DNA of 64,000 nucleotides. Source: Eledone cirrhosa. Taxonomy: Eukaryota. The stretch covers positions 11,160,001 through 11,224,000 of the forward strand of contig OZ024749.1 of NCBI GenBank assembly GCA_964016885.1. The letters run 5' to 3'. Numbering within the stretch: position 1 is the stretch's first letter; the number at the start of each line of letters is the position of its first letter. Below, one piece after another: positions 1 to 64,000 of this stretch. A model generated the notes under the pieces. The model did no database searches, was not told the origin of the DNA, and saw nothing but the letters and a program-made list of their open reading frames with translations. The position numbers and the translations under genes are program-made.

Positions 1-250
1 GACTTATACATAAGACATTGGTCAACTCATGTCTATAGTAAAAGACACTTGACCAAAGTACAACATAGAGAGACTTATACATAAGACATTGGTCAACTCA
101 TGACTATAGTAGAAGACACTTGACCAAAGTACAACATAGAGAGACTTACACCTAAGACATTGGTCAACAACCAAAGACCCGCCCTCACTGTAGTACTGAA
201 CTTGAAAACAAGTGGTTGTGGAACAAACTTCTTAACCAAACAGCCATGCT
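1..250 (-). repeat. 71-bp tandem repeat (~2.4 copies) built from the body of a tRNA-derived SINE whose head is at ~180-250
   Basis: gacttatacataagacattgg recurs at 1, 72 and 143; minus strand catggctg..tggttaagaag..agttcagt resembles A/B boxes. Confidence 0.6.
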
Positions 251-624
251 TCTACACCTACATATACATACATAATAACTGATTCTCGGTTTCAAAAATT
301 GCCTCCCTTAGCCTTTTTCCCATAGATAGGTGGCTCAAACATGATTTAGATTCCCTTGCTCCCGCAACACACATAAAAGTCATTAAAATCAAGTGGTGTC
401 TGTACTTGAAGTATTTTGAAGTGAAGAAAGGCCTTGCACTGGACCAATCCCACTCCCTGAACAACGGTGAGTGACAGTTATCCAGAAAGAAGAACAGGTC
501 AACATCATACACACGCATATATAGACACGTACATACGTATTTTACATACACACACATATATATATGTATGTGTATGTATATGTATGTATGTGTGTGTGTG
601 TGTGTATATATTTATATATATAAT

Positions 625-968
625 GGAGGCACATGGCTTATTGGTTAGAGCATTGGCCTTGCAATCGAAAGGTTGTGAGTTCAATTCTCAGACCGGGTGA
701 TGTGTTGTTTCCTTGAGCAAGTCACTTTATTTCACATTGCTCCAGATTACTCAGCTGTAGAAATGAGATGATAGGGACTGGGGTCCATATCATTCCACTG
801 CAAAGTGGTCATGCAGGTGCCACGGCAAAAAAGCACCCAGCACTCACTGTAAATGAGGTTGGTGTTAGGAAGGGCATCCAGCTGTAGAAATCAAGCCAGA
901 ATTTGTTCCCGTCCCACCCTTGCAAGCAGGGAAAAGCGGACGTAAAATGATGATGATGATGATGATGA
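625..968 (+). mobile_element. tRNA-derived SINE with RTE-LINE 3' tail and (GAT)n end
   Basis: A box tggcttattgg, B box gagttcaattc; tail (ttggtgttaggaagggcatccagctgtagaaa...gatgatgat) shared with the RTE copies at 11.6 and 13.7 kb. Confidence 0.85.
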
Positions 969-1162
969 TATATACTCACATACATGCTGGTGCCACAATA
1001 AAAAGCAAGCAGTCTACCCTGTGAGGTGATAGTGACGGGGGGTTTGCTGGTGGTGGTAGTGTTTTCATAGTTGTGATAATGATGGTTGTGATGATGACAA
1101 TGATGGTGGTAGTGGTGTTGATGATGATGCTTATATTTATTTCTCTGTTATCTTTTTGTTAG

Positions 1163-1312
1163 TTGGTAGATGATCCTATATTCATCCCAATTTCCCAACT
1201 TGAAAGAGACAAAGATGGAAACCCACCAGAGTTTGGAATTATTGAACAAGAAATGAAAGCTGGATTAACAGGACAGATCAGGGTTAATGAATCCAAACAT
1301 GGTGACGCTAGA
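1163..1312 (+). CDS. dCache gene exon (LVDDPIFIPISQLE...HGDAR)
   Basis: Pyrimidine tract + AG at 1161-62, GTAAGT at 1313, 50 open codons. Confidence 0.75.
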
Positions 1313-1662
1313 GTAAGTGGAAGGTTACATTGTATATATATATCCTAATTTTTAATTTTTGCTGGACCGGCAATCGCTCTGTATAATCAGTTCCTGATTA
1401 TCACTGGAATTCTATAAGAATCCAGCCTCTATAATTTTCGGCAGAGGCGGGGAGTACATTGCTCTGAGGATCGCCAACAGCGTGAAACAGAATCTGTCAG
1501 CTTCTCTCCCTTCTTTTGCCGAAAAAAGAAGTGACATAGTCACTACTTTAAAAATGATAGCGCAAGGTCTTCAAAATCTTTTTAATTAAACATACGGTAT
1601 ATTGCCAAATATCCTATACATACATTCATGTATACATCGCTATTTCAGAGCACCAATCCTAA

Positions 1663-1726
<64 letters not shown>

Positions 1727-2924
1727 ATAGCTTTCACCGTATTTTTGACTAAAGGAATTTTAGCCTGATAATAGGGTTTAGAACCCTCAGATAAATGGAA
1801 AAAGATGAGTATTGACGTACGTCAATACTCATCTTTTTCCATTTATCTGAAGGTTCTAAACCCCGTTATCAGGCTAAAATTCCTTTAGTCAAAAATACGG
1901 TGAAAGCTATATATTTTCTAATTTCAAACCTGCTCACTGTTTCAAAACATACTTACTTGATATATATATATATACTGTCGTACAAATTTGGTAGAAAAAT
2001 CCAAGGGTAAGAGCACTCAGTCCATCGGACGAGTTAAGTATAATTAGTCACAACAGTGACATATACAGGTACTTAAGTTTGGTTGATTTATTCACCCCCA
2101 ACTAATTTACACTATCCCTATGGAGGTTTTTGAAAGTATAAGAGAGTTCTAATGGTAGTTAAGGTGAGTATTTAAGCAGTGTGTCTCTAAACTGGCTTCA
2201 GGGAAATGCTACTTAAATACTTGCCTTAATTGCTTTAGTTGCTGTCCTCATGAAGCAAAATTCATTCTGAAAAATGGTATAGACTGGATTAACTGAATTT
2301 ATTTTTCTTTGACTTTTCAACTTTACACTTGGTCTCCTTGTATAATACAAGTTGCCTCCCTTTTCTTTCTTTTTCTAGTTACCTCCCTTTGCATTATTCA
2401 AGGGATTTGTCTATGTATAGCTAATTTCAGGATTATGTACCATTATAGCTCTTCTATACATTCTAAAACCTCCATGGGGATAACCATCTTTATTTATATA
2501 ACAGGCTGAAAGAGTTGGAGTGAATAACCCAACAAAACTTAAGTATGGCACTGTTGTAGTTAATTATATATATATTTGATGTTTATATGTTGAAGATCTC
2601 AGCAACAAAGATGACAATGGTGGTAGTGATGGATCCTGTGTCAGTTGGTCCCACGGTACCTGTCTAAGATTGTCAGTGAGATTTAAATACTGCCACCATA
2701 ACACATTTGTTGTACATGTTTGATATTTTCTATAAAAAATACACAAATATCCCTAACCTTAACCTTAGCTCATACTCTAACTCTAATCCTGCCCTTACCC
2801 CTAAATCTAACTCTATCCTTAACCCTAACCCTAACTCTAACCCTAACCCTAACCCTAACCCTAACCTTAACCCTAACTCTAACCTTAACAATAGACTGTA
2901 ACTCTGTTTTTTTTTCTTTTACTC

Positions 2925-2984
<60 letters not shown>

Positions 2985-5900
2985 TCTCTCTCTCTCTCTC
3001 TCATTATCTCTCTCTCTCTCTTTCTACAGACGTACTACTATGGAGCTTTAAATGAGTCAGAATACTCCTTCGCATACATCTTGGCTGATACAGACATGGT
3101 AAGTATTATTATGACAACTCATCTAATTCAGCTTCAATTGCTAGTTTAAAGACGTCTCTAGTTACCAGGCCTATAGATGTCTATAGCAGTAATATACCTG
3201 GGGTACTTGGTCATCCTGGCCAGTGGTCTCACACCCCTTTTCCCAACATCATGTGACTGAGGTCATTGGTCAGTAGATTGGTTCACAAAGATTACTCATC
3301 TACCACACTGCTTCCTGTGGCTTCACCTTTGACCCTAGACTGGGTGACTGCCAGATGCTATGCCTTGCAAATGAGCAGCCATTGTTTGGTCCAGGCCAGC
3401 TTATTACCAAAATCACTGCTAACCCTTATATCTTGGGGTTGTTCCACTGTCTGCCACCTGGGCACTCACTGGTTAGAGCCCTTCCTTTCTCCTCATCTTA
3501 CTATCTGAACATTAGACTTTGTTAAAGTTGTTTAACCCCAGTTCAGCACTGGGTGAGCAAAGCTTTGAGCAATGTTATTCCATTTGTGACTGACCATTCT
3601 CTCTTATTTTCTGGCAGTTTATGAAAGAAAGACTACATTGTAAAATGTGGTGTTCTTTATTTTTAGATAGAAGACTAAAATTTAAAGTAGATTTTAGATA
3701 GAAGAATAAAATTTAAAGTAGATTTTTAGATAGAAGACTAAAATTTAAAGTAGATTTTAGATGGTAGAGTAAAATTTAAAATAGATTTTGGCTGTTATTT
3801 CTAACAAATCCACTAAGTAGAAGTTCTCTCATTGGTTTGACTAATGGTGGCAATTAGTACCAGAAAAACTGTTGATGTTTGGTATTGGTAACTCTAATAA
3901 TGGTTTCTGATTTAGGCACAAGGCCAACAATTTTTGGGGTAGGGTAAAGTTAGATAAATCGACCCCAGTGCATTACTGGTAGTTTATTTTATCAATCCCA
4001 TAAGGATGAAAGGCAAAGCTAACTTTGGAGGGATTTCAACTTAGAAGGTAAAGGTTCAAAACTCTATGCTGCAAAGCATGTTGTTCAATGTTCTAACAAT
4101 ACTGCTATCGTTATTTGTATGACTAATAATTGTTTCTACTTTTGGCACAAGGACAGCAATTACCCCAGTGCATTACTGGTACTTTATTTTATCGACCCCG
4201 TAAGGATGAAAGGCAAAGTTAACCTTAGCGGGATTTGAACTCAGATCGTAAAGGGACGTAACTATGCTGGAAAGCATGGCGTCCGACCCTCTACCGATAC
4301 TGCCAATTCACTGCCAGTAATACACTGGGTAATTGCTGGCCTTGTGCCAAAAGTAGAAACAATTTGTATGACTAATAATGATGGTTGCTATCATTATCAG
4401 TTGTTGTTTTTTATAATGTTGTTTTCTGTCTCCATTTAACAGATCTTCCGAAGATCACAGGAGCCAAGCGATCGCTCCAAGTATGGTAAAAGTTACTACA
4501 ACTTACTCATCGAATACCATAGTGAGTTGTCTCGCAAAGAACTGCCTGGTGTATGGGAACACTTAAATGTCACAGAGAATGCTCCAAGATATCCTGGTCT
4601 TCGAATTTCATATAAATTTTCCACTATTTTTTTACCTCCAATGGCCCATTGCGATCCGACTCAGTATATCTATGATGACAATCTGAGTCAGAAAACAATT
4701 GATGCACATAAGTGGATAAACAGTTATGAAGCCGATCTTGGCTGTGAATCTATGAATCAGAAATTTGAAAAAGGCGTACGGTAAGAAGGAGTGTTTTTTC
4801 TGTTAATCCTTTCATTGTTGTTGTGGTTGTTGTTGTTATAGTTCACATTTATGTAGGTTTGCCTACGAGATTACATCCCATGGGAAGTTTCTCGGGTGTT
4901 TTAATGTTAGAGGCCCCATTATTATAAACCTTTCTTACCTTATTTCTTATGAAAACACAACCTATGTTTTTTAACTCATATTGAAAATAATCAAGAATTT
5001 AGAGGGGTTTAATAATATAACTAAATTTCTCATTATTAATGTGGTGTTTGGAGCATAACTTAATAAAGGTTCTTAGATGAAATTATGATGCAAGTGTTTT
5101 AGATAATTATTATTGACTCTTCTCACTTATAGTATAGAGGATCAGTTTCCTTCAGTTATGTCATTGGATATATGGTGGAGGGTGGAGCTATAGGGCTTTG
5201 TTGAGTCTGTCCTGTTTCTTCATCTCAACGATATCTCTCCTCGCCAACTCAAAGTATGCCATGCCCATTTTCACCTTCTTCCACAAAGCTCCCTGTCCTG
5301 CGCATCAGATTCTCAGTTGTTGTGGTCCAGGTTGCAGCTTTTATGTGTTTACTTAAGTTGGTCTTTGTAGCACCTCTTTGGTGCTGGCCTGTATTGTTTA
5401 AGGTGGTCCACAATTCACCTCCTGTGTCACTTACGTAAGCTTGCCTGTGGCCTCACAGAGGAGGACAGACAGGCTGGGGTAGTAGGATGCAATGAGCTGC
5501 CAGCACAAGTGGTATATCTACGAATGCCTGCTCATCAGGCACTTGGATGAGTCTAGGACTTATTTAAGGTGGCCCTTTCTTGCTTGTCACAGGTCCACAT
5601 CAGCTCCTGGTGCATTTTTTAGACTTAGTGATGTCACCTGCTCATCACTGAATCAAGCTGCCTTATGGTCCTGCCACTGAATGGTCTGGAACTGCTCATT
5701 CTCCAGGCATTTCTGCCTGCTTATTTTGCAGCTAACCACTATATCTAGTGGCCAGTCTTAATCTGCCACCTGAGACCCACTTTTTAGCGAACAGCTAAGC
5801 CAAGAGAGATAAATATAAACACTTTAAAACAAACAGTTTTTGTATCACAAGACCAAGGATGGTTTCAGGTGGTTTGTTATCAATTAGCTCCAAATATGGT

Positions 5901-8900
5901 AATGGTTAAGAAGTTCACCTCACAATATCAACATTACGACATACACAGTATTTGAATTGATTGATAAGAGAATTTGAAAGGATTTACTAAATTTATTAAT
6001 TATTTCATCATGTGTAACAATTTGTGACTAACACTCAGATGGACAGTGACTGCTTGCGCATTGGAGTTTCCCTGAGGCTCGGCTTCCGGGCTGTCAGCTT
6101 CACAAATGCTGCTGCGGTACCACTGTGAATCCTTTCAGTCTCCACCCACCGTCATTTTGTTACAGTGCTGGCTGCCTCCCATGCCATGCTGCTCTCAATG
6201 AAATCAGGGCTTCGATGGTGCAGGCTTCCCTTCCCTTCCCAACCCAAACCAGTGGGGATGGCAAATGGCTAGGTGGCATGACAATTTCCCCTTCTGCAGG
6301 GGTAGGGCTCTTCATCTGGGGTGTTACATGCTGTGACACCTTTTCTAGTGGAAACCTGGTGTGTTCTGCTGCCTGCCAAGACCAAAAAGGTCAAACTGTC
6401 CAAGTATCAGTCGCTCTCTGATAGGTTTGTGGTGGAGCCTGTAGCTGTGGAGACTTCTGGTGTTCTTCCCCCTTCTTGGACCACATCCCTACTCACTGTT
6501 ATTGATGCAAAGTTGGCTGCTCGCAAGTGTGAGGTGGAGTGACTGTTCCAGTGGATTTCCCTGACCATCCTCCTGGGCAATGTATTCTCCATCCTGTTGG
6601 CCAGGACCAAGAGGGGGAGGGCAAGTTTGTTTGAGGTGGTGGATACTCATTTGGATGTCACACATATATACACTTATTCAGTACAATATTTTACATTTTT
6701 TTAAATTTATTTACTTAACAAAAAGTTCTTATATAACATGTTGAAAAATGTTAATTTAAATAGGAACCCTTTAAAATTCGAGACTTTGTTTGATAAACCC
6801 AGAGGCAATATGGTGCAGACAGGCTGGTATCAAAGATGTTGCCTATGTAATTCACAATTCTTCATATAAAAGTATGTATTTGTGGAGCCATAAATCCTGG
6901 TGGAGTTGTAGAGGCACTATAGTGACATATAATGTTTCTTGGCCATTTTAACCCTTTAGCTTTCACATTACTCTATATTTACTATTATATTTTCATGGTA
7001 AAGGCTTTACCTCACATAATTATCTCACATAATATCGAATCTATAAGATTTTGAAAGTATTTATTTTGAGAAAAATACCTTAACATCAGTTTGAGTGACC
7101 AGTTACAGCCAGTTTCAACAGAAAAAGGTAGAGAATTCTGGCCAGTTTTGGCCGGTTTGAACATTAAAGGGTTAAACCTTGTGGAGTCCATTCCCTCTCT
7201 AGGTCTGAACACAGCTAATTTCTTCCAGAGACACTAAGAGAGGGTGATAGAGGAAGTGGGAAAGAGATTAGAGGAATAATCGGACTGAGACTTTTTTTTA
7301 CTGACCTTGAAAGGATGAAAGGCAAAGTTGTTCTTGGTGGGATTTGAACTCAGAACACAGAGAACTGGAATACATACCACAAAGCATTCTATCTAATGTT
7401 CTAATGACTCTGCCACTTCACCACCTTTTTAAATGGGAACTCTTTAAAATGAAAGGGCTTATTTGATAAAAGCAGAGGTGATTTGGGGCAAGTTGGCGTC
7501 AGAAGTGTTGACTACTTTTTTCACAAAGCTTCATATAAAAGTATAGATATATATTTGCTGGTCTTTTAGAGCTGATGTGCTGATTACTGAACCAATTGAA
7601 GAAATTTGGAAAAATCGAGCTTTTGAATCTTTAAGTCAAGTAAAATGGACAAATATTGGCCTACGGAGTGGAGTGTTTCGAACCTATCCTGGTCATCGGT
7701 CAACCAGAAAATATAACCCCGTCAAGTATGTATCATTGGTGTCATCATTATGAGGGTCAGCGTCATCATAGTCATCATCATCATTATCATCATCACCATC
7801 ATCACCATCACTTTCATCATCATCATTACCATCATCATCATCATCACCATCACCATACCCATCGTCAACATCACCATCATCATCACCATCAACACAATCA
7901 TTACCATCACCACCATTTCCATCTCTACCATCATCACCATCATAATCATCATCACCACCATCATTATCATCATCACCACCATCATCACCATCACTATCAC
8001 CATCTCCACCATCACCACCATCACCATCATTATCATCATCACCACCATCACTATCACCATCTCCACCATCACTACCATCACCATCATTATCATCACCATC
8101 TCCACCATCACTATCACCATCACCACCATTATCATCATCACCACCATCATCACCATCACCATCTCCATCATCATTATCATCATCACTGCAATCATCACCA
8201 GCATCATCACTATCTCCATTACTACCATCATCATCACCATCTCCATCACCATCATTATCATCACCATCACCATTATCACCATCACCACCATCATCATTAT
8301 CATCATTATCATCACCACCTCCATCATCACCACCATTACTACCATCACCATCACTATCACCATCACTATCATCATCACCACCATCATCATTATCATCACC
8401 ATCACCACCATCACCACCTCCATCATCACTATTACTACCATCATCATCACCACCATCATCACCATCACTATCACCATCACCACCACCATTACTACCATCA
8501 CCATCATCATTATCACCACCATCATCATTATCATCACCACCATCATCATCACCATCACTATCACCATCACCGCCATCACCATCACCATCATCACCACCAT
8601 TACTACCATCACCATCACTATCATCATTAGTGTAACAAATCAACGTAATGTTGTTGTTTCCTTCCAGACGTCCCTGGTACAAGCGTACCAGCTCTGCACC
8701 ACACAAGACATCCATCTCCACACCATATATGGATGCTGCAGGAGTTGGAAAAATTGTCACAATTTCGCAAGCTGTGTTTGAGGGAATGACACCACGAACA
8801 ACGGAGGAATGTGTACAGATGAAAGGACCAAAACCTGGAGGTTGCACATGCAATTTTGATGAAGACTGTCTTAGTAGTAAGGTTTTTTTCTATGATTTGA

Positions 8901-8936
8901 TCACATTTTTAGTGGAGCATTGTGTGTGCACGTATT

Positions 8937-8972
<36 letters not shown>

Positions 8973-9656
8973 CTTGTTTTAATATAGAAGAGCTTCTACA
9001 GGACTAGAACTGTTTCATGTCCTGTAGAAGCTGTTCTATATTAAAACATTTATACTCTGCTATGTATTGAGTACCTTACTTACTGTGGTTACTTCCGATT
9101 CAACCCGGAATAACTTATATATATATAAATATAAATATAAGTTCAGTGAGAATCGCATTTCGGCGGGTAGAAAAAGTGAAACATAATGCAAATTCCGAGT
9201 CATGCTGGCAAGACTGGAGCAATAAACATAGGTTATAAAGGCCATACAAACTTAGAAGGCAGTCAAGACTATATAGAGCACCTAAGCCAAAAAACAAGTC
9301 AAGCAAAACAGGTCAGACAAAATAAATGACATAATCATATATATATATAATACATATACATATAACATATATAACATATACATATATATATACCATATAT
9401 ATATATATAACATATATAACATTAATATATATATATATACATATACATATATATATAATATATAGGCAACACGGTAAAAACCTCCCAGCCCCACACTGTA
9501 AATGTGGTTGGTGTTAGGAAGGGCATCCAGCTGTAGAAAACCCGCCAGACAGTCCTATGCCAGCAAGACAACCACTCTTGCCTCAAGTGGGAAAACTCCC
9601 GTCCAAACCCATGCAAGCGTGGAACAGGGACGCTAAACGATGATGATGATGATGAT

Positions 9657-9705
<49 letters not shown>

Positions 9706-10527
9706 CGAAGGAAGTGTGGTAAGGAACCAGATGGACCATAACGCATCAGAGTACTCAGTTTAACTCTGACGGCAGAGCTCAAGCCGTTTCAATGGCTATT
9801 TCTGGACTCATTGCGAGTCCAGAAATAGCTGACGAAACGGCTTGAGCTCTGCCGTAGGGGTTAAACATTTTCCTATATATATATATATATATATGTAGGA
9901 GGTGAGTTTTATTGTAGTACAATAAAGCAATGCAGATATCGGATAAGAAGCACTCTACAGTTTGTGGGACTGGAGTATGCATAATATAAGATCAAAAGAT
10001 GGTTAAAGGAGTTCCATATATTTTATTATGCGCATTTCAAAAACAAACATCATCAAACAATAATATATATGTTGATTTAAAACTGCACTATCAACAAGTG
10101 TTTTTTAGCCTTCATATCATGTTCTCCTGTTTTATCTGATGAAAACACAAATATTATTGTTTGATGATGTTTGTTTTTGAAATGCGCATAATAAAATATA
10201 TGGAACTCCTTTAACCATCTTTTGATCTTATATTATATATAATATATTATAAAGTAAAATGACAGGAGACCAGGCAGGTTGAATTTCCTTCATTATTTAT
10301 TTCTGCAGACACTATGCACATTTCAGTGGCCAGGTTGTGTAAGAACCCGGTGACATCTTCAGGTGTATATTGCGTAATAGATTTATACCAACGGAACGAT
10401 GGTAAACACATTCCAAGAGGCTTTAAGCAAAAAAGTAAAGAAAAAACAGAGAAGAAAAAAAAGTGTATTTTTGTTTTTGACTGAGAGACAATCGTAGCAG
10501 CATGGTGTTATGCCCCGTTGTCTCTGA

Positions 10528-10605
<78 letters not shown>

Positions 10606-12433
10606 CCTGGCTAAGACTAAAGTTCTAGTTTGTAGGAAAGAAAATAAGGCGCCGGTCCCTTCCGGGAAATGGCCATGCTCAGTGTGTAGGAAAGGCGTAG
10701 GTAGAAACTCCATTTTATGTCCCAAATGCAAAGTATGGGTGCATAAAAGATGTAGTGGGATCACAGGTAAGCTAACTAAGAACATAGATTTTACATGTGG
10801 CCGGTGCTCTGGTGCAATAAGTAGCAGCAAGTGCCCACAAAATACTAGCTCTTTCAATTGCGCAGAGGGTTCTATAGAAATAGTGGACAGCTTCCATTAC
10901 CTGGGTGACAAAATCAGCAGTGGGGGAGGGTGCTCTGAAAGTACAGTAGCTAGAGTCAGAACTGGATGGAAAAAGTTCAGAGAGCTTATACCACTATTAG
11001 CCGCTAAAGGGTTCTCCCTAAAAATGAAAGGCAGGCTGTATGATGCCTGCATACGAACAGCAATGTTGCATGGCAGTGAGACCTGGGCATTGTGTGCAGA
11101 GGATATACGCAGACTAGAGAGGAACGAAGCTTGCATGCTCCGCTGGATGTGCAATAGTAATATACGTGAACGGCAAAGCATAAGCGAACTAAGGAAAAAA
11201 TTAGAAATAAGAGGGATCAGATGTTGTTTACTCGAGAGAAGGCTACGTTGGTATGGTCACGTGATGCGCATGAACGACGATAGCTGTATAACAAAGTGCA
11301 GGGCAATAAAGATAGACGGTAGCTACGGAGTAGGCAGACCCAGAAACCTGGGACGAGCTGATAAATTCCGACCTCACACACTTACACCTCACCAAGACAA
11401 TGTCACTGGACCGAGACCTTTGGCGGTACTCAGTAATAGAGAAGACCCGCCTTACCTAAATACAAAGTAAAACCTACTACAGTCCGTAGGCATCTCTAAC
11501 AAAATACACCCCCGTCCCACCACCCCCACCCCATCCACAACATCCAGCCTGAAACAAATGAGGTCGTGTAGGTGTCATGACAAAAAAACGCAGTCCACGC
11601 TGTAATGTGGCCGTGTAGGTAACACGGTAAAAACCTCCCAGCCCCACACTGTAAATGTGGTTGGTGTTAGGAAGGGCATCCAGCTGTAGAAAACCCGCCA
11701 GACAGTCCTATGCGAGCAAGACAATCACTCTTGCCTCAAGTGGGAAAATTCCCGTCCAAACCCATGCAAGCGTGGAACACGGACGTTAAACGATGATGAT
11801 GATGATGATATATATATATATACTTTTAGTTAGGTACATTTCCTGTAACTGTCTCTAAGGAAGAGAACATCTGTGGTCCTTTTGCCTGGTACAAATCTGA
11901 ACTGCATCTCAGCTGTGCTATAACTCTGTAGCTCCCCCCACCCCCTTGCGGGGGACATCAGAACTAAAATAAGAGTTGCGTCTCTTTGTGACGGTAGTGA
12001 CCCCCTGGTGTCACCTACAGGAGGTAAAAGGAGTTACGTCCTCTTGGCCACTATAAGTAAGAGGCTGAAAGACCAACTCTCTCTCTTTGACGCTTCGCAG
12101 CAGACTCGTTAACAACACGCCAGAATGCAGAGCACATCCTCAACTCACCAACAGCCTAAGGAGACTCCAACCTCCTCACTATGAATGGTAAAATATATGT
12201 ACGTTTCATTATTCACTTCTATGAAGTAAACCAGTATAAACACACACTGCTATTCTTATTTATGTACAATTGTAACACAAATATGTTTACTAATACCAAC
12301 CATTCTAAAACTCTTTTTTCAGTTACTTTCAAGACCTGGTCCATCAGCTTAGTACCTCTATATTTTCCTCTATCAAGTTCATCTCCTTTACCCTTGTAGC
12401 AACTGACTATGATGTTGCTGCACCAATCATTTG

Positions 12434-12483
<50 letters not shown>

Positions 12484-15400
12484 GGAGAGAGAGAGAGAGA
12501 GATGCATATTTGTGTGTTTATATGTGTGTGTGGGAGTGTGTATATATATATGTACATGTGTGTATTTATGTATATGTATGGGTGTGTATATATATATATA
12601 TGTACATGTGTGTATATATATGTATGTATGGGTATATACGTGTATGTGTGGGTGTGTATATATATATATATGTACATGTGTGTATTTATGTATGTGTGGG
12701 TGTGTATATATGCAAAGTTTGGGTGCATAAAAGATGTAGTGGGATCACAGGTAAGCTAATTAAGAACATAGATTTTACATGTGGTCGGTGCTCTGGGGCA
12801 ATAAGTAGCAGCAAGTGCCCACAAAATACTAGCTCTTTCAACTGCGCAGAGGGTTTTATAGAAATAGTGGACAGCTTCCGTTACCTGGGTGACAAAATCA
12901 GCAGTGGGGGAGGGTGCTCTGAAAGTACAGTAGCTAGAGTCAGAACTGGATGGAAAAAGTTCAGAGAGCTTATACCACTATTAGCCGCTAAAGGGTTCTC
13001 CCTAAAAATGAAAGGCAGGTTGTACGATGCCTGCATACGAACAGCAATGTTGCATGGCAGTGAGACCTGGGCATTGTGTGCAGAGGATATACGCAGACTA
13101 GAGAGGAACGAAGCTTGCATGCTCCGCTGGATGTGTAATAGTAATATACGTGAACAACAAAGCATAAACGAACTAAGGAAAAAATTAGAAATAAGAGGGA
13201 TCAGATGTTGTTTACTCGAGAGAAGGCTACGTTGGTATGGTCACGTGATGCGCATGAAGGACGATAGCTGTATAACAAAGTGCAGGGCAATAAAGATAGA
13301 CGGTAGCCACGGAATAGGCAGACCCAGAAAAACCTGGGACGAGCTGATAAATTCCGACCTCACACACTTACACCTCACCAAGACAATGTTACTGGACCGA
13401 GACCTTTGGCGGTACTCAGTAATAGAGAAGACCCGCCTTACCTAAATACAAAGTAAAACCTACTACAGTCAGTAGGCATCTCTAACAAAATACACCCCCG
13501 TCCCACCACCCCCACCCCATCCACACCGCCCCCTTCTATGTAAAGTTATGTTGGTGCCACAACATCCAGGCCGAAACAAATGAGATCGTGTAGGTGTCAC
13601 GACAAAAAAACACACAGTCCATGCTGTAATGTGGCCGTGTAGGCAACACGGTAAAAACCTCCCAGACCCACACTGTAAATGTGGTTGGTGTTAGGAAGGG
13701 CATCCAACCGTAGAAAACCTGCCAGACAGTCCTATGCGAGCAAGACAACCACTCTTGCCTCAAGTGGGAAAACCCCCGTCCAAACCCATGCTAGCGTGGA
13801 ACACGGACGTTAAACGTTGATGATGATGTACATGTGTGTATGTATATATATATGTATGTATAGGTGTATGTGTGGGTGTATGTATATATGTGTATGTGTA
13901 ATCCACTCCTTTTCCTCCTCTTCTTCCTACTTAATTTCTCCTCCTCCTCCTCCTCATTACATATGTCATGAATTACACACACACACACCTGGTCTTTGAT
14001 TGATTTACTCTCTCTCTCTATCTCTCTATCTACCTACCTCTCTATCTCTCTATCTACCTACCTCTATCTCTCTCTATCTACCTACCTCTATCTCTCTATC
14101 TACCTACCTCTATCTCTCTCTACCTACCTACCTCTATCTCTCTATCTACCTACCTCTCTATCTCTCTATCTATCTACCTCTATCTCTCTATATCTATCTA
14201 CCTCTATCTATCTCTACCTACCTACCTCTATCTCTCTCTCTCTATCTACCTACCTCTATCTCTCTCTCTCTATCTACCTACCTCTATCTCTCTCTATCTA
14301 CCTACCTTTCTATCTCTCTCTCTATCTACCTACCTCTATCTCTCTATCTCTCTATCTACCTACCTCTATCTATCTACCTACCTATCTGTCTATTCTTTAC
14401 TTCACATCATAGGAGTCTGCTACGTGAGTTTAGCTCCAGGACCAAACTCTCAGTACCGGCGTTGTGCAACCGAACGTGTAGAAGCAGTGACTGGTCTAGA
14501 TATTCTCTACGACGATTTCCAAAACAAAAGTATGGAGACAATGGAAGCCAGTGATCGGAGAAAGTCTTGTGGTCAGAAATACCTGTGTCCAGATGGTGAA
14601 CCTGGATGTCAAACAAGGTAAAAATTGTAAACCTGGGTTTCTCAAGGTGTGTGTGTGGGGGGGGGGGGGGGGGGGGGGAAGATATTTTGGTGCAGTGGGT
14701 GACTGTCTATGCTGTTATATTTTCTCATATGCATCTTTCCAGTGGGTCGGTCTTCCAATCTGTTGTGCAACTTAAAGTGTTATCATGCAATCCCTTTTTT
14801 ATGCATGAAATTGCATTCCAGGAGGTGGATAAAGAGGCCTGTTGATGCCACTCTTGCTTTGTCTTATATTTCCATTTTGCTGTGTACAAATTTGCTAATA
14901 CATATATATACATATATATATATACACACACACACAACATTATTCAATTAAGGAAAGTTGGTTGATCAGATAATCCATCGACTTTTTTTGTAAACAGATG
15001 TAAAGCACTCTACGATTTGTATTCTTAGAATGTTATAGATAATGTATCAACTGGAGTTTCAATATTAGAAAGAGAAAGAGAGAGACGGTTTTATGTGTAC
15101 ATCTTCTGTTTAATTATATTTCTGTTATACGTATTTCGAAGACGTCAGAGTGGTTGCATAATAACCTTCAGACATTTGAAATTTGTGGTGTTTTTGTTTT
15201 TTGATATGGGTTAGGGTTGAGTTTACATTGCTGTCCAGTAGTTATATGGTTGGGATTGCTATTCTAGTAGGTATCTAGGGAGCAGGAGGCTGTATTGTTG
15301 TTGGCATTCTAGAATTATCTAATAAACAGATGTACATATAAAACCATCTCTCTTTTTCATATTATATATCGACTGTCAAACCAGACCAAGGAAACAATAT

Positions 15401-18400
15401 TTCAGTTGGTCTTTCGAATTGCTAATACTCTCTATCGGTTGCAATTCCAGGCAGAAGGAGCATCATCATCATCATCATCATCGTTTAACGTCCATCTTCC
15501 ACGCCATTAAACGATGATGATGATGATGTTGCTCCTTCTCAATAAAATGTCTTGCTCAAGGACAAAATGCAATGCCCGGTCCAGGAATCGAACTCACAAC
15601 TTCACGATTGTGAATCCAATACTCTTACCACTCAGCCATGCGCCTTCACATATATATTTGTTGGAAAATGGGAGAGGCCCTATTGCAAAACTTAACTGTA
15701 ATAACAGTCAGTCACAATAGATAATAGAGTAAGAAAATAGTATGGTAAGAGGTGACTAAAAAATTTGGCATCAGACCAGCCAGTTCAGCCCATGCCAGTA
15801 TAGAAAAGTGGACATAAAAACAATGATGACGATTAGGATAATGACAATAATATATATATTCTGAAATGGACATACTAATTTGCATATAATTAGTGTTCAT
15901 GTTGGTAGTTAATTAAGATATATATTAAAACCTGTGCCCAGTTATATTTATAGAAGATATATTGGTAGGAAACTCTCAGGAGAGCTGGACAGCAGAAGAT
16001 CTTCAGATAAGAAACTCTCAGGAGAGCTGGACTACAGGAGGTCTTCATATAAGAAACTCTCAGGAGAGCTGGACTACAGAAGGTCTTCATATAAGAAACT
16101 CTCAGGAGAGCTGGACTACAGGAGGTCTTCATATAAGAAACTCTCAGGAGAGCTGGACTACAAAAGGTCTTCATATAAGAAACTCTCAGGAGAGCTGGAC
16201 TACAGAAGGTCTTCATATAAGAAACTCTCAGGAGAGCTGGACTACAGGAGGTCTTCATATAAGAAACTCTCAGGAGAGCTGGACTACAGGAGGTCTTCAG
16301 AGAAAAAAACTTAGGAGAGCTGGACTACAGAAAAGGTCTTCAGAAAAGAAACTCTCAGGGGAGGTGGACTACAGGAGGTCTTCAGAGAAGAAACTCTCAG
16401 GAGAGGTGGACAGCAGAAGTGTCTTCAGAGAAGGAACCCCATTATGCAAATGTTTCAGCCCTTAACTTACTGTCTAAGAAAGCTGGACCACATGCAGGTC
16501 ATGACTCCTGGGTTCTGCTGACAACTTTAACCACTCAGATATATGGAACTTCTTTTTGTTGCTTCTGCTTTCCAGCTTATATTTAAACGCTTTCTTGAGT
16601 TATGTTGATTTTATATGAATGAAACAGTTCTAGTCCTGTTGAAGTTCTATATATTGCAAACTTGACTGTCACCACAGAATATGAACCTGAAGATTGCGAA
16701 AGCATGAAAGCACTTGTTCAATTAACACTTAACATTTAATATTCTACCATACTATTTCATTCTAATACCATTATAATTTTAAAGGATTGTAAATAAAACG
16801 AGTAAATCAGACAAAGTTGGAATTCCTTTTATTAATATATATATATATATATACATACACACATATATATATATCATCATGATCATTTAACATGTGTTTT
16901 CCCTTACTACAACTAGCTAGAAGCCTTCAGATATTCTAAATTCAAACTAAACTGTACATATTGACTGTATTAATTTGCAGATGTTACCTCTTTGATTCCA
17001 ATGCATATTTGGTAATGGACCCCGACTTCATTCTGGCCAGTAACCTAGATGAAAGTGAATATGAGCGCGTCACTCTAGGAAAGAAAGAAGGGGAGGTAAT
17101 GAAAGATCTAATTTATAAACATAGTTTCTTTAAAAGGAAAGAATACATTGATTTCCAAGGATCATGTCGAATTTCACCAGAAGCACCAAAGGTAAATTTT
17201 GTCTTTATGATTTTCTCTCTTTTCTTTTCTCTTGTTCTCTTTTTCTCTCCTTTTCTTTCTTTTTACTCACCCCCCTCCCCAAATTTACTTCATTGTTGTG
17301 GTTTATGGTTTATTTGTTGCAACCTGTGGTCATTTTGGTTAAATACCCATCCTTTCTGTGTCAGATGTAGACGTGTGTGTATATATGTATGTATATATAT
17401 ATATATATATATATATGTAAAAGGTAAACAGAAATAACAACACAATCGGTACAGTATATGGAAGGAATATATTAGGTTAACGCTTGATATAGCAGGAAGA
17501 AGGGTCTTAACGTTTTGGACGCTCGTCCTTCATCAGAAGAAAGAATGAGAAATAAGATAGATTGAGGGGACGGGCAGGGTGGAATTGGAAAAAATGTCTT
17601 TAGATAAAAATAACAGGTCCATTCATGTTGACATCTCTTGCAAAACTGTTGATGCTGGTGTTTTGTGGATGATTTATTTTTTAGAAATGTGGATAATGGA
17701 GTGTGTCTATTTGAAATGGAAAAAAAAATGTTTTGCATAAAGAACTATATTTGTGCACGTGTGTGTGTGTGTTATTAAACATCCATACGAAACTAAGAAG
17801 AAATGTGTGTGTGTGCTTGTAAGTACGAAGCTATGAGTGAAGATATGTTAATATAAGGGTGTGTATGTGAGTATACAGACCTGTGAAGGGAAAAGTGGAG
17901 TGTGCATATTTTGTCGGTCTGTATTAGTGGTAAGAGAATATGTTTATGATCATGAGAGAGCTATAGGAATCTAGGGGTGAATGTACACGCGTGTGTGTGA
18001 TAATGGATGGGGTATTAAAGAAATTGGGGTGGTGAGTTGAGTCCATGAGGGGAACAGGACCCAAGGCGGTAAATCAGACTCTGTTCAGTCCTGGTGCACG
18101 AGGTCTGTGGTCCATGATGTAAAAGGACACCCAGGACTGAGACATGTAGGGAAGAGTGACCAGGAGAACGGCAATGATGGGCGACAGCAGTATCCAAACC
18201 GAGTCGTATGTCCCTCAAATGTTCAGCGAAACGGTCCGCCATACGGCATCCCATTTGTCTGATGTATAAGGACCCACAAAGAGAACACCAGGGGGCATAG
18301 ACAATCTGGGTGGATATGCAGGTGAAGGAGTGGCGGATACGGAATATCCCGTTAGGGCCTGTGAGAGTGGTGAGGGTGGAAAGGAAGAGACAAGTGCTGC

Positions 18401-21400
18401 AGTGGGGACGAGAACAAGGATGAGAGCCAGGTGGAGTCGTAGAAGAGGACGAGAAGGAACTGCGTACCAGGAGGTTGTGGAGGTTCCGGGCGTGCTTAAA
18501 TGCGGTAATGGGTGGGTTAGGAAAAGTGTGAGAAGTGACGGAGTCAGAAGAGAGGGTGCGGAAGGAACGGAGGATATGTCGCTGAAGTGGTAGGGTAATG
18601 GGATGGTAGGAGAGAGGGAAAGGAAAGCTGGTGTTGGGAGGGCGCTGATATGAAAAATTATTGTTTTTTTTATAAAAACGAGAAAGAGGTAAGTGGAGAA
18701 GTTAAAACAGCTCAAAATACAGTAATTTATTATAATTGTTTCTACTTTTGGCACAAGGCCAGCAATTACTCAGTACATTACTGGTACTTTATTTTATCGA
18801 CCTCGTAAGGATGAAAGGCAAAGTTAACCTCGGCGGGATTTGAACTCAGATCGTAAAGGGACGTAACTCTATGCGACAAAGCATGGCGTCCGACCCTCTA
18901 CTGATACTGCCAATCCTTATTATAATAAATATTTACCAACCACATGTCCGAACATCCCCATTCCGAAAATGTAAACATTTTCAATATTGTCAGGATAACG
19001 TTAAGACTAAACACACAAGTTAAAATTTATTAGTAATAAATATACCGTGTATAATTCTATCCAATCTTGCTAATTTCTCCTATATCTGAAATTGAAGAGC
19101 ACATTAATCTAATCAATGGGTTATTTGTGAAATCTTTTTTATGGTCTTTAAGGTTAAATCTAGAGGTTTTAGATATATATGGTTCAGTGTATTATTATGT
19201 TTTTTGTATTGTTTGATGATTCTGAGGTATTCAGTACAGAGGAATAAAATGATACTTCCTTCTGTATTTGAGAGAAACATTCGTAAATCTATTAAATAAT
19301 GCAATTTAATCCTGGTTATTTGTACTTATTATGTATATATGTGTGTGTGTGTGTGCGTATATATATATATGTGTGTATGTTTACATATATGTGTATCATC
19401 ATCATCATCATCACCGTTTTACGTCTGTTCTTCCACGCTAGCATGGGTTAGATGGGTTGTCCTTGTTGTGGGCAGTGTCCGGTCGGCTGACCTTGTCTTG
19501 CTCATATGGGAACTGATTCTGGCTTGATTTCTGCAGCTGGATGCCCTTCCTAACACCAACCTCATTTACAGTGAGTGCTGGGTGCTATTTTTCCGTGGTG
19601 CCTACACGTCCACTTTACAGTGTGCGCTGGGTGCTTTTTTTGCTGTGACACCTCCACGACCACTTTGCAGTGGAATGATAGGGACCCCAGTCCTATCATC
19701 TCATTTCTACAGCTGAGTAAACTGGAGCAATGTGAAATAAAGTGTCTTGCTCAAGGAAACAACACATAAACCGGTCCGAGAATTGAACTCACAACCTTTC
19801 GATTGCAAGCCCAATGCTCTAACCACTAAGCCATGCGCCTACATATATGTATGTATGTTGTCTCTGTTTCTTTTGCTAGCATGGGCTGGACAAGTCATAA
19901 CAAGTCATGTCATTACTTAATTGGAGTTACTGGCATCACTTAGATACGTTCCTGGACTCTACAAAGTGCACCAGGTTCATTTTATCATGGTACCAGCACT
20001 ACAGAGACTATCATGTTGGGAGGACTACACTGCTGAGTAGTCCTCCCAACATTTTCTTTGGTAGCTTTTCTATGTCAATCATTTTAACCAAATGCACATA
20101 CATACAAACTTCTATATTTGTTTTTGTTTTGTTTACTTTAGGTAACTCTTGAAGGAATCCCCAAAAAGCCCGAAGAATTAGATGATTACTACAAAACTCG
20201 AGGGCCAATTCCTCAATTCCACAGTGAATTTGGTTGTATTCAAGATGTTGTAGGTTTTAAAGCCATCGACAATGCCCTTGGTAAGTAATAACTATGATTT
20301 TATACAGGTTCTAGTTCTTCACATATCCACAGATGTAAAACCTTGGACACATCACCAATATATATATAACATTATGGTACTTCCAAATACTGTACATGAA
20401 AAAACTTCAAATATGTTGTCAAAAAAAAACAATAGGACCGTCCTTATTTTGCTTAATAGTCAATACAGAGTTGTTTGTTGATGTGGGTTAGTATAAGAAT
20501 ACTGCTTTCTTAATATGTGTAGTGATTGTCTCTTGGTGGTTTTGAAGGAAACCATTAGCCCCAATTTCATTACCATATTTCTAATGAAAGACACTACCTA
20601 TGTCATTAACCCTTTCATTACCACATTTCTAATGAAAGACACTGTCTATGTCTTTAACCCTTTCATTACCATATTTCTAATGAAAGACACTACCTATGTC
20701 ATTAACCCTTTCATTACCACATTTCTAATGAAAGACACTACCTATGTCATTAACCCTTTCATTTCCACATTTCTAATGAAAGACACTACCTATGTCATTA
20801 ACCCTTTCATTACCATATTTCTAATGAAAGACACTGCCTATGTCATCTTTCGTTACCACATTTCTAATGAAAGACACTGCCTATAAGTGTTAAATAATTT
20901 TGAGACTATTCAAGAATTTCGAAGGCTTTAATAATATAACTAACTTCCTCATTATTAATCTGGTGTTTGAAACATAATTTAAGAAAGATGTTTACATGAA
21001 AATATGATGGAAGATTTTAAACAAACACTTTAAAACAAAGTTTTGTATCATAGGACAAGGTGGCTGTCAGAAAGGATAAAATTGACTGGGATCTTTTTAT
21101 CTAAAATCTTAACAAAGCATATGAAAATCTTACAACTGAGATGTTGATGAGGCCACTCGTCTAATATGTTCCCCACATCTTCTCTCCAACAGGTTCCAGT
21201 GGTATGATAACTGGTAACGTATCAGGACCATGCATGTCTGGCTTTTACTATGTCAAAGCATTACCAAAAACCAACCTTTATTTATTGGTAATAGAGAACT
21301 GGAAACATTATAGAGAAACATTGTTTTATAATTTTAACTGCCGAATTGCACAAAGGTAAGTTTTCTTGTTTCAATTTCACAGTAATTCATCATCATCATC

Positions 21401-23351
21401 ATCATCATCATCATTTTAATGTCCATTTTTCCATGCTTGCATAGGTTGGGCGGGTCCTTTTCAGAACAACATCTCTCCACTCATCATAATCCTTCATCAT
21501 GTCCTGTGAGTTTCAGCGATTTGATATCAGCTCTCACCACCTGCGCCCAGGTCTTCCTTGACCTTCCTCTACTGCAGCTTCCTTCCACTGGGATTTCTTG
21601 GCACTTCTTCACCCAGTAATCATTATCCATGCACATCACATATCCATCTCCATGAATAAGTTACAGGTAAGTTACAGATAAAACACTGTAATTTGACAGC
21701 TGTAGCCTGATAAGTTACAGGTAAAACACTGTAATTTGACAGCTGTAGCCTGATGATGTCCTTCACCACTATGTAATTTGACAGCTTAAGCCTGATGATG
21801 TACTTCACCACTATGTAATTTGACAGCTTAAGCCTGATGATGTACTTCACCACTATGTAATTTGACAGCTGTAGCCTGATGATGTCCTTCACCACTATGT
21901 AATTTGACAGCTGTAGCCTGATGATATCCTTCACCACTATGTAATTTGACAGCTTAAGCCTGATGATGTACTTCACCACTATGTAATTTGACAGCTGTAG
22001 CCTGATGATGTACTTTACCACTATGTAATTTGACAGCTGTAGCCTGATGATGTCCTTCACCACTATGTAATTTGACAGCTGTAGCCTGATGATGTACTTC
22101 ACCACTATGTAATTTGACAGCTGTAGCCTGATGATGTCCTTCACCACTATGTAATTTGACAGCTGTAGCCTGATGATGTACTTCACCACTATGTAATTTG
22201 ACAGCTGTAGCCTGATGATGTCCTTCACCACTATGTAATTTGACAGCTGTAGCCTGATGATGTACTTCACCACTATATCAGTAATTGGTGCATGGTTGCA
22301 ATAGAGTTTAGAAGTATTTTTAGTTTTCCTTGTACTGTTTGGGTGAGTGTAGTCAAATATAGATTTATTGATTATGTTTGCTGGAGTTCGTGCATAGCTA
22401 TGATTTGTTCTGGTTGTATTTATATATGTACATATATATACAGGCCTGACCCTATTATGAGCTTTTCACAGGCCAGTATATATGTAAGGGTTTGTTGTGT
22501 GGTGAGTGCCCAGCTTCGAAACTGGGGTGCCACTGTGAGAAGGGTTTGGTGCAGCCAACTGGCCTCTTCCTCCTCATAGCGGTGTCATCCAGTACCGGGC
22601 CCCAAAACTATGGTTTTGTTGTAAGACAGTTTCACTGCAGCCAACTGGCCTATCCCTCCTAACAGAGCCATCCAGTTCCACATTGTAAACGTGGTTGGTG
22701 TTAGGAAGGGCTTCCAGCTGTAAAATACCCGGCCAAATTTACAGTTCTTGCCGGGGCAAGGTGCAACATGGCCAACTCTGGCCAGACTTGCCTCCTGGTA
22801 TGGTCAACCCATCAAACTCATGCAAGCGTGGAAAAATGGATGTTAAACGGTGATGATGATGATGATAAACTTAAATTATATAAACTTAAATTACAAATGT
22901 ATTACTATAGTTTCTGTTTCATTCACATTTCTTAACAGTAAGCTAGCAAGCTAATTATGGCCTACCCTATGTTAACCCACCCAAAACTGCTGCTGCTGGT
23001 TCTATGAACCACTCATTTTAAATTTAAATATTTCTACGTAACTCTATACAAGAAACTTGTATTTCATTAAAAAATACAATAATGAAAAAGTTTTTTAAAA
23101 AAAAAACACCTAAAACTATTATTTTGTATCTTTTTATTTCTAGCATCGTCAACTCTGGTGCTTACCGAATTATTAATGGAACCTGTGCACATGAAGACAC
23201 GTCCAGCAGCACATTAGCTGAAGATGGCAAATGCCCTCCTCTAAAGAATATAAAAATGCCATGTGCATACATAGCAGGCATGAGCTTCAAACCTAGTTGG
23301 TGGACAATTATAATAGGTCTTGCAATGGCAATGTGCCTTTTTCTACACTGA
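1163..23351 (+). CDS. 3' part (10 exons) of a CACHD1 / calcium-channel alpha2delta-family dCache protein gene; the 5' exons lie upstream of the window
   Basis: Exons 1163-1312, 3030-3098, 4443-4780, 7570-7725, 8668-8876, 14413-14617, 16981-17191, 20142-20280, 21193-21355 and 23144-23351. All introns are GT..AG with phases 0,0,2,2,1,2,0,1,2, giving one open frame to TGA 23349-23351. Family motifs: GVFRTYPG, YNPVKRPWY, TPYMDAAG, AVTGLDI, CYLFDSNAYLV, LPKTNLYLLVI. Confidence 0.88.
1715..1922. repeat. Spacerless palindrome, 104-bp arms, next to (TA)n
   Basis: Centre gacgt|acgtc at 1818/1819; only 3 mismatched positions. Confidence 0.95.
2041..2566. repeat. Diverged inverted repeat (approx. 2041-2160 vs 2440-2566)
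   Basis: taattag..acaacagtg..tacttaagttttg..ctatggaggtttt mirrored by aaaacctccat..caaaacttaagtatggcactgttgtagttaatta. Confidence 0.6.
2750..2890. repeat. Interstitial telomere-like (CCCTAA)n array
   Basis: Perfect and degenerate CCCTAA/CTCTAA/CCTTAA units. Confidence 0.85.
3030..3098 (+). CDS. dCache gene exon (TYYYGALNESEYSFAYILADTDM)
   Basis: (CT)n tract + TACAG acceptor, GTAAGT donor; Cache-like beta-strand pattern. Confidence 0.85.
3661..3790 (+). repeat. 31-bp minisatellite, ~4 copies
   Basis: ttttagatagaagactaaaatttaaagtaga repeated. Confidence 0.85.
3895..4363 (-). mobile_element. Two copies of a second tRNA-derived SINE family (3895-4110, 4128-4313) plus an inverted tail fragment (4314-4363)
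   Basis: Minus strand: tggcagtatcgg A box, gagttcaaatc B box, central gcctttcatcctt..ggggtcgataaaataaagtacc domain; further copies near 7300-7420, 18730-18915, 37760-37945 (+) and 58275-58485. Confidence 0.8.
4443..4780 (+). CDS. dCache gene exon (IFRRSQEP...FEKGVR)
   Basis: AACAG acceptor, GTAAGA donor, open frame, phase 0 to 2. Confidence 0.85.
5160..5790 (-). pseudogene. Decayed RTE/BovB-like LINE 3' fragment inserted inside a TTAA-type MITE (4925-5910)
   Basis: Minus strand resembles the RTE C-terminal YKDQLK...AQDR..W pattern; the flanks match the MITE at 20.6-21.1 kb. Confidence 0.45.
6040..6610 (+). pseudogene. Decayed non-LTR retrotransposon restriction-like endonuclease fragment (CRE-like)
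   Basis: DGKWLGGMTISP..LFIWGVTCCDT (cf. DGKRPDG..WDVTC), KLSKYQSL..EPVAVETSG; frameshifted. Confidence 0.7.
6952..7171. mobile_element. piggyBac-like MITE
   Basis: TTAA|CCCTTTA ... TAAAGGG|TTAA termini with TTAA target duplication. Confidence 0.75.
7570..7725 (+). CDS. dCache gene exon (ADVLITEPIEEIW...GVFRTYPGHRSTRKYNPVK)
   Basis: TTTTAG acceptor, GTATGT donor; alpha2delta/CACHD1 GxxRxYPG motif. Confidence 0.9.
7745..8628 (+). repeat. (CAT/CAC)n trinucleotide array filling almost a whole 942-bp intron
   Basis: Directly visible; lies between donor 7726 and acceptor 8667. Confidence 0.95.
8668..8876 (+). CDS. dCache gene exon (RPWYKR...TPYMDAAG...DEDCLS)
   Basis: TTCCAG acceptor, GTAAGG donor; RxWY and PYxD dCache motifs. 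Confidence 0.92.
9981..10236. repeat. Inverted repeat, 86-bp arms (9981-10066 / 10151-10236), Penelope pLTR-like
   Basis: Arms are reverse complements by eye; contains a hammerhead motif. Confidence 0.9.
10128..10198 (+). ncRNA. Type I minimal hammerhead ribozyme, core intact
   Basis: Stem I tgttttat/ataaaata; CTGATGA 10136-42; long stem II; GAAA-T-GCGC-A-TA; predicted cleavage after 10190. Confidence 0.8.
10309..10366 (-). ncRNA. Minimal hammerhead ribozyme motif (partly decayed)
   Basis: Minus: acac CTGAAGA tgtcaccgggtt..aacctggccact GAAA T GTGC A TA gtgt; related to 45157-45214. Confidence 0.6.
10606..11810 (+). mobile_element. 5'-truncated RTE LINE (RT C-terminus with PHD-type finger), (GAT)n tail
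   Basis: CSVC..CPKC..HKRC..CGRC, FHYLGD, LHGSETW, RRLRWYGHV; frameshift near 11347; starts in (TA)n. Confidence 0.92.
12300..12436 (-). pseudogene. RTE RT fragment
   Basis: DWCSNIIVSCYKGKGDELDRGKYRGTKL, the RT domain-0 motif. Confidence 0.75.
12711..13829 (+). mobile_element. Second, near-identical 5'-truncated RTE LINE
   Basis: Same protein as the 10606 copy with an intact C-terminus (GRPRKTWDE...*); same 3' tail. Confidence 0.92.
14008..14392 (+). repeat. (CTAT/CTAC/CT)n compound microsatellite
   Basis: Directly visible. Confidence 0.9.
14413..14617 (+). CDS. dCache gene exon (VCYVSL...AVTGLDI...GCQT)
   Basis: CATAG acceptor, GTAAAA donor; phase 1 to 2 fits both neighbours. Confidence 0.85.
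15966..16420 (+). repeat. 42-bp minisatellite, ~11 copies
   Basis: aagaaactctcaggagagctggactacaggaggtcttcatat with period 42. Confidence 0.95.
16981..17191 (+). CDS. dCache gene exon (CYLFDSNAYLVMDP...EAPK)
   Basis: TTGCAG acceptor, GTAAAT donor; CYLxDxxxYLV motif. Confidence 0.9.
17440..18650 (-). mobile_element. Penelope-like element 3' part: zinc-finger linker + GIY-YIG endonuclease, with a decayed hammerhead at 17505-17540
   Basis: Minus: PCSRPHCSTC..FTCISTQIVYAPWCSLCGSLYIRQMGCRMADRFAEH..VAHH..EQSLIYRLGSCSPHGLN; tctt CTGATGA aggac gagc gtcc AAAAC GTT aaga. Confidence 0.88.
19395..19840 (-). mobile_element. Full-length copy of the RTE-tailed tRNA SINE
   Basis: Reverse complement of the 625-968 family. 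Confidence 0.85.
20142..20280 (+). CDS. dCache gene exon (VTLEGIPK...DNAL)
   Basis: T-rich tract + TTTAG, GTAAGT donor, open frame. Confidence 0.82.
20565..21080 (+). repeat. 48-bp minisatellite (~6.5 copies) formed from the terminus of a TTAA/CCCTTT MITE, followed by the MITE body
   Basis: Unit contains ttaaccctttcattaccatatttct; the downstream body matches 4925-5100 and 5810-5910. Confidence 0.8.
21193..21355 (+). CDS. dCache gene exon (SSGMITG...LPKTNLYLLVIE...)
   Basis: CAACAG acceptor, GTAAGT donor; PxTNL motif typical of the alpha2delta C-terminal Cache. Confidence 0.88.
21685..22276 (+). repeat. 42-bp minisatellite, ~13 copies
   Basis: tgtaatttgacagctgtagcctgatgatgtacttcaccacta with period 42. 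Confidence 0.95.
23144..23351 (+). CDS. dCache gene terminal coding exon with hydrophobic C-terminus
   Basis: TTCTAG acceptor; ends CAYIAGMSFKPSWWTIIIGLAMAMCLFLH*; followed by an AT-rich 3' region with several AATAAA. Confidence 0.85.
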
Positions 23352-24871
23352 TAACGGGGGTTGTGTAAGTAAGTTTGCCTGTAAAATAAAATAAAATAAA
23401 AAAGTCAATTATGCACATTTTGTTCATGAAAGAGGAAGAAACCATCAAAAGAGGAAAAAATAGGAGAGTTCCAGAATGTTCCATTCTAAACAGCCAAATA
23501 AAGAATTCAAATTGAGAACATTTTTTTTTTTCTTCTTTAAGACATTCTCACAAACTAATTTCCAAACTATAAACAAATACACATACAGGAAATTTTTTGA
23601 AAATATAAAAAGCTGCAAGAATCATCAAAAAATAAGGAGTTCTTTTATGTGAAAAGACAAACTTGAGAAATAATAAGTTATTTTTATCATTATGAAAATG
23701 AAATTACATTTTCTCTTATTGTGGTTGTTCTCCACTAAAAACTAAAACTTGGGAAATCAAAAATATTTTTTGGGGTCTCCTTTCCTTTCTTGTCCTTTTA
23801 AAATATCTTGAACAAAAAATGTCATCATTTTGTTGTGTGTTTTGTTCTCTCTTTTGACATTGATGTGAATGATGGAGATAAATGAAAGATCTTATAAAGA
23901 ATAAGACTACAAAACAGCAGAAATTGACTAAAATATTGCTAAAATGTGTGAAATTTTGTGAGGATGATAGCGAGAAAGAAAGAATGAAAGGATGGGGTGA
24001 GGAAGGTGGAGAAAAGTGGGAGTGAAAATGAGTTGAAAAAGTTTGAAAATGTTTTAAGAAACTAATAGAAAAAGAAAAGCTGAAACTTTTTTTATAATTT
24101 GGAATTTGAAATAAAAAATTTATTGAAAGTTTAAAAAAAAATTAAATAAACAAATAAAAAAACAATCTTTTAAAGCACAATTCCTTTTCAAAATTTTATT
24201 GAAAAATATCAAAATATTTTTTTCTTCTCTCCTCTCCCTACTATTTTATTGTTATTTGGTAAAAAACAAAACAAGTATTGTTGTCTTTTTAAAACAAAAA
24301 CAATAAAACATTTTCAGAAAGACTGACAAAATCTTGTTAAAGACTAATAAATAAATAATTAATTAATTGAATAATGTATCACAACACTTTCAAATAATGG
24401 GCAACAATATTTTACAATACAGAACTTTGTTGGATTGTTTCAATATATTTAATAATGGCGAAATCGTTTGAAAAATATATACCGCAATGCCTGACCAACC
24501 AATCCAAACCAATTCACCGACTCATCTAAAAGACAAAAAACAAAACAAAAAAAAACTTACTTGACCTCATCTACTAATAGGAGACTTCTTACATTTTTTT
24601 TCTTTTCACGTTTTTAGCTAAAATCTCAAATTTGAAAATCTTATAATTGTATTTTAAAAAGTTATTTTCTTTTTTAAAAGAAAAAAAAGGTTGTTTTATT
24701 TTATTTTGTTGTTAATGATTTTCAAAGTTGCTAGCTGGCAGATGGAATGTTGAAATATAATATTTTTAAGGGGGAGGTTTTTCTAAAGTCATTTTAAGTT
24801 TAAAAGCACAGATTATCACACACACACACACACACAGATACATACATGTGTGTGTTTGTTTGTGTGTATAC

Positions 24872-24921
<50 letters not shown>

Positions 24922-24969
24922 TATATGTATATATATATATGTATATATATATATGTATATATATATATG

Positions 24970-25024
<55 letters not shown>

Positions 25025-25234
25025 GTATGTATGTATATATATATATACGTGTATGTATATATATATATATATATGTATGTATATATATATATATATATAA
25101 TATATGTATGTATGTATGTATATGTATGTATGTATGTATATATATATATATATATAATATATGTATGTATGTATGTATATGTATGTATGTATGTATATGT
25201 ATCTATATATATAATATATGTATCTATATATATA

Positions 25235-25269
<35 letters not shown>

Positions 25270-25433
25270 TGTGTATGTATGTCTATATATATATATGTAT
25301 GTATGTATATATATATATGTATATATATATATATGTATGTATGTATATATATGTATGTATGTATATATATATGTATATATATATATATGTATGTATGTAT
25401 ATATATATGTATATATATATATATGTATGTATG

Positions 25434-25467
<34 letters not shown>

Positions 25468-25553
25468 TGTATGTATATATATATATGTATAAATATGTAT
25501 GTATGTATATATATATGTATAAATATGTATGTATGTATATATATATATGTATG

Positions 25554-25587
<34 letters not shown>

Positions 25588-25821
25588 TATATGTATGTAT
25601 ATATATATATGTATGTATATATATATGTATGTATGTATATGTATATGTATATATATGTATATATGTATATATATATATGTATATATAAATATATGTATAT
25701 ATATATGTATATATATATATTTATATATATATATGTATATATATATGTATATATATATATTTATATATATATATGTATATATATGTATATATATATGTAT
25801 ATATATGTATATATATATATG

Positions 25822-25852
<31 letters not shown>

Positions 25853-25917
25853 GTATATATATATGTATATATATATATGTATATATATATATGTATATAC
25901 ATATGTATATATATATG

Positions 25918-25948
<31 letters not shown>

Positions 25949-26033
25949 GTATATATTATGTATATGTATATATGTATATATATATGTATATATATGTATA
26001 TATATGTATATGTATATATATGTATATATATGT

Positions 26034-26065
<32 letters not shown>

Positions 26066-26150
26066 GTATATATATATGTATATATATATATGTATATATA
26101 TATGTATATATATATATGTATATATATATATGTATATACATATGTATATA

Positions 26151-26195
<45 letters not shown>

Positions 26196-26210
26196 GTATA
26201 TATATATATG

Positions 26211-26241
<31 letters not shown>

Positions 26242-26306
26242 GTATATATATATGTATATATATATATGTATATATATATATGTATATACATATGTATATA
26301 TATATG

Positions 26307-26337
<31 letters not shown>

Positions 26338-26537
26338 GTATATATTATGTATATGTATATATGTATATATATATGTATATATATGTATATATATGTATAT
26401 GTATATATATGTATATATATGTATATATATGTATATGTATATATATATATATGTATATATATATGTATATATATATATGTATATATATATGTATATATAT
26501 ATATGTATATATATATATGTATATACATATGTATATA

Positions 26538-26582
<45 letters not shown>

Positions 26583-26731
26583 GTATATATATATATGTAT
26601 ATATATATGTATATATATATATATGTATATATATGTATATATATATATATATGTATATATATATGTATATATATGTATATATGTATATATATGTATATAT
26701 ATATATGTATATATATATATGTATATATATG

Positions 26732-26803
<72 letters not shown>

Positions 26804-26867
26804 TATATCTATATATATATATATGTATATATATATATGTATATATATATATGTATATATATATATG

Positions 26868-26998
<131 letters not shown>

Positions 26999-27121
26999 AT
27001 ATATATATGTGTATATATATATGTGTATATATATATGTGTATATGTGTATATATATATGTGTATATATATATGTGTATATATATATGTGTATATATATAT
27101 GTGTATATATATATATATGTG

Positions 27122-27152
<31 letters not shown>

Positions 27153-27211
27153 GTGTATATATATGTATATATATATATATATATATGTGTATGTATATAT
27201 GTATATATATG

Positions 27212-27244
<33 letters not shown>

Positions 27245-27257
27245 GTATATATATATG

Positions 27258-27288
<31 letters not shown>

Positions 27289-27307
27289 GTGTATATATAT
27301 ATGTATG

Positions 27308-27338
<31 letters not shown>

Positions 27339-27343
27339 GTATG

Positions 27344-27374
<31 letters not shown>

Positions 27375-27707
27375 GTGTATATATATATGTATATATATAT
27401 ATATATATATATAAGTAACTATATATGTATATATATATATATGTGTATATATATATGTATATATATATATATATATATAAGTAACTATATATATATATAT
27501 ATATAAGTAACTATATATATTATATAGATATATACCTATGTATATATATATATATAACTATATATATATACCTATATATATTATATAGATATATATCTAT
27601 AATAAAGAAATATATATATATACCTATATATATTATATAGATATATACCTATGTATATATATATATATCTAGATATATATATATATATAGATATAGATAT
27701 ATAATAT

Positions 27708-27739
<32 letters not shown>

Positions 27740-28146
27740 ATATATATATATATAATATATATATATATATATAATATATATATATATATATAATATATAT
27801 ATATATATACCTATATATATGTATATATATATACCTATATATATATATACCTATATATATATATACCTATATATATGTATATATATATACCTATATATAT
27901 ATATATATATATACCTATATATATATATATATACCTATATATATGTATATATATATACCTATATATATATATATATATATACCTATATATATATATATAT
28001 ATACCTATATATATATATATATATACCTATATATATATATATATATACCTATATATATGTATATATATATACCTATATATATTTATATACCTATATATAT
28101 GTATATATATATACCTATATATATTTATATATATATATTTATATAG

Positions 28147-28193
<47 letters not shown>

Positions 28194-28221
28194 AATACCT
28201 ATATATATATATATACCAATA

Positions 28222-28261
<40 letters not shown>

Positions 28262-28645
28262 CCTACATTTCATTTTAATCATTTTCTAAGAAAAAAGAGA
28301 GAAAGAAATAAAAAGGGAAAAAAATATATTTTTCTTCCTAATAATCGTCTCTTTCTCCGTTTTCATATACACACCTATGTCCATGTATATATATACCTTT
28401 ACCTATGTATATATACCTTTACCTATGTATATATATATATATATATATATACCTATGCATATATGTATGTATATATATATATATACCTATGCATATATGT
28501 ATCTATATATATATATATACCTATGCATATATGTATGTATATATATATATATACCTATGCATATATGTATGTATATATATATATATACCTATGTATATAT
28601 GTATGTATATATGCATGTATATATATATATACCTATGTATATATG

Positions 28646-28682
<37 letters not shown>

Positions 28683-28818
28683 ATGTATATATGTATGTAT
28701 ATATATATATATATACCTATGTATCTATGTATGTGTATATATATATATATACATATATATATATACATACATACCTATATACATATATATATATATATAT
28801 ATACATACATATATACAT

Positions 28819-28860
<42 letters not shown>

Positions 28861-28871
28861 ATGTATATATG

Positions 28872-28908
<37 letters not shown>

Positions 28909-28951
28909 ATGTATATATGTATGTATATATATATATGTATATATGTATGTA

Positions 28952-28985
<34 letters not shown>

Positions 28986-29043
28986 TATATATATATGTAT
29001 ATATGTATGTATATATATATATGTATATATATGTATATATGTA

Positions 29044-29079
<36 letters not shown>

Positions 29080-29667
29080 TGTATATATATATATATGTAT
29101 ATATGTATGTATATATGTATGTATATATATATATGTATATATGTATGTATGTATATATATATATGTATATATGTATGTATATATATATATGTATATATGT
29201 ATGTATGTATATATATATATATATATATATACCTATGTATGTATATATATATATATACCTATGTATGTATATATATATATATACCTATGTATATATATAT
29301 ATATACCTATGTATGTATATATATATATATACCTATGTATGTATATATATATATATACCTATGTATGTATATATATATATATACCTATGTATGTATATAT
29401 ATATATATACCTATGTATGTATATATATATATATACCTATGTATATATATATGTATATATATATATGTATATATATATGTATATATATGTATATATGTAT
29501 GTATATATATATATGTATATATGTATGTATATATATGTATATATGTATGTATATATATATATGTATGTATATATAGATATATATATAGGTATATATATAT
29601 AATAAATATACATATATATAGGTATATATATGTATGTATGTACGTATATATATATATATATATATAT

Positions 29668-29762
<95 letters not shown>

Positions 29763-29764
29763 GG

Positions 29765-29799
<35 letters not shown>

Positions 29800-30277
29800 A
29801 TATATATATATATATAGGTATATATATATATATATAGGTATATATATATATATATATAGGTATATATATATAGGTATATATATATATATAATAAATATAC
29901 ATAGGTATATATATATATATATATAGGTATATATATATAATAAATATACATAGGTATATATAGGTATATATATATATAGGTATATATATATATATAATAA
30001 ATATACATAGGTATATATATATATATACCTATGTATATTTATTAAAATAACAGATTAAAGTTTAAGAATCGCTGCTTTCACCCTTAATCTGTTATTTTAA
30101 TAATTATTACTATACCTATGTATATATATATACCCATGTATATATGGACCTATAACCAAAGATTAATATAGTTTGTTGATTACTCAACGAATAGTTTTAC
30201 AATAGATTAGAAGCACTCAACAGCCAAGTTTTCCTGGAATTTTTAATATTATGAAAAATGTTTGCATAATCAAAATA

Positions 30278-30347
30278 TATACTTTATTATATATATTTCA
30301 AAGGTACTGTGCTGTTTTTTCAGTACGTCCTCATCAGACAAAATATA
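30278..30347 (-). ncRNA. Type I minimal hammerhead ribozyme
   Basis: Minus: tatattttgt CTGATGA ggacgtactg..cagtaccttt GAAA T ATAT A TA ataaagtata. Confidence 0.75.
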
Positions 30348-30477
30348 TGATTTGATATTTGACACACTGCTACAGTCTTGATTATTCAATTCCCGTATTG
30401 GCAGTCAACATTTTGAATAATATATATACCTATATATCAATATATATCAATGATATTAAACAAATGGAAACTATATT

Positions 30478-30538
30478 TATTCTATTATATATATTTCAAG
30501 GGTACCAAAACTTTGGTATGCTCTCATCAGATAAAATA
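30478..30538 (-). ncRNA. Type I minimal hammerhead ribozyme
   Basis: Minus: tattttat CTGATGA gagcataccaaa gt tttggtaccctt GAAA T ATAT A TA atagaata. Confidence 0.75.
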
Positions 30539-33409
30539 CAAAGTTTGTTTTATAAATATTGACATATCCAGGAAGAAGATTTTAACGGTTCAAGTTTTTC
30601 CTGGATAGTAAAAGGAAGGAAAGAAGGGAAAGAGAAGAAAAGTCAAATATTTCAAATTATTAAGATGAGTATGCAAATAAGGTTGAGGTAGTATGCAAAT
30701 GAGGTTGAGGTATAGGGCTGAAAGAAAACGTTATTTTTAGACGCTAGGTAGATTTAAATAATTATTAGGATATATATATGTATGTGTAGGATATTATTAG
30801 GATATATATGTATGTGTAGGATATTATTAGGATATATATCTATGTGTAGGAAGAAGAAAGAGAAAGAAAGAAAGGTTTGTATTTACGTGAATTTAAAAAG
30901 AATTAAGTTTGTCGGAATGGTGGAATATGATTCCAGAACTTAAAAAGTTATTTAGCTTATTATGAGTTATAATATTATATATATAATCAATTATATTATA
31001 TGAAGAATTATGGTTGTAAGTACATTTTATCTTATTACATTACAACAGGTTGTAAGTATATAAATATCGATATAGATTACAACAGGTTGTAAGTATATAA
31101 ATATCGATATAGATTAATAATTGTGCAAGTATAAGTATTGTTGGTGATTTTATAGAAATAAACCGCACGTATTAATTGTTTACATTTCTGATATGAGTTA
31201 CGAAGGAGGTTGATTTTAGATTTTACATAAATATTTAAGTAAAAGACGTAGTTCAAGTTGTAAGAGAAGAACAATTTGTAGATTCAAATATTTTGTTCCA
31301 ACATTGAAAATGTTTTCAGAATATTGTTAATTTAGCGAAGTTATATAGTTTATCATACAAGTTATTATGTCTGTGTTTGCTCAATTGTAAAGGAAAAGAT
31401 TACTCCAGTATTATTTGCTAACCATTAAATTTGATGAATGATTTACTTAGAAAGTATGTAGAGAAAATTATATATTAATTTGTGTGAGATTATAAGGTAT
31501 TTTATATTTTATGTTTTTCAAGGATGAGAATTTTCAATTACATATTATTTATGTCGAAAGATGTGTGAAAAGTTTGAAGATTAAAGAGAAGAAAAAAATG
31601 TATTATTAGATAAGTCAAGAGTGCATTTGGAAGAACTATTCAGAATGCCAATTAAAGAGTATCATTCTACATCTAAAAAATAGATTAAGAAGAGTATCAT
31701 TAGGAAAAGAATATCAAATGGTAAAAATACTCAATTTAAGAAGGAAGATCATTTAAAAATTCTGTTTTTAATTTAATAGAGATTTGACAGTTAATTATAT
31801 AAAAAAATAATATTTATCAAACAAACTTTGTATTTTATCTGTTGAGGGCGTACCAAAGTTTTGGTACCCTAATATATATAATAGAATAAATATAGTTTCC
31901 ATTTATTTAATATCATTGATATTATACTCCAGAAAATTTGTCGAGTGCTTCGAATCTGTTATAAATAAATATATTTGTGGAATAACCAACAAATTAAATA
32001 TCCCTTTTGCTTATATATATATATACCTATATATATCTATATGTATATATATATATATCTATATATATATATACCTATATATATCTATATGTATATATAT
32101 ATATCTATATATATATATATATATATATCTATATGTATATATATATATCTATATATATATATATATATACCTATGTGTATGTATATATATACCTGTATGT
32201 ATATATATATATATACCTATGTGTATGTATATATATACCTGTATGTATATGTATATATATACCTGTATGTATATGTATATATATACCTGTATGTATATGT
32301 ATATATATACCTGTATGTATATGTATATATATACCTGTATGTATATGTATATATATATACCTGTATGTATATGTATATATATACCTGTATGTATATATAT
32401 ATATACCTGTATGTATATATATATATACCTATATATATATATATAGGTATATATATATATATACCTATATATATATAGAGATAAATATATATAGGTATAT
32501 ATATATATATATATACCTATATATGTATATAGGTATTGTTCCAACATTGAAAATGTTTTCAGAATAATGTTAGGTATATATATATATATATATATACCTA
32601 TATATATATATTTATATATATATATACCTATTTATATATATATATACCTATATATTTATATATACACATAGGTATATATATATATATATATATGCCCATA
32701 TGTATATATATATACCCATATATATATATATATATATAACGGCGATGAATTTCTTTTGCGAGGTTTTTTATATGAAATCGTGTGTCGAAACAAATATTGT
32801 TATACTTGGGGAGGGTCATATTTGTGTAATAATATTGCCAGAATTAATAACAGAACACACTCACTGTTTAATTGGTTTTCGCTTCTGTGTCTTTTACATC
32901 AGTTAATTTATTCGGTTCTCAATGTTTACCATTGACTGACCAACTGTTAAAAATATAGATATAATATAGACACAAAAACATATATATATATATATTATCT
33001 GTCGGAGAGGAACGGTATGTTGCCTCTGTTGTCCTCTGTTGTCAGCGGACAACAGATGCCACGTACCGTTCCTCTCCGACATAACTTTCTCCCCCAGAAA
33101 ACCCTCCAGTTGATGGATGCACATCCGAAATATAGGGAAAATAAATCTCTCCCAAGGTAACTCTATCTCATGTTATTATTTTTATTTTTTACACTCTTTT
33201 CTATGTTCCTCTACACACTTTACATCTCATTCTACTCTCCCTTACATCTCCCTCTTCACCGGATTCTGTTACCTGGAGATTTACCCCTCTGCATTGTTCA
33301 GGCTTCCAAAACGACAAAAAAAAAATGTTATATATAGGTATATATATATTTATATATAGGTATATATATATATAGGTATATATATATATATAGGTATATA
33401 TATATATAT

Positions 33410-33446
<37 letters not shown>

Positions 33447-33524
33447 TGCTAAAGCTACAGACCGAATTTGCATTGGTTAGCTTGGCCGCGAACTAAAGCT
33501 TCGTTAATGCGGTACTAAAATTTG

Positions 33525-33576
<52 letters not shown>

Positions 33577-33646
33577 TATATATATATATATGTATGTGTA
33601 TATATATATATATATATATATACTGTATATAGGTATATATATATAG

Positions 33647-33722
<76 letters not shown>

Positions 33723-33745
33723 ATATATATATATATACTGTATAT

Positions 33746-33776
<31 letters not shown>

Positions 33777-33838
33777 GGTATATATGTATATATAGGTATA
33801 TATATGTATATATATATATATATATAGGTATATATATG

Positions 33839-33896
<58 letters not shown>

Positions 33897-33918
33897 TATA
33901 TAAATATATATATATAGG

Positions 33919-33950
<32 letters not shown>

Positions 33951-34233
33951 GGTGTATATATATATATATATATAATTGTTTCTACTTTTGGCACAAGGCC
34001 AGTAATTATCCCAGTGCATTATATATAGGTATATATATGTTTATATATACATATATATATATTTTTATGTGTATATACATATATATATATATATTTATAT
34101 GTATATACATATATATATGTATATATATATTTATATGTATATATGTATATATATATTTATATGTATATATATATATGTATATGTATATATATATGTATAT
34201 GTATGTATATATATATATTTATGTATATATATG

Positions 34234-34266
<33 letters not shown>

Positions 34267-34297
34267 GTATATGTATATATATATATGTATGTATATG

Positions 34298-34328
<31 letters not shown>

Positions 34329-34399
34329 GTATATATATATGTATATATATATATGTATATATATATGTATATATATTTATATGTAAATATATATATATG

Positions 34400-34430
<31 letters not shown>

Positions 34431-34512
34431 GTATATATGTATGTATATGTATATATGTATGTATATAGATACATATATATATATGTATATATATATGTAT
34501 ATATATAGATAC

Positions 34513-34550
<38 letters not shown>

Positions 34551-34553
34551 ATG

Positions 34554-34585
<32 letters not shown>

Positions 34586-34623
34586 TATTTATATATGTAT
34601 ATATATATATATTTATATATATG

Positions 34624-34654
<31 letters not shown>

Positions 34655-34895
34655 TTATATATATATATGTGTGTGTAGATAAATCTACCAAAATATACGG
34701 TAGTGTCCAATCCGTATGAAGAACTCAATGTAACGATCATAAAATGATGAATTTTTTAATATAAGGAACTTGTTCTTTGTTTTTATTTCATTGTTTTTAT
34801 TAATTTATATATATAGGTATATATATATCCGTATATATATGTATATATATATGTGTATATGTATATATGTATATATATATATATATATATATAGG

Positions 34896-34931
<36 letters not shown>

Positions 34932-35105
34932 TATGTATATATATATATATATATATATAGGTCTGTATATATATATATATAGGTATATATATATGTGTAT
35001 ATATATATAGGTATATATGTATATATATATATAGGTATATATGTATATGTATATATATAGGTATATATATATGTATATATATAGGTATATATATATATAT
35101 ATATC

Positions 35106-35138
<33 letters not shown>

Positions 35139-35236
35139 ATAGGTATGTATATATGTATATATGTATATATATTTATATATGTATATGTATATATATATAG
35201 GTATAAATATGTATATGTATATATATATATATAGGT

Positions 35237-35267
<31 letters not shown>

Positions 35268-35332
35268 GGTATATATATGTATATGTATATATATAGGTAT
35301 ATATATGTATATGTATTTATATATATATAGGT

Positions 35333-35363
<31 letters not shown>

Positions 35364-35428
35364 GGCATATATATGTATATATATATATATAGGTATATAT
35401 ATGTATATGTATTTATATATATATAGGT

Positions 35429-35459
<31 letters not shown>

Positions 35460-36060
35460 GGTATATATATGTATATATATATGTATATATATATATGTAT
35501 ATATGTATATATATATGTATATATATATATGTATATATGTATATATATATATATATAGGTATATATATATATAGGTATATATATGTGTATATATATGTAT
35601 ATATATATATGTATATATGTATATATATATGTATATGTATATATGTATATATATATATATATATAGGTATATATATATATATGTATATATATATATGTAT
35701 ATATGTATATATATATATATATAGGTATATATATATATAGGTATATATATGTGTATATATATATATAGGTATATACATATAAAGGTAATCTGAGTTTTTC
35801 GAATATTAATAATAACATACGTTTTGTTTACAAATATGCAAACAAGCTTCAATTTTATAGCCACGTCAGTAGAATGAACCCCTCATTCTTGCTCTTGTGT
35901 TGGCATGTTTCTGGCTATCACCCTTCATCAGTACAGCTCACTGTATTCAGCCATGTAGAACGAACATTTTCTTTATATATATATATAGGTATGTATATAT
36001 ATATATATATATATAGGTATGTATATTTATATATATATATAGGTATATATATATATATAT

Positions 36061-36233
<173 letters not shown>

Positions 36234-36369
36234 GGTTTATATATATATATATATATATAGGTATATATATATAGGTATATATATATATATAGGTATATAT
36301 ATATATATATATATATATAGGTATATATATATATATATATATATAGGTATATATATATATATATATAGG

Positions 36370-36403
<34 letters not shown>

Positions 36404-36573
36404 GGTATATATATATATGTGTGTGTGTGTAGGGATAAATATATATAGATATATATGTATAGGTATATATACTTATATATATATGAATATATATATATAT
36501 ATATATATATATAGGTATATATATATATACAGGTAAATGTATATGTATGTATATATATATGTGTGTATATATA

Positions 36574-36615
<42 letters not shown>

Positions 36616-37251
36616 TAGGTAACACAGTAAAAAGTTCCCAGTCCACACTGTAAATGTGGTTGATGTTGGGAAGGGCATCCAGCCATAGAAACCTGCCAGA
36701 TAGTCCTGTATGAGAGAGACACGGTCACCCGACCAACCTTGCCTCAAGTGGGACAACTCCCGTCTAACCCATGCTAGCGTGGAAGATGGACGTTAAACGA
36801 TGATGATGATGATGATATATGTATGTATATATATGTGTGTATAAATATATTTACATAGGTACATATATACGTATATATGTATGTATAAGTATATATATAT
36901 ATATGTCCATATATATTTGTATATATAGATGTGTATATATACATAAATATATATATATATGTATATATGTATATATATATATGTATATACGTACATATAT
37001 ATGTATGTTTATATATATGTGTATATATATATATAGAGAGAGAGAGAGGGAGAGGTATATACGTATATATACATATATACATATTCGTATATATATGTAT
37101 ATTTATATACACACACATATATTTATATACATATACATGTATATACATACATACATACATATATATAATTAAAAAATGAAAATCATACAGTACAAATATA
37201 AAAACTAAGACCAAAATTAATGGAAGGAATGTTTTTTTACTTGAAGAAAAA

Positions 37252-37345
37252 CATTAGTGTCATTGGAAGATGGCATTAGTGTCATTGGAAGATGGCATTA
37301 GTGTCATTGGAAGATGGCATTAGTGTCATTGGAAGATGGCATTAG
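37252..37345 (+). repeat. 22-bp tandem repeat x4
   Basis: cattagtgtcattggaagatgg. Confidence 0.9.
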
Positions 37346-37448
37346 AATTATGCACAAAAGAGGAAAAAATGGAAGAAATAAGATTCCTTCGATTTTTTTT
37401 TTAATTGTTTTTTTAGAACATTGTTACTTCAGAATGAATTGTAATTAA

Positions 37449-37500
<52 letters not shown>

Positions 37501-38581
37501 CAAATATTCCTTTTTCACATTTTTCTCCCTTACTTGAGTTTCTTAAGTGTTACACTGTTCAATTTAAAAAAAAAAAGAAAAACTTTGAAAAATTTTAAAT
37601 GATAAAAGAAAACTTTTTTTTATTGCAGGTAATAGTCGCTATTTTTGACTAACTTGCGTTGCATTTTATTATGGAATAAATAGACTATTTCTTTTGAAAG
37701 TAATATTTTCTTTAGTTGAAGATTTTGTTTTGATGTTACTAATATGTGATTATATGTAATTAGGCTGAGGGTTTGTCAGAATCATTAGTTCTGGCACATT
37801 CTGTGTCCATGCTGGAGTCAACTTTACCTTTCATCTTTCCAGGGTCAATAAAATAAAGTACCAGTAAAATACTGGAGTCGATTTAAACAGACTTTTCCCC
37901 ACTTACCCCTAAATTGCTGGCTTTGTACCTAAATTGCAAACCATTATATGTGTGTAGTCAGTGGATTGGCAGAATCAATAGAGCATCAGATGTAGCATTT
38001 AGCTCTTTACATTCTCCTTTGAAATCTATCTGAGGCCAACTTTGCCTCCTTTGGTGTCAATTATTGGAGTGAATTCCATAGACTTTACTTCTCCTCCTCC
38101 TCCACCTTCTTATTGTTATGTGTATTGAGCTCATCTCAACTTATCAAAGAAAATAGTGAAGTACGACATTATAATCACATATATTATGTGATTATAGATA
38201 TCTATATGTACATATATATATGTGTGTGTGTGTGTACATATATATATATACACGTCTTCTCGTCAATGTTCGCAAGTTCTTATGTTCAAATGAATCACTG
38301 ATTTGATTTTCTCATTTTTTCCTCTCTTTACGCTGCCTCACCATTCTTGTTTGTTCATCTGTCTCTCTTTCTCCACCCAATTCTTTTTATCCCAATAACT
38401 TATTTTAGTTATTGTTCGCGCTAGCCTGAGGTATCTGATCTTTAATGCGAAGAAATACCTATGATTGTTAGTAGATCACTGATGATGGATAGTCCTGGCT
38501 TCTCTTTCTAATTTTTAATTCATATATATGTATGTATACTTTGAAAGTTTTCTGTCAGTATTGTCCTCGGACGGGTCTAAC

Positions 38582-40180
38582 ATAATACCACCTGGCGAAG
38601 TCTTTCAAATCAGGATTTTGACACCATGGCCCACTCAAGTAGAGAGTTATTGTTTATGGAGGCATATCCGGGTGTAGGAGGTTTATTCAGGATTTCTTGA
38701 AGGAATTTGTCCAAAGACTTCTTGAACTTGATGGGGTTTGTTTCTGTTTTGATGTGTTTTGGTGTAATGTTAAAGAGAGCAGGGCCAATTGAGGTGAAAT
38801 AGTTGTGCCGTAATGTCGTTATGAGATGTGAATTTGATTTTTGTTGTGGGCGGATAGCACAGAGCCCAAGCCTTGGGTGTACATTAAAGGTGATGCCAAC
38901 ATCATTTGGGCAAAGCTGATGGAATATTTTCCACATCATGCAGATAATGTAGCACTCATGGTGGCATTGGAGAGAATAAAGGTTGAGCTTTTCTAATCGA
39001 CTCCAATAGTCAAGGCCTGTCATGCCATTCTTTTTTGTAATTGATCTTTGGGGTGCTTCAACTTTCATGATACTTTGTTTCATGTGGGGAGACCACAGTA
39101 TTCAAGGTGGGGTTGAGCAAAAGTGGAGAAGAGAAGGATAACAGTGTGGATATCTCTCGACTGGAAGGTTCTGAGAATCCAGGAACACATTCTGCAGGCC
39201 ATGTCAACTTTGCTGTTTATATGACTGGCCCAGCTTATATTATTATCAACAATTACGCCCAAGTCTCTGATGTTATTGGATGCCACAAGGGTTTCACCTG
39301 AAGGAAGGTAATATGGGAGTTTCAGGGCATTCTCTTTTCCAAAGTGGATTAACTCGAATTTATCCTCATTCAGCATCATATTGTTATTTTCCACCCATTG
39401 GATAACAGCCAGTAGATCTGATTGAAGACATGTCCGGTCACCCACTCCATTGATGACCTTCTGGAAATTGGAATCATCTGCAAAGATTCTTATGTTGCTG
39501 TGCTTGATGACATCACTAATGTCATTTACATAAATAAGGAAAGGAAGTGGGCCCAACCCAGTGCCTTGTGGAATGCCACTACTGACTTTGGCTAGGCTTG
39601 ATCCATTGCAGTAACTTTCCAGAGGCACCAATGTTGGATAGTTTTTTCAGTAGAATGTTGTCAAAGGCCTTGCTAAAATCAAGGTAGATGACATCAGTGT
39701 TGGAGCCCTCGCCCAAAGCTCTTAAAATGTCATCAATGTGATGATGATGATGATGATGATATATATAACTTAATAGCACCACCTGGCGAAGTCTTTCAAA
39801 TTAGGATTTGTACACCATGGCCCACTCAAATAGAAAGTTATTGTTTACGGAGGCATATCTGGGTGTAGGAGGTTTATCCAGGATTTCTTGAAGGAATTTG
39901 TCCAAAGACTTTTTGAATTTTATGGGGTCTTTTTCTGTTTTAATGTGTTTCAACTACATGTTGGCTTTGTCTTTCAGGAAACACATGAACCATTGCAGAA
40001 ACTTTTCAGAGACACCAATGTTGGATAGTTTTTTCAGTAGAATGTCGTGATCAACCCTGTCAAAGGCCTTGCTGAAATCAAGGCAGATGACATCAGTGCT
40101 GGAGCCCTCTCTCAAAGCTCTTAAAATATCATCAAAGTGATTCAGGAGCTGCATTATGCAGTTCCTTCCATTACGGAATC
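38582..40180 (-). pseudogene. Two internally deleted CR1-type LINE RT/3' fragments
   Basis: DVIYLDFSKAFD, SGIPQGTGLGPL, RIFADD, RDLGVIVD, PHLEYC; 3' end duplicated at 38582-38760 and 39772-39950. Confidence 0.85.
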
Positions 40181-40510
40181 GATATATATATACATTGTAA
40201 CTGATCTTCTATAGACAGATTTCTTTCTGAGAATGAGGATAAATCAATTGAGAAACATGGTAAACATTATATGTGCTCCATTCTCAGATACAGATCTGTC
40301 TATGGAAATACAGTTAAAATGTGAGTACAACAATATTCTAACATTCAAGAGTATGGTTTTAAATTTGTATTTAAATCTACATATCATTTGCTCTAGATAT
40401 GTGTACAAAATACTAGTTTGTTTCTCAATTGATTTATCATCATATATTGTTTACAAATATATTATAGATGCTCTGAATAGAAGTATATTGAGCTTTTTAT
40501 TGAGAAACAT

Positions 40511-41372
40511 TCATCATCATCATCATCGTTTTACATCCATTCTTCCACACTAGCATGGGTTAGACAGGTTGTCCTGTTGTGGGCCATGTCCAGTCGTCTG
40601 ACCATGTCTTGCTCATATGGTAACTGATTTTGGCTTGATTTCTACAGCTGGATGCCCTTCCTAAAACAAACCTCATTTACAGTGAGTGCTGGGTGCTTTT
40701 TTGCCGTGGCGCCTACACGACTGTTTTACAGTAGGAGGGGGTGGGGGCATATTGTCTATATGCTTCAGCTTCGGCTTGTACCCGTAGGAAGTCAGGTCTT
40801 CTGTATTATTGCGTAATGCCAGAGGTCTTGGTCCTATGTCATTACTTTTGAGAGGTGCAATTGGGCAAGGTCAGCTTTTATCACCTCATCCCAGGTTTTC
40901 TTGGGTCTCCCCACTCCAAGGCTTCCATCGACTTTTAGTGCTCTGCACCTTTTTATGCAGCTGTCATCCTTCATACGCATCACATGTCCATACCAATGCA
41001 ACTTCCTCTCCTGCACACAACATTTGATTCCTCTTATGCTCAGTCCCTTTCTCAATTCGTTTATGCTTTGCCGTTCATGTATGTTACTGTTACACATCCA
41101 TTGGAGCATGCAAGCTTTGTTTCTTTCTAATCTACGCAAGTCTTCCACATTCAGTGCCCAGGTCTCACTACTTTGTAACATTGCTGTTCGTATGCATGCA
41201 TCATACAGTCTGCCTTTCATTTTGAGGAAAAAGCCTTTTGCAGCTAGCAGTGGCAGTAACTCCCTGTACTTCTTCCATCCCATTCTTACCCTGGCTACTG
41301 TACTTTCCAATCACCCACCTCCGCTGTTAATTCGGTCACCTAGGTAGCAAAAGCTGTCTACTGTTTCTATAG
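40511..41372 (-). mobile_element. 5'-truncated RTE LINE
   Basis: ESTVARVR..KGRLYDAC..WYGHV..GRPKKTW plus (GAT)n tail. Confidence 0.88.
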
Positions 41373-41716
41373 TATATAAATATTTTATATGTATTGATTA
41401 AACCTAAAATTAACATTTATATATATATATATATCAAATGTAAGTGTACAATCCAATGAAGGAGAGATTAGGGATTAGTTTGTACAAGCATGTAGTGAAA
41501 GCAAGATAGAGAAATATAAGTCAGGCAGAGTGTAAATATAAAAATTTGTTTTATACATTCTGAAGATAAAGTCAAACCATAATTCGATCTTAATAACACC
41601 TGGACCTATTGATTCATATATTGATAGGTCTCAATCTTATGTTTACATTAATTTTGTCCTCTGAACAATTGTAAACAAATATTTTTTAAAGAATTTAGTT
41701 GTATTTTCTCCTACTG

Positions 41717-41788
<72 letters not shown>

Positions 41789-42040
41789 AAATGGGGACAC
41801 TGATGGCTGAGCTTCGTATCTAGCTACTGAAACAGCTGGAGCCTTGAGAAAGCAACGCCAAATTTCAGTCCGGAGCATATCAGAAGTAAGCTTTCTGTTT
41901 TTCTGTTTTTCTGTTCAACTTCTAGCTGTCTAATGAGATCATAGCACAACGGTTATTACTGAAATATATATAACAGCGACTATGAATAAACACAGTTAAT
42001 TTTAACCTGTTGACTTATACTTCATGTTATATATATATAT

Positions 42041-44030
42041 ATCACCATTCATCATTATTTCCCTTTAGCATGGGTTAGACGGATCGTCCATGCCGGGAGG
42101 TAAGTATGGCCATGTCGCACCTTCCTCAGGCGAGGACTATAAATTTGGCTGAGTATTTTACAGCTGGATGCCCTTCCTAACACTGACCACATTTGCAGTT
42201 TAGCATGCCAAACCCAACTCACAAAGGAGCTATAGTTTAGAGCCCGGTACTGGAAGGCACCGATATGAGGAACCTGACCATCTCACAGCATAGCCACCAT
42301 TTTTGGTGCCAGGTACTGGATGAAGTGGGGCAGGGGGTGCGGGGGCCACAGTTAGGGAGTTTGGCACCAATCTGCAAAGAGGCCAGCTGGAGCCCAGTAC
42401 TGGATGGCACTGATATGAGGAGCCAAACCCATCTCACAGCATAGCCATAGTTTAGGGTCCTGATACTGGATGACACCGCTATGAGGAAGAATAGGTACAG
42501 AGCCACAGTATGGGAGCCTGACTCAGAGCAGGAACACAGGTTTTGGAGTCTGGTACTGGATGACACCACTATGAGAAAGGACAGGACAATTTGGCCACGC
42601 TGAACCCCTCTCACAACCTCACCCCATTTTTGGAGCCAGGTACTCTCCACGCGGTGAACCCTTCTCTGTACGAAACACATTTTGGAGCCTAGGGCTTGTG
42701 CCAAATCCATCTCACATCAGAGATGGTTTCGGGCCCAGCATTATGAAGAGGGACAAGCCAGTTGACTGCATTGGACCCTTCTTACAATGACACCTTAGTT
42801 TTGGAGCCAGGCACTCTCAATGTGATGAACCCTTCTCAATATAAAACCACATTTTAGGAGCCTGGTACTGGATGTCTCTATGAGGAGGGACAGGCCAGTT
42901 GGTCACACCAGATCCTTCACACAGCAGATCCTCAGTTCAGGTTCGGAGCCCAGCACTGGGTGACACCACTATGAGGAGAGACAGGCTGATTTGGCTTCCC
43001 CGAACCCTTTCCACAGCGGCACCCGATTCGGAGCTGGACACTCTCCACATGACAAACCCTTCACACAAGATCACATTTTACTTCTTGAGCCCCACATTGG
43101 ATGATCGCGACGAAACTCTCGTGGGCCTGCCATCGACCTTGTTTGCAGTGTGGGGCTGGGCGGTGACATTTTGATCTGAGTCTGATGTTGAGTTGTCGGA
43201 AGAGGTCTTTTGTTGAACATTGTAGTGCCATTGGGACATTTAGTTGAATCAGGTCCACCTTAATCGTTTCATTGCACTTCTTCCTGGGTTTTTCTCTCTT
43301 CGTGCCTCCTGCAACTTTAAAGCCCTACAGCTCTTTAAGTAGCACTCATCCTTCATGCACATCACATGACCATACCACTGCAGTCATCTCTGTTGCACAC
43401 AGCATTTGATCTCTCTTAATACATTAACACTTTGCCATTCACGTACATTTCTGTTACACATCCATCTCACCATATATGCTTCATTTCTTTCCAGCCTCTG
43501 TAAGTCCTTGGCTAGCAGAGCCCACCTTTCACTACACTGTAGCATTACTGAGCGCAGACATCACACAGCTGACCTTTTATCTTAAGTGAGAGACCTTTTG
43601 TGGTTAGCAGCACCCTGTTCTTACACTCGCAACTGTGCTTCCTGCACAGCCACCTCCACAGTTGATTTGGTCCCTCAGATAGCAGAAGCTATCAACTATT
43701 TCTATGGGGTCATCTGTGTATTTGAAGGGGCATGCTATCTGAAGGTCTTTGCCTGTGACCCCTGTGCAGGGTTCACATATGAAGTCCGTGTCTTTTGCCA
43801 GCCAGCCTTGTTTTCCCACTACATCTCTTGTGTACCCATTGTCTGCATTTGGTGCACTGGATGGAGTTTCTACCTACCCCTTTCCTGTATACCAAGCAGG
43901 GCCATTTCCTGGAGGATATCAGTGCTCTTTTTCCTCTGTTTCCTGACAAGGATTTTGGTCTGGGACAGGTTGACTTTGAGGCCTTTAGTTTCCAATGTCT
44001 GAAATTGCTTCTCTAACTCTGTCATAAAAT
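42041..44030 (-). mobile_element. Older RTE LINE with a tandem-repeat array (42240-43110) in its 3' UTR
   Basis: Decayed RT/PHD region at 43250-44030; RTE tail at 42041-42200; ~85-bp degenerate units in between. Confidence 0.7.
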
Positions 44031-44484
44031 CAGTTATATATTTATATACACTTCAGTCGTATAATCGAAATGGATCCTAGCTGGTGGCTGATTCCGTAAT
44101 GTAGAACTTTCAGCATTCTTCCTATCTCTCCACCCATTTAGAACTAAGTACTCATGTTAGAAAATCAGTTATGTTTGACTTTTGGTTGGCTATACACGTC
44201 CATCTTCCAGAAGTCACCTTTAACCCCCACCCTCACCACCATAGTTATTTGGGCCAATCAAAATCACCAGTTTTATAGTAAGGTTTCTAATAGTAATCTC
44301 TGTCACAAGGCCAATACTTCTTAAGCTTAGATCTAGGTGTTGTTCGCTATGATAAATGGATTACGGAGTTGGGAAACATGACAACAACAAACATAAATTC
44401 ACCTCCCGTTTCAGGGCCAGCTCCTCTTTATATCAGACATAATTCTGTCTCCCACACCCCTCCCTGTGCCCCCATCCCATCACT

Positions 44485-44723
44485 CAGGGGCGAAGGGTCC
44501 GTGCATGCATTATAGAATCTTGAGTTGATCAATTGCATCGGTTGAAGCAAGCAGAGTTTTGGCTGCTTACTAAATCGTAGACACATAAAAAGATAACACT
44601 ACATGCGGCTTTGACCGGGAGGGTCATTTAGAGGGAATTGGGGGGGGGGGGGGCTGCACAGCCCCACTTTCCGCCATGGCGATTGGACTGCATGCCCTGC
44701 TTTCCAGGCTACCCTTCGCCACT
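44485..44723. mobile_element. Possible hAT-like MITE
   Basis: TIRs caggggcgaagggt / acccttcgccactg; no convincing TSD. Confidence 0.4.
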
Positions 44724-45156
44724 GATATATATACATACTATCATCATCATTGTTTAACGTCTATCTTCCACGCTAGCATGTGTTTATATACATACTATAT
44801 ATATATATTTATATATACATACTCTCTCTCTATATATATATATACATACTCTATATACATACATACTATATATATATATATATATATATACTATATATAT
44901 ATACTCTCTATATATACATACTAAATATATATATATATATACTCTCTATATATACATACTAAATATATATATATATACTCTCTATATATATATACTCTAT
45001 ATATATATATATACTCTATATATATATATATACTCTATATATATACATACTCTATATATATACATACTATATATATATATATATATATAGTATGTGTATA
45101 TATATAGAGTATGTATATATATATATGGACTGGTGTAATTCCTTAAAAGGTTTATT

Positions 45157-45214
45157 ATACTATGAACATTTCAATGACCGGGTTCAGTATGAATCCGGTG
45201 ACATCATCAGGTAT
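45157..45214 (-). ncRNA. Minimal hammerhead ribozyme motif
   Basis: Minus: atac CTGATGA tgtcaccggattca tac tgaacccggtcatt GAAA T GTTC A TA gtat. Confidence 0.65.
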
Positions 45215-45439
45215 TCGAAATTCAACAAAGGAATATAATAGACAAGATCCGTGGAGCTGAAAGCAGAGACACCAGTCCAGCCTCCTGTTATTTTATAATA
45301 ATTAACTCCGTACTCGCAACAACAACAACACAAACGAAGACGGGTGAGTTGCATTACGTCGAGTGCTCTCTCTAATATTACATCAAGGTTGACCATACGG
45401 AATGACCAGTTCTATCCAGTGGTGAACCAAGAAACCTAA

Positions 45440-45501
<62 letters not shown>

Positions 45502-45544
45502 AATGATATTAAATAAATGGAAACTATATTTATAAAACCATATT

Positions 45545-45606
45545 TATTCTATTATATATATTTCAAGGGTACCAAAAATTTTGGTACGCTATCATCAGAT
45601 AAAATA
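45545..45606 (-). ncRNA. Type I minimal hammerhead ribozyme in a third copy (45499-45700) of the 30.5-kb pLTR
   Basis: Minus: tattttat CTGATGA tagcgtaccaaaa t ttttggtaccctt GAAA T ATAT A TA atagaata. Confidence 0.75.
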
Positions 45607-46377
45607 CAAAATGTTTTATAAATATTTAACATAACCAAGGATAATATACCTAAACGGTTCAAGTTATCCCTGGATTTCCAACAAATTAAATATCTCTTCT
45701 ATATATACATAGTATATTTTAAATTTCATACACTTATAATGTATGTGCAACATTTTTGTTTCGGGATCCAGTTATGGCCACCATTGTCTAGGATTGGCTG
45801 CTTCTTCAATTTCGTTACTTAATTTTATTAAGTAATTAAATAGAAATTTGTTTAATAAACTTTATTCCATATTAATTAAACTAATTAAAAATTTTCACCG
45901 CGAAAATACGAAAACGTGACTGAGAATGTGTGGTTAACTTTGCAAGGTAGCACATGTTGTGAAGAAGACTGGGAAATTTGAGTTTGATGTAACATAAAAC
46001 CTTATTTTCTATATTAACTGTGGGTATGGTGTGGCGTGCGGTGGCCGGGGGGGGGGGGGGGGGGGGTGCTCAACCGGAAGGGGTATTTGAGTGCTCGACC
46101 GGAAGGGGTCTTTGACCGGAAGGATGCTCGACTGGAAGGGCCAGGAGAGGGTCTCTCTCTAGTGGTGACCAGCATACGGTGAGGACGCGTTTTGGGCAGC
46201 TCCCGGTGTTAAGCAGTCGGACGCACGTGGAAGAGGAGTACCTGCAGTGGAAGTTAGCGGCGCCTGTGAAAAGGGGTAAGTGAGATAGCTTTTTCTAACC
46301 ACAAGCTATTTCGGCGACTGAAAAAAAAAAAAGAAAAAAAAAGAAAAGAAAACACTTGCCGCAAAACAAATCAGAAG

Positions 46378-47139
46378 ATGGCGACAAGACTACGGATGAA
46401 CGAAGCTATCAGGCCATTCACCGGGGAAGGTGATGTTGTCGCTTGGCTGCGGAAGGTTCGGCTGGTCGCGGGCTTGCAGAAGATAGAAGACGTGGCCGGA
46501 CTCATTGCATTGTACCTCGAGGGTGACGCGCTGGTACTCTTCCTTGAGTTGGACGAACACAGCCAAAGAGATGTGCAGAAGATTGAGAGGCGTCTGATGG
46601 ATGCATTCGCCGAGGGACCGTTGGCGGCTTTTGCTAAGCTGGCGAGAATCAGGTGGAATGGTGAGCGCGTCGACATTTTCGCAGCGGAAATAAGGCGGTT
46701 GGCTATGTTGGCTGGTTACCAGGCGGAATGCGAACGCACGGTGCGGTTGGCGTTCATCAATGGATTTCCGGACGACATAGCGGTGAAACTGCAGCAAGTC
46801 CCGGGGTACAAGGAGATGGAAATGCGTTCACTGGTGGAACAAGCCCGGATCATAGCGGAAGATGCCAAAAAGAGTGTCGCGGCGATAGCGACTACGGAGG
46901 CTCAGGACACCTGGCAGCGAAATGGTCAAAGGGAGGCAACCTCGGCACGCGGCCGTTCGCGAGAATTTAAGGGCCGCTGTTTTAGGTGTCATGGCCCGCA
47001 TATGGCTAGAGACTGTAGAGAGTCGAAGCCGGATATAATTTGCTACCGGTGCAAGCGACCAGGCCACATCGCTACTAACTGCGACCAGGGAAACGGTCCA
47101 AGGGGAACTACTGCGCCGGTAGTTGCCCCTTACGAGTAG
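46378..47139 (+). CDS. gag: Gag with two zinc knuckles
   Basis: CFRCHGPHMARDC and CYRCKRPGHIATNC; intact 253-aa ORF. Confidence 0.9.
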   Translation: MATRLRMNEAIRPFTGEGDVVAWLRKVRLVAGLQKIEDVAGLIALYLEGDALVLFLELDEHSQRDVQKIERRLMDAFAEGPLAAFAKLARIRWNGERVDIFAAEIRRLAMLAGYQAECERTVRLAFINGFPDDIAVKLQQVPGYKEMEMRSLVEQARIIAEDAKKSVAAIATTEAQDTWQRNGQREATSARGRSREFKGRCFRCHGPHMARDCRESKPDIICYRCKRPGHIATNCDQGNGPRGTTAPVVAPYE

Positions 47140-47145
47140 CGGCGC
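47088..47145 (+). promoter_or_regulatory. -1 ribosomal frameshift signal with H-type pseudoknot
   Basis: G GGA AAC in gag frame; stem 47100-111 / 47119-131; loop gcgccg pairs with cggcgc 47140-145; the -1 frame runs into the protease. Confidence 0.85.
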
Positions 47146-49860
47146 TGCCGGTGGTGGAAGTCTTCGTGAGGGGGAAGCCACAGCGAGCCCTCGTGGATAC
47201 GGGCTGTACGACGACACTGGTGACCGCAGAGGTGGGGAGGGAGGAGCAGCGTAAGGGCAGTCGACGGCAGGAAAATTGAATGCCAAGGTCGCAGCGAGAT
47301 GGAAATAGCGGTACGGGGAAGGACGATAAGGCTTTCCGCCATCGTGGTAGACAGTGTGGTGGATGGGATCGGCGTGGTTATGGGCATGGACGCGATTGGC
47401 CGTCTAGGGGTCATCATGGTGAACAATGTCGGTGTGTCGTTTGGCGCCGCTGCATCAGTATGCGCTGTGAGTGCACGTCATGAGAACCAGAAGGCCCACG
47501 AGGGGCAATACCCCGCTTACACTGTACAGGACAAGGACTTCAAGGCTGTGTTTGATGGGCAGCGATGGGTTGTTGAGTGATACTGGAAGGGAGAACCACC
47601 AACACTGAAGACCAAAGTGGGCTGCTATCAACACACATTGAAGGGAAACGCTAGGAGCGAGTTCGAGCGAGAAGTAGAGAGATGGATCGAAGAGGGCATA
47701 CTGCTGCCCTGGAAGGAGGAGGTGAAGTGCGGAGTATTGCCGTTGATGGCGGTGGTGCAACCCACGAAGAGCAAGGTGAGGCCGGTGCTGGACTATCGAG
47801 AGCTGAACGAGCACGTGTCATGCCACACGGGTGGCGAGGTCACGGATGTCTGTGGGGAAACCCTGCGTGAGTGGAGACGCATGACGGGGGGTTCAGCGAT
47901 CGTGGATCTAAAGTCGGCTTACTTGCAGTTGCATATAGCTGAGAAGCTCTGGCGGTATCAGCTGGTCAGGTATAAGGGGCGGACATATTGCCTGACCAGG
48001 CTCGGTTTCGGGCTGAGCTCCGCACCGAAGATCATGGCGGCGGTCCTCAAGACCACTCTGGGGAGGGCCGACAAGATAAAGAGGGCTACTAACTCCTATA
48101 TTGACGACATCCTAGTGGACGAGTCGGTGGTGTCGACGGCGGAGGTCACGAGCCATTTGCGGAGGTATGGACTGACTGCGAAGCCATCAGAAGCATTGGA
48201 GGGAGGAGCCGCGCTGGGACTTAGGCTACGGCGAGATAAGACGGGCGTTTTGGTGTTCCAGAGGGGAAACGAAGTTCCGGAACTGGGCCCAAGTATGAAT
48301 AGGCGGGAGCTTTTCTCGGTGTGTGGAAAGCTGGTGGGTCACTACCCGATCGCTGGGTGGCTCCGGACGGCATGCAGCTATGTCAAGAGACGAGCGGGAG
48401 GGGTGACTTGGAGTGACAGAGTGGGAGAGAGAACGGTGGCCATGATGCAGGAGATCGTGGGGAGGGTGAAGGCCGACGACCCAGTGCGGGGACGCTGGTA
48501 CGTTCCCAAATCACGGAGCGGGACCGTATGGTGCGATGCCAGCAGCATAGCGCTGGGTGTCACGTGGGAGATAGGAGGTGTTGAGGTCGAGGATGCAGCC
48601 TGGCTTAGAAAGAAGGACGACTGCAGCCACATCAATGTGGCCGAGCTGGACGCGGTGTTGAGAGGGGTGAACCTCGCCCTGCGGTGGGGGCTGCGCACCA
48701 TCGAGATACGCACCGACTCGGCTACCGTACTCGGATGGGTAAGATCAGTGCTCACCAGTGAGAAGAGAGTGCGAACGAGAGGCGCGGCGGAGATGCTGAT
48801 AAAGCGCCGCCTGGGAACGTTAGGAGAGCTGGCCACCGAGTTCGACCTGAAGCTGAGCGTAGTGTTCGTGCCTTCAGAGAAAAATAGGGCGGACATCTTA
48901 ACTAGAGTGAAGAAAGCCTGGATGGAAGCGCCGGAGGAGGTAGAGGATGAGATAGCTGCCGTGTGTCGGCTGACCGAGTTAGACCTGAAGGGGTGGATAG
49001 GAGCCTGTTCCTAGCCAGGAGAATCGACTCGGACGTTAGCAGACACAGTTTTCGGGGGGTGGTTAGAGGCTGCGTCCTATGTCAGTCCATTGATCCCGCC
49101 CCGGGTGTACACGAAACGGGAAGCCTCCCGGTGGATCGCGACTGGAAGCGATTAGCGGTGGATGTGACGCACTACCGGCAGGGAACGTACCTCTCGATGG
49201 TCGACCGTGGACCGGGTCGAATGGCGATATGGAGGGAGATGAAGACTGGAACAGCCGAGGAAATCGTGCGGACGTTGAGAGAGGTGTTCTTGGAGCGGGG
49301 CCCTGTGGATGAACTGCTGATGGACAACAGCGCAGCGTTCCGCTCGGAGGCACTGAGGGGGATGCTCGATGGATGGAAGGTGGACCGTTTCTTCAGAGCG
49401 GCGCACAGGCCGAGCGGGAATGGAATCGTGGAGCGACACCACCGGACGATCAAGGCAATGGCGGAGCGGGGCCATATCTCACCAATGGAGGCAGTGTTCT
49501 GGTACAATATGTCCCCTCGGGTTGGACAGGTCGAGGAATCGGTGCCACACAGAGCAGTATTCAAATACGAGTGGCGGCACCCGTGCACGCCACCACAACG
49601 GCCAGTGGGGAGAGAGAGTGCATTCGTGCAGGTGGGCGAAGAAGTCTGGGTTAAGCCCCCAGATGCACGGTGCACATCTCAATGGGGAAGGGGAACGGTG
49701 ACGGCCGTAAATTCAAAGAACAATGTGTCCGTGGACGGGGTACCACGTCATGTCCTGTATCGACGGACTCCGAGGAAGAGGAAACCCAAGATGAGGTGGA
49801 AACTCAGAGCCCTGCCCCAATACTACGAAGTCGTAGACCACCGACCTGGACGGCAGACTT
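47088..49860 (+). pseudogene. pol: pol (protease, RT, RNase H, DDE integrase) with frameshifts and a stop
   Basis: ALVDTG; VDLKSAY, GFGLSSAP, YIDD; WCDAS, HINVAELDA, RTDS, NRADILT; LAVD, MDNS, NGIVER; TGA at 47578; the HH of the integrase HHCC is deleted near 48990. Confidence 0.9.
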
Positions 49861-50214
49861 TCATATGCAGAGGGACGAGGGGGAAATTGATCCTTGAGAT
49901 CAGGGGGGCGTGTGGGTATGGTGTGGCGTGCAGTGGTCGGGGGCGGGGGGAGTGCTCGACCGGAAGGGGTTTTTGAGTGCTCGACCGGAAGGGGTCTTTG
50001 ACCGGAAGGGCCAGGAGAGGGTCTCTCTCTAGTGGTGACCAGCATATGGTGAGGACGCGTTTTGGGCAGCTCCCGGTGTTAAGCAGTCGGACGCACGTGG
50101 AAGAGGAGTACCTGCAGTGGAATTTAGCGGCGCCTGTGAAAAGGGGTAAGTGAGATAGCTTTTTCTAACCACATTAACAATGTCTGTTATCTAACTAATA
50201 TTAATTACTAATGA

Positions 50215-50288
<74 letters not shown>

Positions 50289-52093
50289 GGGAATTAATTA
50301 GAGAAATAAGGGAAGGTAAAAATTCCCAACGTGACAAGACACACACCCAATTACACATTGCTACAGAAAATATTAGGGTTCCCTTCTAAATATTTTTAAT
50401 GCAAGCCAAAACATTGACGACATTGCTGCAGGTAACAATGAAACTAAGGTACTGTAATACGTACATTTATTAGTATTGTGTTATATTAACATTTTATTCC
50501 AGTTTTGTAGCTTTCGAGATGTTTGGGGGAGTCGGGCCGCTGACTGCGAGTTTCCTCTCTTCACTGGCGGCTCCCCGAATAGAGGTAACTGGTGAATATG
50601 GCGATTGCGCTTGGTTGTTCCAGCACCTCAGACTGGCCGCCACCCGAGGCAATATTGCCAGTGTGCTGGCTTGCCTCAAAACTCATTAGAGAGGTTGCTC
50701 AGTACTCCTGGCTGCTATTTTTTGCTCTGGTGTTGGTTCCGTTGTTCACCCCCTACCTTTATATTTTCTTTAATATTACAACATTAAATTAATATATCCT
50801 TCTGACAGAATCGCGAGCAATTTATAATGTTATCTAAGCATTTGTAATGTTATTTATGTATATATTTAAAACATATTTGTTATGTTATTCTACTGTAAAT
50901 TTATTTATATACATCATGTGTTTATATTTTCACTCCCATTTGTAAGGTTATTTAATATGTAACTAATAAAAATGTAGACATTACAACTAACTTTACAAAT
51001 GGGAGCCCGACTCCCCCGAAAGCCATTGTGTAATATTTTAGTAAAACCAGCCCCTAACAACGATAGAAGTTCGTTGTCAGCCCCAGATACTACAAACTTC
51101 TTCAATACAAATGTTAGTTGGTGTAATTTATCTTTACCCTTGTTTTCATGTGGTGGTATTTGTCTAGGGTCTTAAATAACATGTATCTTAGCTTTATGGT
51201 GTGTTTTTGTGGTCCCGGGTGGAATAATTTTCTCAGAAAGTCATTTCTCCGTCTCATGTCAGACTAACGAAGCTGTTTTGTTTGTTCATAGATATTCCAG
51301 ATCCCTCTTATTCCTAATTTCTCACATCTTCCAGCGGGTCCAAGAGTTGTTTTATGGATATCTATATGTATAACGGCGGCGAAGATTCGAAACTGAATCT
51401 GAGCTTTCCCGCCTCTGGGACAAACCGTGGTAAGTTGTTTACGCTCAAGAGACTAACCCCTTGGGAGAGGCTAAACACAGGTCAGAGATGTTTACGCCTG
51501 ATAGAAAATAGGTCAGAGGATATATCCATCTTTCTGACTTGTTTACGTTTGGCAAACTAATCAGTTGAGAGACTCTAACCGAAGTTCAGAGGATATATCT
51601 ATCCTTCTAACTTCAACCCTTATAAATACAGGGGTTGTTTACGCCCCGACAGAAAAGAAGTGATATACAGACAAGACAAGTGGCATTTACAAGCTCTCGT
51701 CACGAAATACCAGTCTCTCACTTATTCTCACCTGCCGGGCTGATCGCTGACTCCTGCAATACAAATAATTAAATATACTGATACACACACGCATTCATAG
51801 TAAGTTCACACTGTTTGCATCTTCACACGCACCATTTCTGTTTATTCACGTTGTATCTTTCGGATGCAGTACAAATTATATTATAATCTTATTCTGAGAT
51901 ATTTGTATTTACGTGGCTCGAAGAGCCACCAAATAATTTTACGAATATTTCGTGTTATTGATTTTATCATTCAATATTCAAATTGAATATTGTTATAATA
52001 AAATAAACATTGTAACAACACAATCCTGGTATTTTTCTTTACATCGAAACCACCATACCAACAGTTACAACCACACAAATATTCCGTTACAAC

Positions 52094-52133
52094 TGGTGAC
52101 CCCGACGTGATACGAACACGCAACCTTCTGATC
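52094..52133 (+). promoter_or_regulatory. Extended (40-nt) tRNA-Trp primer-binding site
   Basis: Reverse complement gatcagaaggttgcgtgttcgtatcacgtcggggtcacca matches the 3' half of metazoan tRNA-Trp(CCA) as I recall it. Confidence 0.9.
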
Positions 52134-54559
52134 ATCTACTACAAATGATGTCTCTAGCACACGACGATTCATCTACGGCAGAAATGGCAGTCCGGGCGGC
52201 ATTTACATTAAGAATTCCACCATTCTGGGTGCACGATCCAACACTGGTTCGCGCACATCGAACAGGATCGTTAGCGAGGCATCCCGTCTCACACATGTTA
52301 TCGGTTCGATGTCTCCGGAGATTATGAATGAGATTCGAGACCTCATTTTAGCACCACCCGGCTCTGTGTCGTATAGCACATATAAAACAACATTAAGCGG
52401 ACGTCGGAGTCGCAGCAGAAGCGCTTGCACCAGCTCCTCATATCAGAGGAATTAGGAGATAAAAAGCCGACGCAGCTCCTGGGAGAACATAAACTCCCGG
52501 ATGAAATTTTCAAGCAACTCTTCCTCCAGCGTTTGCCTTCTGCCACACAAGTTGTACTAGCATCCACCAGGGAGTCCACCACCATAGAAGAACTCGCCGA
52601 GCTGGCAGATAAGATCATGGCGGTACCACATCCGCACTCAACTTTAGCGAATGTGACGCCAGCCGTGCCTCCCACCAATCCTTTCCTTCAGCCCTCCAGT
52701 GCCACAGAGATGCCCGATCTACACCAGTTACTGGCACAGCAAGCAACACAGATACAGGCCTTGGCTCAACAAGTTCAGGCCTTGTCACTGGGCAACGCTG
52801 CCACGCGTCGGTCCGACAATCAAACTCGCCGATTTGGTGGTCGCTCAAGAAGTCCGAGCGCATCTCGGGATTCACCAGAAATGTGTTGGTACCACCAAAA
52901 ATTCGGGAGACGAGCGCAAAATGCAATCATCCTTGTTCATTTGTTGAATCAGGGAAACGACACAGCCAGAAACTGAATGCGACGGACGTTTCTGGCCCTC
53001 ATAACCAAAGTCGCCTATTTTTCATTCAGGATCGCGTCACAGGCACGCGTTTCCTGGTCGACACCGGTGCTGAAGTCAGCATCATCCCCGTTTCCTGCGT
53101 TCCTGGAAAAAAGAGAGAGACACCAGCCTGGCTCCAGGCGGTGAATCACTCACATATTCCGACCTACGGAGAACAGTCCCTGACACTAAATTTGGGACTA
53201 CGCCGCACTTTCCAGTGGGTATTCGTTGTGGCTAAGCTGCCGACCCCTATTTTAGGAGTTGACTTTCTTCAGCACTTCTCGCTGCTAGTGGACCTGAAAA
53301 ACAAACGACTCGTTGACAACTCCACTGGTCTCGCTGTGCGTGGCATAGCCGCTAGGACAGCCACAGTCAGTCCAGTCATTTCACGATCGACAACAACAAC
53401 CCGGCACAACCACATCATCAACAAATACCCAGACGTAGCTCGACCACTATTTAACACTTGCCCTGTAACCTGTAAAACATGACGTCACACACCACAAAGA
53501 CACACGGCCCACCTCTCGCTGCACGACCTAGAAGGCTACCACCAGACCGGCTGAAGTCCGTCAAACAAGAATTTCAGCACATGCTGGATCTCGGCATCAT
53601 TGGTGGTGTGATCGTCACAACAAGGGAGGCATCTCTTGCTACACATCATTGACTTTCCACAACCTACATCTCTCAGCAAACTGCGAGAATTTCTTGGCCT
53701 GGTTAACTTCTAGAGAAGATTTATACCCCACTGTGCAGAGACAGCCCAACCACTCACAGATTTGCTGCAGCAGCGTACAACCAAAAACGCAAACATCAAT
53801 CTCAACGAAAAAGAATGTACCGCTTTCGCTGAGCTGAAGAAAAGGTTGTCCGAGGCTACAATGCTGAGTTACCCCAAACCTGACGCCCCGATGTGTTTAT
53901 TGACTGATGCATCCGATTTCGGAGTTGGAGGTGTGCTTCAACAACTCTCTGGCGATATTTGGCGACCTGTATCTTTTTTCTCTAAGCGATTAAAACCCGC
54001 CGAAACTAAGTACAGCACATTCAGTCGTGAATTATTGGCAGCATACCTTGCTGTCAAGCATTTTCGACACATGCTAGAAGGTCGTGTGTTCTCCATACAC
54101 CGACCACAAACTACTAGTGTACGCGTTCAACGCCAAGCCTGACCGACACTCACCCAGGGAGGTCCGACATCTGGACTTCATTTCTCAGTACACTACTGAT
54201 ATTCGGTACATTAAGGGTGCCACCAACTCAGCAGCTGATGCCCTATCGCGCATGGAGCTTAACGCAATCCACACCACTGCCACTATCGACCTCCAGAAGA
54301 TTGCAGCGGATCAACAGAATGACGAGGAACTGCTGCAACTCCGGAAATCAACAAAGACACCCGCGAATGGGCTAGGAACTGTATCGCGTGCCAGAAGGCG
54401 AAAATTCACCGGCACCTCAAAGCCCCGATCGGTTCTTTCGCAACACCTGATGCACGGTTCCAACATGTGCACATAGACATCGTTGGACCTTTGCCTCCTT
54501 CTCACAACTACACTCATATTCTCACCTGTGTCGACCGATTTTCTCGCTGGCCAGAAGCT

Positions 54560-54917
54560 TGTAGTGACCTACATTCCGCGGGCTCACATACATTCTCTGT
54601 GCGTGATTTGGCTCAGCCAATCAGCGCCAGTAGAAGAGAATGTATCTCTACGTGCCCTGAAGGAAAAGTTCCCGCGTTGATTTGAAGAATCAGCCTCTCG
54701 CTTCCTGTCTGAAAAGGTAAACACCTAACTTTCTTTCGTCGTGAAATCACTAGCCAACATGTAACACAACAACTTAACCACGGCCTGGCAACATTTCCAC
54801 CAGTAGACCGTGCCTCCTGAATTCCTTAATTCATTCTTTCATCTCTCTTGGCATGTCAGCTATTCAGCTCAATCTTCGTAAATAAATATTGTACATACAA
54901 CCTAGTGTCTTGTCATA
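54560..54917 (+). mobile_element. Solo LTR nested in the integrase gene
   Basis: Starts TGTAGTGAC; TSD (A)AGCT on both sides; removing it restores RWPEA|[10 protein letters not shown]; AATAAA near the 3' end. Confidence 0.85.
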
Positions 54918-55127
54918 AGCTTTTCCCCTGACGGGTATTACTGCGGAAACTCGCCAAAACGCTAGTGTTTCACTGGGTTTCGCGTTTCGGCACACCCGCG
55001 ACCATCACTACGGATAGAGGACGTCAGTTCGATTCGCACCTCTTTACCGAGCAAACACATCCGTACAACAGCGTATCACCCTGCCGCTAACGGCATGGTA
55101 GAACGCTTCGACCGCCAGCTAAAAGCA

Positions 55128-55942
55128 TGTAGCGGTTGTCTCCCTTGTTTTGATTAGGATCTAGACGGGAAGTGGAACCCTTTCTGCAACTTCCGGTCAG
55201 AGCCCTATAAAACTAACAACGTTAAGCTTCCTTCCTCTCTCTTTGCCTTTTCGGCACCAGGTCAAGAGTCTTCTCATTTGGCTCTGCCATTAATTTGGCC
55301 AACAGGCGCCTGGCTAAGGCCAGGCGCCCTCTGCCAGCCGCGTTTGCCTGGCAATCAAAACGGTAACTACTAACTTTGTTTCATTCTAACATCTATCTTT
55401 GACATGTCAAGTATTCTATCTACCGTTAATTAAATATTATATACACAAACATTGTCTCGTTTTGTTACATTCATACAACCAGTAATCTCGCTATATTGGT
55501 GACCCTGACGTGATACGAACACGCAGCCGTTCATCGCTATAAGTGGTCACCCCCAAAAAAAGAAAAAAATAGCACATCTGGTTTTGTGAGTAACATTACG
55601 AATACACGGCAAATTTAGCGACAAACTATGAAAATACTCAAGGACACGCACACACGTACATGTGGAATTCGCACAGACATACTTTTTCTCTCACGCATCA
55701 ATTAACTGTCGCATTTCACCAATATATATATATATGTTTCTCGTTTCTTACAACGAACACTTTCAAAACAAAAAAAACATTTCACGATATATATATATGT
55801 TTCTCGTTTCTTACAACGAACTCTTTCAAAACACACACAAAAAAAAAAAAAAGAAATTTGATATTCTTTAAAAAACATTTCAACAGGAACATTTATTTTC
55901 GATGAACCATTGCCTTTTGTTCTTCGTTTTCTTCATCGTTCA

Positions 55943-55974
<32 letters not shown>

Positions 55975-57247
55975 CCAAAAGTTCACACCTATAATTATGC
56001 TGATTGAAGCTTTTCTTTTTCATCATTGTCACTTTCAAAATTGCACTATCATTTTCTCGCGCGTTAGAAATATTTTTTTTCAACCTTGTATTGGCACGTG
56101 TAGGCAGCATAAATTCTCGATTCACTGAGATGTCTCTTACTCACAGACAGCCGCACGCCATTTATCACCAGGGATTCTTCAGCCTTAAGCTATATTCTTC
56201 TATTTGCCGGTTTATAAATTTACAATGTAAATTTACCGTTGATAACCGCGCATTTATTAAGAATGCTTATTTCTCTGGTCGCTGGCCTCTTGACCCTTCC
56301 AGGTCAACGCATTCTCAACATCGACCATCAACTTCGGCTGCTATTTCTAGCACTTTGCGCAACTCATTTTTTTCTAAAAAAAAAATTTTTTACTGTGAAT
56401 TTAAACACCGAATACGCTCACTCAGCGAGACAACAGCAGCAGCAACAGCAATATAACAGCAACAGCAATACATCAACACAGCTTCACCAAAGCCAGAGAA
56501 TTTATTTTTGCAGCACTCTTCCTGTGAGAAAATCCATTCGGAGGTTGGAAATTTCACGATGTACCACAGAACAGAAACCACCTGCATTCATTCTCTGGAA
56601 CACTTTCTTTCCTGCTGTCATGTGATTGCACACCTGTGAACTATATTTTGAACTTTGAGCTCTTTTATTACTTTTACTTTATTACATTGTATCTTTGGGT
56701 GATGGATAGATGGATGTCCAGTCGTTCTCTGGCCAAGAGCGGTTGGCTACCTTGATATCTATCATTGATTTTTCCAAACATTCTTTTGTCGTAATTTTCA
56801 TGCCTGTTACAACATTCTCGCCAACTTGCTACATATTTTCATTTCGATTTTTATACACTAAAATTCTGGCGGGAGGTTATGTAGCGGTTGTCTCCCTTGT
56901 TTTGATTAGGATCTAGACGGGAAGTGGAACCCTTTCTGCAACTTCCGGTCAGAGCCCTATAAAACTAACAACGTTAAGCTTCCTTCCTCTCTCTTTGCCT
57001 TTTCGGCACCAGGTCAAGAGTCTTCTCATTTGGCTCTGCCATTAATTTGGCCAACAGGCGCCTGGCTAAGGCCAGGCGCCCTCTGCCAGCCGCGTTTGCC
57101 TGGCAATCAAAACGGTAACTACTAACTTTGTTTCATTCTAACATCTATCTTTGACATGTCAAGTATTCTATCTACCGTTAATTAAATATTATATACACAA
57201 ACATTGTCTCGTTTTGTTACATTCATACAACCAGTAATCTCGCTATA
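55128..57247 (+). mobile_element. Young non-autonomous LTR element (TRIM/LARD-like) nested in the integrase gene
   Basis: 368-bp LTRs 55128-55495 and 56880-57247, identical by eye; TSD AGCA; Trp PBS 55497-55528; PPT ggcgggaggtta; removing it restores RQLKA|SIKAYED; no gag/pol inside. Confidence 0.95.
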
Positions 57248-60200
57248 AGCATCTATCAAGGCTTACGAAGACTCCACTAACTGGTTCGAATACCTCCCAC
57301 TCATTCTTCTTGGTATTCGTTCCACTATTAAGGAGGGAGTCGGACATTCTCCGGCTGAAATGGTTTGACACCGTACTCGCTCTACCCGGACAAATGATCG
57401 CTCCTGTTTCGCCACAAGAACTTCTAGACCCAACAAAATATGTGCACCGCTTACGGTCATCGATGTCGCATCTGTCTCCAGCACGTTACTTCACATATAC
57501 CAAAAGACATCGATACATGGACGCATGTTTTCGTTAGAAATGACGGTATTCCATCGAATCTTCGCCGCCATTATATATGTATATGTATATAGATATATAT
57601 GTAAATAGATATATAGATGTGTGCGTGTATATATATAAATAAATTGGTCTTAGATAATTGTTGCTAAATATTTAAAAGTGTTGTAAATTAATTTCAGTTT
57701 TTAAAGCACTTTAACCCTCGGCATGTTCGTTCTACTGGGGGGTGCGTCACATTTGAGGTTTGTCAGGTGTTTTAACAAAATGGTCGGCACTCTGGTTAAT
57801 CACCAACACTACCCCTCCACACACAATAACATCTATATTTATATATATATATATAGACTAGTCTTAAATAATCAGGTGGTCAGGCCATTATAACGTGGAA
57901 TCTTAGTTTATGTTGATGTATTCTGGGTAAACAGTTTGTTTTTAGTTCCCTTCATAATATCGTCATTAGAGGTATGTGGGTTCAATTCCTGGACTAGGTT
58001 GTGTTCTTGAGAAAACATTTTATTTTACGATGCTCCAGTATACTCAGCTGTAGACTAGCGCCCTGTCCAGGGGGTAGTCTTATATTCTTAGATGTTTCAT
58101 GCCATGGAAACCGGGGTAAGGACCGGCGTGATGAGCCTCCGAGCTTGGGACAGACTTTAGATATCATCAACCATTTGAACAGCCTTTTTTTTCTCAGACA
58201 CCACCCCTCGGGGTACCGTATTTCTAATGGAATACACAGCCTATGTGCCTCAATATTGGAAATATTGAATAATTTAATGATTTCTACTTTAGGTACAAGG
58301 CTAATAATTTGGGGTGTGGGGGAAGTCGATTAAATGAACCTCAGTACATTACTGGTACTTTATTTATCGACCACATAAGGATGAAAAGCAAAGCTAACCT
58401 CAGCGAGATTTGAATTCGGACTGTAAAGGGCCGTAACTCTGTGTTGTAAAGCATATTGTCCGACGCTCTACCGATACAGCCAATCCATAATAAAACCACC
58501 TGGCTATCGTTAACCTGTTGTGTGTGGGTCACTTAATCTGGATGGAGATCACCTTTGTTGTTCTTCCTCTACCAGATCCAGCTGGAATTCCTCCGCTATT
58601 GTCTTTAGTACTTTGGTCTTGTTCCACCCAGTTACTCAGAGATATTTCATGAGATTGTAGGCAGATATTTCTCCCAACCCTCTCCCTCCAGGACTGTGAC
58701 AGGGAAACCTACTTTTTAAAGAACTTTCTCCTGTATGTCTGTCATTCTCGTAATCATAGCTGTTAACAGATCGATATCGATTAACGGCATGACGACCTTC
58801 CCGCTCCGTAAGACTAGGATGTCATACGTTGTGACAACATTGTGTGTTCAGTGACCAGGCCAGACTTTGCTGCTCGTCATGTCAAAGTATCGGCCACCAT
58901 GTTTGTGATTGAGATTTTGGCAGTGGAGAATTCCAGTGTTCTTGTCCCCCGCCTGACCAAGTCCCCCTTTGCACGGCTATCGGAGGGGGGTTAGCTACCC
59001 ACACGTGTGAGCCCCGTGAGGTGCAGTGGTTGTTTCAGTATGTCTCCCTTGCCTTCCTCCCTAGCTCCAGAACCACAAGACCCTTAAGTTTCATCTATGG
59101 TGGGGGCATGTAGAATATATTTATTTAAACACTATTGTTATTTTAATAAAAAATGAAAAACCTATGTGTTTGTTTTTTATTCACAAAATTAATAAAAAAT
59201 GAAGCACCTATGTGTTTGTTCACAAAATTAATGTTGAAAATAAACAATAAAATGCAGGGATTTAATAATAAAATTCAATATGTTCATAATGATATTTTCC
59301 ATAATTCCACTCTTGCGTCATATCAATCAACTTAGTCCCAGAATTCTTGTTCTACATTCATCTACAACCCCACCTTCACAATGTTACAAGCTTTACAGAA
59401 ACTCTTGCTAAATGGTTTAACAATGGACAATAGCAGCTTTCTGAAAGGTAACGTAGATTTTTATATTACGTTGAGATATTTCTGTAAATCTTTCCCTCTT
59501 AGTCTCCTTCGTATGATCTACTATTTACACCCACCTAGTTGTTCTCTTGTTAACGTATTCTTAATTAAATACACACTCACCTGTTTCAATACATTGCGAA
59601 TATACAGTATATTAAATTTATATTTTTTCTTAATAAATATGTATCTAAGTGTAGTTTAAAAATTGTTCCTACTTCTTCCTGGGGTAGTTCCTTTTGTCTT
59701 TATCAAATCCTTCTGTCGACTAATTCTCCCTATCACTGCGTGGTTGTCTTCCTCTCAAGATCTAACTCACTAACAGCAATCGAACATGGTAGTTTCGATT
59801 GTTGACTTTTCCAAAAGCTGCCCACCGCTTGTAATCTTTCTGAGGTACACGCAATAAATCCAGCTGGTCACCATCTATGTTTTAAACCCTCTTTCTCCCA
59901 TTTGACTCTCCCGTATTTAATTCTATACACCTATTTTGTTTTCATCTTAACTGTGTGTGAAACTTCAGTAATTCTTCCCATAGTGGTGACACTGTTGGAA
60001 CTTCCATTCCTGGATCGTGTTGTGTTCTTGAGAAAAACACTTCATTCCACTCTGAGTACCAGCAGTATCTTGGGGTTTAACCCTGCCATAGACTGGTGCC
60101 GTAACCAATCGAAAGTTTTGTTTTCGTCTTAGCCCAAGAAGTGTTGATTATTTTGTCAGACACTGGACCATTTTTACTTGTTGGTAATACATACACACTG

Positions 60201-60499
60201 GTTCTTCTCCAGTACCTTGGTGTTTCAATTAATTATGAACATCAATAATAAATAACAACTTCGTAAAATACAATTCAATGTGTTTTTATTGACAAAAATG
60301 TATTAAAATACACGAGAAATATTGTTTAATTCTTCTCTTATGTTCCTTCTTTACAGATGTCCAGCCACACAAGTGTTCTGTAGAATGAACTAAGTTTGTA
60401 ATAAAACAGTTGTATCATATACTTTATTGTGTTGTTTATTTATTCCTGGTATGAAGGTAAAACATATTTTAAACAGCCTCATCAAGGTTTCGAATCTAA

Positions 60500-60770
60500 G
60501 GAAAGAAAGAACCATGAAGGGTTCGAATCTAACAGTCGTCCCAAAATAGTAAGTATCAATAAAGAATGTCAACAATGTAGAAAGTATCATTGAGGGTTCG
60601 AATCCTACAGTCGTCTAAGAACGTAGTATTAAAAATGCAATAAGAACCTTCAAGTATGTAAAGAAAGTATCTCGGGTTCGAATCCAACTGTCTTCTAAGA
60701 ATCTAAGTATCAAAAATGTAAAGAAAGTATCTCAGGTTCAAATAAGTTAAGAAGGTTCAAATCCAAACTG
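60500..60770 (+). repeat. Degenerate repeat containing ggttcgaatc (B-box-like), recurring at 62690-62830
   Basis: At least five ggttcgaat/ggttcaaat motifs with shared flanks. Confidence 0.55.
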
Positions 60771-60799
60771 CATATTGGATTAAATTTTGAAAAAGAATT

Positions 60800-60945
60800 C
60801 TCCACGGTGGTCAGGGACGGGCCTTGCATCTATGTGCCGGCCCCGAATAGTCCCAGGCCCAGTTAGCAATCGTACTACGAATCGAACGCCAGCCACGTAG
60901 ACTAGGAGTCCGAGACGCAGTTCGACTGAGTTAATTAGTGGTACT
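60800..60945 (-). mobile_element. tRNA-derived (Arg-CCT-like) SINE head or pseudo-tRNA
   Basis: Minus: taactcagtcg A box, ggactcctagtct anticodon arm, gcgttcgattc B box; no acceptor stem. Confidence 0.45.
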
Positions 60946-61799
60946 TATGGCTACTTTGGAAAAATTTTGATAAAAAAAAAATTAATATATGCAAACGGAA
61001 CAAAGGGAAGTAATTATGGATTCAAATATTTTTTTCATAAGACAATTATTAATGCATTGGTGGTGCTGTGAAGAAGGGGTATTCGATATCTGCCAATGGA
61101 TTGTTTAGGGAATTTAATTATGGGGGTTTATCGAAGTTCGATGGTGACCCTTTCTACAATTCAGGTTCCCTTCATCTACAAGATGTTGCGATAGAGACGC
61201 AAGTTAGACATGTCTTTCAACCGCGAGAGGGTAGCCAGCTTTGTTTACAGTCGAGCGATAGCCATAGAAGATTATACAGGTTAGACATGTCTTTTAACCG
61301 CTTTTTGGGCGACCTTATGTACATGCCTTTGGCCCTCTAAGCGAGCGTTAGCCACAGAGATCTTACAAGCAAGGAGAGGACATTTAAATTGGGTGTTCTC
61401 AGTCCTGGAAGGAGACTGAGGTGTGATACACACACTTCCACTGAAATATGTACTACCTGTACAGTCACCAAAGGAGGCAGGAACTGACATATGTACTACC
61501 TGTACAGTCACCCAATGATCCACAAGACAGTCACCATCGGTTTTCGATTGACAACCATAACTACACCCGTAACAACACATATATCACCAGCAACACATTA
61601 ACAATTTTCTAATGAAAAATATATTCACACCTGAATTACTTCCATTTATGCCGTTTACATATATTATTTTGTCAACAAATAATTAAAAATATAGATACAA
61701 ATGTGACTAATACGTACCTTGATGGACTCCGGGATTAAGGGTGTGGCCACAGGGAAGGGGTAAATTGTGCCATTGACAGAAGACCCCAGTTCTTGGGAT

Positions 61800-64000
61800 G
61801 TTAAGAGACAGGCCTAACCTTTTATAAGCTGCCGTATGGAGGGACAGCTACCGCAATATACTGTATATCAGGGGCATTAAAATACAGACCCATTGTTATA
61901 TTACATGTAACTGGGGCGACAGCTAACACTGTATAACAGTGATGTTAAAAGAGAAGCCCACCCATAGCTGTAACTGTGGGATGTAGAGAGGTGCAGCTAA
62001 CCCAATATACTGTATATGAGGGACGTTAAAAGAGAGAGTCAAACAGGCCTAATATTAGATGTTACAGCTGATGTGTGGAGGGACAGCTACGGCAATATAC
62101 TCTATATCTGGGACGTTAAAAGACAAACACACCCTTATATTAGAAGGGACACCTACCACAATATACTGTATATCAGGTGTTAAAAGACAGACCCATCTAG
62201 AGTTATAACTATAGACCGTATGGAGGGGTAGCTATTACAATATACTATATAACAGGGACGTTAAAAGACAGACACATCCTTACATTAAATGTAATTGTGG
62301 GTTGTAAGTATAGACAGACCAAACATTATATTAGATGTAACAGTGAGCCGTATGGAGGGACAGCTACCACAATATACTGTATATCAGGGACGTTAAAATA
62401 TAGGCCCATCTTTAGATATAACTATAGACCATATGGAGGGGTAGCTATTACATTATACTGTATATCAGGGACGTTATAAGACAGGTCTCCTTATATTCGA
62501 TGTCTGTATATCAGGGACGTTATAAGACAGGTCCACATTTTTATAAGCTGCAACTATGGGCCGAATGGAGTGAGAGACAGACACATTATATTAGATGTAA
62601 TTACCACACCACAATCTACTGTATATCTAGGACGTTAAAAGACAGACACATCCTTATATTAGATGTAATTGTGGGTTGTCTAAGAATGTAGTAACCATCA
62701 AGGGTTCTAAGTATCAAGGAAGTATCTAAGGTTCGAATTCAACTGTCTTCCAAGAATCTAATTAACCATCAAGGGTTCTAAGTATCAAAAATGTAATAAG
62801 AACCTTCAAGTATGTAAATAAAGTATCTCAGGTTGTATGGATAGACTGACAGACCTAACATTATATTAGATGTAACTGTGGGCCGTTATATATATCTACC
62901 TCGATATCTCATCAGATATGTGCAAAAACGCCGCATGTAACTTTAATTGTGGGCCGTAATGGGGAACAGCTAACACTGTATAACGGACGTTAAAAGAGAG
63001 GCCCATCCATAGATGTAACTGTGGGATGTAGAGAGGAGCAGCTAACACAATAGACTGTATATGAAGGACGTTAAAGGACAGATCCAGCCTTAGATGTAAC
63101 TGTGAGCCGTATGGAGGGAGAGCTAATACAATGTACTGTATAACAGGGACATTAAAAGACAGAGACAAACAGACCTTATATTAGATGTAACAGCTGATGT
63201 ATGGAGGGACAGCTACCGCAATATACTGTATATCAGCTGTTAAAAGACAGGCTCATCTTTAGATATAACTATAGACCATATGGTGGGGTAGCTATTACAA
63301 TATACTATATATCAGGGACGTTAAAAGACAGGCCCATCTTTAGATATAACTATAGACCGTATGGAGGGGTAGCTATTACAATCTACTGTATATCTGGGAC
63401 TTTAAAAGACAGACACATCTTTACATTAGATGTAATTGTGGGTTGTAAGTATAGACAGACAGACCCAACATTATATTAGATGTAACAGTGGGCCGTTAAG
63501 GGACAAACCCATACTTAGATGTAACTGCAGCCGTATGGAGAGGCAGCTACCACAATATACTGTATATCAGGACTGTTAAAAGACAGACCCATTCTTATAT
63601 TAGATGTAATTGTGGGATATACAGAGGGGCTGCCACAACTGTATATCAGGGACATTTAAAGACAGGTTCACCTTTTTATAAGCTGCAACTGTGGGCCGTG
63701 TGGAGTGAGGGACAGATGTAATTATGGGTCGTATAAAGGGGCAGCTACCACAATACACTGTATATAAGACAGACCTAGCCTTACATTAGATGTAACAGCT
63801 GCCGTATAGAGGGACAGCTACCACAATATACTGTATATAAGACAGACCTAGCCTTACATTAGATGTAACAGCTGCCGTATAAAGGGACAGCTACCACAAT
63901 ATACTGTATATAAGACAGACCTAGCCTTACATTAGATGTAACAGCTACCACAATATACTGTATATAAGACAGACCTAGCCTTACATTAGATGTAACAGCT
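61800..64000 (+). repeat. Diverged ~73-bp satellite, more homogeneous toward the window end
   Basis: Unit ttagatgtaac..ccgtatggagggacagctaccacaatatactgtatatcagggacgttaaaagacag; period 73 at 63761/63834/63907. Confidence 0.9.

Follow-up and report, generated by a model that had tools for sequence, protein, structure and literature searches.

Probable overruns of a tRNA-Trp primer past position 58, and a candidate split primer site, in CsRn1-like elements of an octopus

We analysed a 64,000-nt stretch of the Eledone cirrhosa genome (the window), which carries an outer, broken CsRn1-like gypsy element with a primer site starting at 52094; this element is called the window copy below. Nucleotide n of a primer site (nt n) faces tRNA position 77-n. 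The features needed for the argument are listed here in window coordinates.

51367..52091, + strand: outer CsRn1-like gypsy element, 5′ LTR, whose start is approximate and whose last bases are ...TTACA
52094..52104, + strand: primer-binding site (PBS) core, nt 1–11, antisense to tRNA-Trp 76–66; common to the family default
52103..52120, + strand: nt 10–27, tRNA-perfect in the window copy; the family default is 3 nt shorter and substituted; probably rewritten from tRNA
52112..52112, + strand: nt 19, opposite tRNA A58; A, where intact host genes predict T; same base as in the outer-element family
52116..52132, + strand: distal box, nt 23–39, antisense to tRNA 54–38; kept by the family default
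52133..52133, + strand: nt 40, opposite G37; C in the window copy, C or T by subfamily in the family
52148..52976, + strand: gag remnant in several frames; N-terminal DUF7041 (PF23055); CX2HX9CX3C (CHCC) residues over two frames
52934..54556, + strand: pol remnant; protease PF00077, RNase H PF17919 and PF17917, zinc-binding part of integrase PF17921 (weak)
54560..54917, + strand: 358-bp LTR-like insertion in the integrase region; 4-bp duplication at its flanks
55128..57247, + strand: nested non-coding LTR element; 4-bp duplication; purine tract before its 3′ LTR
55497..55528, + strand: PBS of the nested element, antisense to tRNA-Trp to nt 32, with A at nt 19

Homology between the window LTR and the other family copies starts near 51363–51365, and 2 nt separate the LTR end (52091) from the primer site (52094). 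The copy is broken: its CHCC residues are present but split between the ORFs 52386–52976 and 52613–53482, and most of the reverse transcriptase (RT) is missing or broken. The protease, RNase H and integrase matches follow the PR-RT-RH-IN order, with RT itself undetected by the domain search. The outer element ends near 57570; its 3′ LTR was not found within the window, and no GPY/F motif was seen in three frames. The 4-bp duplications seen are those of the nested element and the LTR-like insertion. The CsRn1 clade is described, in the accessible part of PMC2582038, by a tRNA-Trp PBS, a CHCC Gag motif and 4-bp target-site duplications, and the outer element fits this clade when its PBS, Gag motif and domain order are judged against that description. 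Elsewhere in the window, 46130–50173 holds a different gypsy-like element with 174-bp LTRs and no recognisable tRNA-like site after its 5′ LTR, and 61800–64000 holds a degenerate tandem repeat with a unit of about 73–81 bp.

In window 52094–52133 we found the antisense of mature tRNA-Trp(CCA) over its 3′-terminal 40 nt, positions 76→37. A sequence-only reading of this DNA had reported such a 40-nt complementarity with A at nt 19, and the host genes confirm it; the match stops after nt 40, and the end given in that reading (52150) overshoots by 17 nt. Compared to any single host tRNA-Trp gene, the site mismatches at nt 19 and at one isodecoder site, which is nt 20 against an A57/T47 gene (L003) and nt 30 against a G57/C47 gene (L080). 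The exact 20-mer 52114–52133 has five matches in the 3.0-Gb genome, while its reversed control has none; the site is therefore not a product of chance. These matches are three tRNA genes, the window site and one unrelated LTR junction that runs to nt 41 with T19. Rfam and ARAGORN gave no match at the primer site. Within it, the distal box covers the T-stem 5′ strand, the variable loop and the anticodon-stem 3′ strand of tRNA-Trp. A length of 40 nt departs from the usual description of a CsRn1 PBS, whose published form is 12 nt (PMC2582038, accessible part).

The window copy by itself says less about tRNA modification than had been claimed. The sequence-only reading took A19 and C40 as records of m1A58 and G37, and both turn out to equal family states. 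Since A19, A30 and C40 are all states of the copy's own family, rewriting can be inferred for nt 10–27 only; subfamilies differ at nt 40, with either C or T, and a stop at position 37 is therefore not readable from this copy alone. Its A19 may have arisen by misincorporation opposite m1A58, by inheritance or from a nested-family donor.

A census of the outer-element family through LTR-end and leader anchors returned 105 copies, 100 of them listed. Among the 100 listed copies, 92 have a split site (nt 1–11, a short substituted middle, and nt 23–39 with one mismatch), six are tRNA-perfect, and the remaining two, nearly identical to each other, have a restored match of just 18 nt. L403 is a seventh tRNA-perfect copy and L213 a second 18-nt restoration event. 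Most progeny of the family keep the parental site, and the proposal that the lineage had fixed a 40-nt copy finds no support in a family with 92 split, diverged sites. Among these 92, 26 look alike and share the same 1-nt box deletion, on contigs C16, C19, C20, C23 and C27; on C20 the look-alike copies lie about 100–200 kb apart. They may have spread inside a larger repeat as passengers.

We built family trees from LTR and gag sequence with the PBS zone excluded and no outgroup, so that they are unrooted. The tree with five perfect copies held 52 of 63 rows, 11 being omitted for low cover, and a single clade of the five was rejected (p-AU 1.75e-11). In the tree with all seven (78 of 84 rows), the perfect copies need seven changes, at least five of them forced by starred branches, and the three perfect copies with A19 do not form one clade (p-AU 1.25e-05). 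The nearest tree rows of the window copy are split copies, at 96%. At nt 19 the perfect copies have T in four cases and A in three, and three of them (L159, L174 and L212) carry at nt 30 not the family's A but G, as the commoner isodecoder of the host (C47) would give; G30 also occurs in two split copies. Because the perfect copies are scattered among split sisters and three have another isodecoder's base, each was likely rewritten from tRNA. Perfect copies of the T subfamily keep T at nt 40, and the rewritten tract therefore ends at or before nt 39.

The converse history, in which a perfect 39–40-nt site is ancestral, survives in a handful of copies and has decayed in the rest, seems to us scarcely credible. 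A diverged pair (L402 and L409) has tRNA-like bases at nt 20–26 together with A19, indicating that an older, better match existed, and change counts on unrooted trees give no direction. Under this history, however, the same multi-site split haplotype must have arisen repeatedly in nested starred clades, the rejection of a single clade stands against it, and the perfect copies are not uniform at nt 19 or at the isodecoder site nt 30. We take the split default as the starting state, because an identical multi-site split haplotype is unlikely to recur often.

The nested element offers another possible donor of the rewritten middle. Its two LTRs (55128–55495 and 56880–57247) are identical and 368 bp long, and its family, of about 100 or more copies, has A19/C20 fixed family-wide. 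At 55497–55550 and at other nested-family loci, a 32-nt tRNA copy is followed by an LTR-end repeat and then by a short second PBS-like site, and this tandem LTR-end/PBS junction is fixed in the high-copy family. The middle of the window copy could thus have come from a template switch to co-packaged nested-family RNA rather than from tRNA. The nested family is abundant, one member is nested inside the window copy itself, and it matches the window copy over nt 1–29, A19/C20 included. A19 with C20 is also over-represented in the perfect family copies (3 of 7) and absent as a pairing from other families' one-off events; inheritance or a non-tRNA donor is therefore possible for it. We nevertheless consider a template switch unlikely. 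It cannot yield the T19/G30 copies L159, L174 and L212, which match the tRNA to nt 40, the two families differ in LTR ends and downstream sequence and share only the PBS, and the nested donor's own extension would still need an origin in tRNA read-through.

Sites that match the tRNA beyond nt 18 also occur outside the family. The 18-nt site is matched at 470 genome sites, 170 of which extend to nt 28; the first 100 of these listed, and 30 fetched, are mostly nested family. A position-neutral search (nt 1–35 with at most 2 mismatches) gave 45 sites and, after one tRNA gene and one hairpin arm were removed, 43 events. We found that nt 19, which faces tRNA position 58, is mismatched in 11 of the 43 (A in six, G in three, C in two) and takes 11 of all 46 mismatches (binomial p 5e-8). 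Transversions make up 9 of these 11 mismatches, compared to 6 of 29 elsewhere (p 0.0007). The next most mismatched nucleotides are nt 28 (5), nt 13 (4) and nt 34 (4). The five mismatches at nt 28 (tRNA G49) are all C to T, and this is not a CpG site. Excluding the outer-element family's own two A19 copies leaves 9 of 41 events mismatched at nt 19, and further excluding three that a variant gene could have templated leaves 6 of 38.

The correct T19 is present in 32 of the 43 events, and the suggestion that the RT bypasses m1A58 as a rule is not supported; a hypomodified primer would fit these events as well. A wrong base at nt 19 occurs in 8 of 15 events with T20 (A57) and in 3 of 28 with C20 (G57) (p 0.004), a contrast that is a lead only because nt 20 is also a CpG site; nt 20 was not used alone as an isodecoder marker. 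Most host tRNA-Trp genes are A57/C47; G57/C47 genes and a small number of T47 copies also occur. The anticodon-arm 17-mer occurs at 76 genome sites, most of which are genes in arrays; one tandem array (G000:C4:353394000-353490000) comprises some 55 tRNA-Trp genes and pseudogenes, nearly all A57. Among the read-through fossils, in contrast to this array, the rarer G57 type predominates (28 of 43).

The ends of the events are also uneven. For the 37 non-family events, which entered the set only if they matched to about nt 33, ends fall at nt 33–36 (7), nt 37–42 (23, mode 39) and nt 48–50 (7), with none at nt 43–47 or above 50; the gap at nt 43–47 has p 1.8e-6 if ends were uniform over nt 37–50. 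Nt 39 lies just before G37, nt 42 before C34 and nt 50 before G26, all of which we take to be commonly modified in eukaryotic tRNA-Trp. Among 12 copies reaching at least nt 45 (seven from this genome and five metagenomic, with at most 3 mismatches allowed), three mismatch at nt 40 and one elsewhere in nt 36–44 (p 0.005). Errors at position 58 and ends near position 37 are thus real at the population level, and the idea that the extension is primer tRNA copied past position 58 draws support from both the scattered perfect copies and the genome-wide events. Support for the overrun is stronger at this population level than from the two window-copy bases named in the sequence-only reading.

An explanation free of modification effects would be conversion by a tRNA-Trp gene, or priming by a T58 variant, either of which could produce the extension and A19. 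About 76 tRNA-Trp-like copies exist, and a search for a non-A base at position 58 gave four matches, of which three are LTR junctions and the fourth is an array gene with T58. A host gene of the kind that would undercut the modification reading therefore exists, but this single copy is A57/C47, has a D-stem change and differs from the window copy at nt 20 and 30. It could have templated the three A19 events that have T20 and G30. G or C at nt 19 (5 of 43 events), in contrast, has no counterpart among the four non-A58 matches. Gene conversion would give neither tract ends at nt 37–42 and 48–50 nor the mismatches at nt 40, and every event begins with the complement of the post-transcriptional CCA beside an LTR end. 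We regard this explanation as very improbable.

The non-family events look like captured dead-end products, and are therefore uninformative on how often overruns occur in normal replication. Scanning around 38 non-family rows with the outer-element family's queries, we found gag/pol downstream in 7, whereas in 31 roughly 1.5 kb of sequence to each side held none; several events continue into an LTR-end repeat or fold back on the LTR. An apparent placement of several one-off events at 3′ LTRs was an artefact, as the integrase query frame ran into an LTR insertion, and a trimmed query found no pol upstream of the events. At L280:2000-2090 (G000:C10 near 53056950), a perfect hairpin insertion consists of an LTR end, a 50-nt tRNA copy and an inverted LTR end, with A at nt 19 in both arms. 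L161 and L210 share the same nt 33 junction and downstream sequence, with C and A, respectively, at nt 19. Twelve metagenome contigs, picked by the pattern to nt 32 and including two duplicates and one near-complete tRNA copy, carry a like junction with T (8), C (2), G (1) or A (1) at nt 19; in one contig (L237) the antisense tRNA-Trp spans at least 69 nt, including the CCA complement, a near-complete copy of the mature tRNA. A genome-wide tRNA search for a comparison primer gave 16 loci, most of which are tRNA-Thr or belong to a SINE-like family; no other primer tRNA emerged when the fetched loci were scanned generically. L419 and L421–L429 are dispersed tRNA-like copies that share one body but differ in anticodon (Ala, Val, Thr and Asp calls), probably a SINE head.

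Taken with the family trees, these observations make it probable that a tRNA overrun landing on the distal box overwrote the middle of the window copy's site with tRNA sequence. Plus-strand synthesis would run past tRNA position 58 towards position 38, the over-long strand would anneal by its 3′ end to the distal box (nt 23–39), and the middle of the primer site would be overwritten with tRNA sequence after landing. Errors and ends would be caused by m1A58, modified G37 and modified G26, the names that we presume for the modifications at tRNA-Trp positions 58, 37 and 26. In families or events that lack a flush landing, the overrun appears to have been captured as an LTR standing alone and tailed by tRNA sequence, as a fold-back or as a deletion. 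In the outer-element family, a strand stopped at 18 nt would be mismatched at its 3′ end, whereas one of some 39 nt would finish in a 17-nt box match, which would explain the seven flush perfect copies compared to two short restorations.

The distal box recurs in related elements. Of 150 listed loci with the Gag N-terminal domain, we fetched 90, and 67 of these have a PBS within 500 nt; distal complementarity is present in 64 of the 67 (weak in four) and absent in three. Another LTR family has a core at nt 1–15 and a box at nt 25–36 in 16 of 30 unselected loci, and by eye L162 looks like a flush rewrite in a second family. Across groups, the core is 9–15 nt, the middle is diverged and the box reaches tRNA position 38–45. 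We compared the predicted duplex energy of one real copy per group with the host tRNA against 300 shuffles of the sequence beyond the core: the real copy is beaten by 0, 0, 0 and 1 of 300 shuffles in four groups, and by 17 and 16 of 300 in two groups, where its advantage is weak. The predicted pairing energy is -47 kcal/mol with the box and -22 kcal/mol without it. Mismatches are more frequent in nt 12–22 (25/66) than in nt 23–36 (17/84; p 0.027, six groups), a contrast absent in one group. Based on these comparisons, most CsRn1-like groups appear to have a distal box, which would make a 39-nt overrun productive.

We tentatively propose that CsRn1-type elements use a selected split primer site, comprising a core and a distal box that skips the T loop. 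Such a site would bind the whole tRNA-Trp strongly, escape 3′ tRNA fragments of 18–22 nt and make the 39-nt overrun a working strand-transfer intermediate; the copies would then be a dated, isodecoder-resolved germ-line record of modification at positions 58, 37 and 26, including the A57/G57 difference. To a similar, limited degree we entertain the view that the box is a neutral relic of old overruns, outlasting the middle only because strand transfer close to the position-58 stop makes errors, or that it serves primer annealing only, with landing as a by-product. The modest contrast between middle and box, its absence in one group and the two groups that are weak against shuffles would suit this view, and the groups may share one ancestral capture. 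Set against it, groups that have diverged in the middle and in the adjacent leader still have the box, its presence about doubles the predicted pairing, and in the outer-element family perfect copies outnumber 18-nt restorations by 7:2 events.

Read-through biochemistry is already known from HIV and other retroviruses. To our knowledge, plus-strand strong-stop ends and primer inheritance have been established only for a few retroviruses and for yeast Ty1/Ty3; Pulsinelli and Temin, and Colicelli and Goff, reportedly saw retroviral tRNA sequence captured through late plus-strand termination. What is new here is the population signature of overruns, together with a distal box in most CsRn1-like groups. 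The literature searched, which lay outside Repbase, subscription journals and one supplementary image, contained no extended or split CsRn1 PBS and no genomic m1A58 fossils, and two supplementary text files of PMC3630058 did not contain the PBS sequence. Genome sequence alone would thus record overruns turned into germ-line insertions, their errors and ends falling where modifications are expected, along with a candidate for a long landing box. If this is true, the annotation of gypsy primer sites is incomplete and should include a short core and a distal box, the trade-off of priming against silencing gains a testable structural solution, and tRNA modification becomes readable from transposon fossils in animals without tRNA-seq.

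The following comparisons draw on the accessible parts of the papers cited. A mismatch at position 58 is described as the reverse-transcription signature of m1A58 (PMC4787781), and our events show the same excess (11/43, p 5e-8). The CsRn1 clade resembles the outer element in its tRNA-Trp site, the published 12-nt form of which is the start of the family default, and in its CHCC Gag motif and LTR ends in ATA/AAA, while the clade's 4-bp duplications recur at the nested element and the LTR-like insertion; the accessible description gives the 12-nt core only, without a distal box or tRNA rewriting, and its PBS alignment may show more (PMC2582038). Helenus/Ajax elements, which have tRNA-like sequence inside their LTRs (PMC10886601), and a Twin SINE at one PBS (PMC3286476) are different phenomena.

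In mouse ETn/MusD elements, as here, the commonest PBS is imperfect, and perfect ones are scattered over the tree and proposed to be primer-copied (PMC7472051). Their reversion is limited to 18 nt and, according to the authors, does not match modification sites, whereas CsRn1-like reversion passes nt 18 with errors on positions 58 and 37. Mouse ERVs have been proposed to evade 3′ tRNA fragments in this way (PMC7472051), and we hypothesise the same for the split CsRn1-like site.

Ty1, Ty3 and Drosophila Gypsy also have bipartite sites, with a short core and a second segment that pairs with other tRNA arms (PMC5371799, PMC1635307). Their second site was shown biochemically, whereas the CsRn1-like pairing is predicted only, and the CsRn1-like second segment differs in being colinear with the tRNA and 8–12 nt downstream. 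Primer sequence is not inherited in Ty1 and Ty3 (PMC5371799), and most progeny of the outer-element family likewise keep the parental site, although tRNA sequence is occasionally inherited there.

The closest parallel comes from lentiviruses. The standard scheme has plus-strand synthesis halting ahead of m1A58, with any overrun unable to pair with the minus strand (PMC8599865). The over-extended strong-stop DNA of HIV-1 (P3–P5) likewise arises when RT copies past m1A58, with minor stops at 55, 54 and 37, the first two of which are rescued by a short over-extension sequence (PMC13191261). This downstream genomic complementarity lets transfer of the overrun happen (PMC13191261, PMC8599865), and complementarity beyond position 58 downstream of the PBS is likewise present in our family default, as box nt 23–39. 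The lentiviral sequence is about 4 nt long, abuts a full 18-nt PBS and ends at position 54/55 (PMC13191261); the box of the outer-element family covers tRNA 54–38, and across CsRn1-like groups a core of 9–15 nt is combined with a box reaching 38–45. The HIV product ending at position 37 is called non-productive (PMC13191261), whereas octopus flush copies to at least nt 27–30 have integrated in the germ line, and these flush, tRNA-perfect copies would be an indirect sign that over-extended strong-stop DNA is transferred via the box.
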